A stretch of DNA of 64,000 nt from the NCBI GenBank assembly GCA_963813715.1, contig CAWFAK010000017.1:704001-768000 (forward strand). Direction: 5' to 3'. Made by a program: the position numbers and the translations under genes. The notes under the pieces are model-generated. The model did no database searches. It was given only the letters and a program-made list of their open reading frames with translations, and was not told where the DNA came from. The DNA is from an uncultured Planctomycetaceae bacterium. Its GTDB lineage: Bacteria; Planctomycetota; Planctomycetia; Planctomycetales; Planctomycetaceae. Positions within the stretch are counted from its first letter, which is position 1. Every line of letters starts with the position of its first letter. This document shows positions 1 through 64,000 of the stretch, piece by piece.

Positions 1-1094
1 ATGATCGCCGCGTCGAAGGTGTCACCCGATTCTTGCACCCAGAGGAAGGCGTCCTGATTGATGACGTGGACGCGCGGGTCGGCGAGCGAGTGCCCGTTCA
101 GCTCGGCGAGCGCGGGATAGCGGTCGGCGAGCGCGGTCATGTCGGGATCGAGGTCAACCAGCGTCACTGATTCCACCGATGGGTGTCGCAGAATCTCCCG
201 CACGGCCAGGCCGTCTCCGCCGCCCAGCACCAACACGCGCCGCGGCGACCGGGCCGTCAACAGCGCCGGATGGACGAGCGCTTCGTGGTAGCGGTACTCG
301 TCGACGGAACTGAATTGCAGGTTACCGTTGAGATAGAGCTGAAAGCCCCCCTGCCCTTTGGTGATCACGATCCGCTGATACGGGCTCGACTTCGCATACA
401 CAATCGGGTGGGGCAGCGTGTTTTCCTCGGCCAGCATGGTGAGCGCATCGGCCTTGAACAGGGCGATGGCCAAGAGGCCGATCACGATCCACGCGCGGGC
501 CCGCAGGGCTCGCAGTCCCCGCTGTGCGAGCAGCGGCCGCAACAAGAAGGTTCCCCACAGGCCGACAGCCGCGTTGCCGATGCCGAATAGGAGCGACGTT
601 CGCACGAGCCCCAACCGTGGGACGAAGAAGATCGGAAAGAGCAGCGACGCCACGAGGGCGCCCAGGTAATCGAACGAGAGCACGCGCGAGACCAGGTCGC
701 GGAAGTCGACGTGGTCCTTGAGGATTCGCATCAAGAGCGGCAGCTCGAGTCCGACCAGCGTGCCGATGACCAGCACGATCGCGAAGAGCGCCACGCGGAA
801 CCAGCTCAGGTAGGCAAACGCCAAAAACAAGAGCGGCGCCGACGCTCCGCCGATGAGCGCGACGCCCAGTTCGACTTCGATGAACGAACGGGCCAGCCCC
901 TCGTCGATAAACCGCGACAGCCACGCTCCGATTCCCAGGGCGGACAGGTAAATGCCAATGATCAGCGAGAACTGCGTGACCGAGTCGCCCAGCACGTAGC
1001 TCGCCAAGGTCCCGGCCAGGAGCTCGTAGATCAGGCCGCACGTCGCCACGGCCAGGACGTTGAGGTACAGCAGAAAGAATGGGGCGCGGTTCAT
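1..1094 (-). CDS. speE: Membrane-bound polyamine aminopropyltransferase (spermidine synthase-like), runs off window start
   Basis: Own translation from ATG 1094: [28 protein letters not shown]..., multi-TM N-terminus, then [12 protein letters not shown] and [16 protein letters not shown] (dcSAM-binding motif). ATGA overlap with the DUF350 gene. Confidence 0.9.
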
Positions 1095-1336
1095 GAGGGT
1101 CCGATTGCCGCCGCGATAATCAGCGAGACGCCGATGATGATCGCTCCGATGATGATGCCCAGGGCCGTGTTCTGGTCCTGTTCGATCTCACGGACGACGG
1201 CAAACGGCGCGAACTTGACGATCAGCCAGAACCAGACCGACAGCACGACGAGGCCGAGCGTGACGAACACGAAGGCCGCCACCAAGTGTTGGAACAGCAC
1301 CCGCATGAATTCCATGAAGTTCTCCCGATTGAGCAA
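1091..1336 (-). CDS. DUF350-family small membrane protein
   Basis: Two TM helices and [29 protein letters not shown] motif; usual neighbour of speE. Start may be a downstream ATG. Confidence 0.75.
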
Positions 1337-1388
1337 TCATTCGTTTGCATGAATCTCAGGCGACCGCCTGGCACATCGCCCGCCGAGC

Positions 1389-1601
1389 TTACTTGCCTCC
1401 GCCCCACGAACCGCCCGAGGAGCGTGACCCGCCGCTATAGGAAGGCCCGCCGAAATAAATGCCGGAGTAAGGCGAGGCGCGGTGAGCCCCCGCACCGGTC
1501 CCTGTAGCCGGGCCAGCTTTCCACCCGCGATACGCGGCCGTCGTCAGCCAACTCGTGGCGAACAGGCAGACGACGAGCTGCAGGATATTTAAGATTCTCA
1601 T
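1389..1601 (-). CDS. Small hypothetical protein with N-terminal hydrophobic segment and Gly/Ser-rich tail
   Basis: 70 aa ending GGSWGGGK; co-oriented inside the operon. Confidence 0.6.
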   Translation of the reverse strand: MRILNILQLVVCLFATSWLTTAAYRGWKAGPATGTGAGAHRASPYSGIYFGGPSYSGGSRSSGGSWGGGK

Positions 1602-1649
1602 CGAGATCGGCCCTTCATTTTCACAGTCGGCGCATGACGCCCGAGATCG

Positions 1650-3167
1650 CTAGATCACGTTGCTGTTTTGCCAGCGGCGGCTCTCGAACGAGCCCCGATA
1701 AATCCAGGCGATGATCGGAATGATCGAAATCAACACGAGGGCGAAAAACAGGAAGCTCTGGTCAACCGGCGGCGTTTTGCGTGACGACAACACGATGTCG
1801 ATCAGGATCAGCACGATGCCGAACGCCACCCAGCTCAACGTGATCGGGCCGACGGCCGGCGCCGGTTGATTCATGCCGATCGACCAGCTCCGCCGCAGGT
1901 TGTGCACGCCAAACGCCTTCTCAATCTCGGCCGGTGGAACATAGACACCCAACGAGATGTTCTGCTCGCCTTGGCCCGTTTCGATCGAAAGGGCTTCCGG
2001 CGGGTGAATCAGGTCGCGGGTCTGCACTTCTTCGCCGACCTCAACCTTCCAGTAAAATTCGCCGATGACGTGCCGCACCGTCGCGAGGCCCGTTTGGAAC
2101 AAGCGAAAGGCCTTGCCGCCGTAGAAGGCGAAGTGCTGGCGGTCGTCGACGTCGCCCGGGGGGACCGGCGTCACGAAGTTCCAGTGGTCGTCACTGTGCA
2201 CGAGCCAGCGGAAGCCGGCGCTGGGGTTGTAGAGCAGGTATTCCTGCCAGCGATAAACGACTCCTTCTTCGGTGACGCTGCGCACCAGAAAGCCGATCAC
2301 GGTGTACGACGTGCCGGCGAACGTGCCCGTCGTGCCCATCGGGATCAAAGGCTCGATGCGGCTACGTTTCAGCGTCGATAGGTAGCGTAGATTGCCTTTC
2401 TCAACGTCGCTGAGGGCGCCGCAATACGGGCAGGCGATCCGCTGGGCGGCGTCCGGCGCGTGCAGTTCCAGCGAACCGCCGCACTGCGGACAGTTGAGCA
2501 ACAGCCCTTTGACTTCCTTGGGCGCCTTCGGTTCGGCGAACGCGGCGCTCGGCAAACCAAGACCCGCCAACGGCAGCTCGACGCCGATGTAGATCCGCGG
2601 CTCGGCATCGCTGTAGTCGAGCGTGGCGAATCGCTCCTGCGGACCGTAAAGATCGGCAAAGCGGACCGAAGTGCCCGGCTTGAATTGCCAGGGAATTTCC
2701 CCTTCTGCCGACCCCGCCACGGCCTCGTTCCGCTCTCCGACCTTCAGAACGCCGATCTTCTGACCCAGGTTGTACGATTGTCCGACGTCGAGTTGCTCAA
2801 AGGCCGGGACGTCGGTCGAGCTGTGCAGCGGCACTTCGAAGGTGACGTAAAACCGCCCCTGAGCCTCGGCCAGCCAGCCCCAACGTTCCCCGCCGAACGA
2901 CATGTACCATTCGTCCCACACGCCGCCGGCTGGATGCTGATATTGCACGCGGCCAACGAGCTCGTAGTTCTTGCCGCGATAGTTTCCCTGCAGGCCCAAT
3001 CGCAACGGCGATTGCGTGTCGACCAGGTCGGCGACTTTGCCTACGTCCTCGAGCGCCTTGTCACCCCGCGCGATGGCCGAATGGCAGTGCTCGCAGATCG
3101 TGACCAGCGACGACGCGACGTGAAACTCGACGATCGCCCCGCAGGACGGACAGTGCGCAACTTTCAT
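1650..3167 (-). CDS. DUF4178-domain protein (two Zn-ribbon + DUF4178 modules, C-terminal TMs)
   Basis: CPSCG..CEHC and CPQCG..CPYC ribbons; WDEWY/WQEYLL and GEIPW/GEFYW repeats. ATG 3167 overlaps the speD stop. Confidence 0.8.
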   Translation of the reverse strand: MKVAHCPSCGAIVEFHVASSLVTICEHCHSAIARGDKALEDVGKVADLVDTQSPLRLGLQGNYRGKNYELVGRVQYQHPAGGVWDEWYMSFGGERWGWLAEAQGRFYVTFEVPLHSSTDVPAFEQLDVGQSYNLGQKIGVLKVGERNEAVAGSAEGEIPWQFKPGTSVRFADLYGPQERFATLDYSDAEPRIYIGVELPLAGLGLPSAAFAEPKAPKEVKGLLLNCPQCGGSLELHAPDAAQRIACPYCGALSDVEKGNLRYLSTLKRSRIEPLIPMGTTGTFAGTSYTVIGFLVRSVTEEGVVYRWQEYLLYNPSAGFRWLVHSDDHWNFVTPVPPGDVDDRQHFAFYGGKAFRLFQTGLATVRHVIGEFYWKVEVGEEVQTRDLIHPPEALSIETGQGEQNISLGVYVPPAEIEKAFGVHNLRRSWSIGMNQPAPAVGPITLSWVAFGIVLILIDIVLSSRKTPPVDQSFLFFALVLISIIPIIAWIYRGSFESRRWQNSNVI

Positions 3168-3634
3168 GGCTGGCACTCCTCGACCGGCAAGGAGTCGGCA
3201 GTTTGCACGCCGCGGGGGATCGCGCGGGCGACGACTTCTCCCGCTCCGAGCCGCCGCTCGAGAAATTCCTGCCAATCCCACGTGGGCCGCCGGCGACAGC
3301 AGTAGAGATTGAACGTCGCCCGGCCGTGCTCGGGAAAGGTATGGCAGGTCAGATGCGACTCGGCCAGCAGGTAGAGTCCAGTCACGCCGCCCGGTTCATC
3401 GCTCCCGGGGGGCGAGGGGAATTGATGCCAGTGCGGCTCGCCAATCACGCGCAACCGCAGCGCGGCCACCAGCTCTGCGCAGACATGCTGCAGATGGCGC
3501 AGGTCCGACAGCCGCCGTGCGTCACAGCCGGCCGCGTCGACAAGCCATTCGGTCCCCTCGAGCAGAGCCGCCGCTGTCGTCCCTGGGCTCTTCGAGCGCG
3601 TGGAGCGATCTTGCTCCGGGCGCAAACTTTGCAT
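3164..3634 (-). CDS. speD: S-adenosylmethionine decarboxylase proenzyme
   Basis: GVTGLYLLAESHLTCHTFPE (E-SH pyruvoyl cleavage site), FNLYCC; operon with speE. Confidence 0.85.
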   Translation of the reverse strand: MQSLRPEQDRSTRSKSPGTTAAALLEGTEWLVDAAGCDARRLSDLRHLQHVCAELVAALRLRVIGEPHWHQFPSPPGSDEPGGVTGLYLLAESHLTCHTFPEHGRATFNLYCCRRRPTWDWQEFLERRLGAGEVVARAIPRGVQTADSLPVEECQP

Positions 3635-3737
3635 GGGCCAGATTCTGCCAAATCGGCAACGCTGCCGAAAGCACCTGTTCGTGAATTTCGAGGCACCCCG
3701 AAATTCAAGCAGTGTGCGAGACAACGCACGAAAGGGC

Positions 3738-4745
3738 CTAACGGTTCACGTTCTGCATGCCGCCCGGGGCATAGCGTTCTCCGGCGGCCGACCCGGAGGG
3801 AAGAATTGCATCGATCTGCGCCAGCTCGTCCGACGAGAATTTGATCTGTGCGGCCGCGAGGTTTTCGTCCAGATACTTGGACCGTTTCGTGCCGGGAATG
3901 GGCACGATGTCCGGCCCTTGGGCCAGCACCCAGGCCAGTGCCAACTGGCTTGGCGTGCAGCCCTTCGCGGCGGCCAGCTGCTTGATCTTGGCGACCAGCT
4001 CCAGATTCTTCGCGAAGTTCTCCCCCTGGAAGCGGGGCGAGTTGCGGCGGAAGTCGTCTGCCGGCAGGTCGTCAATCGTCTTGAACGCGCCGGTGAGAAA
4101 GCCGCGGCCCAGCGGACTGTAGGCGACGAACGCGATCCCCAGCTCGCGGACGGTGGGCAATAGCTCGACTTCGGGCTCGCGGCTCCAGAGCGAATATTCC
4201 GTCTGCAGCGCGGCGATTGGATGCACCTGGGCGGCCCGTCGAATCGTCGCCGGCGCGGCTTCCGACAGGCCGAGATAACGCACTTTCCCGGCCTGGACCA
4301 ATTCGGCCATCGCGCCGACGGTCTCTTCGATGGGCGTCTTGGCATCAACGCGGTGTTGATAATAGAGGTCGATCTGATCGACGCCGAGCCGCTTGAGGCT
4401 GGCGTCGCAGGCCTCTTTCACGTATTGCCGGTCTCCGCGGATCCCGAGAAATTCGCCCTTCGGTCCGCGGACGTTGGCAAACTTCGTCGCCAACACGACG
4501 TCCTGACGGCGACCGGCGATTGCCTTGCCCACCAGGACTTCGTTCTTGCCCGTGCCGTACACATCGGCCGTGTCGAGGAAATTTCCGCCCGCATCGAGGT
4601 AGCGGTGGATCACGCGGATCGACTCGGCATCGTCCATCTCGCCCGGCCCGTAAAACTCGCTCATTCCCATGCAGCCCAGCCCGATTGCGGAAACGCTCGG
4701 CCCGCGGGTGCCCAATTTGCGTGTTTGCGTCAATACCCGAGACAT
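3738..4745 (-). CDS. Aldo/keto reductase
   Basis: [41 protein letters not shown] motifs. Confidence 0.93.
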
Positions 4746-4803
4746 TGGTTTCTCCCGATAATGGCCCGCACGGTCACGAGCGCAGTTCGCGAGCTGGAAC
4801 AAA

Positions 4804-5088
4804 ATGGTCGAACCCGAAGACGACGATTGGTGGAAGCACGGCCGCCCCCCCGACGAGTTCGAGGAAGAGCACGACGACGAAGTCTATGGATTGGAGGAGG
4901 ATGAGGACCCGGTCATCCCCTGCCCCAATTGCGGCAAGGAGGTCTTCGACGATGCCGAACAATGTCCGTCCTGCGGGCATTGGTTGGTCTCCGATCGCAG
5001 CCCGATGAGGGGCCGCCCGGGCTGGTTCCTCATCCTCGGCTTTGGCGGCGCGATCTTGGCAATTTTGCTGTGGCTGTTTTGGCGTTGA
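4804..5088 (+). CDS. Small acidic Zn-ribbon protein with C-terminal TM helix
   Basis: CPNCG...CPSCG, acidic N-terminus, hydrophobic C-terminus. Confidence 0.7.
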
Positions 5089-5142
5089 TCCCGTCCGCGC
5101 GTGCGAGTCGTCTGCGCCGCCCGCCCTAGTCCTGACGTTCAC

Positions 5143-6064
5143 TTAGTGCTTGAGCTTGCTGTCGAAGAATTCAAACATCGCCTGGTCGGCGGCTACGGCG
5201 TCGTGACCGCGGAAGCCGTGACCGGCCCCGGGTAGCGTGAGCAGTTCAGCCTCGACAGTGGCGGCTTTCAATCGGTCGACGAGCCACTCGGCCTGCTCGT
5301 GCGCAACGTAATTATCCTTCGTGCCGTGAATGCACAGCGTGGGAGCGGCGTCGGGCGTCACCCAATAGAGCGGGCTGGCCTGAATGTGCAGTGCATGGGC
5401 GGTCTCCAGGTTGCCGCCCAGCCACAATGGCAGAACCTCGGCCGCGTCGACGCTCTTCCCGTACGACTTGGTGAAGTCGCTGGGGCCGAAGAAGTTCACG
5501 ACGCAGCTGACGCTGCTCGAATAATGCGGGTTGCCGCCGTGGCCCTCGAATCGCGGCACGTGCGCGGTCACGCCGAGAAACTGCGCGAGATGGCCGCCCG
5601 CCGAGCCTCCCATCACGCCGATCCGGTCCGGATTGATCTTGTAAGTGGCCGCGTTGGCCCGAAGCCAGCGGACCGCCGCCTTCGTATCGAAGATGGCGGC
5701 CGGAAACTTGTGCCGGGGAGCCAGGCGATACGTGATCGTCGCCGCGACATAGCCGCGCTCGGCCAACTTGATGCACAGCCCGTCGTACGACTGCCGGTCA
5801 CCCGCACGAAAGCCGCCACCGTGAATACACAAGAACGGCAGGGAACGGCCCCTCGCCCGTCTTGGGGCGAGCCAGATCGAGTTTCAAGGATTCGCCGCCA
5901 GGATTCGAGTATTCCACGTCGGGCTGCCAGATCACATCGTCCGGAACCTTCACGCCGTTCGGCAGTTTTTGTGCCGCGCCGGCCGCAGGCGAACCGGCGG
6001 TCGAGCAGAAGCCCCAAACGGCACAAACAAACAGGCAGCGGAACAGCGGGGAGATCGTCCTCAT
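5143..6064 (-). CDS. Secreted alpha/beta hydrolase (esterase); frameshift near 5830
   Basis: Signal peptide and LKLDLARP in one frame continue into IHGGGF, GGSAGG, IHGTKD and GAGHGF in the next. Confidence 0.85.
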
Positions 6065-6114
6065 TACTCTTACCTCGTGAAACAGGATCCATGGAGCCGG
6101 TTCGTCGGCTCGTC

Positions 6115-6861
6115 TCACAGCTGAATTCGCGAAAACAAATATCCGCCCAGGAACAACAGCAATGCCGCCACGGCGATCAGCACCGTGATATCGAGGGCCG
6201 GGTTGAAAAAGGCAACGCCGGTGAGCGCACCGCGCAGGCCGTCGACCCCGTACGACAGCGGGTTGAATCGCACCACGATGTTAAGCGCCGGCGGCAGATC
6301 GCGGAGCGGGAACAACGCGCCGGAAAGGAAAAACAGCGGCATCACCAGGAAATTCATGATCAGTTGAAAGCCCTGGAAGTCCGTCAGCATCGAGGCGATT
6401 GCCGTCCCCATCGAGGTAAACAAGATCGCCATCAAGGCCATAAACAGGAGAGCCAATGGCACCCCTGTCCAATCGACGATGCGGAAGCCCGCTGCGTAGC
6501 TGACGACGATCACCACCAGTCCCTGGAGAACGGCGACCGTCGCGCCCCCGAGCACGCGGCCCAACATGATCGTCAGCCGTGAGACCGGGGCTACCAGAGT
6601 TTCTTTCAAGAACCCGAACTGGCGGTCCCAGATCAGCTCGATGCCCGAGAAAACCGAAGTGAAGAGCACCGTCATGGCGACGATGCCGGGCGCCAGAAAC
6701 TGGATGTAGTTCCCCTGCCCCGCCTTTTGAAAAATGGGCCCCAGGCCGAAGCCCAGTCCGAGCAAGAACAACAGCGGCTGCCCCAGGGCGCCGATCACCC
6801 GCGCCTTCGAGCGGGCGTATCGCTTCAATTGCCTCAGCCAGAGTGCGGCAATCACGTTCAT
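6115..6861 (-). CDS. ABC-2 type transporter permease
   Basis: Multi-TM; WDRQFGFLKETLVAPVSR, FFLSGALFP, NPLSYGVDGLR; ATGA coupling to the ATPase. Confidence 0.9.
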   Translation of the reverse strand: MNVIAALWLRQLKRYARSKARVIGALGQPLLFLLGLGFGLGPIFQKAGQGNYIQFLAPGIVAMTVLFTSVFSGIELIWDRQFGFLKETLVAPVSRLTIMLGRVLGGATVAVLQGLVVIVVSYAAGFRIVDWTGVPLALLFMALMAILFTSMGTAIASMLTDFQGFQLIMNFLVMPLFFLSGALFPLRDLPPALNIVVRFNPLSYGVDGLRGALTGVAFFNPALDITVLIAVAALLLFLGGYLFSRIQL

Positions 6862-7655
6862 CGGCGTCTCCAAAGCCGGCTCATGTTCCGCATGCGATCG
6901 AGCGGGCTGGCCTCTTCGTCGCGGATCGATGAACCGGTAAGCGCCAGAAACGCCTGCTCGAGCGTCTCCGAACCGGTCTGCGTTTTGAGCTCGGCCGGCG
7001 AGCCCTGCGCGACGATCCGCCCGTGATCGATGATCGCCATCCGGTCGGCCACGCGGTCGGCCTCTTCCATGTAGTGCGTCGTGAGAAAGACCGTCACGTG
7101 CTGCTCCTCGTTGAGCTTGCGGACGTGCGTCCACAGATGGTTGCGCGTCTGCGGGTCGAGCCCGAGCGTCGGCTCGTCGAGAAACAGAATCTTGGGTGTG
7201 TGCAAGAGGCCGCGGGCGATTTCCAGCCGACGACGCATGCCGCCCGAAAACGTTTTGGCGCGATCGTTCCGACGGTCCCACAATTCGACGAGCTTCAGCA
7301 GCCCTTCGATCCGCTCGCTCCGGACCCGCCGCGGCACCTTGTAGAGGACGCCGTGAATATCCATGTTTTCGTAAGCGGTCAACTCGTCGTCGAGCGAGGG
7401 ATCCTGAAAGACGATGCCGAACCGCTTGCGGACCTCGTTTTGATTTGTGGTCGGATCGAGGCCGTCGATCTCCACCTTTCCGCTCGTCGCTTTCAAGAGC
7501 GTCGTCAGGATCTTGATGGTGGTCGTCTTGCCGGCCCCGTTGGGCCCGAGAAAGGCGAAGATCTCACCCGCCTCGACGTCGAACGAGATGTCGTCGACGG
7601 CCGTGAACGCGCCGTAGTTCTTGACGAGATGCTCGACGTGGATCATCGACGGCAT
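6858..7655 (-). CDS. ABC transporter ATP-binding protein (DrrA-like)
   Basis: GPNGAGKTT, FSGGMRRR, LFLDEPT, TTHYM. Confidence 0.93.
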   Translation of the reverse strand: MPSMIHVEHLVKNYGAFTAVDDISFDVEAGEIFAFLGPNGAGKTTTIKILTTLLKATSGKVEIDGLDPTTNQNEVRKRFGIVFQDPSLDDELTAYENMDIHGVLYKVPRRVRSERIEGLLKLVELWDRRNDRAKTFSGGMRRRLEIARGLLHTPKILFLDEPTLGLDPQTRNHLWTHVRKLNEEQHVTVFLTTHYMEEADRVADRMAIIDHGRIVAQGSPAELKTQTGSETLEQAFLALTGSSIRDEEASPLDRMRNMSRLWRRR

Positions 7656-7785
7656 GCGGCCCCTCGGGCAAAGGCGTTCAGGCTATGTCATTGGTGTGCC
7701 ATGGTCCAGCGACGCCGCCCGATGAGACGTGGCTTGGTGGAGGCGCACTAAGGTTGGGCACTTCGAGCCCGCGGAGTCGTGGCAG

Positions 7786-9153
7786 CTATTCGGCGGCCGA
7801 CCCCGAGTCGACGTCCCGCGACGCTCGGCTGACGGCAACTGCGGGCAGCGGCTTGTTGTGCAACGCCGGAATCGAGAACGAAAAGAAAGCCGCCACCACA
7901 CCGCAGAAGATGAGATAGAAGGCGGGCGCAATCTCGTGGTGGGTGTGCTCGACCAGTGCAACCGCGACCAGGGGGGCCGTTCCGCTGAGCACGGCCTGGC
8001 CGACGTTGTACCCGATGGCAACTCCCGTGTAGCGCGTCTGCGTCGGGAAGAGTTCCACCATCGTCGCGCCCATGCAGCAACCGAACAGACTGCTCACCAC
8101 CGCGAAGGCCAGTCCGCCGGCAATCGCGGCTGCGAACGTGCCGCTGCTCATCATCGACATCAACGGGTACGACAACAGGGCGTAGCCGGCGGAGGCAGCC
8201 AAATACATCGGCCGGCGTCCCACGCGATCGGAAAGCAGCGCCAAGAGCGGAATCAAGACCAAGAGCGCGGATAGTGATATCGTACTGCTGGCAAAGGCCT
8301 GTTCCTTGGGCAGCGGGTGCGCGATCATCTGCGAGAGCCACGTCGGCAGCCAGACGAAAGGCAGGTAAAAGCCGACCGAGCTCAGCCCCGTCAGGCCAAT
8401 GGTCGTGATGATTGCGCCGCGGTCGCGGCGGAGCGCATCAGCGATCGGGTTGGCAGCCAGCTGTCCGGTTCGCCGCAGTTCGGCGAAATCAGGACTTTCG
8501 GCGATGCCCAACCGCAGCCAGAAGCCCAGCGCGCCGATCGCGAGTCCCGAAATGAAGGCCACCCGCCAACCCCAGGCGTGCAATTGGGTGTCGGAAAGCG
8601 CGAGTGTCGCCAGCGCCGCCACGGCCGAGCCGAGCAATGTGCCCAACACGACGGTGAAGCCGCTCCAGCTGCCATAAAAGGCTCGCCGATTCGGCGGCGC
8701 GTGCTCCGCAAGAAACGCGATCGATCCGATATACTCGCCGCCCACACTCAGCCCCTGCAGCATCCGCAGCAGCGTGAGCAAGATCGGCGCGGCCACTCCG
8801 ATCGTCGCATAGCCGGGCAGCAACCCCAGCAACGTCGTGGAGACGGCCATCACCAGGACTGAGAGTTCCAGCGCCCGTTTTCGGCCCAGCCGGTCGCCGA
8901 CTAATCCGAACAGCAGGCCACCAATCGGCCGCATCAAGAAGCCGGTGGCGAAGACCCCAAACGTGTCCAATAAGGACGCCATCCGGTCTCCGCCGGGAAA
9001 AAACTCGGCGGCGATGACGGAGGCGAAATAGCCGAACAGCCCGAAGTCGTACCACTCGAGCACGTTGCCGATCGCGCCGGCCAGGACCGTCCGCGTTCGG
9101 GAGGCCGATCGGGGCTGCTGATCGCGCGCCGTGCTGGGGTCAGCCTCCGTCAT
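7786..9153 (-). CDS. MFS transporter, metabolite:H+ symporter (ProP-like)
   Basis: GNVLEWYDF, GDRLGRK, LQGLSVGGEY, SDRVGRR. Confidence 0.9.
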   Translation of the reverse strand: MTEADPSTARDQQPRSASRTRTVLAGAIGNVLEWYDFGLFGYFASVIAAEFFPGGDRMASLLDTFGVFATGFLMRPIGGLLFGLVGDRLGRKRALELSVLVMAVSTTLLGLLPGYATIGVAAPILLTLLRMLQGLSVGGEYIGSIAFLAEHAPPNRRAFYGSWSGFTVVLGTLLGSAVAALATLALSDTQLHAWGWRVAFISGLAIGALGFWLRLGIAESPDFAELRRTGQLAANPIADALRRDRGAIITTIGLTGLSSVGFYLPFVWLPTWLSQMIAHPLPKEQAFASSTISLSALLVLIPLLALLSDRVGRRPMYLAASAGYALLSYPLMSMMSSGTFAAAIAGGLAFAVVSSLFGCCMGATMVELFPTQTRYTGVAIGYNVGQAVLSGTAPLVAVALVEHTHHEIAPAFYLIFCGVVAAFFSFSIPALHNKPLPAVAVSRASRDVDSGSAAE

Positions 9154-9233
9154 GCGTGCCAATCATCGCGAGGTGGTATTCTTCGGAGAAGAACTTAACA
9201 CCGGCGATGCGGCGTTGCAAATTCGGACGGCAG

Positions 9234-9870
9234 CTACAGCTTCGGAGTGATGCTCGTCTTCAGGCGCGTCGTGGCAAGGGGCCCGGGCGACTTTTACTGA
9301 TTCCTTTCCAACAACCTCAAGATTGAAGTCATAGTCGGCGCGTCCCGGCGCTGCGATTTCCACGACGAACTTCTGGTCGTCCTTGTTCCTTTCGGGGTCG
9401 TTGTAAAGATTTTTGAGGCCGTCCGGTCCGACGTAGTCATGGGTCATCGAAGGGCCGGCGATGCGGCGTCCGTGCCCGCCAGTGCCCCGCCCCTGATCAA
9501 TCTTGAGCTGAGCAAAGGTTACCACATACTTCCCGGTCGGGGCTCCGTCGCCCGGCAGATAGGTCGTGAAGGAGAAATTTCCCTGCTCGTCACAACTTGT
9601 CGAGCCCTTGCCACCGGCGACAAGGTGCGCGGGGTCGTTCAAGACCACGAACAAGGTGCCGTTGTCTTGTGAAGGAGGCTGGCCGTCGACGGTGACATGC
9701 CCCGCAAATTTCGCAACGGAGACCTTATTGGGAAGTTGGGCGACCTGCTCGACTTGGTCTGTCCGGGGGCCGCCAGAGTTATTGCAGCCGGAGAATGCAG
9801 CCACGGCGAGCAAAGAAACGAAAGCCCGGGCGAACGAACGGTCAAGTCGGCGCCGTTTGACGGAAGGCAT
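9234..9870 (-). CDS. DUF1559-partner lipoprotein, copy 1; likely extra A near 9293
   Basis: Lipobox FSGC and GPDGLKNLYNDP motif. Removing one A restores KSPGPLATT...PKL*, matching the paralog ending KSPGPHAVT (stop at 9234). The ORF track gives 9163..9870. Confidence 0.75.
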
Positions 9871-9903
9871 TTCTCGATCTCCAGTTGACCGGCGGTTTCA
9901 GAT

Positions 9904-9953
9904 TCAAAAATGTGGCCCGAGCCGCGGCGGATGGTTCCATCACGGCTCGGACC
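9904..9953 (-). terminator. Stem-loop with T-tract between DUF1559 and lipoprotein genes
   Basis: Minus strand GGTCCGAGCCGTGATGGA-ACCA-TCCGCCGCGGCTCGGGCC then ACATTTTT; G-U pairs favour the minus strand. Confidence 0.6.
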
Positions 9954-9996
9954 CTCTTGCTTCAGACGAACAAAGCAGCTTGGCCCGCCAGGCAGA

Positions 9997-11265
9997 TTAG
10001 AACGAGCTGTCGGTGAGCGGCTTGGCTCCCTTATAAGTCTGTAGGCGGCACAGCACCGTAATGCCCGTGTTCTCGCTGATCATGCGCGCCGAACCGTCGC
10101 ACAGAGCGATGCCAACCGAGCCGGGGTGGAACGAATACCAGTTGTTCGACCAGACATTGATGCAATTGAGGAAGCAGACGGCCTGATTCAAAGTGTGAGC
10201 ATTCAGGGGAGTCGGGAATGCAGGCCCACCGGGGTTAAAGAAACTGGTGCCGGTCATGGTCTGAAATGCGCTGTTGTAACAAGACCAGCAGCCGCCCGGG
10301 TTGTGTTGGATGGTGCCGGGCCCGGTGCCAAAAACGGCGGCCAGAGAGGGCTGCTTGACGCCGCGAATCCACAAGTCCGGACGGCCGGCCAATTCGGCGA
10401 ACAACACGGTGGTCGACGTGCCGTCAGTGATCTTGTCGATCGAGACATTGAATTGGAATACGTTGATCGGCCCCGCACGGTAGGCCTCTGGCTGACAACT
10501 GTTTGCGAGCAAATAGGCGGCGCCGAGCGGCGTGCACTTGTCTTCGTAACCGCCCACGGCCGTGTAGTCCAAGGCCCCTGACAACTGCCGAGGACCGAAG
10601 GCGGCGGCACAGGGACTCGGACCCGCGAAGCAGGGGCATGTGTCCGAGCCGACCTCGACAAACGGATTCTGGGTTCGAGGAGCTGAAGGGCAAACGAACG
10701 CCGGAATCACCGCGGCTCCCGGACGCGTGGACGAGCACGGATCCTGGCACGGATCCGTCACGTTCTTATAGGTGTAGAGTTTTCCGCAGCCACAGCAGGC
10801 CAGCGGCTTTTGGTTCAAGAGCGCGGGGTGCTCACAGCACGGCGGCAGCATCGGACTGTTCATGCAGATCTTGTTGTAAACGGTCGTCGCTTCGATCAAG
10901 GGAAGCAGCCGTTCGCCCCAGTAGTGGAAGTTGAACGAAGACGTGAACAGGCCGGCTTTGCAAGGGCACGGGGTGTAGGGGGCAAGAGGCCCACCGCCGT
11001 TGCCAGGCGGGCAGCAGCAGATCAGGCACTTGGGGATCGCCGTTGGGAACGTGTAGCTGATCGCTGGCGTGAATTGGTTGTTGATGTCGTGATAGTTGTG
11101 CTCGGCCAACGCCATCTGCTTCAGGTTGTTGCGGCATTGCGTGCGGCGTGCCGCCTCGCGGGCCGCCTGAACGGCCGGCAGCAAGAGCGCGATCAAGACC
11201 GCAATGATGGCGATCACGACCAATAGCTCGATCAGCGTGAACCCTGACTTTCGTTGTCTTGGCAT
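9997..11265 (-). CDS. Cys-rich DUF1559 prepilin-type protein, copy 1
   Basis: [47 protein letters not shown]...CDGS (H-X9-DG); about 27 Cys by hand count. Confidence 0.92.
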
Positions 11266-11388
11266 AAACTGTCCCCTAATTCGGAAAGAAGGCCACAAAT
11301 TTGGAGCTGGCCCGCCGCCAGCCGTAAGAAACGCTCATTCGGCCTGGGAAAACTCCTCGATCGACCACTTCGCCCACGGACGCCCTCT

Positions 11389-11491
11389 ATCAAACATGCT
11401 AAAAAACTGGCTGTCAATAAATTGGCACATGGAAGTGGCGGGAAAATGTTCAAATGGCAAAAATTCTCCATGAAGTGTTAGTTTTATCACA
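11389..11491 (-). promoter_or_regulatory. Sigma70-like promoter plus CRP-like box
   Basis: TTGACA (11412-11417), 17 bp, TTTGAT; AAGTGTTA-N6-TCACACTT with core at 11476-11491. Confidence 0.6.
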
Positions 11492-11985
11492 CTTCGGATG
11501 GGGTCGACGGCTGGTCGGCTGAAAAATGCGCACTTCGAAGGCCGCGAGGGGGCCACCGCGCGGGGACCATCTGCGGCGGCACGCAGGAGAGCGGGTTCCG
11601 GCGTTGACGGCTGGGGCGGTGTGTTACCGCTCGGATGCGACGGGGAGTCGAAGCGGCGGCGAAGAAACGCGGCGAGACGTCGGCCCGACAAAGAGGGGCG
11701 GAAACGCCAAATACTACGCACTGACGGGAGGGGCCGATCGGCGTCGCGTCGCGACGACGCGCTTGCCGATGCGTTCAATAACCACAACCGCGCATGCGAG
11801 GGGGCGACGGGCGTTTCGACTCGCTTGGGTCGCCCGCGATGGCCGGCGCTCGGCCGTCGGAGCCACACGGGCTCACCGTCGAGACAGCGAGGGAGCGAGG
11901 GAGCGGGCCGAGCGCTAAACGCGATCAGCCGTTCTGACCGAGCCGTTGGTCACGGCTCGAGAGCCTTGTGGGGGCACAAAGCCGC

Positions 11986-12593
11986 TTATCGCGACAAGCG
12001 CCGGACGGCGTACTGGCCGACGGGGACGCCCTCCTTGCCGGCAATCGACAGGTTGAATTCGTAGTCGCTCTTGCCCGGTTCCGCGACCTCGATGTTGAAA
12101 TCTTTTTCGTTCTTGTTCTTTTCCGGATCGCTGTACAGGTTCTTGAGCCCGTCCGGACCCACGTATTCCCGCGAAAGCATGCGCCCCACCGAGCGCGGCC
12201 CGGCAGTCTTCGGCACGTGCAATTGGGCAAACGTCACCACGTATTTTCCGGGAGGCACCCCATCCCCGTGCAGGTACGAAGTGAAGGTGAAGTTCCCGTC
12301 AGGGTCGCACGAGGCAACGTAGGCCGGTCCCTCCTTGGGGATGGCCAGGTGCGCTGGGTCGTTCAGAATCACAAATAGCGTGGTGTCTTTATCCGGAGGC
12401 TGGCCGTCGATGCTGGCATGGCCGGCGACTTTCGCCACCGGCTTCTGCTTGGCACCCTTGGCGGCTTGCGTAAGTTCGTCCTCCCGGGCTCCGTGGCTGC
12501 TCCCGGTGCAACCCGAGAAGACGCTCGCCGCCACCAGCGAAAGAACAATAAACGTCAGCGGATAAGCCGCGCGCGGCCCGCATTACGGAGCAT
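11986..12593 (-). CDS. DUF1559-partner lipoprotein, copy 2; 5' end out of frame in a CG run
   Basis: Lipobox FSGC, GPDGLKNLYSDP. RBS-preceded ATG 12593 is 2 nt out of frame with the body (ORF track 11986..12534). Confidence 0.75.
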
Positions 12594-12644
12594 AGCTCGA
12601 ACTCCAGTCTCCAAAGCCATTGTTAAAAAGCTGCTGCAAAAACA

Positions 12645-12683
12645 GGCCAAACCGGGATGGATTTCCTCCATCCCGGCTGGGCC
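12645..12683 (-). terminator. Intergenic stem-loop
   Basis: CCGGGATGGA-TTTCC-TCCATCCCGG, followed by a T-rich tract on the minus strand. Confidence 0.6.
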
Positions 12684-12742
12684 GAAACTACGAGATCAAG
12701 AGGCGGACCAGAGACGCCAGCCCGCCCACGGTCAAACACGAA

Positions 12743-13993
<1,251 letters not shown>

Positions 13994-14109
13994 AACCGTC
14001 CCCCTAATTCGGAAAGAGAACACCACCGACCCCGGACTGGCAAAAAACCAGCGTAAACACTTCACTGGACTGAGATTCGGATCTGAATGACAACGCCCGA
14101 ACAAGGCTC

Positions 14110-14213
14110 ATAAGAATGGATAAAATTTGCGCTGTCAATCAAAAAGGGGCGGCGAACGGAGCCAAAACGTCAAATTCCGGGAATTTATTGAAGGATTTGT
14201 GAACTGCCTCACA
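14110..14213 (-). promoter_or_regulatory. Sigma70-like promoter plus CRP-like box
   Basis: TTGACA (14133-14138), 17 bp, TCTTAT; TGTGA-ACTGCC-TCACA at 14198-14213. Confidence 0.65.
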
Positions 14214-14803
14214 TTTGGGCACTCCGTCGGCGTTGACTCGGCATTTAATGCCGCTGAACCGGACTTACGGCGAGTGCCGCCGCTGTAAGTTAAGAATTTG
14301 CCACTTTAATCGAGCTGCGGTCAGTCCGCGATGACAAGAGTGTCAAATATTCGGCATTCATTGCTACATTCTTAGCACGCAAAATGCGGCAAAATAGGCA
14401 CTATGTGCCATAAAATAAGCACAGTGCGCTGCATGGCAGTTTTCTAGCCAGAGAACGCGGGACCCCCGCAGGCCCCGACGGAGACGCGATGGTGCGCGAA
14501 TGTTGGCGCAGCCGCCCCCGACTTGTTCAGTGGTGCGGGCGAAAGAATCGCGCCGATCCGCCGCGTCGAGGGGATGCGCGTTTTAGCACATCCAGGCCGA
14601 TCGAGGAGTTCTGTTTCCCCCGAGCGTTGGTTTTGCGTGAGTCAAACACTGAGCGGCCGAGTCTCGCCTGCGCGAAATTTAAGGCGCGCGAGACCCATAG
14701 GCGGCCACGCGGACTCGGCCGCGCTAATTGGCGGAGATCAGCGTGGAGCAGTCAGTCGCGGCGCGTGCCGCGGTTCAAGAGCCTTGTGGCGGCGCAAAGC
14801 CGC

Positions 14804-15411
14804 TTATCGCGACAAGCGCCTCACGGCGTACTGGCCGACGGGGACGCCCTCCTTGCCGGCAATCGACAGGTTGAATTCGTAGTCGCTCTTGCCCGGTTCC
14901 GCGACCTCGATGTTGAAATCTTTTTCGTTCTTGTTCTTTTCCGGATCGCTGTACAGGTTCTTGAGCCCGTCCGGACCCACGTATTCCCGCGAAAGCATGC
15001 GCCCCACCGAGCGCGGCCCGGCAGTCTTCGGCACGTGCAATTGGGCAAACGTCACCACGTATTTTCCGGGAGGCACCCCATCCCCGTGCAGGTACGAAGT
15101 GAAGGTGAAGTTCCCGTCAGGGTCGCACGAGGCAACGTAGGCCGGTCCCTCCTTGGGGATGGCCAGGTGCGCTGGGTCGTTCAGAATCACAAATAGCGTG
15201 GTGTCTTTATCCGGAGGCTGGCCGTCGATGCTGGCATGGCCGGCGACTTTCGCCACCGGCTTCTGCTTGGCACCCTTGGCGGCTTGCGTAAGTTCGTCCT
15301 CCCGGGCTCCGTGGCTGCTCCCGGTGCAACCCGAGAAGACGCTCGCCGCCACCAGCGAAAGAACAATAAACGTCAGCGGATAAGCCGCGCGCGGCCCGCA
15401 TTACGGAGCAT
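14804..15411 (-). CDS. DUF1559-partner lipoprotein, copy 3; same 5' frameshift as copy 2
   Basis: Translation identical to 11986..12534. Confidence 0.75.
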
Positions 15412-15462
15412 AGCTCGAACTCCAGTCTCCAAAGCCATTGTTAAAAAGCTGCTGCAAAAACA

Positions 15463-15501
15463 GGCCAAACCGGGATGGATTTCCTCCATCCCGGCTGGGC
15501 C
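15463..15501 (-). terminator. Intergenic stem-loop (duplicate)
   Basis: Identical to 12645-12683. Confidence 0.6.
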
Positions 15502-15560
15502 GAAACTACGAGATCAAGAGGCGGACCAGAGACGCCAGCCCGCCCACGGTCAAACACGAA

Positions 15561-16811
15561 CTAGAAGCTGCTGTCCAGAACGGCCTTGCCACCCTTGTAG
15601 GTTTGCAAGCGGCACAGCACCGTCAGGCTGGTGTTCTCGCTGATCATGCGAGCCGAGCCGTCGCACAGGGCGATGCCCACCGAACCCGGGTGGAAGCTGT
15701 ACCAGTTGTTCGACCAGAAGTTGATGCAGTTCAGGAAGCAGACCGGCGTGCCGGTCTTGGCCTGAGCGACCGTGGGCTGCGGCAGACCCTGGTAGCCCGA
15801 ACCCGACATGACCTGGTACGTGTTGTCGATGCAAGCCCAGCATCCGCCCCAGCTGGCGTGAATATAAGTGATACCATTGGCGGTGAAATACGACGTTACC
15901 GAGGTCTGCTTTACGCCGCGGACCCACAGATCGGGACGACCGGCCAACTCGGCGAACAGGGCCGTGGTCGAGGTGCCGTCGGTGATCTTGTCGATCGAGA
16001 CGTTGAACTGCCAGACGTTGATCGGCCCAGCCCGATACAGTTCAGGCTGGCAGCTGTTCTGAAACAGATAAGCCGCCCCGAGAGGAGTCGCATCCTCATA
16101 GCCGCCGACCGAGGTGTAGTCCGACGCTCCGGCAAGCACCGGCGGCCCGAACAAGCACAGCGCCCCGGCACCCCCGAAGCAGTTGCACATGATCGAGGTG
16201 GTTTCGACGAACGGATTGTTCGTCCGCGGCGACGACGGGCAAACGAAGCCCGGAATGACCTGAGCGCCCGCGCGGATGTTTGCGCAGGTGTCTTTGCACG
16301 GGTTGGTGATGTTCTTGAAGGTGTACGGCTTGCCGCAGCCGCAGCAGGCCAGCGGCTTCACATTGAGCTGGCCGGCGTTCTCGCAGCAGGGGGCGAGCAT
16401 CGGGCCGTTAAAGCAGATCTTGTTGTAGACCGTTGTCGCCTCCAGGAACGGCAACAGACGTTCACCGTAGTAATGGTAGTTAAAGCTGGAAATCCAGATA
16501 CCGTTCTTGCAGGGACACGGGGTGTACGGCTTGCCGACGCAGCAGGCCGGGTCGCCGCAGTTGGCGGCAATTGCCGCGCAGATCACCTTCGGGAAGGTGT
16601 ACGACATGGCCGGCGTGAGCTGGCTGTTCACGTCGTGGTAGTTGTGCTCGGCCAGTGCCATCTGCTTCAGGTTGTTGCGGCACTGCGTGCGGCGGGCGGC
16701 TTCCCGCGCTGCCTGGACTGCTGGCAACAGCAAGGCGATCAGGACCGCGATGATCGCGATCACGACCAACAGCTCGATCAGTGTAAACCCTGACTTCCTC
16801 ATTCTCAGCAT
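15561..16811 (-). CDS. Cys-rich DUF1559 prepilin-type protein, copy 3 (416 aa)
   Basis: About 26 aa differences from copy 2 and about 26 Cys, both by hand count. Confidence 0.92.
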
Positions 16812-16928
16812 AACGACCCCCTAATCTGGATTAAGAGACATCCTCTAACGCTTCAGTGCTAAAAAATTAGCGTAACCATTTCGCTCAACTGGCTTTTTCA
16901 TTTCACGCCGCAATCGACGACGTGTCCT

Positions 16929-17033
16929 ATCAGAACGGCTGAAAAATTAACTGTCAATCAGGAAACACGTAGATGGATGCTGAAAATGTTTGTTTTCAGG
17001 AAAAAAAATGCGCGTTTTGTGAACTGCCTCACA
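16929..17033 (-). promoter_or_regulatory. Sigma70-like promoter plus CRP-like box
   Basis: TTGACA (16952-16957), 17 bp, TCTGAT; TGTGA-ACTGCC-TCACA at 17018-17033. Confidence 0.65.
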
Positions 17034-17402
17034 AGCGGGCAGGCCGCGCGGCAGAAAACTCGCACCGAGAAGCCGCTGCACACTGAATTCCTGCAGGAAT
17101 ACCGCGGAGGCCGGAAATTTGGCATTCCGCCTGGTCCAAAAAACTAGCATGCACATGCCGAAATGCCAAAAACTTGGCACTAACGTGCTGCTTTTCAAGC
17201 ATTACGGCCATGTCACCTTTGGCAAGTGCTGGAAAAGATGCACAACGTCGCACCCTCGGCAGCGCCACAATCGGGCACGCGACGGAATGGCAAAAATGCA
17301 GCCGATTTCGGGCATTCGACAGGCGAATGCGGTAAGACGGTGTCCGCACGAATTGCTAAGCGATTGACAGGCGATCTCAAATGGTGGATGATAGCGTCCA
17401 AT

Positions 17403-18005
17403 ATGGAAGACGACTCAGGGTTGCTCAATCAGCGGATCGCCCAGCGCGTTCGCGAGCTGCGTCGGGAACAAAATTGCTCGCTCCAGGACTTGGCGGAGCG
17501 TAGCGGAGTCAGTCGCTCGATGATCTCGCTGATCGAGCGTGCCGAGAGCAGTCCGACGGCCGTCGTCCTCGAAAAACTGGCCGCGGGGCTGAACGTGACT
17601 TTGGCCTCATTCTTCGAACGGCCCGCCCTGAGCAGCCAGCGGCACGACCATCCTGTCTCGCGGAGAAACGAACAGCCCGAATGGCGCGATCCCGCGTCGG
17701 GCTATCGACGACGAAACGTCTCCCCGGCAGGCGTTCAGCAGCCGCTGCAGATTACCGAAGTCCATTTTCCGCCGGGCGCTCGAGTGGCCTTTGAGAATGG
17801 GCTCCGTGATCGACCCGTCTATCAGCAGGTCTGGATGCTCGAGGGTGTCATTGACATTACGGTCGGAACGGAGCGGCATCGGTTGTGTGAGGGGGATTGC
17901 TTGGCCATGCAGTTGGATGCCGCCACCATGTTCCATAATCCGACGGAAGAGACGGCCCGCTATGCAGTTGTGATCGCAGCGGATCACCTCAGGAAAAGAC
18001 CATGA
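17403..18005 (+). CDS. XRE-family HTH + cupin transcriptional regulator
   Basis: SLQDLAERSGVSRSMISLIERAESSP HTH and C-terminal cupin. TTGACA at 17364 suggests a near-leaderless start. Confidence 0.85.
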   Translation: MEDDSGLLNQRIAQRVRELRREQNCSLQDLAERSGVSRSMISLIERAESSPTAVVLEKLAAGLNVTLASFFERPALSSQRHDHPVSRRNEQPEWRDPASGYRRRNVSPAGVQQPLQITEVHFPPGARVAFENGLRDRPVYQQVWMLEGVIDITVGTERHRLCEGDCLAMQLDAATMFHNPTEETARYAVVIAADHLRKRP

Positions 18006-18532
18006 GCGGGCCTGTTTGGTCGCCGCGGAGGCTGCACTCCGTCACTGAATCTGAACTCGCTCAACTCGCCGATGTGCTGGTCGATTGCGTGGATGGGGGC
18101 GCGTCAGTCAGTTTCATGCATCCGCTCAGACGCGAGCAGGCTTTTGCCTTTTGGCGACGGGTCGCTGATGGCGTTGCCGCCGGTGAACGAGCCCTTTTGG
18201 TGGCGGAAGACACGGCCGGCATCTGCGGGACGGTTCAACTCGTCCTCCAGCAGCCGGACAACCAGCCGCACCGCGCCGACCTGGCGAAGATGTTAGTTCA
18301 CCGCCGGGCTCGCCGTCGTGGGCTGGGGGCCGCTTTGATGCAGGCCGCCGAAGCAGCCGCCCGCGAGTGCGGAAAAACGCTCCTCGTGCTGGACTCGGTC
18401 ACAAATGGCGACGCGGCCCGCCTTTACGAACGACTGGGCTGGGAGCGAGTCGGCGATATTCCCGACTACGCCTTGCTGCCGCGCGGTGGGCTCTGCAGCA
18501 CGACGTTCTATTTCCGCAAGCTGGGTGCTTAG
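18002..18532 (+). CDS. GNAT acetyltransferase (Ttr-like)
   Basis: DCVDGGASVSF, HRADLAKMLVHRRARRRGLG, LYERLGW; ATGA-coupled to the XRE gene. Confidence 0.88.
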   Translation: MSGPVWSPRRLHSVTESELAQLADVLVDCVDGGASVSFMHPLRREQAFAFWRRVADGVAAGERALLVAEDTAGICGTVQLVLQQPDNQPHRADLAKMLVHRRARRRGLGAALMQAAEAAARECGKTLLVLDSVTNGDAARLYERLGWERVGDIPDYALLPRGGLCSTTFYFRKLGA

Positions 18533-18876
18533 CGGCGCTGCGTTTTGCTCTGTCGCGAAACCAGTGGTGAGTCGTCCATCCAGAGCCACCATTTGAGGTT
18601 CGCCGCAGCCGGCTTGGGATCCGACGCAAAATAGACGGCACAGCGAAACGTGTAGAGCACGCACCGATCGACGTGATTGCCGACGATCCGCTCCAATTTC
18701 CGATAGAGCCGTTCCGGATCGCGTCCCTGCAACGAGGCGACGTCTCGAATTCCCAGCAGATACAAATCGGCCGCCAGCGAGGGCCCAATTCCGGGAATGA
18801 CCGAGAGAGCGCGAATCGCTTCCCGCGGCACAGCCTTGCGTCGAGCCTGGTATGCGGTCGTGGCGGAGACACTCAT
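18529..18876 (-). CDS. Helix-hairpin-helix protein (Cdd1/McrB-like)
   Basis: IPGIGPSLAADL, DPERLY, DRCVLYTFRCAVYFA, KWW. Confidence 0.8.
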   Translation of the reverse strand: MSVSATTAYQARRKAVPREAIRALSVIPGIGPSLAADLYLLGIRDVASLQGRDPERLYRKLERIVGNHVDRCVLYTFRCAVYFASDPKPAAANLKWWLWMDDSPLVSRQSKTQRR

Positions 18877-19268
18877 GGCAACTCCGAGCAGATTTCGACG
18901 AGGAAGCCATTCGGGTCACGGACATAGCCGACGATCTGGCCCCAAGGCTTCGTTTCGGGGGATTTGACAGCGGAAGCACCGGCCGCCAAGGCCTGGCGGA
19001 ATGCGGCATCAACGTTTTGGGTGACCATTCCCAACTCACACGGCGGAGCGGGCTGCTGTGCGCCGGAGGGAGCGATCTCGATCGGCAACATCTGGCGAAC
19101 GAACGAGTTCGCCGCGAAGGCCAGGCGCGTCGCCCCGCTTTCCAGTTCGCCGTAGTTCTTTTCATCGTCCAGCATTCGCCGAACGAGCCCAAAAGCCCGT
19201 TCGTAGAAGCCGAGCGAGGTCTCAACATCGTCGACGTACAGAATCGTGTACCCAAACCTGGCGTTCAT
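18873..19268 (-). CDS. VOC/glyoxalase family protein
   Basis: YTILYVDDV...FYERAFG; KPWGQIVGYVRDPNGFLVEI. Confidence 0.9.
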   Translation of the reverse strand: MNARFGYTILYVDDVETSLGFYERAFGLVRRMLDDEKNYGELESGATRLAFAANSFVRQMLPIEIAPSGAQQPAPPCELGMVTQNVDAAFRQALAAGASAVKSPETKPWGQIVGYVRDPNGFLVEICSELP

Positions 19269-19403
19269 GGTGTTCCTTGTTCGCGATCTCGATGGGGAAC
19301 CGATCGGGACGTACCGGCACGGCCCGGCAGGCGATCCGCGTGCGGTCCGAGCGTCGACCTCAGAGCTTAGGCGACCAAGGCGGCGCTGGATTGGAAAAAA
19401 CGG

Positions 19404-20195
19404 TCATCCGCCGTTTTGCCGCAGATAGCGGAGCGGGCTGGTCCCGGCAAGCAGTCGGAACTCGCGAATCATGTGGGCCTGATCGTAATAGCCGCAGTCC
19501 AGGGCCACGCCGGCGAGATTCGCGGCACCCTCGCGCAGGAGTTTCGACGCGTGGCGGAAGCGCAGAATGCGGCTCAGGTGCTTGGGCCCCAAGCCCGAGT
19601 GTCGCAGGCAGGCCCGCCTGAGCTGACGGTTGCCGAGCCCGGCCGCACTGGCGAAGTCCGCCACCGCCAGATCACCGCGGCTCCGCACCAGCTGTGCGAT
19701 CGCCTGCTGCACCTCCGTGACATTTGGCCGCATGACGAGCCGCGATCCGAGCGCCTCGATGCGAGCTTCGATCGATGAGCACCGGGCCAGATGTTGAAAC
19801 AATAATCGGGTCGCGCGGCCTGCCACCTCTGCGAGCGGTGCCGTCGTATCGTTGAGCGATGGGAGGTCGCACGGCAGACATGTTCCCGCCATCCCCGGCT
19901 GGAAACGCACTCCCAAGATGGATTCGCCGCCGCGCAGAGAGACGTCGTGGAAGCAGGTCATCGCCCCGACGACGCGGGCGTCGACCAGCTGGCTGCCGCG
20001 GCTATAGAACAAGAGGTCGATACAGCCGTCGGGCAGGATCCGCTGGCAGCGGTCGGCCAAAGCCTCGCTGATCCAAAAGCACTCGACGAACGGTGCGAGG
20101 TCCGGCGGCGGATCGATTTCGCGATACACGGGGCCCTCGCCTGGCTCGAGCAATGTTTCCAACGACGCGGCAACACGCAGCTGGTAATGTGACAT
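19404..20195 (-). CDS. AraC-family transcriptional regulator
   Basis: ILPDGCIDLL N-domain; ALDCGYYDQAHMIREFR C-terminal HTH. Confidence 0.88.
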   Translation of the reverse strand: MSHYQLRVAASLETLLEPGEGPVYREIDPPPDLAPFVECFWISEALADRCQRILPDGCIDLLFYSRGSQLVDARVVGAMTCFHDVSLRGGESILGVRFQPGMAGTCLPCDLPSLNDTTAPLAEVAGRATRLLFQHLARCSSIEARIEALGSRLVMRPNVTEVQQAIAQLVRSRGDLAVADFASAAGLGNRQLRRACLRHSGLGPKHLSRILRFRHASKLLREGAANLAGVALDCGYYDQAHMIREFRLLAGTSPLRYLRQNGG

Positions 20196-20422
20196 CGCGC
20201 GACGAGGCGGGTCAACGCGGAATTTTTCTCAAGCGGACCAGCGAATTCCACCTGGACGCGCGGTGGGCCACGATGCCAGACGCTCTCAAGAAAAACGTAC
20301 GTCTGCAAACGACCAAGTGGGCTCTTCTCTTCGTTCTAGCGTGGGCGGATTAATCTTCGCCACGCCCTGCACGTTCATCAGCATGTATGAGCTGTTCGCG
20401 CTTTTCTCTTATATCTGTGGGC

Positions 20423-21841
20423 TCAGATCGTCTCCGGAACTACCTCCGCGCCGTCGCTGCCTGCTGGCTCGGCTGGCTCGACCGTGTGCGTCGGGTCAAT
20501 TAAGAGCCAGCTGCCGGCCGCCACGATCATGGCGATCGCCGCGAGAGCCAGGACCATGTTCCACCTCTTCTCGTCGGCGAGCATGCCGGCGTACCAGGTG
20601 AAGCCGGCCGCGCCGAAGCTGGCGCACATGTTGCCGACTCCGAGGACGGAGGCCACGTGCCGCCCGCCGATGTCCTGATACGTGGCCCACATTGCGCCTA
20701 AGCAAAAATCAATCGAAAGCGAGATCGCCGCCATCGCCCCCACGAACATCCACACGTTCTTCAACTGCGGCGCCATGAGGTAGATCGCCGCCACCACCAC
20801 GCCGCCAATCACTCCCGGCAAACGGCGGCCCCAAATCGAGCCGAAACGGACCACGAAGCGGTCGGTCGCCAGTCCGCCGAGCAGGGTGCCGATCATGCCG
20901 GCCAAGCCGGTTAATGCCGTCATCACTCCCGCCACAACTTCCTCGTCACCATTTTTATAAGGGCGATGAGTGATCGTCGTGATGACTTCTTTGAGCTGGT
21001 CGCCGTAAGTTTCGATCAAGTATTGCGGCAGCCAGGAGACGAGGAACACCCAGCCGACGTCGACGCAGAAACCGATCACGCACATCAGCAGCACTTCACG
21101 GCTCGTCAAGATCGAGAGCGGAGGCAGCGCACGGCGCAGGGGCACGCCCCTTATCCGCAAGGCGGGCGCGATCAGGGCGACCTCTTCGGCATTGCACCAA
21201 GGATGCTCGCGCGGCGAGTCGCGATAGAGCCAGACGAAAACGCCAACCCACACCAGCCCCAGCGCTCCGTAGGCCGCAAACACGAGCCGCCACCGTCCCG
21301 TTTCCCAACCGAGCAACGCTCCCACGAGCAGCAGGAGGGTCGGAGTGATGGCAAACGCGAGCAGGCCACCGGCGCGCCCCCCCATCGAGACGGCACTGCT
21401 GGCGCGACCGCGCGCGCCATAAGGAAACCAGCGTTTGATGATGCTGGCGGCCGTCGGATAGGCGCCCGCCTGCGAAATACCCAGCAGGAACCGCACGAAG
21501 AAGATCGCCGCCAGGCCGTTGACCAGGCCCATGCTGATCGTCGCCAGCGACCACACAGCGACATACAGGGCCAGCATTCGCCGGGCCCCCAAGGTGTCGC
21601 TCAGCCAGCCGGCCGGAACCTGCATTACGGCGTAGGCGAAGAAAAAGGAAAAAAAGACGCCGCGTCCAAGCTTTTCCTTGGACACGTGCAATTCGTTCAA
21701 GAGCGTGGTTGTGAGCGGGCTGAGCGCGTAGCGGTCCAGGTAGAGCAGCATCGCCATCGTGATGCACAACGTCAGCGTGAGGAAGCGGACGTTCGTGGGG
21801 CGACCGGCGGGAGCGGGGGCGGTGGACTGCAAGCGATTCAC
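20423..21841 (-). CDS. MFS transporter, anion:cation symporter type
   Basis: LLYLDR, QVPAGWLSD, IKRWFP, YRDSPREHPW. Confidence 0.88.
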   Translation of the reverse strand: MNRLQSTAPAPAGRPTNVRFLTLTLCITMAMLLYLDRYALSPLTTTLLNELHVSKEKLGRGVFFSFFFAYAVMQVPAGWLSDTLGARRMLALYVAVWSLATISMGLVNGLAAIFFVRFLLGISQAGAYPTAASIIKRWFPYGARGRASSAVSMGGRAGGLLAFAITPTLLLLVGALLGWETGRWRLVFAAYGALGLVWVGVFVWLYRDSPREHPWCNAEEVALIAPALRIRGVPLRRALPPLSILTSREVLLMCVIGFCVDVGWVFLVSWLPQYLIETYGDQLKEVITTITHRPYKNGDEEVVAGVMTALTGLAGMIGTLLGGLATDRFVVRFGSIWGRRLPGVIGGVVVAAIYLMAPQLKNVWMFVGAMAAISLSIDFCLGAMWATYQDIGGRHVASVLGVGNMCASFGAAGFTWYAGMLADEKRWNMVLALAAIAMIVAAGSWLLIDPTHTVEPAEPAGSDGAEVVPETI

Positions 21842-22011
21842 CGTAGGCGAGGTGGCGAAAGGGTCGCGACCCGGACCCCAGCGCTAGATTCGGGACGCTC
21901 GAACATACCGGCCCGACCAAGTTGCCGCCAGTTCCAATCGTCCGTTCGGAAGGTACCACCGTTACGATTCGCCGCTTCACGTTCGGTGGCTTCTCCGGGT
22001 CGCTCATGCCG

Positions 22012-22422
22012 TCATCTTAGCGGGGCTCGACTCTCGCCCATTTGGCTTAATCCTTCCCATGGCCGCCCGCTCCAGTATCGCAGCTCGATGATCTCACCGT
22101 CCTGCGGGTAGGCTATGGCACTAGTCGGATCCTCCGACACCCAAACATCATCGACCCTGCCAGGCACGCCCCATACCGCGATGACCGATTTGTCGCTGAG
22201 TAGGTCGTTGACGAACTGTCGCACCGCGTCGGCCGCCGGCAATCCTGACAAGGCGGCGAGGATTTCGGCATGAGTGTGCCAGGGGTATCCGTCGAAGCCC
22301 AGCGCTGTGTCGCCGCTGGCGTCCACAACCACGAGGAACCGCAAGCGGCCGTCGGGGCTGACGTGCTCTTCGACGGTCTGCACGGCGACCTCGGGTACGA
22401 TCCATTCTTCGTTGTCGCTCAT
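22012..22422 (-). CDS. Hypothetical protein
   Basis: 136-aa ORF with globular composition; starts 22 bp from repeat copy R1. Confidence 0.6.
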   Translation of the reverse strand: MSDNEEWIVPEVAVQTVEEHVSPDGRLRFLVVVDASGDTALGFDGYPWHTHAEILAALSGLPAADAVRQFVNDLLSDKSVIAVWGVPGRVDDVWVSEDPTSAIAYPQDGEIIELRYWSGRPWEGLSQMGESRAPLR

Positions 22423-22443
22423 GCCATCACCCTAGTCCGTGAT

Positions 22444-22645
22444 AGTGTCCGGACCGGATTCAGACTTCGTCTTAAACCGCATCTGCAGCGCCTCTTAATT
22501 CCGGTCTAAATTTAAATTGTGAAGATGAGACCGGACAGGACCTGACTCGACGTTTCGTGCTCACCATTGAGCTCATTAGGGGGCTTGGGGTCGAGCCGTG
22601 TGACGTACCCACCGGTCCGCGACCGCCGGTTCTCCTGTCCAAATG
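22444..22645. repeat. Unexplained ~205-bp repeat, copy R1
   Basis: AGTGTCCGGACCGGATTCAGACTTCGTC...CCGGTCTAAAT...AATTGTGAAGATGAGACCGGAC..GACCTGACTCG; first ~120 bp align without gaps to R2 and R3. Confidence 0.88.
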
Positions 22646-22803
22646 ACGGGATTATGCCGTTGAAAAAGCACAACGTGTCCGCGAAAAAACGGCCGGACTC
22701 CACTACGGATTGGGCGTGAGGAAGCGCCCTGACGGAAATCCGCCCCTTGGTGGTGGGATCTGTGTATGGTGCAGATCCATTTCCAACCACACGGAGCGGA
22801 TCA

Positions 22804-23936
22804 ATGGCAACGACGAAGCTGCGGGCAATTCAATGTGTACATTGCGGGAAGCAATTCAGCTACGTCCACGAGGAACCGGAAAGCCCGTTCTATATGAATG
22901 TCGGCTGGCTTGCTCTGTGCGACTGTGGAGGACGAACGGCAGTCCACGGGACGATCAAGAAAACGAACTTCGAATTTAGCGCCGTGTCTGGACTTGATCG
23001 GGGCCTTTATGTGAATGCAGAAATTGAATCCCCGCGGCTCAGATCCGTCTATCGCACCTTCATCAGGAACATGGATCAAGTGATCGCTTTTGGAAGGCTC
23101 CCCCACTTGTTCAAGCTACATTACGAATCATTTCTGCCCGTCTTTCAGATTACGGATCAGAGAATTATTGCGGACTCGGGCCTGATGGTGCGGTCGCAAA
23201 TTGGGCTTCCGATTGACCCGACAGTGATTGATCCGGACCTTAAGTATGTGATGTGTCGCGGCATGCGCAATGGATTGGCGGGACTGTTGTCGTCAATGAT
23301 CACCGGCACTTGGACGGCCTTTGAAACTTTGTCCGGGGACTTGTGGGAGGCGGCATTAAATACCGCTCCCACGAAGCTACGCTCTTGCCCGGCAGGCCAA
23401 ACAGGATCGAACGGAAGACCGGCTCGCGCTCAACCAAACAGCAAGATCCCGTCGGCCAGGCCAACGCCGAACAAAAACCTGAGGAAAAGACCGAGGAAGA
23501 TGCCCCGCCGGATAGAGCGGTTTCTCTTCGCTCGATGAGTCGCGCGAGCCGTGGCAAATTCAATCTTCGGCATCTGATGGGGACGGTTCAGCGAGAGCAA
23601 CTTGAATTGGACTCACTAAAAGGAATTCGAGAAGCCTACAGCAGGGCTTTTGATAAGCCCTTTGAGAAGGATATCGACGAATCTCTGGCTGATCGGGATC
23701 TTGACACGCTTCAAGCCGTGAGGAACCTGCTGGTTCATAGGGCCGGTGTTGCCGACCAAAAGTATTTAGATCGCAAAGATAAGTTTCCAGCGCTGCCGCG
23801 CCTCGCGAAAGGCGATCGCCTCAAACTGACGGGGGCATTTGCTGCTGATCGCATACTGCCCGTGATGAGGATTGCACCAAAGCTCGCCGTAGCAGTCGAT
23901 CGTCGCGTGCGACGGGAGGGCGCGGCCGGTGACTGA
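22804..23936 (+). CDS. Hypothetical protein with N-terminal Zn ribbon and C-terminal HEPN-like Rx4H motif; frameshift near 23380
   Basis: CVHC...CDC; TWTAFETLSGDLWEAALN; DLDTLQAVRNLLVHRAG. Two overlapping ORFs (22747..23538, 23343..23936) join into one protein. Confidence 0.6.
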
Positions 23937-24111
23937 GAAATTAGAGATCAAGTGCGATTGGTGCGACGGCCAAGGACGGATCGATGCCGGGGACAACAGG
24001 CCGTATGAGTGTCCGGTGTGCCAAGGATCGGGGTTTGAGCCGACCGCAGATGGAGAGAAAACTCTCGCGCTCGTGCGTCACAACTTTCGCCCGATGTTTG
24101 GACGGAGGTAG
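23929..24111 (+). CDS. Small Zn-finger protein resembling anti-TRAP (RtpA)
   Basis: LEIKCDWCDGQGRI...CPVCQGSGFEPTADGEKTLALV; overlaps the upstream stop by 8 nt. Confidence 0.6.
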   Translation: MTEKLEIKCDWCDGQGRIDAGDNRPYECPVCQGSGFEPTADGEKTLALVRHNFRPMFGRR

Positions 24112-24223
24112 AACCGTGACGATTAGTCCTAGGTCAGTCCCGTAAGCATTCGTTTATGGACAGGCTGGCGCCGAGCCGGTTCGCGCTTCCTCCATTGTCA
24201 CCGGCATAATCCCGCCAAATGAA

Positions 24224-24656
24224 AGTGTCCGGACCGGATTCAGACTTCGTCGTAAACCGCATCCGCTGTGTCCTTTAACTCCGGTCTAAATGGGAATTGT
24301 GAAGATGAGACCGGACCAGACCTGACTCGACGCTTTGTGCTCAAAGTCGAGCCCGCTCGGGATGGCTTGGATCGGGGCTGGCGGGTTCGCCCCCAAGGTC
24401 CGCAACGCCCGGTCTTCGTGTGCAAAAGAAAGTGTCCGGACCGGATTCAGACTTCGTCGTAAACCATATCCGCTGCGTCGCTTAACCCCGGTCTAAATCC
24501 GAATTGTGAAGATGAGACCGGACCGGACCTGACTCGCAGTTTTGTGCCCACAGTCGGGAGCCCAACCCGGGGGCCGGCTCGGGGGGCGACCCTTCAGGCT
24601 CGCTCACCGGGTCCGACCGCGGGTCTTCGGGTGCATATAAAAGTGTCCGGACCGGA
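24224..24656. repeat. Tandem copies R2 (24224), R3 (24431) and fragment R4 (24642) of the ~205-bp repeat
   Basis: Same core as R1 at periods of 207 and 211 bp; the second halves are more diverged but share GGTCCG..GGTCTTCGNGTGCA. Confidence 0.9.
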
Positions 24657-25050
24657 CGTGTCGCATCAGATGACCGAATGGACGGCGATCACCGAATGGA
24701 TTACGTCCCAAAAACTCCGTCGGTGCTCCACCGAGCGGCCCGTTGCGGCGATTTCATCCCCGGCGCAAGCCGATCTCGGCCGTCACGACGGGGCCAAATT
24801 CCATTCTGCCACAATTCGTTAGCCAACCAAGATCGGATTTCTACGCCGTTCAGTTCTGTGCAGTTGCGGCCAGAATGCAGACGGGAGATTCGCCTGGGTT
24901 GCCAAAGTTCGGGATGCTCGAACAGACCGGCCCGACCAGGTCGCCGCCAGTTCCAACCCCGCTTCCGGACGCGCGGAAATCGCATATTTCTTTCGCGCCG
25001 CGACGCGGTTAGGATCGGAGCGAATATTCGGAACTCAAGTGGCCGGGCCG

Positions 25051-25758
25051 ATGACCGACGAACTCCGCGTCTTGTGTCCCCACTGCGTGTCGCGGATCCG
25101 CGTGGCCACTCCGCGGATCCTGGGCAAGACGGTCCGCTGCCCCAAGTGCGAGGAGCCCTTCGTGGCGGCTACCGACGCGCCGATTCGCGCGGGCAGCCCC
25201 AGCCAGACCGCCCGCGTGACTCGCAGCTCCAGCCAAGCTGTCGCCCCGATTGACGACGAGTACGGAGCTCCCGCGAAGCCTCTCGGTGATCCGCGGAATC
25301 CCCCCAAGCGACCGGCTGAAACGCCCTCGCCCGAGCCGGCTACGGTCGAAAAGAAGCCTCGCAAGAAGAAGCGGAAGAAATCGCGCGACGTACCGGAGCC
25401 CTCCGGACTCCGGATGTTTTGCTTCGGCTTCATCGGCGGATCGATTGGCGGCATTGCCTGGGTCGGCTTTGCGTACGCTCTGCACGTCCACCTGGGCATC
25501 ATTGCCATCCTGGTCGGCGTGCTGACCGGCGTCGGCGTGCAGACCGGAAACAGCGGTGCTGACGATCACGGCCCCGGCGAGATCGCCGTCTTCACGGCGT
25601 TTGCCGTCATCGTGACGTGCAAATTCCTGGTGGCCTGCCTGCTGGAGCAAAGGTTCCTCGGCATCGAAGTGCTCCAGGCGTTCACACCGTACGACATCAT
25701 CTGGTGCGCGATCGCCGGCCGTTGGGCTTATCGAACGGCGTCCGGGGGGCTGTTTTAG
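25051..25758 (+). CDS. Zn-ribbon membrane protein
   Basis: CPHC...GKTVRCPKC, Pro/Lys-rich linker, about 4 TM helices. Confidence 0.72.
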   Translation: MTDELRVLCPHCVSRIRVATPRILGKTVRCPKCEEPFVAATDAPIRAGSPSQTARVTRSSSQAVAPIDDEYGAPAKPLGDPRNPPKRPAETPSPEPATVEKKPRKKKRKKSRDVPEPSGLRMFCFGFIGGSIGGIAWVGFAYALHVHLGIIAILVGVLTGVGVQTGNSGADDHGPGEIAVFTAFAVIVTCKFLVACLLEQRFLGIEVLQAFTPYDIIWCAIAGRWAYRTASGGLF

Positions 25759-25764
25759 CCGCTA

Positions 25765-26868
25765 CTACGGGGTGGCGTGTTCCGTTTCTTGCAGCAGCTC
25801 GGCGAGATAGTTTTTCCACACGGCGGCCAGAGTGTGCGTGCCGTGGCCGCGGGTCTGGTCGCTGAGCGGAATGACGATGGCTTTGCCGTGCTTCACGCGG
25901 GCGATCTCCCGTTCCAGAATTCCCAGTTCGGGGGGATTGATCAGGTCGTCGGCCGTGTTGATCGCCAGCAGGGGCGCCTGGATCTTCTCCAGGTCGGGAC
26001 CGGGGTCGTAATCGCTCGACGCATCCAGCGCGTACAGGGTGTTGTTGGCGTCCATCGTGCCGAGCGTCCGCGCAATGAACTGATCGATGGCCGCGTCCGC
26101 CTTCTCGCGCGTCGGCATCTCCTTTTGACGCTGGACGGGGTTGCTGCTCATGAACATCAGCATGAAGGCGGCCGTTCGCAGCCCGGGGGGCTGAGACGTG
26201 TATTCGCCGTTCTTCCACTCGGGGTCGTTGCGGATGGCATCGATGATGGCCCGCCGCCAGATGCGATTGCGTCCCGAGATCTGCGTGGGCAAGCTCGCGA
26301 GCGGCAGCAAAGCATCCATAAAGTCGGGATACTGTTCGCCCCAGAGCCAGGTGTGCATGCCGCCCATCGACGTGCCCATCACCAGCCGCAGGTGATTGAC
26401 CTTGAGCCCCTCGGTCAGCAGCCGATAGTCGGCCGCCACCATGTCGCGGTAGCCGTAATGGGGAAAACGAGCGTGCAAGCCCTCGCTCGGCCGACTCGAA
26501 CGTCCGTGGCCGATGCCGTCGGGCAGAATGAGATAGTAGCGCGTAGCGTCCAGGAGCTGCCCCTTGCCGAAGAGCTGCCCGGCAAATTCCGGACGCAGAA
26601 AGTTGCCCCCTTCGCCCGTCGTTCCGTGCATGATGAGCACCGCATTGCGAACGACGCCTTGGCCGTCGCGTGCGGGCGTGCCCAGCGTGCGATAATGCAA
26701 GCGCAGCTCGGGCAGCGTTTCGCCCGACGCGAAATGAAAGTCGCGAATCACAAAGTCGCCGGCCTGTGGGGCCGGGTGATCGTCAGCGCGCGATGGCGTG
26801 CCGCCGCGTGACACCGACAGACTGAGGATAACGATCGTCGCGACGGTACGCTTCATTGTCCGCTTCAT
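25765..26868 (-). CDS. Secreted alpha/beta hydrolase, homoserine O-acetyltransferase-like fold
   Basis: FHFASGETLPELRLHYRTLG, MGTSMGGM, INTADD, GHGTH; signal peptide. Confidence 0.85.
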   Translation of the reverse strand: MKRTMKRTVATIVILSLSVSRGGTPSRADDHPAPQAGDFVIRDFHFASGETLPELRLHYRTLGTPARDGQGVVRNAVLIMHGTTGEGGNFLRPEFAGQLFGKGQLLDATRYYLILPDGIGHGRSSRPSEGLHARFPHYGYRDMVAADYRLLTEGLKVNHLRLVMGTSMGGMHTWLWGEQYPDFMDALLPLASLPTQISGRNRIWRRAIIDAIRNDPEWKNGEYTSQPPGLRTAAFMLMFMSSNPVQRQKEMPTREKADAAIDQFIARTLGTMDANNTLYALDASSDYDPGPDLEKIQAPLLAINTADDLINPPELGILEREIARVKHGKAIVIPLSDQTRGHGTHTLAAVWKNYLAELLQETEHATP

Positions 26869-26993
26869 GTGATGCCTCGCGCGGGCCCTGGAATGATTGT
26901 GATCCGCAGGATACTGTTGGGGCGACTGGTGAGGCATCTGTGATACCGTACGGCTGGCTCGCGAAAATCGCTAAGACACGATATCAAGAGATT

Positions 26994-28376
26994 ATGAACA
27001 CAATTCGGCTGTCAATCATCGCTGTCTCGGGAATTCTGTTGGCTGCGTTGGCGGGCCGCGCGAGTGCGGCGGATCAGCTCATGGATGCGGCGCGGAAGAT
27101 CGGCGCGGAGGCCACCGTGAACGGCAAGGCCTACGCCAACCTCAAGGAGTTGACGACGATCGGGCCGCGGCTCAGCGGTTCCGATGGGGCCGCGAAAGCC
27201 ATTGCGTGGGGCAAGCAGAAATTGGAATCGTACGGCCTCGATCGAGTCGTGCTGCAGCCGGCGATGGTGCCGCACTGGACTCGCGGCGACCGGGAAGAGG
27301 CGACGATCGTCTCGGCCACCAAACCAACATCCCTGAAAGTGGCGGCACTCGGCCCCAGCGTCGGCACGCCCAAAGAGGGAGTACAGGCGGGCGTCGTCGA
27401 AGTGCACGGGCTGGACGAGGTCGAAAAGCTCGGCTCGGCTGTCCGCGGAAAGATCGTCTTCTACAACCGGCCGATGACCTATGGGGGTCGCGGCGCGTAC
27501 GGATCGTATGGCCGGACTGTCGACCAGCGCTATCGCGGTGCGGCGGTCGCCGCGCGTCAGGGAGCGGTGGCCGTGCTCGTCCGCTCGATGACCGCCATGC
27601 CGGATGACGACCACCCGCACACGGGCATGCTCCGCTACGAAAATGGCGTCCCCATGATTCCGGCCGCCGCCCTCAGCACGCATGCCGCGAACGAACTGTC
27701 GGCGCAGCTGAAAACCGATCCCAAGCTCACCGTGAACCTCAAGCTGAGCGCGGCCCAGCATCCGGACGTCTCCTCTTATAATGTCATCGGCGAGCTGACG
27801 GGCCGCGACCTGCCGCAGGAATACGTGGTGGTCGGCGGTCATCTCGATTCGTGGGACCTGGCGACCGGCGCGCACGACGACGGCACCGGCGTGGTTCAGT
27901 CGATCGAAGTTGTGCGCGCACTGAAAGCTCTCGGATTGCGACCGCGACGCACGGTCCGCGTCGTGCTCTTTATGGCGGAGGAATTTGGAGGTCTCGGCGC
28001 GAAGGAATACGCGGACCAGGCGAAAGCGAAAGGCGAAAAACACTACGCGGCCATCGAGTCCGACAGCGGCGGTTTCGCGCCGCTCGGCTTCGGCGTCTCC
28101 GGCAGCGAACAACAAGTGGCGACGGTGAAGAGCTGGGCCCCGTATCTCGGCCTGTTCCATGCCGACGCGATCAAAAAAGGGGGCGGTGGCACGGACATCG
28201 AGCCCCTCGCTCCGCTGGGCGCCGTCACGATCGGCTACATCCCCGACGCGAGCCACTACTTCGACTTCCACCACTCGGCCCGGGATCGCATCGAGGCGGT
28301 GAACATCGAGGAACTTCAAAACGGCGCCGCGGCCATGGCGACGCTCGCGTACTTCATTGCGGAAAAAGGGCTCTGA
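26994..28376 (+). CDS. M28-family metallopeptidase (carboxypeptidase Q-like, PA domain)
   Basis: IGPRLSGS, GGHLDSWD, GAHDDGTG, AEEFG, HHSARD. Confidence 0.9.
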   Translation: MNTIRLSIIAVSGILLAALAGRASAADQLMDAARKIGAEATVNGKAYANLKELTTIGPRLSGSDGAAKAIAWGKQKLESYGLDRVVLQPAMVPHWTRGDREEATIVSATKPTSLKVAALGPSVGTPKEGVQAGVVEVHGLDEVEKLGSAVRGKIVFYNRPMTYGGRGAYGSYGRTVDQRYRGAAVAARQGAVAVLVRSMTAMPDDDHPHTGMLRYENGVPMIPAAALSTHAANELSAQLKTDPKLTVNLKLSAAQHPDVSSYNVIGELTGRDLPQEYVVVGGHLDSWDLATGAHDDGTGVVQSIEVVRALKALGLRPRRTVRVVLFMAEEFGGLGAKEYADQAKAKGEKHYAAIESDSGGFAPLGFGVSGSEQQVATVKSWAPYLGLFHADAIKKGGGGTDIEPLAPLGAVTIGYIPDASHYFDFHHSARDRIEAVNIEELQNGAAAMATLAYFIAEKGL

Positions 28377-28420
28377 CGGGACTCGACGACGTCCTCCTGC
28401 CCTACGGCTTAGCGCGCCCA

Positions 28421-28831
28421 ATGAAAGAGTCGGCAATTCTCGCGCGGCTGCGACCAATGTGCCTGGGCTTGCCCGAGGTGCGAGAGACCGTCAAGTGGGG
28501 ACATCCCACCTTCGAGGCCGGTAAGAAGATCTTCGCGGTGCTCGACCGCTACGAAGGGCGGCCGTGCCTTGCGTTTCGCGCACCGCTCGAAAAAGTTGAC
28601 GAGCTGCTGACCGACAGCCGTTTCACAGAAGCCCCTTACGCGGCTCGGTTCGGTTGGGTCTGCCTCGACGTGAGCGAGCAGATTGATTGGGCGGAGGTCG
28701 AGCGGTTGGTGGCCGACAGCTACCGCCTCGTCGCCCTCAAACGCATGCTGGCGGTGCTTGCCGCCCGCGAACCTGCGGCGACGACCTCGCTGCCGCGGCT
28801 TTCGCAGAAAAGACCGAAGCGCGCCCGCTAA
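28421..28831 (+). CDS. MmcQ/YjbR-family protein
   Basis: LPEVRETVKWGHPTF..KKIFA, APYAARFGWV, LVADSYRLVA. Confidence 0.85.
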   Translation: MKESAILARLRPMCLGLPEVRETVKWGHPTFEAGKKIFAVLDRYEGRPCLAFRAPLEKVDELLTDSRFTEAPYAARFGWVCLDVSEQIDWAEVERLVADSYRLVALKRMLAVLAAREPAATTSLPRLSQKRPKRAR

Positions 28832-29676
28832 TCGAGGACTCGCGTGCGGGGAATCTTGATTCGCAACTCTCCGGTGCCTTCGCAGGCCACGGCCGGCAGC
28901 GACAGCTTGAGATACTTGACGTACGTACCGGGCGGGTCGAAGACCAGGATGTCCACCAGCGATCCGGCGGGCTTGATCGTCGTGGAAGAAGTCTGACCGA
29001 CAATCTTCGATCGCCAAACGACTTGCTTGTGCGATTGACCCGTATCGTCCCGCATCCGGGCCGCGTGGTCATTCTTGTCCATGTCGTTGGCCCATCCCGT
29101 ATATTTCAGGTCCGCGCTGCCGAGGTTTTCGATCTTGAGGGCAATCTTGAGATAAGCGTTGGGCGTCTTCCGCGCCCCGTTCATGTTGACCGGGATGACT
29201 TCGATCGGCTCGGTCGTCACCGACTGCGCGGTCACCCGCACTCGCTCGTTGCCGTCGGCCGTGCCGACTCCGTCCCACGGCTCAAGGTCGACGGGCTCTT
29301 GGGTCGCAATCGGACCCTCCTGAGGCTTGCTCAGCGCCCACTTCGCCGTCGCGACGCCAACGTAGGCCGCCACCATGAGCAGCGCGACGAACAGGATGCG
29401 GATCGGACGCTCCGCCATCCAATCGAGCGAGCCCGAAAGTTTTTCAATCGAGCGATACCAGGCTTCGCTGGGGGTGAGAGGGCCGACTGCGATCTCGTCG
29501 GGCCTAGAGTTTTTGCCCGCGTCCTCCGTCTCGTCCTCGCCCTCCTTGAGCATCGCCGTGGGTTTGGGCACGCGGACGGCGTTGCCGCAGGCGTTGCACT
29601 TCGTGATGCGTCCCGCGGCATAATTTGAGACGCGAAGGCGCTGGCCGCAAACGGGGCAATTGACATGGATCGGCAT
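28828..29676 (-). CDS. Zn-ribbon, single-TM hypothetical protein
   Basis: CPVCG..AGRITKCNACG, one TM, beta-rich C-terminal domain. Confidence 0.7.
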   Translation of the reverse strand: MPIHVNCPVCGQRLRVSNYAAGRITKCNACGNAVRVPKPTAMLKEGEDETEDAGKNSRPDEIAVGPLTPSEAWYRSIEKLSGSLDWMAERPIRILFVALLMVAAYVGVATAKWALSKPQEGPIATQEPVDLEPWDGVGTADGNERVRVTAQSVTTEPIEVIPVNMNGARKTPNAYLKIALKIENLGSADLKYTGWANDMDKNDHAARMRDDTGQSHKQVVWRSKIVGQTSSTTIKPAGSLVDILVFDPPGTYVKYLKLSLPAVACEGTGELRIKIPRTRVLD

Positions 29677-30032
29677 GGGGGTCGAATCCCTCGCGGATTG
29701 GTGGACGCGGCCCGCCGGTCAGACACAACTTGATCAGATACAACCTGAAACGAGCAATCCTTTTGTGCGCGAGCAATCGTCGCGCCCGGAACATGCGGGC
29801 GCTTGACGCCCCTCAGACGTCTCAGAGTGTTCGGCTCTTCAGGTCTGCAGAAGAACGATACTGGGCCGAGCAAAAAGGTCCAGCGCCGCGTCTTGTTAAT
29901 TTTTGCGGAAGAGCGCACGCGTCAATTCAGCGCGTGATCGGAGCGGAGTAATTTGGATTCCCCGAACTCGCCCCTGCCCCGCGGACTGTCATTCGCTGGC
30001 TTTATTCTGGGGCGGCCCGGCTGCGGTGCCCG

Positions 30033-31897
30033 ATGTCCGATTCGATGGCCAACACGACTTTGACGCACAGCACGCTGATGGCCAACGCGACGAGCCGCGT
30101 CGGTCGGGCAGACTGGATCGCGGCTCTCGTGCTGGCGGTCGTGCTCGGCCTCGTTTACGGCCGGGCGGCCCGCGCACCCTTCGTTCATGACGACAACACG
30201 TCGGTCCTTCATAATCCGTCGATCGTGCGGCTCTGGCCTCCGTTCGGAACGGTCGCCCAGCCTGGGCCATTGCGACCGCCCCGGGACGCCGTCACGTCGG
30301 GTCGCCCGTTGCTAAATCTGACACTGGCTCTCAACTATGCCGCCGGCGGTTACAACCCGGTCGGCTATCACCTGGTCAACCTGCTCATTCACATCGGCGC
30401 GGCGATTTTGCTTTATGGGATCGTGCGACGGACATTGCTGCTCGATCGTTTTCGCGAGCGGTTCGGATTTGCGGCGTCCCAGTTGGCGCTGTCGGTGGCT
30501 TTGGTGTGGGCGATTCACCCGTTGCAAACCGATGCCGTCGAATACGTTTCGCAGCGGACGGAATCGCTGATGGGTTTATTTTACTTGGCGACGCTCTACG
30601 CCAGCGTGCGGTATTTGACGGCCGAAACCGGGCACGCCCGGACCCTGGCCGCAGTGGGGGCGACAGTCGCCTGCTGGGCGGGGATGGCCTGCAAGGAGGT
30701 GATGGTCTCCGCGCCACTCTTGGTCTTGCTGTACGACCGGGCGTTCGTGTGCGGCTCGCTCCGCCGGACGGTCAAGCACGCGTGGCCGCTTTATGCGGGG
30801 TTGGCGAGCGGCTGGGTGTTTCTACTGATCCTGAATCTCGATTCACCGCGGTCGCAAGCGGCCGGGCTGCAGGCCGGCTTACCCGCTTACGTCTGGTGGT
30901 TCACCCAAGCGAAGGTCGCCCTGATTTACCTCAAGCTGTCATTCTGGCCCTGGCCTTTAATCATTCATCATGAAACCCCCATCCTTTGGACGCTCGCGTC
31001 AGCGTGGCCGTGGCTGGTCCCGGTGCTCATCGCCGCGGTCGTCACCTTCATCCTCGTGTGCCGGCGACACGCCGTCGGTTACCTGGGGGCCTGGTTCTTC
31101 ATCATTCTTTCACCAACTTTCGCAGTTCCCATGCCGTCAGAAGTCGTCGCCGAGCGGCGGATGTATTTGCCCCTGGCCGCCGTGGTCGTCTTCATCATCT
31201 TGGGCGCGTTCGCGGCGCTGACGCGTCGCAAATCCGCCGCCGACGCGTTCGCAACTCCGGCTGGATCGCGAATCTTCGCTCGCCGATCGGTGCTGATTGT
31301 TTCGTGCGGGCTGGCGCTGATTTTCGCTGTCGTCACCAGCGTTCGGCTGGATGCCTATCGCGATGTGATCTCGATCTGGCGGGACGCCGTCGCGCACCAG
31401 CCGGACAACGTCCGCGCGACGATCAACCTGGGTTGCGCTCTGGACGATGCCGGCCAACCTCAGGAGGCCATCGCACAGTTCGAGCGGCGCTCGAGATCGA
31501 TCCGACACGCCCGGATGTGGGGCTGGCCCACCGCAGCCTGGGACTGACGTGGGCCAAGCTCGGGCGACCGGACAAGGCCATTCACCATCTCGAACTGGCG
31601 ATGCGCCTGCGTCCCGACGTCGCCGACGATCACGGTGCGCTCGGCTCACTGCTGCTCTCAGTCCACCGTTTCCCCGCGGCCGCGGAGCAGCTCGAGCTGG
31701 CCGTGCGACAGCAACCGAGCGACGTCCTCGCGCACGCGAATCTGGCGACGGCCTACGCGAATCTCGGGCGGCAATCACAGGCGCTCGCTCAGGCCGAAGA
31801 AGCTCGCTCGCTCGCCCAGGCCCAGGGAGCGGGCGTTTGGCTGGAGCAGATCGACGCCTGGCTGCGCGGCTACCGCGGCCGGCTGTCGCAGCGTTGA
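30033..31897 (+). CDS. TMTC-like GT-C membrane protein with C-terminal TPRs; frameshift near 31487
   Basis: FVHDD, YHLVNLLIH, WAIHPLQTDAVEYVSQRTE, CKE, AERRMYLP, then TPR helices. Confidence 0.8.
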
Positions 31898-31937
31898 TTC
31901 GCGACCAATCAGGCAAGGATTTACTGGCGAAACCGAG

Positions 31938-32685
31938 CTAGTTCGCGCTCGGCGAGTCCGGGCTTTCGCGGAAGCGGTAGCCCACGCCGCGCACCGTTTC
32001 GATCAGTTCGCGGGCCGATCCGAGCTTCGCCCGCAGCGACCGAATGTGGACGTCGATCGTGCGCTCCAGCACGAAGCTGGCGTTGCCGATCGAAACATCG
32101 AGGAGATGCGACCGCGTGAATGCCCGGCCCGGCTCGCGCAGGAAACACTCCAGCAATCGAAATTCGGTCGGCGTCAGATGCAGCTTCTTTTCGTGCAGAT
32201 AAGCCCAGTGGCCATGACGATCGATCCGCACCGGACCCATTTGCAGAGACGGGCTCGTCTGATACGCCGGACGCGTCAAACGCCGGCTCCGTTGACGCGA
32301 CGGGCTCTTCCCGCAACAGGTGCGGCAGCAAGCGCTCGGGCGGCAGCAACTGCTCCTGTGGCAACAACCGATCACTGTGCGGCCCGTCCACGGACGTTGT
32401 GTCGACTCCGTCATTGTCGGCGCCCGGTTGGGCGATCGCCAGCTTAAAGATGGCCGCATCGGCCGCGTTCATTCCCTCACGGGGGGTGCGCGGGCCGTTT
32501 GTGTCGTGCACCGCCGCGCGGCTCAGATCGAGCAGGATGAGATTCGGCGTGAGGATGTGCGCTTCACACACGCGATCGCCGCTTGGCTGCGCGGCGGTGG
32601 CGTCGGTTCCATTTCTCGCAAAGAGGGAAACGAGCCTCTCAATCAGCGGCCCCTCTTCGATGAGCACGATGCGCGTGGAGCCCAC
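31938..32685 (-). CDS. Atypical OmpR/PhoB-type regulator (degenerate receiver + winged helix); frameshift near 32247
   Basis: RIVLIEE...LILLDLS N-terminus; LTPTEFRLL...ERTIDVHIRSLRAKL..IETVRGVGYRF C-terminus. Confidence 0.7.
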
Positions 32686-33080
32686 GACAACCCTTCCGAA
32701 AGCGGTCGTAAGAAAACAACCATCGGCAACTGAGGGACATGGTCGCGCTCTGTTTCGTCTTCGCGACAGACGACTTGGACGAACGACTCCGTCACCCGCA
32801 GACGGAGCGGCATTACACACGCGTAATTGGAGAATTCGATAAACAACGAGTGAAGATTCGATGTGCCGCGCTAAGAAATCACACGAACTGCGCCGACTGG
32901 CCAGCGGAGTGCCCCTCGCCTCGCAAAATGCGCGGCAGCATATCGGCTCGCGCGGTTCATGAAGAAATTTGAGGCGAAAGCTATTACGGCCTTCATCAGG
33001 ACTTCAAAAATTCACCTAAACTCCGACTTGGTGAGATCCCCTATCGATTCCAAGCCTCTTTACTTTGCCGGAATAAAACC

Positions 33081-33405
33081 ATGAAACGCTGCGCTGTTCA
33101 TCCTCACAGTGGTCTGTGCGGGGCTGATGTTGGGTTGCGAAAAGAGCAACGATGTCACCAAGTCGCTGGAAAAAGCCCATAAATCTGACTTTCCGGTGAA
33201 GCAGGGAGTGGAACAACGCAGCACGCCGGAGTTCATCGCCGAGCACGTTGAAACTCCCAAAGAGCGTGCCAATTACCTCCACGGTCTGACCTCCGACGCG
33301 AAATTCGATCCCAAACAACACGTCGAGATGCTCAAGAAGTACGAGAACGATCCGAACGCGGACGTCGCGTCGGCTGCCAAAGAGCTGCTGGCCAAAGCCC
33401 AGTGA
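33081..33405 (+). CDS. Small lipoprotein; frameshift in signal peptide
   Basis: ATGAAACGC(T)GCGCTG... gives MKRALFILTVVCAGLMLGC (lipobox LMLGC). Confidence 0.65.
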
Positions 33406-34846
33406 AATCGCCGCGTGCCGACGGCCTGGTCGATGTTGATTCGATGAAGGGGGACGGCGGGAAATTCCTGCCGGACTCCCGCATCTATGCAATCGCTTTT
33501 GCGTGGTGCGCGGCGGTGACGGTTCTCGTCCACGGCCCGATGTTGTTCAAGCCGCACGCCGAAGGGGATGAGCTGGTCTATTACGTGTTGTCCCAACGGA
33601 TGGGCTGGGACCTCTCGAACTACACAACCAAGGACGATCCGCGAGTCAACGACTTGCCCTACACGATCTATCGCGGCCCGGTCTTTCACCATCCGCCGCT
33701 CTTGCCGTTGGTCCTCAAGGCAGGTTCGCAGTTCACGATGAACCCATTGCTCTCGTTGCCGGGAGTCGTCACTCCCCGAGCCAAGACCGACCCGCGGTCG
33801 TTCGTCGTACCGAGCGAATGCGTGGCCGCGGCTTTCGCGTTCGAAGTCTTCGTCTGCGTGGCCGCCCTATGGTACGTCTGGCGATTCCTCGCGCTGGTCG
33901 GTGTTGAACCTGCATTTGGAGTCGCGGCTCTCGTCGGCCTGACGGTCTGCCCGCTCGTGCTCTTTTCGACTGTGCGGATCCATCACGACGGCTTGATGGG
34001 ACTGATGCTCGTGTGCGGACTCGTGGCGTTTGCCGAAGCGATTGAGAGAGAACGCGTCCTCGGCGCGGTGGAGGCGGCGATTTGGCTGGTGGCCGCCATG
34101 AACGTGCGCTTTAACGCCGTCGTCGCCCTGCCGGTGATCCTGCTGATGCCGTTTTATCGGGCGACTGGTGGCCAGACGACGGGTTATCAAGGCGACGGGG
34201 GATCGACCTCGGAGCTTGCCAGGTCGCGGCACGGCGGCCCTTAAAAATATCGCGCGGCCGCGACCGCAGTGGCTCGTCGTCGGCATTGTGTTCCTGGCCG
34301 TTTTGACGGCCGGTCTGCAGCACTATGTCCGTTTATTCGCAGCTTACGGGACTTTGTGGCCCAGCGCGATGATTCATCCGCTGCCCGGCGTTGCCAAGTT
34401 CAGTCCCCTGCTCGCCATGGTCGAGCGGATGAATCGTGCTTGGGTGCTGTGGGAACTGGCCGCAATGTTTCCCCTCGCACTGCTGTTCGTGGCCCCCTGG
34501 AATCTTCGCGTGCTCTTTGCCGACCTGCGCGCGGCGGTGGCCAGCGATGTTTGTCACGGCGTTCGGCTTCTTGTTCGCCGTGCAGCTGGTCTTCGCCTTT
34601 AAACCCGTGCGCTACTTCGCCGCGGTGACGCCGCTGATGCACCTGTGCTGGCCTTACCTGCTGCGGATCAAAGCGCCGAACGTGTGGCTGGGCTGGAGCG
34701 CCTGGGGTTTGGCCGGTGTGACGGTGCTCTTGATGATCACCACCGGGTTTTTCAACGCGACCCTTCACGATCCCGATCAGGCGGCCGTGATCCCCTCGTT
34801 GGTCTTTTATTGGCCTCCGCTGTTGAACGGCTATCGAGCTCACTAA
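33402..34846 (+). CDS. Multi-TM GT-C-like (ArnT/PMT-like) glycosyltransferase; two frameshifts
   Basis: EGDELVY, HHPPLLP, RIHHDG, KPVRYF spread over ORFs 33402, 34168 and 34436. Confidence 0.55.
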
Positions 34847-34904
34847 TTCGCCGACGCTCGCGCTGTCGGCTCGAAGTCTGCGAAAAACTAGTCAGTTGCC
34901 CGTT

Positions 34905-36823
34905 ATGAAGCCTTCCGCCCTCCGTTCGTCGACCCCGACGCCTGTCGCCGCCGCCAGAAGCTGGCGGCCGCTGACGGAGGGCTGTCTGTTGTTTTGCCTG
35001 GTGTTCCTCGTCTACGTGCCTTCGCTCTCGTCCTCTTTCATCTGGGATGACGACGACTACGTCACTGAGAACAGGACGCTACTTTCGCTCGGCGGCCTCC
35101 GGCAAATCTGGCTCGAGCCGAGTGCGACGCCCCAGTATTACCCGCTCGTCTTCACGACGTTTTGGACTGAGCAGCACCTGTGGGGACTCAATCCGACCGG
35201 CTATCACCTGGTGAATTCCCTGCTGCACGCGGCCAACGCGGTGGGCGTGTGGTTGATCCTTCGGCGGCTTTCCATTCCGGGAGCTTGGTTGGCGGCGGCC
35301 CTCTTTGGACTGCATCCGGTGCACGTCGAGTCCGTCGCGTGGGTGACCGAGCGCAAAAACGTGCTGTCGGCCTCGTTTTATTTGTTGGCCCTTTGGCAGT
35401 TTCTCGGTTGGGTGGAGCGAGTTCCCAGCGAGGGCGAAGTGGCGACCCACGCCATTTCCGTCCGTTCGTACGCTTTAGGATGTTGTTTCTTCGTCTGCGC
35501 TCTCTTGAGTAAGTCGGTCACTTGTTCGCTGCCCGCCGCCTTAGCCTTGCTACGTTGGTGGAAGGTGGGCCGCCTCCGCTTCCGCGAATTGGTGCCGATC
35601 GTTCCGCTGTTCGCGGTCGGCGCGCTCCTGGCGTGGAACACGGCCTGGCTGGAACGGGCCCACGTCGGAGCGTCGGGGGCCGCGTTCTCTTGGACCATTG
35701 CCGAGAGGTTCTTGATTGCCGGGCGAGCGCTTTGGACTTATGCCGTCACGCTCGTCTGGCCCGCGAATCTTTGCTTCGTTTATCCCCGCTGGACCGTCGA
35801 CCCGTCGGCTTGGGGCGGATGGGCGATCGCGGTTGCCGCTGCCGGTGTGCCAATCGTGCTGGCCGCGCGTCAGCGACGAATCTCCGGTCCGTTGCTCGCC
35901 CTGCTCTTCTTTGCGGGCACGCTGCTGCCAGCGCTCGGATTCTTCAACATCTTTCCGATGCGATACGCCTTCGTGGCCGACCACTACCAGTACCTGGCGA
36001 GCTTGGGGCTGCTGACGCTCGTCGCCGCCTGGTGGTTCGGCTCTCAGGCGACCAGGTGGGATTGGCGTGCGCCGTCACCTGCGCCTTGCCATTCGACGTG
36101 CGCCGCGCGATTGCGGCCGGTGTGCTCGTTGTCCTGGCCTGTCTAACCTGGCAGCGGCAAGGCGTGTTTCACGATTCGACCGCGCTTTGGACGCAGACGC
36201 TGGCCCGCAATCCGACCAGCATGATCGCCAATATTCAGATGGGCCGGTTGGCCTCGCGCCGCAAGGATTACGCCGCGGCCGAGCAATATCTGCGCGACGG
36301 GATTCGTTATTGCACCGACGATCTCGAAACGCACGAATTCGAGACCAACCTGGCCCACGTCCTGTCGGCCGAGGGGCGCTACGACGAAGCGACCATCGAG
36401 TTCCAAAAGGCCCTCGCGCGAAAGCCGGACTATCCCGAGGCGCTCAACGGCCTGGCGAACGTGGCGGCCCGTCAGCAGAACTATGCCGCGGCGATCGAGC
36501 TTTATCGGAAATCGCTCGAAGGGCAGCCGCAAAACGCCGTCATTCGCACGAATCTGGCGAACGCCATGGTGGCGACGGGCCAATCCGCCTCCGCGGAACG
36601 CGAGTATCGGACGGCCCTCGAGGCCGACCCGCAATCGATTCCCCCCCGCTTGGGTCTGGCCCTGCTCTGGGCCCGCGCCGGCAATCTGCCGCAGGCCGAA
36701 GCGGAATGTCTGGAGATCTTGAAACTCGAACCACGACACGCCGCCGCCACGCGACTGCTCGCGCGGATCCGAGTCGATCGCCGAATCGCTCGGCCGCACG
36801 GCGTGAACTATGCCGGAAAGTGA
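34905..36823 (+). CDS. TMTC-like GT-C membrane protein with TPRs; frameshift near 36060
   Basis: FIWDDDDYV, YYPL, HPVHVESVAWVTERKN, LSKS, ADHYQYL, TPR repeats. Confidence 0.85.
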
Positions 36824-36843
36824 AACACAGGGAGATCGGAAAA

Positions 36844-38100
36844 ATGGTGTCGATCAGAATCGTATTGGGGGCGGTGGCCGCGGTGGCTGTGCTGTCAGGA
36901 TCAGTTTGGGTAGGGCGTTACGCACCTTGGGCGGAGAAACAGCAGACCCAGCGAGAATTGACGCTGGTTCGCAAGCAGCGTGAATTCAACGAGATGGAGG
37001 ACCTGCGACTGGGGCGAACGCCGAAGGATTCCGTGGGAATCGCCACCGCTCCCGCCGTCGATCCTCGACCTCCGCTTGCCGAAACGGCGCCATTCCCCAA
37101 GGCCGCGATCCTGGAGCGCGTCTACCGCTTCGGCACGATGGAGGTTGGCGAAGAAAAGACTCACAAATTTCGCATCGAAAATCGCGGGGAAGGCCCCCTC
37201 TCAATTGGCCGCGGGCCGACGCAGTGCAAATGCACGCTCAGCCGCCTGGCGAACGGTTCGATTGCCCCCGGCGGATTTGCCGAGGTGGATGTGAGCTGGA
37301 CGCCGATCGAGTTCGAGGAGGCGTTCTCCAAGATGGCCAAGATCTACACGAGCGATCCCGAAACTCCGGAAATTGATTTCGCGGTCATCGGGCACGTCGT
37401 TCCCAAGGTTGAGGCCAGGCCCCTAACCTGGAATCTCGGCGAGATCTCCGAAAAGGAGACGAGCAAGGTTGTCGGGAAGATCGGCTCTCCGCTCAACGCG
37501 AAATTTAGCGTCGCCACGGTCGGCGTGACCGGGCCGAACGTGAAGATCACCTACAAGCCGCTCACCAAAGAGGAGCTGGCCGCGGCTCACTGGAGCGCCG
37601 GCTGCGAATTCACGGCAACGGTGGGCAAAGACCTTCCTTGGGGCCGCTTTAAGTCCAAGGCCCGCATTCGCGCTACCAACGATCCCGAACATCCCGTCGA
37701 CGTGGATATCAACGCGGTCCGCACCGGCGACCTTCACTTTCTGCCGGTGATGCCCTTGGTCGGCACGGGGATCTGGTCCTCCAACAGGACCTTGTTGAAT
37801 CTCGGCGTGTTTGGACACGAGCGAGGCAGCAAAGTCGTGATGCCGGCCCTGGTCTCGTCCATGAAGGGCAACTTCCAGCTGCTGGGGGTCGATTCGGAGG
37901 TCGGTTTTCTCAAGATTTCGGCACAACCCGACCCATCGATCGGCGACGCGGAGCGGCAGGGAGTGCGTTTCTTGATCGAAGTGCCGCCCGGCTCTCCGGC
38001 ACTTTCACGGCCGTCATTTGCGCCCGTCCATGTGACGCTCCGCACCAACCACCCGACCCTCTCGAAGATCGGTTTCGACATCGCGTTCGTGTCGGAGTGA
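36844..38100 (+). CDS. DUF1573-domain (Ig-like) protein
   Basis: N-terminal anchor; FGTME..HKFRIENRGEGPL...QCKCT...IAPGG. Confidence 0.8.
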   Translation: MVSIRIVLGAVAAVAVLSGSVWVGRYAPWAEKQQTQRELTLVRKQREFNEMEDLRLGRTPKDSVGIATAPAVDPRPPLAETAPFPKAAILERVYRFGTMEVGEEKTHKFRIENRGEGPLSIGRGPTQCKCTLSRLANGSIAPGGFAEVDVSWTPIEFEEAFSKMAKIYTSDPETPEIDFAVIGHVVPKVEARPLTWNLGEISEKETSKVVGKIGSPLNAKFSVATVGVTGPNVKITYKPLTKEELAAAHWSAGCEFTATVGKDLPWGRFKSKARIRATNDPEHPVDVDINAVRTGDLHFLPVMPLVGTGIWSSNRTLLNLGVFGHERGSKVVMPALVSSMKGNFQLLGVDSEVGFLKISAQPDPSIGDAERQGVRFLIEVPPGSPALSRPSFAPVHVTLRTNHPTLSKIGFDIAFVSE

Positions 38101-38456
38101 AGGTCCCTGTCGATCGTTTCGAAGCGACCGGCAACGGCATGAAAGTTCGATGAAGGTCTTCCTGGAAGTTGCTCAATAAAACTTGTTTCGGGCTTCATCA
38201 CACGTTCAAGCACCCTCAGTAGGGTCGTGAGCACAATGGCGGCATTTTTGATTCTGCATTTTCCAGGACACGGAGGGCTGGTTATGTGATACGCACCTCT
38301 TCCCCGAATCCACGCAGCGCCAGGCTTTTGCCGACGAGGGCTCCGCTGCGGTCGTTCATCGTCGGGCCTTGGTGCCGCTTAGTCCGAACCCAGGCAGATT
38401 TCAGCGGCACCGCCGTTTCACACAACATCACTTGAATTGCCAGAGGAGATAAACGA

Positions 38457-39698
38457 ATGCAATCGATGAACCGTAGCAAGTCGCGGCCACGTCGCGGCTT
38501 TACCATCATCGAGCTGTTGGTTGTGATTGCCATTATTGCCGTTCTGATTTCCTTGCTGTTGCCGGCCGTTCAGGCCGCCCGCGAATCGGCCCGTCGCACG
38601 CAGTGCAAGAACAACCTGCACCAGCACGGCCTGGCCGTGTTCAACTTCGAGTCCGCCACCCGCAACCTGCCGACCTCCGGCGAGGGCGGCGATTACACGA
38701 CCGCCACCAACCCGTCATCGGGTGCGACTCCCCCCTTCACCACGTTTGCCCTGTACTCCATGCAGACGGCCATCGCGCCCTATGCCGAAGAGCAAACGCT
38801 CACCGTTCAATACAACTACACCTACGTCTACAACGACGCCCGCGCAACGCAGAACCAGACCGCCGCTCAGACGGTGATTCCCTGGATGCTCTGCCCCAGC
38901 AACTCGCTTTACGCTCCGGACCCGGATGGGTACGGCACGACCGACTACATGGTCACCAACTACACCGATATCGATCCGAACACCGGCGTGCGCAACAAGC
39001 TCACCCGTATGAACGGCGCCTTGTCGGTCGGCGGCGGCCCGATCTCGGCCATTTCCGACGGACTCAGTCACACCATCATGATGGGCGAAGACACCGGCCG
39101 TCAGTTCGAGACGCTGCAGTACGGCAGCGAATCGCTCTACAACGACCCGGTGTTCGGCTCGAGCGCCGCCTCGTCGTCGGGCATGGGCTTTTACTGGAAC
39201 GGCAAAGCCACGGTCCTGTACACCGGCGGTGTGCTGCCGACGGGCAACACGGTGACCCCCAGCGGTCACCGCGCGCTGCCTCGCTGGGCGGAGCCGGATA
39301 ACTCCAACGGCGTTTCCGGTCAGGCCAGCTCGTACTCCCTCAACTACGGCACGGGAGCGGTCTACATCGCGCCCGTGATCAACGGCGACTTCTCGCCGAA
39401 GGGCGGTCCCGGCGGTTACGGGTCGGCCGTTGGCGAGCCGTATCAGCTGGTCAATCCGTCCTCGACGGCGACCGGCAACTATACGGCGGCTGCGCCGGCC
39501 ACCAATGTTTGCGGATGGTACTGGAACAACTGCGGTCCGAACGACGAGTTCTTCAGCTTCCACCCGAGCGGGATCAACGTCCTGATGGCCGACGGTGGCG
39601 TGCACTACTTGAGCGAACAGATCGACCCGATCACCATTCGCTACCTCACCACCGCCAATGAAGCCATTCCGACCGAGGGTGGCACGTTCCTGCAGTAA
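38457..39698 (+). CDS. DUF1559 prepilin-type protein, Cys-poor and Ser/Thr/Gly/Tyr-rich
   Basis: [34 protein letters not shown]; about 4 Cys; GAGGAG RBS. Confidence 0.92.
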
Positions 39699-39935
39699 GA
39701 CCTCCGCGAGGGTTGCCTCGCAGAGATCCGAGCCGTGTCGCCTGACATGGCGTCAAAATCAACCGGCGCCGGACGCACTTTCGGGTGCGTCCGGCAACCG
39801 GTCTTTCGCCGAGGTTCCCCCTGTCTTGTCACTGATCGGGGGGACCCTCGGTCTTCTTCATTTTTTCCCTTGGACCAATCCGCCGCAACCCATCCGCGCG
39901 ATTTGGCGGCGGGCTTTTGACGCGAGACGATTCCC

Positions 39936-40967
39936 ATGACTGCTCGATCCCGTTCCCGGTTTCAACACGGCTTTCGGTTTCAATACGGCGCGGCCCTGAG
40001 CGCACTGCTCGTGCTGACCTTGAGTGGCTGCACCATGAAGAGCACCGAACTTTCGAACCAAGCGAAGGCCGAAGCCGCCAGCGGCAATGCGGACGGCGCC
40101 ACCGATGCGTCGCTGGCCGGCAGCGTGGAAGCGGACGGTTCCAGCACGGTCTACCCCATCACGCAAGCCGTCGCCGAGGAGTTCATGAAGTCGCACCCGA
40201 AAGTCGCAATTCGGGTGAATATTTCGGGGACCGGCGGCGGCTTTAAGCGATTCAAAGAAGGCGATCTCGATATCTGCGACGCATCGCGCCCGGTCGAAGA
40301 CACTGAGCGAGCCGCGTGCATCAAGAACAAGGTCGGCTTTATCGAGCTGCCGATCGGCATTGACGGCATTACGGTCGTCGTGAATTCCAAGAACACCTGG
40401 TGCGAGGCGCTCACGGTCGCCCAGCTCAAAAAACTGTGGGAATCGGGGAGCAAGATCAAAACTTGGAACGAGCTCGATCCCTCCTTCCCGAACGAGAAAA
40501 TCATCCTCTACGGGCCCGACACCGACTCCGGAACGTTCGACTATTTCACGGAGGCGATCTGCGGCAAGAAGGGAAACAGCCGCACCGACTACACGCCCAG
40601 CTCCAACGACAATGTGCTGATTCAGGGCGTACAGGGAAATCCGGGAGGGCTCGGTTACTTCGGCTACGCGTACTACGTCTTGAACAAGGACACGCTTCGC
40701 GCCGTCAAAATCGCTTCCGGAACCGACAAAGCCGCCGCGATTGCCCCCACGGACGAAACGATCCTCTCCGGCCAGTACAAGCCACTGTCTCGTCCGTTGT
40801 TTCTCTACGTCAACAAGAAGTCGCTGTCCCGAACTGAAGTGATCGCCTTCCTGCGTTTCTACCTCGACCGGGGACCAAACCTTGTCAAAGAGGTGCACTA
40901 CATCCCCCTGCCCGAGTCGGGATACAAGGTGGCGCGTGACCGCCTGACCATTGGGATCGAAGACTAA
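39936..40967 (+). CDS. pstS: Phosphate ABC transporter substrate-binding lipoprotein
   Basis: LSGC lipobox, DGSSTVYP, SGTGGGFK, DSGTFDYF, YKPLSRPLFLY. Confidence 0.93.
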   Translation: MTARSRSRFQHGFRFQYGAALSALLVLTLSGCTMKSTELSNQAKAEAASGNADGATDASLAGSVEADGSSTVYPITQAVAEEFMKSHPKVAIRVNISGTGGGFKRFKEGDLDICDASRPVEDTERAACIKNKVGFIELPIGIDGITVVVNSKNTWCEALTVAQLKKLWESGSKIKTWNELDPSFPNEKIILYGPDTDSGTFDYFTEAICGKKGNSRTDYTPSSNDNVLIQGVQGNPGGLGYFGYAYYVLNKDTLRAVKIASGTDKAAAIAPTDETILSGQYKPLSRPLFLYVNKKSLSRTEVIAFLRFYLDRGPNLVKEVHYIPLPESGYKVARDRLTIGIED

Positions 40968-41072
40968 CTGCCCGATTCACCTTCATCGAGAGCCGTCGTG
41001 CAGGCTCGCGCTGCGGGAATCCCGGCCGGTGCCGGGTGACGAATTCCTTCCCTCTCAAGGTGGATCAATCGC

Positions 41073-42039
41073 TTGTCCGCCAATGCCCTTCCGCCGATCG
41101 ACTTGAAACGTCGTTTCTCGGTGATGCGCGTTCGCGAGCTGACGATTCGGGCCTTGCTGCTCGGTTGCGCACCTCGTGTCGGTCCTGACGACGGCCGGCA
41201 TCATCTACGTGTTGGTCACCGAGGCCCTCATTGCCATCCCGCCCGAAAAGGCCTTTTTCCAGGAAGTCTCGCCGGTGGAGTTTTTCACCGGGACACAGTG
41301 GACTCCGCAATACCAGGACAAGCACTTCGGCATCTTGCCGCTGCTCGCCGGGACGTTCCTGGTCGCGGGAATCGCGGCGATGATCGGACTGCCGATCGGG
41401 CTGGCCGGCTCGATTTATTTGAGCGAGTACGCCTCGCGTCGCACGCGCAACCTCATCAAGCCAATCCTTGAGATTCTGGCGGGCATTCCCACCGTGGTGT
41501 TTGGCTACTTCGCGCTGGTGTTCATCACGCCGTACGTACTCCGCCCGATTTTTCAGGGATGGCTGGGCTTTGAGGTCAACATTTTCAACGCAGCCAGTGC
41601 CGGCTTCGTCGTGGCGATCATGATCATTCCCATCGTCACGTCACTCAGCGAAGAGGCCTTGCGCTCCGTGCCACAGGCGCTTCGCGAAGCGGCTTATGCG
41701 CTTGGGTCAACCAAGTATCAGGTCTCGGCCAAAGTCGTGGTGCCGGCCGCCTTGTCGGGAATTCTCGCTTCGTTCTTGCTGGCGATTTCCCGGGCCGTAG
41801 GGGAGACGATGGCGGTCGCCATTGCCGCGGGTCAAAGCCCGACGATGACGTTGAACCCGTTTCAAAGCGTGGAAACCATGACGGCTTTCATCGTGAACGT
41901 CAGCTTTGGCGATAAGCCGCAGGGCAGCCTCGAATGGAAGTCGCTGTTTGCGGTGGCGATGACCCTCTTCGTCATGACCTTGGCGATGAACGTCGTCTCG
42001 CAAATGATCATGCGGCGGTTCCGCGAGGTCTATCAATGA
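41073..42039 (+). CDS. pstC: Phosphate ABC permease; frameshift near 41172
   Basis: [33 protein letters not shown]. Confidence 0.9.
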
Positions 42040-43103
42040 ATGCCGCCTCGACGAATGTGCCCTCCGCAAGCGTCCCCCCCCAGAGCGTTCGCCCGACCGA
42101 ATCGACCCAGGACCTGCTGCATGTCCGCCGGCGACCGGCACTCTCCCGCTGGTTCGAGCGGGGCTTCGAGTGGACTTGTGCCGCGTCGACCTGGTTTGGG
42201 CTTGGCGTCCTGGTCGTACTATTGATCGGCGTGTTGTGGCAGGGGGCCGGCTGGCTGACCTTGTCGTTTTTAACCAATTACGACTCGCGGCACCCGGAAA
42301 ACGCCGGCGTGATCGCCGGCCTGTGGGGCAGCTTTTGGCTTGTCTCTCTGGCGACTCTGCTGACCGTTCCCATCGGCGTGGGCGCGGCAATTTTTCTCGA
42401 GGAATACCAGACGAAGGGCTGGCTGCGGACGCTGATTGAGGTCAACCTGTCGAATCTCGCCGGCGTCCCCTCGATCGTCTACGGCATTCTGGGAATGGCC
42501 GTCTTCGTCAAGATGTTCGGCGTCTTCCAACACGATCCCCAGTTGCTGGAGCTCTCGCTCGGCTTCACGTCGGTCGAGATCCCGCTGCCCTTCGGACGCA
42601 CCGTGCTATCGGGAGCCATGACGCTGGCGTTGCTGATGCTGCCGGTCGTGATTGTGGCGTCGCGCGAGGCGCTGCGAGCCATTCCGCCATCAATCCGGCA
42701 CGCCTCGTACGCGCTGGGGGCGACGCACTGGCAGACGATTCGCCACGTGGTCCTGCCGGTGGCCGTCCCCGGCATCGTCACGGGCGTGATCCTGGCCGTC
42801 GCTAGAGCGGCCGGCGAGACGGCCCCTCTGTTGATGATCGGAGCGGCAATTTTCCTCGCGCGGACACCGGGGGGGATCGAATCCCCAGCCGACGTCTTCC
42901 GCCATCCGCACGGCCTGCTCGAGGCTCCCTTCGACCACTTCACTGCGCTTCCGATTCAGATCTACAACTGGGTGTCCCGACCCGAGCCGGAATACCGGCA
43001 TGTGGCGGCGGCAGCCATACTGGTGCTGTTGGCAGTGCTGCAAGTGTTCAATGTCACGGCCAGCATCGCGCGGGCACGGTCGCGGAGCCGCGCTCGCTGG
43101 TAA
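42036..43103 (+). CDS. pstA: Phosphate ABC permease
   Basis: [34 protein letters not shown] coupling to pstC. Confidence 0.92.
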
Positions 43104-43125
43104 CTGACACGGTGCGCACTGCCCC

Positions 43126-45642
43126 TTAAGTCGTCGCGGCGTCCGCACAGGTCCCGCGTCGGCGCCACCCGGCGATCCCCAAAACGATCGCCCAGGTGCC
43201 CAACAGCAATCCTCCCCCTCCGGCAACCTCGAAGCCGCGACGCACCACTTGCGGATCGTATGTGCAGACGATGGTGTGCTTGCCCGCCGGAACGCGGAAG
43301 CCGCGCAGTGCGACGTCGACCCGGTAAATCGGGCAAGCGGCACCGTCCAGCTCCGCGTGCCAGCCCGGGTCCCAGAGATCGGAGTGCAGCACGAGGCCGG
43401 CCGTTTGCATGTCGACGTCGAGACGTACGCGCGTGGGCGTTTCGTAGTCGACGTGCGCCGTGCCGCGCATGCTTGCGGGCAGTTCCAGCTCGTCCTGCAG
43501 GAAGACCGTTTGCTTGGGGGCAAACTCGAACTTGCCCAGCTCCGCAAGGGCCTCTTCGTCGCTTTTGACGACGCGTGCCGACAGCGGAACGTACGCTCGC
43601 GGTAGCGCGCTCTGGTTTTCCGTCACCCAATAATCGTTTTGATGCAGAAAGATCGGCAGGTCGGCCGGCGGAGCCTCGCGAAAGATCAAGTAACGCACGT
43701 TGAGCAGATCGGCCACGGGATGCAGCTTCAGGGTGTGGCCCATCACCCGGCCGGCCGGGACGGCTGCCAGCGTGCGCGCGTAGGCATAATAAATTGTGCG
43801 ATTACGATCGCAGGCCAACTCGATCAACTTGATGTAGTTACGCGGGTCGACGGCGTCGTACCCGCGGGCGTCGTCCAGGCCGTACATCAAGTTGAGCGAG
43901 GGGGGCAAACAGGCGACGCCCCACACACGATCATGCGGCAATGCGGCCAACTGCTCGAGGATTTGCAGACGCGGAAAATACAGCTCGCGGTCTGCCTGCC
44001 GCCGTTCGTCCCAGGCGAATGCGAAAAGCTCCAAGGGGAGAAAGCCGATCAAGGCAATCCGCGCCCATTTCGCGCGTGGGCCGTCACGAAATGTCGCCAG
44101 CCATCCTCCGAGTGCAACGACGGCAAGCCCAGCCCCGAGCAGGAAATAGCTCGAAAAGGCGTCCATCTTCCGCGTGAGCGTCAAGAGCCGAACGATACAC
44201 CAAATCAGGAAGAACGCAGTCGCGCCCACCGGAATGCCCCACCGCCAGCGAAAAATCGGCGTGCCTGCGCGAAGCGAATCGAGGCCGATCGCGGCCAGGC
44301 TGAGAACCGCGAGCGACGTGGCGAACGTCCAGCGGTTGTACGACAGCGAGAGCAATGGCTGCATCAGCCCGGAGCGCAGAAAGTCGATCAGGCCCGGGAT
44401 CTTCAAGACCCAACCGAGCGAAATCACGATCAGCACCGTGAGAAACACCGTGGGCGAACGCAGACGCCGATTGCACCACGCCAGTGGTGCCAACCACAGA
44501 GCGGCCAGAAGGCCGGCATACGCGCTCGACGAACTTTCGATCAGGCCGGATTTGACCGTCCGCGCCCAGTTGTCCCGCGGGAAACCGCCATAAACATCCG
44601 GTCGAACAATCGGCGGCAACGCCTCGAATCCTTCCGGTGGACGCTCTTCGAGCCCCTTTGCGTGTGAATCCATGCGGATGCCGGTGCGAACATATTCCAT
44701 CAACGGAAGCAGAGCCGGGGCTGCCAGTGCAAAACCCAACATCCAGCCCGCACCGATGGCGACGGCCGAAGCCGCTGCGAGTCGCGAACGTTGCGTGATC
44801 GTTCGTTCGACCAGAAGCCAGACGGCAAACAGGCCAGAGGTCAACAGCACGAGGCCCGCGATCCCCATGTGACCGGCCACCAGGATCAGCGCGGTGGCTG
44901 CGGCCACGGCGAGACCGCCCCAGCCCCGCGGGTTTTTAATGGCGGCATGGATTGCCACGAGCAGCCAGGGAAGCCAGCAGACGGGAACGATCGTCGCAAA
45001 GCCGTGCCAGAGCGTCATGAAGCCGGTGAGCGGAACGCACCAGCTCGCGAGTGCCGCCGGCCAGTACGCGAGCGACAGCCAGCGTCTGAGTAAGGTCCAG
45101 AAGCCCAGGCCGAGAACGAGCAACTGCGACAACGCGATCCAGGCGACGGTGACCGGCGACGGCACAATGACGTAGAGCCACTCAAAAGGCGAGTAGCCCC
45201 AGCCAACAAGCGGCGCTCCGGCGAAATTGTGCGGATTCCAGAGCGGCAGGCGGCCGGCCCGCAGCTCCTTTGCGCAAAACTCGCGCACCTGCGGATAACC
45301 GAAAACCAGGTCCGTCAGCTCGACGCCGTGATGCACGACGACCTTCGGGGAAGCGGAATCGCGCGGCAAGTACACCGATTCATGCGCCAACAAATCGACG
45401 GGGATGTCGACCGTGCGGCCCACCAACGCCGGGCCGAGCAAGAGCAGCTGCGGAATTAGCCACCCGGACCAAAGCAGCATCCAACCCGGCCAGCGATCGG
45501 TCCATCTCACAGGCGCGCGGCCGACTCGGCCGGCATTGCCTCTGCTTCGTTCATACGATCGACGCTTACGCTCTTCCAATTGCGAAACACGGTTCTCGAA
45601 ACGCCGCTGTTTGCTGCGTTGTCTCGCCCCGTCACGGCTCAC
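43126..45642 (-). CDS. YfhO-like multi-TM membrane protein (GT-C related)
   Basis: GRLPLWNPHNFAGAP, LLNVRY, ENQSALPRAY, WDPGWHAELDG, VPAGKHTI. Start uncertain. Confidence 0.75.
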   Translation of the reverse strand: MSRDGARQRSKQRRFENRVSQLEERKRRSYERSRGNAGRVGRAPVRWTDRWPGWMLLWSGWLIPQLLLLGPALVGRTVDIPVDLLAHESVYLPRDSASPKVVVHHGVELTDLVFGYPQVREFCAKELRAGRLPLWNPHNFAGAPLVGWGYSPFEWLYVIVPSPVTVAWIALSQLLVLGLGFWTLLRRWLSLAYWPAALASWCVPLTGFMTLWHGFATIVPVCWLPWLLVAIHAAIKNPRGWGGLAVAAATALILVAGHMGIAGLVLLTSGLFAVWLLVERTITQRSRLAAASAVAIGAGWMLGFALAAPALLPLMEYVRTGIRMDSHAKGLEERPPEGFEALPPIVRPDVYGGFPRDNWARTVKSGLIESSSSAYAGLLAALWLAPLAWCNRRLRSPTVFLTVLIVISLGWVLKIPGLIDFLRSGLMQPLLSLSYNRWTFATSLAVLSLAAIGLDSLRAGTPIFRWRWGIPVGATAFFLIWCIVRLLTLTRKMDAFSSYFLLGAGLAVVALGGWLATFRDGPRAKWARIALIGFLPLELFAFAWDERRQADRELYFPRLQILEQLAALPHDRVWGVACLPPSLNLMYGLDDARGYDAVDPRNYIKLIELACDRNRTIYYAYARTLAAVPAGRVMGHTLKLHPVADLLNVRYLIFREAPPADLPIFLHQNDYWVTENQSALPRAYVPLSARVVKSDEEALAELGKFEFAPKQTVFLQDELELPASMRGTAHVDYETPTRVRLDVDMQTAGLVLHSDLWDPGWHAELDGAACPIYRVDVALRGFRVPAGKHTIVCTYDPQVVRRGFEVAGGGGLLLGTWAIVLGIAGWRRRGTCADAATT

Positions 45643-45809
45643 GATTCAAAGGGATCCCCTAGGGTGGCACAAGTTTGTTAAGAAAGCGTTTATAGCGGCT
45701 GAGTCTGCCAACGATCGTTTCGGCCATTCGCTTGATTCACTACTCTCGTAGGGCGGCTTCCCTGCGGCGTCGTGCGACGCAAGCCGCGTATTTTCAGCTT
45801 GGATGACGG

Positions 45810-47778
45810 ATGTCGAAGAAGCGCCAGACGTCTGCGCAGGCCATGGCGGCGGCGGCTCTCCAGCCACTGCCGGGGCCCAACGCCTTATCGGATCGCCGCG
45901 TCTGGCTGCTCAGCGCAATGCTGGTCGCGGCGACGTTGGCGGTCTACCTGCAGGCGGCGCGGTTCAACTTCGTCATGGTCGACGACCCGGTTTATGTGGG
46001 TGACAACGAGCACGTGCGGAAGGGGCTGAGTGTCGGCAATCTAGGTTGGGCGTTCACGACGTTCCATGACGGGAACTGGTTTCCGCTGACCTGGATCTCG
46101 TTGATGCTGGACGCGTCGATCTATGGTTTGTGGCCGGGCGGCTATCACCTCACCAACGTGCTGCTGCACACGGCCAACGTGCTGCTCGTGTTTGCGACTT
46201 TCACCAGGATGACGCGGCAGATGCTGCCCAGCGCGGCCGTCGCCGCTCTTTTTGCGGTCCATCCGCTGCACGTACAGTCGGTCGCCTGGATCGCCGAGCG
46301 GAAAGATGTGCTCAGCATGCTTTTTGGCTTGGGATCGCTTTATGCCTACATCGCATACGCCCAGACTGGAAAGCCATGGCGATTGGTTCTTTCCGTTCTC
46401 TTTTTTCTCTGCAGTCTGTGCTCGAAGCAGACGTTTGTCACACTCCCCTGCGTGTTTCTGCTGCTCGACGTCTGGCCGATGCGCCGTTGGTCGTTCGCCG
46501 GAAACAACTCTTTGAGCGCCGCGGTCAACGCCAGTGATCGACAACAGACGGGCATCCCAAAGCATCCGCCAGAGTCGCCCCGCGCAGGGGGATGCCGGCG
46601 CTCGTCATCGAGAAACTTCCGTTCTTCGTCCTGAGCGCTGCCTTCTGCGTGTTGGCGACGATTGCGCAACGCGCGGCGGCGCCGTGCTGTCGTTCACCGT
46701 GATTCCGCTGGGCACACGAATCTTGAACGCACTGGTGGTTTATCGGCTCTACATTCAAAAGGCCTTTCTGCCGTTCGGACTGGTCGCCTTTTATCCTCAC
46801 CCCGGCTCGCGACTCGGCCTCGGCGATGTCGCCATCTCGGCGGTCTTTTTGCTGTGCGTCACGGTGCTCGCCGTCGTTCAGATGCGGCGACGTCCCTATT
46901 TGCTGGTGGGATGGCTGTGGTATGTGGGAACGCTCGTGCCGATGATCGGCCTGGTGCAGCTCAGCGGGCAGCAAATGGCCGACCGTTACACTTATTTTCC
47001 TCTGCTCGGCTGCTACCTGGCCGTGGTCTGGTTCGCCGCATCGCTGGCGGTGCCGCTGAACTTACCGAAATTCGCGCTGCCGGCGGTGACGGCGGCGGTT
47101 GTCGTCGCATACGGATCGGTGGCAGTCGTCCAGGCGAGCCACTGGCGGGACAGCGTGATCCTGTTTCAACACGCGGTCGCGGTCGGCGAGAAAAATCCCT
47201 ACTCGCTCACGACGCTTGGCTGGGCCCTCGTCAACGAAAAACGATTTGACGAGGCCCTGCCCCCGTTGCGGCAAGCCGTCGAGCTGACGCCCGATTTCGG
47301 TCAGGCTCAATTCCTGCTCGCCTGCGTGCTACAGCGCGACTCGAAGTTCGAAGAAGCGGCTGCCCACTTTCGCGCGGCATTGGCGTCCGACGACAACAAC
47401 GCGGCCGCGCACCTGAATCTGGGCACGATCCTCATGGCCCGCCACGAATATCCGGCAGCCAAGCGCGAGTTCGATCGCGTCGTCGAACTCGACCCCGGCA
47501 ACGCCCGAGTCCAAGCCAGCCTCGCCGAACTCTACCTGCGGCTTCGCCAATTCAACGAGACGATCACGCACGCCCGCCGAGGGCTCGAACTCGATCCGAG
47601 CCAAACGCAGTGCCGGCGCCTGATCGTAATTGCTCTCCGCAGCCAGGGACGATTGGACGAGGCCATCGAACAGGTCCGGCAACTTCTGGCCGTTGCCCCG
47701 GACGACCGCGCCTCACAGCAGGAACTGCAACGGTTATTGGCCCAGCGCTCGGGGAATGCTCACGCGAAAAATCGGTGA
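45810..47778 (+). CDS. TMTC-like GT-C membrane protein with TPRs; frameshifts around 46590-46680
   Basis: FVMVDDPVYV, NWFPLTW, HPLHVQSVAWIAERKD, CSKQ, MADRYTYFP, TPRs. Confidence 0.85.
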
Positions 47779-48086
47779 GACGCCGCCGCTTGGTCAGCCT
47801 CGGACGGTTGGTGAGTCCTTATACCTGGCTGGCCGCGCGGCGGTAGCCAAGTCGGTCTGATTTTGGGCGGAGTTTCGCGGCCGAAACGAAGATGAGCTCG
47901 AATTTATCTTTGGCCCCAGTCCCGCTGGAACGGCCTAATTTCCCTGGAAATTCGCTTCTCCGGCGACCGCTCGTGCCGCGAGTGGCGGCGCGGGACGCCC
48001 TCGTGGCCGTCCAGTCGGAAGGATGGTCGATGGCTCCGGGCTACAATCGATTTTCCACCTTGCCCCAGCGACGGATCCAGTGACCG

Positions 48087-48772
48087 ATGTCCGGGAGAAT
48101 TCTGCTCGTCGAGGACGACGCCCAGATCGCCGATTTTGTCGTGCGCGGTTTGGGCGAGGAAGGATTCATCGTGGACCATGCGGCCGACGGCAACGAAGGC
48201 TGGCGGCGGCTGAGCGACGGCACCTGGGATGTTGTGCTTCTCGACTGGTGGCTGCCGAGCATCGACGGCTTGAGCCTGCTGCAGCGTTTTCGGCGCAGAA
48301 TCATGAGACGCCCGTCCTATTCCTTACCGCGCGCGATGCGGTGTCCGAACGGGTCGCCGGATTGAACGCTGGAGCCGACGATTACCTTTGCAAACCGTTC
48401 GCGTTTGACGAGCTGCTGGCTCGCGTGCGCGCGATGACGCGTCGACAGGACCGCTTGATCACCTGGCTTTCGTGGGGAGACGTCCGGGTGGACCTGGTCA
48501 CTCGCCGGGCCGAACGCGCCGGCCATCGGCTCAATCTGACCGTGCGGGAAGAGTCGCTCTTGCTCTTTATGATGAAGCATCCGGGCGAGGTCTTGAGCCG
48601 AGTGCGTCTCTATGAGGAAGTTTGGGGCGAAAGTTACGACGGCTTTTCCAACACCTTGGAGGTCCACGTGATGGAGTTGCGAAAGAAACTCGAGGCGTAC
48701 GGCCCGCGGCTGATCCACACGCTGCGCCATCGGGGCTATTGCTTCGGCGACGAAGTCGGATCGCGATCATGA
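48087..48772 (+). CDS. OmpR-family response regulator; frameshift near 48297
   Basis: ILLVEDD, VLLDWWLP, LTARD, GADDYLCKPF, IHTLRHRGY. Confidence 0.88.
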
Positions 48773-50290
48773 CGCTGACAACACGGCTGTCGGTGTTCGT
48801 GCTGGCGATGCTGGGCGTCGTGCTGGTCGGATTCTCGCTGGCGGTTTACTGGATCAGCGGACGGTACCTGCACCGACAGGTCGACGAGCGGCTGGACGCC
48901 ATGTTGAGCACGCTCTCGGGTGCGGTCGAAGACACTCCGCGCGGGCTCGAGTGGGAACCCGACCAGCGACTGCGGAATGTCGACGGAGAACCCTTTGGGG
49001 TTTCGGTCGTCTGGTTCGTGGCCGATGCACAAGGCGGCCTCCTGGATCGCTCCCGGCGATCGCAGACGTCCGAATTCATGCAGTTGCGGGCGGCCCATGC
49101 CGCGGACGAGAGTCTTTCGCGGGACTTGTTGGCTGCCCCGTCCGGCGAGTGGCAACTTCGCCAAACTTTGATTCGCGCGACTCATCAACCACCGGCTTCA
49201 ACCGCGACGGGAAATCCCCACAAGACAAAGGGTAAGCGATACTCCGAAGTGGTGATTAACGTTGGCACTTCTCTCGCGCCGCTTCAGGCGACGATGACCC
49301 GATTAGCGATGACGCTCGCCGGCCTGTCCGCGGCGATTCTGCTGGCGGCTCTGGTCGCGGTTCGCCAGGTCTGTCGTCGTGTGCTCAGTCCGGTCCGCCA
49401 CATGGCCCTTGCTGCCTCCGGGATCGGCGCGAGGATCTGGCCCGCCGGCTGCCGACAATCGAGACGAACGACGAACTAGGGCAACTCAATCGGGCCTTCA
49501 ACGGCTTGCTGGATCGTTTGCAGGAGTCGTTTGAGCGACAACGGCGTTTCACCGGCGAGGCCTCGCATCAACTGCGAACGCCGCTGGCCGGAATTCTCGG
49601 GCAAATCGAGGTGGCTCTGCGTCGCGAGCGACCGATCGAAGAGTATCAGCGGGTTTTGGCGACGGTGCACCAGCGGGGTAGTCATCTCAACCAGATTGTC
49701 GAATCGCTGCTGTTTTTGTCGCGTGCCAATGCCGATGCCGCACTGGCTTCGTTGGAAAACCTGTGCCTCAATTCGTGGCTGCCCGAGCGGATCGAATCGT
49801 GGTCGGACCACCAACGGGCCGGAGATATCGTCCTGTGCGTGAACGCGACTCAAAACTGCTGCGTTCGGGCTCAGCCGGCGCTGTTGGGGGAATTGCTCGA
49901 CATTCTGATCGACAACGCGTGCAAATACAGCCCGCCGGGATCGCCCGTTGAGATTGCTCTCGACGGCGACGCCGAGGCAGTGCGAATCGAAATCCAAGAT
50001 CGCGGGTGCGGGATTTCCACTAACGATGTGCCTCATCTCTTCACACCGTTTTTTGCGCGGAGGAGTCTCGCCGACGTGGAATCGAGGGCACCGGCTTAGG
50101 ACTGTCGATCGCCCGCCGCCTCGCCCGCGTCTTTCAGGGAGAGCTGACGGTCGACAGCCATCCGAGTCGCGGCAGCCTATTTGTGCTGAGGCTGCCTGCC
50201 GCACAGCCGTCGCCGGGCAAGGTCCTCTCGCAACTGCCGACGAGCGGGCTCGCCGGATATCAATCGCCGCCTATCCACGCGATCCACTGA
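48769..50290 (+). CDS. Sensor histidine kinase (HAMP, HisKA, HATPase); frameshifts near 49428 and 50056
   Basis: Two TMs, RFTGEASHQLRTPL, DNACKYS, DRGCGI, GTGLGLSIA. Confidence 0.85.
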
Positions 50291-50297
50291 AGCGCGC

Positions 50298-51020
50298 ATG
50301 ACTTGCGTCCTGATTATCGAAGATGAACCGACTCTCCGGCGTAATTTGCAGCGCGGGTTGGTGGAAGAGGGCTATCAGGTCATCGCTGCGGCCTCGATTA
50401 AAGAAGTCCGATCGGCGCTGGGCCACGACCCCGACCTCGTCCTGCTCGACCTCGGGCTGCCCGACGGCAACGGGCTCGATTGGCTCCGCGAGTTTCGCAC
50501 CCGAAACAACCGTCAGCCGGTTCTTATCGTGACGGCGCGCGATTCGATCGCCGATCGAGTGCTAGGACTCGACGCGGGCGGAGACGACTACCTGGTGAAG
50601 CCCTTTTCCTTCAACGAGCTCCTGGCCCGGCTGCGGGCTCTGGGCCGACGATCGCTGAGCGCCGTCGCGGTGCTGACCGTCGAGGATCTCGAAGTCGACC
50701 GGCTACGACGCGTGGCCCGGCGCGGCGGTCGGGAATTGGATCTCACGCACCGACAATTTGAGTTGTTGGCCTATTTGATGGAGCACGCGCACGTGCCCGT
50801 TTCGCGGGACATGATCGCCCGCGATGTCTGGCGGGAAACAACGGCGACCTGGACCAACCTCATCGCCGTTCAGATCGCGCAATTGCGCCGCAAGATCGAG
50901 TGCCCCGGCTCACCGACAATTCTTCACACCGTGCGCGGCCAGGGTTACCAGGTGGGCCAGTCTCTCGGCGACGACGCCGGGCCACCGGGTCAGCTGAGAT
51001 CAGACTCCACGCTGGGGTAG
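50298..51020 (+). CDS. OmpR-family response regulator
   Basis: LIIEDE, LLDLGLPD, VTARD, DYLVKPF, LHTVRGQGY. Confidence 0.92.
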   Translation: MTCVLIIEDEPTLRRNLQRGLVEEGYQVIAAASIKEVRSALGHDPDLVLLDLGLPDGNGLDWLREFRTRNNRQPVLIVTARDSIADRVLGLDAGGDDYLVKPFSFNELLARLRALGRRSLSAVAVLTVEDLEVDRLRRVARRGGRELDLTHRQFELLAYLMEHAHVPVSRDMIARDVWRETTATWTNLIAVQIAQLRRKIECPGSPTILHTVRGQGYQVGQSLGDDAGPPGQLRSDSTLG

Positions 51021-51049
51021 CAGCAAAACGCGGTGTTCCCTTCAAATCG

Positions 51050-51562
51050 TCATCGACTTGCATGGTCGGTCTGCGCGACCGTCGTTGTCGGATTCGACTT
51101 GGGGACCACTGTCACATCGGTTTTCAGCGGGGCATCGAATGACGCGCACAAATCACCGCCGCCGAGGGCTTGATAGGCGTTGACGACGGCCGCGAGCTGC
51201 TCTTTCTTGGTTTCGATCAGGACCATTCTCGCTTCCATCAGGTCGCGCTGCGCCAACAGCACTTCGACATATTCGGTGCGGGCACTCTGAAAGAGCTTGC
51301 TCGCCGTGTCGACCGAGGCTTGGAGCGATTCCAGTTGCTGCCGCTTGATCTCGATGCTCCTGCGGTAGTTCTCCACCTTCGACACGCGGTTGATCACCTC
51401 GGTGAAGGCGGTCAGGATCACGCGCTGGTAGTTGTAGACGGCCTGCAGTTGCTTGGCGTTCGCGGTCAGGTATTCGGCCTGAATCGCCTTCGTGTTGATC
51501 AAGGGCACGACCAAGTTGCCCGCGACATTGCCAATCAGAGATTCCGGAGTCAGGAACAGCAA
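51050..51562 (-). pseudogene. C-terminal fragment of a TolC/NodT outer-membrane efflux protein
   Basis: VYNYQRVILTAFTEV, YVEVLLAQRD, YQALGGG; no N-terminal half or signal peptide, and under 100 bp to the next gene. Confidence 0.75.
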
Positions 51563-51658
51563 GCGGTTGTGACGAGGCGGAACGACTGAACACCGGTTGA
51601 GCTTACACTGTGACGGATGTCCATCGCTGTTTGGAACTAAGGATGACGCGAGGGCGAT

Positions 51659-54600
51659 TCAAAAATCGTCGCTGCCGACTTTCCAAAGAAAGAGCTGTTT
51701 TTCGCGGAGCCACGCCACACGCTCCTCTCCGCGATGAGTCAGTGACGCAAAGAGCTCTCGCCAAGCCCGTTCGCTAGTGACACGTTGCGAACGGGAGGCG
51801 TGCGGAAGCCGAGCAACCGTGTCGATCGTGCCGACGGGGTCGAGAATGGCTGCGGCGAAGAAGTAGGAAGCGGGATACTCATCGACGCCCTCAGCGACCG
51901 ATTCGTCTCCCGGCGGTCGGAGAACGTGCCGAGCGGTTTCAAGGTCATATCGCGCAAGAATGCGGCGAGGACCGGATCGGACAGCCGCATGCGACCGCCG
52001 TCGCCATAGGGACCCAATGACATCGATACGTTGCCGAAAGTCGTGCTGGACCGGAGCGAAATCGCGCGAAAAAACTCGCGGATTAGCGTCGGGTCGATTT
52101 GCTCGACCAATTCGAGCAAGCCGAAGGCGATGCCGGTTGGCTTTTGCACGACTCGCGATCCCCGATTTCCCGTGTCGACGCATTGCTGCAAGATTTCGTA
52201 GGCTTCCTCGATTAGGCGGCGGGCGGTCGCTCTGTCCTTGGGCGCCACGGCCACGGCCACGCAGCCCAATGCGTAAGCGCGATAGACTGGTTCGGGGGAC
52301 GTTCTGGCCAGGCGTTCTGCACGCGAGGGATCGGCCATTGCCATTTCCTGACAGATTTTCGCCGTCCACAGCCCGGGGATCTCCGCGCAGCGATTCCGAG
52401 ATCCGTTCAGCGGCCTCTGGATTCCTCGCGGCAATCGCTCGGGCGATCGCACCACGGTACCGGTTGTATTCAAGTTCATTCTGAGCGGGCCCCAAGAGGC
52501 CGGTCGTGTCGATGCCCTCGAGAGACGCTTTTTCGATTGCATAACAAGGGCGAACGAACGAGCCGCGTCGTTGGCCGGCCGTGGCGGTTGTGAGCTGGTT
52601 TTCGACGGTGGCCAGCAGCTCGGCCGCGGTCTTCGAGTCGCCAATCCGTCGATAGCACCGGGCGAGAAACAGAAGCGATTCGATGCCCGATGTCCCAGGG
52701 CCGCTGGCCTTCTCGGCACGAAGTTGATCGAGCATCCTATGGCGGCGGGCACCCGAACTGAGCGTTGGCGAGTTGACGGCAAGCTCAGCCAGAGCTCGGT
52801 GAGGGTCATGCATCTGCTCAATCTGCCGCAGTGCCCCGTCGGGATCTGTTGCGGTGAGGTGTTCTGCGACCTGCTCGCGTACGCGATCGCCCAGCCACTT
52901 GGATTTGAAGTGCTGAGAACCGAAGAATTCCAGGGCGCGGCGGATCAAACTGAGCGTACAATTCGGCGAAGTTTTGGTCGCTAAACGCAAACGTGTTGTA
53001 GGACTTGCCCATCAGTGTCCCTTGAGCGGCAAAGAGCTCGAGCAGCTGATCGCGGGTCGGTTGGAAGGGCCCGCCAGGCGGTCCAGGATTTCCTTCGAAG
53101 TCGGCCGATCGACTAAGGGCCGCATAGGCACTGCCGGCTCGCTGCGACGAATCAAAGGGATCCGGACTGACGGGCCTGGCTGGACCCACTGTCCGTGGAA
53201 GCGAAATCCCTTCGCGTCAACAAACAGGAAAGCCCCCTCTTTGGGGAGATTCGCTCGTGAGAATCGTCCCTGATCTGTGGCTTTCTGTTGCGTACGCTGG
53301 GCCATCGACCAGATGACAACGGTTGCATTCGGCACGCCACTGCCGACACTGTCGACAATTGCACCCTCGAGGGTCGCCGTTTCCATATGCGGCAGTTCGC
53401 GAGGGGGGTTTGCCAGTTGGCGCGATTCGATCTGCGGCCGGCCGTTCGGCGGGCTGGTTTGTTCACCAGCAACGAGCACGGGAAACGCGTTCGTCGACGT
53501 CGTGGCCGGCGTGATCCAATCCGTTGCGGCGATCTTCTTGTCGCCGACGAGAACCTGAGCTCGGTAGAGACCCTGCCGGTCAAACATCTTGGTGGAACGA
53601 AAACGCCCCTGTGCATCGGTTGTCGCCTTGTCGACAACGCCTACCTCCTTCAGGTTGGGTCCGGCATCGGATGACATTTCGATCTGCGCGACCGCGTTGG
53701 CGATCGGATGCCGACGTGAGTCGACGACGGTTCCAGATAAATAGACCATGTCCAGTTGCCCGCACGGTCACTTTGAGGGGGGCACCGGGCGGGGAATCGA
53801 GTGTCAGCGGCGGGGCAACTTCCACTCCCCGTCTGCTTGCCGTCAGCTGCAATTCGCGGTTTGGCGGAACGCCCGGGATGCTGAAATTTCCATCGTCGTC
53901 CGACATCGCCCGCTGCCCCACTCGTGTATGCTTCTGGCCCCATGGGGTCTCTGCGGATTCCTCTTCTGTCCAGGTGGCTTCGAGCTGTATCTGGCTTTTT
54001 GGCTTGCCGTCGGCCTCGATCGTTTTGCCCGTGAGAGAATACCCTTTAGTTAAGGGCAAGTCGGGCAGCCTGGCCGACTCGGCATTGCGAATGGTCACGC
54101 GTTGGAAATCGGCCAGGGGCACATAGGGCAATGGCGGAAAAATTCTGAGCGACATCGAGCCGGGAAAGGTGAGGAAGGAATATTCGCCGTTCGCATTGGT
54201 CACGACCGAAACTTCTCCTGCCTCTTTGTTCCATGCGACGACGACGCCCGGGACGGGGCGATTGGTGTTTCGATCGAGCCCCGCCCGCTGACTCGGGTTG
54301 CCTTTCGCAGTGGCACTTCGATCGTCGTTAATTGCCCGGACGCAACGAGCACGTCACGGGTTGGCACGGCGAGCAGCGAAAATCGTTCGCTCTCACGGAC
54401 GTTGACGTTCATCACACCAGCACGAATCGCCGGCACCTCGAATTGTCCCTGTTCATTCGTCCGTGTCGTGAAGAGACCGCACCGCTTGCAATTCTGAGGC
54501 TCGCCTTCGGCTGGACGCGTAGAAATGCGAACTTCCAGGTTCGCCGCCGCGGTCGGTTCGTCCGAAACAATTCTTCCGACTACTTTCCCGACCGCCCCGA

Positions 54601-56463
54601 GCGTGACGACTTCTGGCGGTGTGCCGAACGTTCGCCGCCCCTCGAACCAGACGGATTGAGTGCCGAAGGCGGCCGCTTCGATCGTCAGTGAATGCACATT
54701 CTTGCGACCATCGACCGGAAGACTCACGTGACCTTTGGCGTCCGTTTGTCGACGCAGGCGAGCGCGCAGTTCTATCGGAATTGTTCCCGATCCCGCGTCA
54801 CTTCCAACGAACTCAGGCCAAACTGTTGGCCCGCGACGGGTCGTCCATCCGGCCCGACAAGCGAAAACTCCGCGATTGAACGCGGCAGACTGATATCGAG
54901 TGCAGCGCGTGGCCTGTCGAGTGAGGCATTCGCAACGCCAACGCTGTGGTCCGCTTTGACGGCCCAGACTTCGAAACCCCACCGCACAGGACCTCTCAGG
55001 TCTTTCAATTCGACAGAAAAGTGATACTGGCCCTTCGCATCGGTCTGACCTTGTCGGACGAGTGTTGTTTGATTGTCCAGGTCACGGCTGAAAGGATTCC
55101 GGCGGATCACAAAAACGTCTGCACCGCCGACGGGGATTCCCCCCTCTCCCGTCACAGTGCCTGAAACTTCGGTGTGCGCCTCGGCGGTCGTTGCGGGCGC
55201 GACTTGCTTGTCTGACGCGGCCAGAGCCATCGATTCGGTGATTCGACGTACACCGGGCAAGACAAGGACCGCGATCGCGATGATGACGATCCATCCACCG
55301 ACTGAAAGCCGCGACTTGGGTTGATGCGAGTCGTCCAGGAGCCGTTTCAGGCGCGGCCCGAGTGGGTGCGCCATCGAAATCCCCATCGAGGGCTGTCGTG
55401 GCTGGGCTCGCCGACGCGCAACCGCCAGCAACGTCTCGCAACAAACGTCGCCCGACATCAGTCCGTGGGCCAGCAGCAGATCATCGCAGCATTCCTCGCG
55501 CACTTGCCGCATCGCACGGGTGAGCCACCAATAGACCGGATGAAACCAGAAGGCGACGAACGCAGTCGTCTGCAGCGCGTTGACCCACAAATCTCCCCGT
55601 CGATGATGGGCCAATTCATGGGCCAGGACGACGTCGAGCTGTTCAGCAGAAAGCTCGTTAATCAAATCGTCCGGCAGGACGATCGTGTCGCCGCACGAGT
55701 CCACACGCGAAAGGGACACTCGCGGACTTCGAGCGCCGCAGTGCGGGGGGTCGCCTCAACCCCAAAGCCTGTGCCAGATTTTCCAATCGACGACACAATG
55801 CTTTCTCGGTGCTCGGTGGGGCGTGTCGAAGGATTTGGTTCAAACGGCGCTGTTGGTCGACTAGCCAGAGGATCACCAGACCCGCACCGAGACACCATGC
55901 CAACAATGCGGTCGTTCTGCCGCGCTCAGCAGTTAAGACAGGCCGCGGATGACCGGCTGATGACGAGAGCTGTGAGGCTGCCGGAGTGATCGCGTGCTCG
56001 CTCGACACAGCTGCGGGCAAACGCGGTGCGGTGTCGCTTGGGGCTTTCTGCGCGTGGATTTCGGGAAGCGCCGCCGAGATCGCCTGACTTCGACGTCTTC
56101 TCTTCCGTGCTGTCGGCCTGTCCGTCGGAAACGCGGGTTCTGGTCGATTTCGGCGACCGACGGAGCGGCAGACGGAGTCGTCGGCAACTGTGTCTGGATC
56201 AACAACGTGTCCGATCGCGGAGGCACGACGCGAGGACCCAACCAGCTGAACAGTCCGCACGAAATTGCCAAAAACGGAGGGATCAAGAATTTGACGAGGG
56301 CCACTGTCAAAGGCGAATAGCAAAACGGCGCGGGCCATCGCCGGCCGACGAGCACGAGTGTCAGTACCACAATCCCCACGAGTGCCGACTGCCAACTCGC
56401 ATGAACGAGGTGGAGCCACGCAATCTCGGCGATTTTCCGCGACGAGTCTGTGAAGTCGCGCAT
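51659..56463 (-). CDS. Large BlaR1/M56 peptidase-domain protein with carboxypeptidase-regulatory-like repeats; many frameshifts
   Basis: WQSALV..., VLAHELAHHRRGD, FWFHP, REECCDD, repeated G-V-D-G-P / TDAKG segments across ORF fragments; TGATG coupling to BlaI. Confidence 0.75.
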
Positions 56464-56899
56464 CACTTGGCCCTTTCCTTCCCTTGGTCCGCTTTGGCGC
56501 TTGCCCGCGCGGAGCGGCTCTTCCGCTTGCGATGTTCGTCGACGAGGGGCCAAGTTCGTCAAGCTCTTTCGCTGTTGGACGGCGTGACTGCAAGAGCGTC
56601 GCCACCGCGCGACACCGCTTCCGCCAAAGACGCGGTCCAGCAAGTCGCCGACCAAATGGCGCTGGATCGGAAAGGGCTCAACCGCCGCGCGAAAGACGAA
56701 CGCCTTGCCAATGTCGCCCTTCTGTCGAGCGACAACTCCTTTCCGCATCAAGCGAGACAAAAGCGTGGAAATGGAGGCATGCGTCATCGGTCTGCTCGCG
56801 GTCAGCAGCGTACGCAGCTGCGCTTGCCGTTTGCGGACCTTCCTGCCACAGGCAGACCATTACGTCCAATTCCGCGTCGGGCAAAACGGGGTCAGCCAT
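56463..56899 (-). CDS. BlaI/MecI/CopY-family repressor; about 3 frameshifts
   Basis: LPDAELDVMVCLWQEGP, SISTLLSRLMRKGVV, LLDRVFGGS, KELDEL. Confidence 0.8.
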
Positions 56900-56942
56900 G
56901 TTTTGTCATCCCTTGTTTCGAGCCGTCGCCTCATCGTCCTGC

Positions 56943-56996
56943 AGAATATTGACCGTAGTCGATATTGTCAATCAAAATCATGACAACTGTCGATAT
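56943..56996 (-). promoter_or_regulatory. Promoter of the BlaI-like gene with two operator boxes
   Basis: TTGACA (56966-56971), 17 bp, TATTCT; TGACcgtaGTCGATAT at 56950 and TGACaactGTCGATAT at 56981. Confidence 0.7.
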
Positions 56997-57122
56997 CGCG
57001 AACGGCCGACGAGCGGGCGAAGGCGGTTGAAGCCAGCGACGAAAGAGACTCTGGACCAGGGCGAAACCGCAGAGCGCCGCGCGAGACGGGCTTGGCAAAG
57101 CTCAGATCGTCAATCGCTCAGG

Positions 57123-57713
57123 CTAGTTAACGATTGCGTCGATTTGCTGGTCGGTCAGTTTGCTGCGTGTGGCGAGGAGCATTTTGCGAATGTGTCGTTT
57201 CCCCTCGAATCCCTCGGGATGCCCGATATTGCCCAGCGGCGATTCGCTGGTAATCAACATCTTGCCCGTCGGGTCGAAGATGGCGTAAAACGGAATTCCT
57301 TGTCGTTCGTGGCCGGTCAGCCGGTCTGCCACTTCGGCTCCGTGAAGATCGCGCCAGTCGTCGATTTTCAGAAATACGTAGTCCTGCGAGAGCAGTGTCT
57401 TCTGGTCATCGAGCCAGCGTGTCAGCCGGAAACAGGGGCAACAGTAGCGCTGGCTGATGCGGACCCAGACTTTGCGGCCGGATTGCTGGGCGAGGGCGAA
57501 GGCGTGCTCCCATTTTTCACGGGCGTCCGCCGGCGCCGGGGCGTGTTGGCGAATGAACTCCGCCGCCCGTTTGGGGCTTGCCGGGTCCTTCAGATCAATT
57601 TCAATTCGGCCGAGTTCGTGGCCCGCGGGATCCATCGCCAGCGCGAAGACTTTTCCCTTAGCCGGCAGCGGCCAGTTCTTGGATCGCGCCTGCATCGAGG
57701 CCGATGCGCTCAC
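57123..57713 (-). pseudogene. Thioredoxin-fold fragment, probably 5'-truncated
   Basis: VWVRISQRYCCPCFRL, DYVFLKID, GIPFYAIFD, NIGHP; the 5' end runs into sequence homologous to 60350 onward. Confidence 0.6.
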
Positions 57714-58062
57714 CGCGATGATGCCTTCACGCGAAGCGAGGCCGGTCTGCGGATTGGCATCTACGTTTGGTGATTCCTCTGAGTCCGCAATGGCTCATTT
57801 GTTTAGAGGAGTGCGAGGAATCATTTAGGTCAGTTATCGAAAGTGTGAAAGTCCGGCTAATTCCGGCGAATATAAGGTGCTTCTTACACAACGGGGTTTG
57901 CTTTCGTCCCCTTTTCTTGTTCATTGGCCTGGAGAAAACGCGAATGCCAAATTTTCGCAACTGCCGAGGTGTGGATGCCGCGCCCGCTCTGCAGAACCCC
58001 GGTCCATCATCGCGTTATTTCCCGCTGCTTGGATCAGTTGTCCCTTTTGAAAAGGACGAACC

Positions 58063-59407
58063 ATGACGAGGAAGCGGAAGGGTTTCACGCTCATCGAGCT
58101 GCTAGTCGTGATTGCGATCATCGCGGTTCTTGATCGCGCTCTTGCTGCCGGCCGTGCAAGCGGCGCGTGAAGCGGCTCGGCGGTTGCAATGCCGCAACAA
58201 CTTGAAACAGATCGCACTGGCGGAGCACAACTACCACGACGTCCATAGCCTCCTTACGCCCCCGTGGGTGACCCTGATGCAAGGCAAGCCCGGCAAATGC
58301 GGCCCCTATAGCAAGTGCGTTTGCTGCTGGTGCTGCGGATACCACGGCTGCCACATGGACCTCAACTTTCACACATGGCTCGAGTTCCTGTTGCCATACT
58401 CCGAAGCGACCACCGTCTGGAACAAGATCTGCGAGAACGCGCCGCTCTATTCGCCCTGGACGATATGCGGCCAACCTGCCTCTAACATGTGCGGCTGTTC
58501 CGTCGGGACTGCTTGCTACACCGCAGTGTGGACTTACCCCAACTCCGGCGATTGCCAGAAAAACACGTGCAACCCGCAAGGGTGCGCATTTGACCCGTGC
58601 GCCGCGAAACGGCCGGTGGCCCAGGTGATCCCATCGTACGCTTGCCCTTCGGCCCCACGGATCTCCAACCCGTTCCGCGAACACCTCTACATGTTCGGGG
58701 CTTGCTGCGGCGCCTACGTCAAATGCCATCCCGGCCCGGCGTTTACAAATATTTATCGGCTGTCGGGCGCCGCGGATTACATGGCGGTTGACTCAATAAA
58801 AGACGCCCTGCAGACGTGGATTTGTTGCGTCGTCGACACGCCATGCACTCGCTGCAAGTGCGGGTCGCCCGGGTGCAAGAACCCCTATCCTGACGCGAAG
58901 CATAAGTCCCCGCATTGCGGAGCATTGTTCTGCTTTAGAGGCCTGGGACATAACAGCAGCTCCGGCGTGAGTATTGATCAGATTACCGACGGGACCTCGA
59001 CCACGATCCTCTGCGTGGAAAACGCCGGGAAGCCGGATCTCTGGATCCGAGGCGTGAAACACCCCACCACCTTGACTTGCCAAAGTCCGGTGTTGCTGTG
59101 CGGCTGCGGGATTGGCTACTGGAACGGCAACCCCGGCGGATGCTGGGCGTGCTGGAATAATGTGAACCACTACATCACCGGCAGCAACTTTACCGGAACG
59201 GGTCTCGCAGGTAAGAAGCAGCCCACGTGCTTCTTCAACTGCACAAACGAGAACAGTGCGAACGCCATTTACAGTTTTCACCCCGGTAGCGGCGGAGTCG
59301 CAATGTGCGACGGCTCGGCCCGCATGATCAGCGAGGACATCAACGCCGGCGTGTTTGGCAGGCTGCTCAGCTACAGGGGAGGTCAGCCGGTGATGGACAA
59401 CTTCTGA
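58063..59407 (+). CDS. Cys-rich DUF1559 prepilin-type protein, copy 4; frameshift near 58128
   Basis: [22 protein letters not shown] joined to [14 protein letters not shown]; about 38 Cys; SFHPG..CDGS. Confidence 0.9.
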
Positions 59408-59468
59408 GTCGGAGCTTCTGAGTCGGAGCAGCCTCACCTCTGGGAGGCTTTCGACCCGTGCCGAGCGG

Positions 59469-59495
59469 CACTGGCGGGCGATTGGCCCGTCAGTG
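59469..59495 (+). terminator. Conserved intergenic hairpin (second copy at 62106-62132)
   Basis: CACTGGCGGGC-(G/A)ATTG-GCCCGTCAGTG followed by T-rich sequence. Confidence 0.55.
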
Positions 59496-59564
59496 TCCTC
59501 GGTTTCTCTGTTTCGCAAACACTCTCGCTTGAATCCACTTTCCGGTCAGCACACAGGGATCGCC

Positions 59565-60116
59565 ATGATTTCGGGAAACGTTTGGAAATTGATCGGCCGG
59601 TGGTCGCTGCTGGTGCTGGTGCTCGTTGCGGCCGCGGGCTGTTCCGGAAGGCAGTCGTCTGAGTCGCGAGTCAAAAAGGCGCTCGCCGATGCGGAGGCGA
59701 AAGCCAGCGCGCTGTACCAGCTCGCCGGCACCGTGACGGTCGACGGAATGCCGCCGGAATCCAAAGAGCTGAAGTCTCTGGTCGCCGTGCTCTACGATCC
59801 GCAAAAACCCGACGAAGAGCCCGCCTTTACGCTCGTGAGAGACGACGGGCATTTCAACTTCACTGAGGACGGAGTCGAGCCCGGGCATTACGTTTTGGCT
59901 TTTGCGGTTCTCCGGAGGAATCGACGGACCTTCAACGGTCCAGACAGGCTCCACAATCTTTACAACGACCCCGACGTGAACGCCAAGGTTCACCCGGAGC
60001 TGGTCATCGACCACCAGGCGCCGGGTAAAACGGACTACCAATTCAACCTCGAGGTCGTTGGTAAAGAGCCAATCAAATCCCCGGGTCCTCACGCTGTGAC
60101 CAAGGCGGCTAGATAA
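59565..60116 (+). CDS. DUF1559-partner lipoprotein, copy 4
   Basis: AAGC lipobox; GTVTVDG.PP, GPDRLHNLYNDP, PGKTDYQFNL. Confidence 0.8.
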   Translation: MISGNVWKLIGRWSLLVLVLVAAAGCSGRQSSESRVKKALADAEAKASALYQLAGTVTVDGMPPESKELKSLVAVLYDPQKPDEEPAFTLVRDDGHFNFTEDGVEPGHYVLAFAVLRRNRRTFNGPDRLHNLYNDPDVNAKVHPELVIDHQAPGKTDYQFNLEVVGKEPIKSPGPHAVTKAAR

Positions 60117-60733
60117 AACCGTTGCGCGTCTGTTCGGGGGCAACCTGAGCGTTGCGAGTCGTGTTGGTCGGCGCATCTATTTCACGCACGCTGCGGTTGC
60201 CCACAGCCGCGTTTGTCGGAGTCTGCTGACGGCTGCGCAGGCGAATCCCCGGCATGTCCAGCGGCGGGAACGATTGCAGCTGCTTCTGCCGGCTCATCTG
60301 AGTCGCGCTCTCATTGAGTGAGTGACGCTAACGAGATGAGACGCGTTGACTGCATCGACGCCAATGCGCTCACTCGCCGTGATGCCTCGCCGCGCCACTC
60401 GAAATCGGTCCGCTGGTCTGCATCCACGTTTCGTCATTTCTCCAAATGTTTTAGGGCTCACTTGTCCACCGGAAATCGAGAAATGATTTAGAGCAGTTAT
60501 CGAAAGTGTGAAGGTCAGGCTAATTCCGGCGAAGATAAGCCCGTTTTTATGTGCGGGTTTGCTTTCACTTCCCGGTTGTTGTTGATTGACCTGGGCAAAG
60601 CGGGCGAAGGGATAAATTTTCGCACCTGCCGAGGTCTCGGACGCCGCGCCGCCTTCGACAGAGTGGGCCCTAAAACGGTTCATTTCCCAATTCACGCTGT
60701 TGAATAAGTTCTCCAGCCGTAAAGGAAGAGCCA

Positions 60734-62032
60734 ATGACGACGAGGCGGAAGGGTTTTACGCTCATCGAGCTGCTGGTCGTGATCGCGATTATCGCGGTCT
60801 TGGTCGCGCTCTTGTTGCCGGCCGTGCAATCGGCGCGCGAAGCGGCCCGGCGGATTCAATGCCGCAACAACTTAAAGCAGATCGCTTTGTCGGAGCACAA
60901 CTACCACGACGTCCATAGCCTCTTCACGCCTCCCTACATGATTGTGACGCAGGGCTCGCCGGGCAAATGCGGCGCCTACAGCAATTGCGTTTGCTGCTGG
61001 TGCTGCGGATACCATGGCCCGGCGAACTGCTTCAACTGGCATGTCTGGCTCGAATTTCTGTTGCCATTCGCCGAGGGGCAGAACGTCTGGAACAAGCTCT
61101 GCGAGAACGCCCCGCTTTACTCTCCCTGGAAGGTGTGCGGCTGCAAGGACGGTGGCTACACGGCGGCCTGGACTTATCGCAACTCCGGGGATTGCCAGAC
61201 GAACACCATCAACCCGAAACAGTGCGCGTTTGACCCGTGCGCTGCGAAACGGCCGGTGGCCGCGGTGATCCCGACGTACGTTTGTCCGTCGTGCCCGCGG
61301 ATCGCGAACCCGTTCCGCGAACACAACTACATGTTCGGGAATTGCTGCGGCGCCATTCCCTGCTGCCATCCCGGCCCCTGTTATCAGGATATCTATCGGT
61401 TGTCGGGCGCCTCGGATTACATGGCGGTTGGCGCGTTGAAACACTGCCTGCAATGTTACATCTGCTGCGTCCTCGAGACGCCAAACGAGCGCTGCAAGTG
61501 CCGCAAGCACGGCGACGGACCTAATGCTCAGTCCCAACATTGCTCGGTTTTGTTCTGCTTTAGAGGCGCGGGACACTTCGGCAGCCCCGGCGTGAGTATC
61601 GACCAGGTGACCGATGGGACCTCGACGACCATCCTCTGCGTGGAAAACGCCGGGAAGCCGGATCTTTGGATCCGGGGCGTCAAGACCCAAATGTCGAAGT
61701 GCCATGAAAGCCCCTGGTGGCTGTGCGCCTGCGGGATTGGCTACTGGGACACCAACCCTGGCGGCTGCTGGGGGTGCTGGAATAACGCGCTCCACACGAT
61801 CACCGGCAGCAACTACACCGGGACCGGGACCACGGGTGGCGCGGCGCCCACGTGCTTCTTCAACTGCACTAACGAGAACGGCGTGAATGCGCTTTACAGC
61901 TTTCATCCGGGCGCGGGCGGAGTCGCGATGTGCGACGGCTCGGCCCGGATGATCAGTGAGAACATCAGCGCCGTCGTCTTTTCCAGGCTGCTCAGTTACC
62001 ACGGCGGTCAGCCGGTGACGGACAACTTCTAA
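60734..62032 (+). CDS. Cys-rich DUF1559 prepilin-type protein, copy 5
   Basis: [10 protein letters not shown]; about 38 Cys in 432 aa; H-X9-DG. Confidence 0.92.
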
Positions 62033-62198
62033 TTGACAGCGGCCTCCAGGCGAATGGCTCGCTACGGTGTCGTTCCGCCTCAGGAGGCCTTTCAATGCCG
62101 AGCGGCACTGGCGGGCAATTGGCCCGTCAGTGCCTCGGCTTTTCTGTTTCGCAAACAATCACTCGCATCCCCTTTCTGGTAAGCAAACAGGGATCGCC

Positions 62199-62756
62199 AT
62201 GATTTCGAGAAACAGCTGGAAATTGGGGGGCTGGCGGTGGTCGCTGCTGTTGGTGCTTGCCGCCGCCACGGGGTGTTCCAGCCACCAGTCACCCGAGCAA
62301 AGGATCAAACTCGCGCTCGAACAGTCCGGGATGCCGGCGACCTCCCTCTATCCAATTGCCGGCACCGTGAACATCGACGGGCAGCCGCCCACATTCGACG
62401 ATCGGAGGAAGCGTCTGGTCATCACGCTTTACGATCCGCAGAAGCCCGATAAGAAGCATCTCCACACCATGGCAAGAGAAGACGGGAGCTTCAGGTTCAC
62501 GGAAGACGGGATCGGAGCCGGGCACTACGTTTTGGCGTTTGCCGTTCTACGGCGCAAAGGACCGCAGCATTTCGTCGGGCCCGACGCGCTCAACAATCTT
62601 TACAATGACCCCGATCTGAACGCGAAGAGCCACCCGGAGTTCGTCATCGACCACCAGGCACCCGGGAAAAAGGATTATGCCTTCAACCTCGATGTCGCGG
62701 GCAAAGACCCAATCACGTCCCCGGGGCCGCACGCCGTGACCGAGGCCAAACCCTGA
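62199..62756 (+). CDS. DUF1559-partner lipoprotein, copy 5
   Basis: ATGC lipobox; GPDALNNLYNDP, PGKKDYAFNL. Confidence 0.8.
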   Translation: MISRNSWKLGGWRWSLLLVLAAATGCSSHQSPEQRIKLALEQSGMPATSLYPIAGTVNIDGQPPTFDDRRKRLVITLYDPQKPDKKHLHTMAREDGSFRFTEDGIGAGHYVLAFAVLRRKGPQHFVGPDALNNLYNDPDLNAKSHPEFVIDHQAPGKKDYAFNLDVAGKDPITSPGPHAVTEAKP

Positions 62757-62834
62757 GCGTACGCGAGCCGGCCGCCGTTCGCTCTCGGTCAACTGATCGA
62801 GCCGGGTCCTCGCTCAGCAATCGAGACATTGCCG

Positions 62835-64000
62835 ATGTCCACGCAATTGAAAAACGTGAGCGTGCCGATAGCAGATGAAATTGCAGCGTCGACGTCGAAG
62901 AATCCCACGACTCGCAGCCGCTTGGCGCGCTGGCTCCGCTATGGAACGCCCTTCGCCATCTTGGCGCTCGGTGCCGCCGCCGAAGCCTACATTTTGCTCA
63001 AGAATGCGGAGGACGCCAGCGTCCAGGTGATGCTGACGTGGTACGCGGCCCCTTTGATTGTGCTCGCCCTGCTCGTCTGGTGGACGTTCCTTTCCGGATT
63101 CCGCTGGACCGTGCGGCTCACGGGCGTGGGCCTGTTTCTCCTTTCCAACATCGCCTTTCTGGGCGCGTTCCGCCTGAAGGAATTCAGCGGCAACATGGTT
63201 CCCAGCTTCGAGGGCCGCTGGCAGCGATCGGCCGAGGAAAAGGCCGCCGACTACTGGCGGGGCGAGGCCAGCGACGTAGCGGCCACAACCCCCGTCACGG
63301 AGCAGGACCGTTCCATCATTGTCGAGAAACTGATGATCGGCCCGGAAGACTGGCCTCAGTTCAATGGTCCCCACCGCGACGGCCGGGCAGACTCCGTGCG
63401 AATTCGGCCCGGCTGGGAGCCAGCGCAGCAGCGGAAACTTTCCGACTTTGATCAGCGGCCGCCGCGGCAGCTTTGGCGTCATCCCGTTGGACCGGCGTGG
63501 TCTTCGTTTGCGGTGGTCGAGGATTGTGCCTTCACGCAGGAGCAACGCGGGCCCGACGAGGCGGTCGTCTGCTACGACGCGCGCGACGGCAAACAAATCT
63601 GGGCTCATCTCGACCGAAACCAGCGATTCGACCAGGCGATGGCAGGCGTCGGGCCCCGTGCGACTCCCACGGTTTACAACTCGCGCGTCTACACCTTCGG
63701 GGCCACGGGCATTCTGAATTGCCTGGCCGCCCGTAGCGGAGCCGTGCTCTGGACGAAGAACGCCATTGAAGAGGCAGGAGTCCAACCGTTGCAGTTCGGC
63801 ATGTCGGGCTCGCCCCTGGTTTACGACAACCTGGTGGTGGTCAACCCGGGCGGCCCGCGAGGCTATCGACGGAACTCAGACGAGCGGCCGAGCGCTATCG
63901 CCTATGATCGCCTCACCGGCAAGCGGGTTTGGGCGGCCGGCGACTGCCAGGCGGCTTACGCGTCGCCCACGCTCGCGACGTTGGGAGGCGTGAAACAAGT
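62835..64000 (+). CDS. Membrane-anchored PQQ-type beta-propeller protein, runs off window end
   Basis: Own translation: about 3 TMs, then DWPQFNGPHRDG, WSSFAVV, GKQIW, GPRATPTV, GSPLV, AYASP. Confidence 0.85.
   Translation, partial: MSTQLKNVSVPIADEIAASTSKNPTTRSRLARWLRYGTPFAILALGAAAEAYILLKNAEDASVQVMLTWYAAPLIVLALLVWWTFLSGFRWTVRLTGVGLFLLSNIAFLGAFRLKEFSGNMVPSFEGRWQRSAEEKAADYWRGEASDVAATTPVTEQDRSIIVEKLMIGPEDWPQFNGPHRDGRADSVRIRPGWEPAQQRKLSDFDQRPPRQLWRHPVGPAWSSFAVVEDCAFTQEQRGPDEAVVCYDARDGKQIWAHLDRNQRFDQAMAGVGPRATPTVYNSRVYTFGATGILNCLAARSGAVLWTKNAIEEAGVQPLQFGMSGSPLVYDNLVVVNPGGPRGYRRNSDERPSAIAYDRLTGKRVWAAGDCQAAYASPTLATLGGVKQ

Follow-up and report, generated by a model that had tools for sequence, protein, structure and literature searches.

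A transposase-less IS1595-type cassette with a predicted HEPN-like RNase gene at a repeat junction in a Planctomycetaceae genome

We analyzed a 64,000-nucleotide stretch of DNA (hereafter the window) from an uncultured Planctomycetaceae bacterium (assembly G000, 7.49 Mb, 82.6% complete), in which two genes lie among copies of a repeat of about 205 bp. A previous sequence-only reading had taken the repeats as the borders of this cassette and proposed either an RNA-antitoxin defense module or cargo that a recombinase acting in trans had picked up between repeats. The anatomy that is well supported by our results is that of a transposase-less IS1595-type cassette inserted at a repeat hotspot; a module bounded by the repeats is not what we find. 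As a whole, the most convincing explanation, and one we hold to be very probable, is that an element with IS1595-type ends and no transposase sits at a junction between repeat units, that it was likely moved in trans, that its large gene encodes a predicted HEPN-type RNase likely acting in defense, and that the repeat likely acts as a landing site, not as an antitoxin.

The element is 1,568 bp long (22647-24214) and encloses both cargo genes. On its left side, an 8-bp target-site duplication (CCAAATGA, 22639..22646, + strand) closes the first repeat copy and is followed by an IS1595-type terminal inverted repeat (22647..22668, + strand; 13 bp perfect, 19/22 overall). On its right side, the other terminal inverted repeat (24193..24214, - strand) precedes the second duplication (CCAAATGA, 24215..24222, + strand), which ends 2 nt ahead of the core of repeat copy 2. 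This structure of inverted ends plus duplication was the only instance in the window and was absent from 10 shuffled sequences. Excising the element plus one 8-mer rejoins copies 1 and 2 head to tail, as at other array junctions, showing that the element splits an originally tandem repeat array. The cassette is bounded by its own inverted ends and duplication instead of by the repeats, and transposition into a repeat array replaces the proposed capture by a recombinase. Contigs of the independent runs X1, X2, and X7 span both element junctions. Contigs of other runs also contained joints skipping the cargo; since these had short sides and foreign letters, they likely derive from other repeat loci and were not counted as empty sites. 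The cassette is indeed less GC-rich than the window (55% versus 62%), a property shared by the repeats themselves (55-58%). Relative to contigs of other runs, the assembly misses bases at window positions 22726, 23379, 24167, and 25040, and frameshifts elsewhere in G000 may be assembly errors too.

No transposase gene was detected between the ends of the element. The G000 assembly (82.6% complete) carries only an IS1595 transposase remnant, and the mover is therefore either absent from the assembly or lost. In a close relative (G002), a 2,928-bp element harbors an IS1595 transposase, an HTH gene, and other passengers. Its ends are nearly the same as those of the window element, with 59/66 identical bases over the first 66 bp and 21/22 over the last 22 bp. 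The transposase, frameshifted in the G002 assembly, matched Pfam PF12760 and PF12762 and reached 140 bits with the NCBIfam IS1595 model (cut-off 75), and the 8-bp duplication of this element (TAAAACAA) lies 1 nt ahead of a sister core. Because near-identical ends surround an IS1595 transposase and other cargo in G002, the window element is a transposase-less IS1595 derivative and not an autonomous member of the family. Its ends fit CGGnnTT, which we take to be the end consensus of the ISNha5 subgroup, a likeness suggesting that it may belong there. Mobilization in trans, already put forward in the sequence-only reading, is supported as the likely route. In the excerpts available of the respective papers, IS1595 elements usually produce 8-bp duplications (PMC8101967), and both passenger-bearing ISs and transposase-less cassettes mobilized in trans are on record (PMC11891212, PMC3129680). 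At L140:7629-8276, the autonomous sister IS of G002 carries, besides its HTH gene, a gene for a further R-x4-H protein with a weak likeness to MltR (E 0.003).

Repeat copies lie on both sides of the cassette, as had been reported, with cores at 22445, 24225, 24432, and 24643. The three full copies (22444..22646, ending in the left target duplication, 24224..24430, and 24431..24641, all on the + strand) belong to a set of units of 203-211 bp that share 156-168 matched bases in pairwise comparisons. The supposed fragment at 24642 does contain a core; it is actually the start of a conserved terminal segment of the array of about 270 bp (24642..24907, + strand), in which the last core is followed by a terminal box (CCATTCTGCCACA...CCAAGATCGGATTT, 24801-24840). 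A profile search of G000 returned 29 repeat matches at 11 loci and three weak core-only ones. The 14-mer core GTGTCCGGACCGGA occurs 64 times versus 0.09 expected, and 88/96 cores are located outside confident ORFs. Among 301 genomes of the order, the repeat head was multi-copy only in G000 (25 copies), G007 (9), and G002 (7), the others having at most four with one mismatch allowed. We found no match of the repeat in viruses or plasmids. The terminal box, of the form CCATTCWGCCAYA-N10-20-CCAAGATCRGTTTT, closes several repeat subfamilies, is present at 37 places in G000, and is limited to the genus; the full box was found in 7/12 genomes of the genus and in 0/49 outside it. A core lies within 1.5 kb upstream of 28 of the 37 boxes (background 1.3%) and downstream of none. 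The 205-bp repeat is a subfamily of this wider polar mosaic, in which core-bearing units are followed by a terminal box.

Several other insertions occupy the same kind of site. At C7:435104-435447, the same register is occupied by a 344-bp element that has IS1595-type ends and the duplication TCAAATGA; only 1.6 in 10,000 of the AT-rich 8-mers of G000 lie in this register. On contig C1 of G002, an IS1595 element ends 2 nt ahead of the core of another copy, its other end not being found. Fourteen transposase loci of the genus were examined, and ends plus duplication could be read for nine. Of these nine, three abut a window or sister core, one abuts another repeat, and five abut none. The preference of IS1595 elements for the repeat junction is consequently partial. 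IS1-type inserts with a 9-bp duplication (TCCGGACCG) interrupt the core at two loci, one of them with a transposase, and IS1-type ends follow 4/96 cores. At one locus on C7, an IS110 element lies within the body of a repeat unit. An apparent IS end at C5:1119143 was discarded, as it belongs to a sister repeat. Among ISs of other families, insertion into extragenic repeats at one set position has been described, namely for ISPsy8, ISPa11, ISPpu9/10, and ISRm19/22 (PMC1525189, in excerpt). In the literature searched, we found no report of repeat targeting by the IS1595 family.

The proximity of an Rx4H motif and tandem repeats had led to the idea of an RNA-antitoxin module, type III or AbiF-like, in which repeat RNA would neutralize the HEPN protein. 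RNA-library contigs contain the stretch, as such a module would have it; they also span the flanking genes at like depth. We gathered 93 loci with homologues of the large cargo gene (22 from genomes and 71 from metagenome contigs, 73 of them distinct), and the repeat or its core was present at 0/93. Conversely, the other 10 repeat loci of G000 have other insertions or none, and no HEPN-like gene. The homologues thus occur without the repeat, and the repeat is scattered independently of such genes, the very separation by which the earlier idea was to be judged. Moreover, the transposon ends separate the gene from the repeat, the repeat folds no better than its shuffles (z 0.01), and its covariation term was -0.05, with a two-sided change in 1/25 pairs. 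An RNA-antitoxin system at this locus is very unlikely, to the point of being hardly credible. The RNA runs consist of contigs only, and depth across the repeat sums many loci, so we make no statement on repeat expression. Two other candidate identities for the repeat were rejected: three Rfam matches were chance ones, far below threshold, and a REP-type hairpin at the junction, plausible by eye, gave an upstream hairpin of -3.08 kcal/mol, equal to shuffled sequence.

The polarity of the arrays could also recall an integron-like platform, on which a site-specific enzyme would swap modules at the GTGTCCGGAC core, the HEPN cassette being one such module. The conserved closing box (28/37 with a core upstream), the variable small genes, and the differences between strains fit this picture. 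At the 10 orthologous sites that could be located in G002 (one other was not), the array was absent at six and present at four. Against it, every insert readable at both ends shows a duplication and IS ends, the HEPN cassette corresponds to an IS1595 element at each of its ends, and beside the 37 terminal boxes it is IS transposases, not any recombinase family, that recur. We consider a platform of this kind highly doubtful, and transposition into the arrays remains our preferred reading. Two candidate movers of the repeat were set aside. As to a RAYT, none of the eight Y1 transposases found in the 82.6% complete G000 assembly is flanked by the window core; those at L011:4130-5030 and C3:75290 (RAYT-like) have long palindromic flanks of their own, unrelated to the 205-bp family. 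Tyrosine recombinases gave 11 matches in G000, and no recombinase family recurs beside terminal boxes.

The array and its cassette are part of an island of about 3 kb that varies between strains. The island is flanked by direct repeats of 49 bp (21889..21937 and 24908..24956) that are 45/49 identical. The segment 21938-24907 is absent from G002, in which the 49-bp sequence is single. This pattern may reflect either an insertion with a long duplication or a loss in G002 through recombination, and no enzyme for it turned up; at other arrays no clear long flanking duplication was found, apart from an 11-bp candidate at L001. The 49-bp site is itself variable (window 21937-21970; runs X2 and X4; L181:700-1900): other strains continue with a different sequence that is like an IS1-type end. 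In G003, the gene at this site is presumably a PP2C-like phosphatase, judging from its motifs. Left of repeat copy 1, the island contains a truncated small gene (MSDPEK..., 21938..22020, - strand) with the conserved head TAAGATGACGGC-ATG and a 136-aa gene with the same kind of head (22012..22435, - strand), which abuts copy 1, has unnamed look-alikes, and matched no Pfam or NCBIfam model. Neither these two genes nor the 49-bp repeats figured in the sequence-only reading. Many unrelated small genes share such a head (CCGCCGC-TAGAAT-GACGGC-ATG AGC GAC) as well as a tail (TGAACTCCCGTGCCAATCGC), and they are stacked behind IS1-type ends, as in the window (21938-22435, - strand) and at L001:4560-6600, L005:6980-7660, L022:720-1410, L147:500-2580, and C15:102084-109014. 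The head motif occurs 30 times in G000, and at one orthologous site the gene content differs between G000 and G002, with one gene in common. In G007 (L147:500-2600), four tandem blocks of core, IS1-type end, and small genes, with no second IS end, look like amplified modules. Elsewhere in the window (10000-17000 and 57700-62750), tandem gene blocks of 2.6-2.8 kb with 73-98% identity and prepilin-type N-termini were observed, which we take to be DUF1559-like and usual for planctomycetes.

The larger cargo gene (22804..23936, + strand) encodes a predicted HEPN-like RNase of about 376 aa with an N-terminal Cys4 ribbon. In the assembly it is split near 23379 by a frameshift. Contigs of the two independent runs X1 and X8 have one extra base behind 23379, and an intact relative of 375 aa is 80-81% identical to both halves, from which we conclude that the split is an assembly error and no natural frameshift. 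The N-terminal Cys motif and RNLLVH (23721-23738) are present as previously described. Ahead of the gene lies a palindromic, operator-like site, so named by inference (22756..22778, + strand), and a similar one precedes a paralogue at C5:597917. A promoter and terminator scan gave nothing exceeding shuffles. Two other paralogues are found in G000 (C5:1121620, frameshifted in the assembly, and C5:597917), at distances of roughly 170 and 870 bp beyond a terminal box, and neither was found to be enclosed by IS ends.

The protein belongs to an unnamed family (62 matches at 90% clustering) for which there is no Pfam, NCBIfam, or PADLOC model. Within this family, with a mean identity of 25%, conservation among polar residues is highest for R, N, H, and a more upstream E: E174, R305, and H310 are found in 44/44 alignment rows and N306 in 43/44. 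The Cys4 ribbon is found in the window protein and in 9/44 rows. In the predicted structure (pLDDT 87), E174 lies in a long second helix (152-187) and RNLLVH ends a later helix, an arrangement of the E helix and the R-N-xxx-H helix that matches the HEPN description in an excerpt of PMC3710099. The alternative that we weighed is a helical-bundle protein of a different kind, in which RNxxxH would have arisen by chance. Searches with Foldseek against PDB and viral models returned nothing at E<=0.001, and the list contained no HEPN on re-inspection; rhodopsins head the structural comparison. That same comparison aligns many different HEPN structures over most of their length, and HEPN-labelled clusters are among the language-model neighbours of the protein, which we treat as leads only. 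No sequence match above noise was obtained with the Pfam HEPN and DUF4145 models, PADLOC, or PDB sequences. The predicted fold match is therefore suggestive only. Given residues so well conserved at such low identity, a fortuitous motif in another fold appears quite unlikely, and the HEPN-like reading of the gene, proposed earlier, gains support from E...RNxxxH in every row. The product of the large gene is a predicted HEPN-type RNase that likely has an anti-phage or addiction-type defense role.

Away from the repeats, the gene family is found near the same types of transposases. An IS1595 transposase was detected at 21/93 homologue loci and an IS1 transposase at 3/93 (16 and 2 of the 73 distinct loci, respectively), while among the distinct loci of at least 6 kb, 10/35 had one or the other. 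The HEPN-like gene is enclosed by inverted ends plus duplication at L039, L042, L091, and L209; a strict test for inverted ends found none in 44/46 homologue loci.

The second cargo gene (23929..24111, + strand) overlaps the stop of the first and encodes a 60-aa zinc finger of the DnaJ/anti-TRAP type. In agreement with the earlier description, it passed the Pfam Anti-TRAP model (PF15777; 46.7 bits, cut-off 32), and it stayed below the cut-off of the NCBIfam anti-TRAP equivalog (37 bits versus 65). No TRAP gene was found in G000 (82.6% complete). With the equivalog cut-off failed and no TRAP found, the Anti-TRAP name marks a fold and not a tryptophan role. In the reverse search, the Pfam cut-off was passed in 8/251 family genomes. 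Of seven other small anti-TRAP-like ORFs examined, four adjoin the HEPN-like family and five have an IS1595 or IS1 transposase nearby. A protein toxin-antitoxin addiction pair within the same anatomy, instead of phage defense, could account for the stop/start overlap, for the operator-like palindrome upstream, and for the zinc finger lying directly behind the HEPN-like gene in 16/93 loci. In only eight of these 16 loci do both genes have the same direction, the finger being convergent in the other eight; in addition, it exists without the gene at L217, L218, and L219, and the gene lacks it in most loci. An addiction pair is on balance unlikely, and a defense RNase with the finger as a common, though not obligatory, companion is the reading that we retain. 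A complex prediction for the cognate pair of L060 (two copies of each protein) scored 0.00, which speaks neither for nor against.

Taken in order, the data show first the ends of the element, its duplication, and the split of a once tandem array. They show next that in G002 the same ends surround an IS1595 transposase together with other cargo, and that the junction also takes further insertions: a 344-bp IS1595-type element and another IS1595 end in the same register, with IS1-type inserts in the core and IS110 in the unit body. They show finally that the gene family is carried by IS1595 and IS1 elements in the absence of the repeat, in many cases followed directly by the zinc finger. The transposase may have been lost by internal deletion, with mobilization in trans afterwards. 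RNase activity would be expected from a four-helix arrangement that holds the invariant E and RNxxxH. The weakest step of this proposal is the defense role, in which the zinc finger would be a partner often present and not obligatory.

As the vehicle of the cassette is of a known kind, the claim of the sequence-only reading has to be lowered. What is new lies in the detail: an HEPN-like family recurring as IS cargo together with a zinc finger, a register shared by IS1595-type elements, and a mobile repeat family. The unnamed HEPN-like family, recurrent with the zinc finger in IS1595/IS1 elements, offers a ready candidate in anti-phage screening. A repeat register common to IS1595-type elements would extend repeat targeting to the IS1595 family, and the polar repeats, closed by their terminal box, represent a strain-variable IS hotspot. 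In a bolder version, which we find doubtful, the 205-bp units and their box would form a mobile landing pad of a kind not described so far and particular to the genus. An enzyme would move the array from strain to strain (here with the 49-bp duplication left behind), at least three IS families, IS1595 among them, would home on the core, and IS-borne defense genes would be collected in an integron-like manner, one cargo being a new family of zinc-ribbon HEPN anti-phage RNases with a small zinc-finger partner.

Compared with known systems, the large protein shares with HEPN RNases (PMC3710099, in excerpt) the Rx4H motif, a polar residue after the R, and an upstream acidic residue. RAZR/PD-T7-4, as presented in part of PMC13017515, likewise has a HEPN domain preceded by an N-terminal Cys4 zinc ribbon, a likeness to the window protein in architecture only. 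The window protein differs from both by its length of about 375 aa with large inserts and by a ribbon restricted to 9/44 rows of its family. The small ORF shares the Pfam family PF15777 with the Anti-TRAP protein (RtpA) of Bacillus; unlike RtpA, it and its kin neighbour IS transposases and the HEPN-like family. Like REP/BIME elements (PMC3733652, in excerpt), the window repeat is multi-copy, extragenic, clustered, and an IS target. Unlike them, it is built of 205-bp units arranged head to tail, with the terminal box in a polar position, and it has neither a GTAG or CGTC tag in its consensus nor a hairpin more stable than shuffled sequence; REP/BIME elements have a RAYT gene flanked by the same repeat, whereas the eight Y1 transposases of this incomplete genome are flanked by other repeats. 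As with REP-targeting ISs (PMC1525189, in excerpt), the insertion takes a fixed repeat position and joining the flanks restores the repeat. In contrast to the cases in the Results of that paper, among which IS1595 and IS1 do not figure, the preference is here partial and the target is no canonical REP. Short terminal inverted repeats and an 8-bp target-site duplication are shared with the IS1595 family, whose autonomous members contain a zinc-ribbon DDE transposase that is absent from the window element and present in its G002 sister. IS1595-type mobile insertion cassettes (MICs) likewise have IS ends around passengers and no transposase, and they are mobilized in trans. Unlike known IS1595 transporters and MICs, the window element carries an unnamed HEPN-like family and a zinc finger as passengers, and several copies occupy one repeat register.
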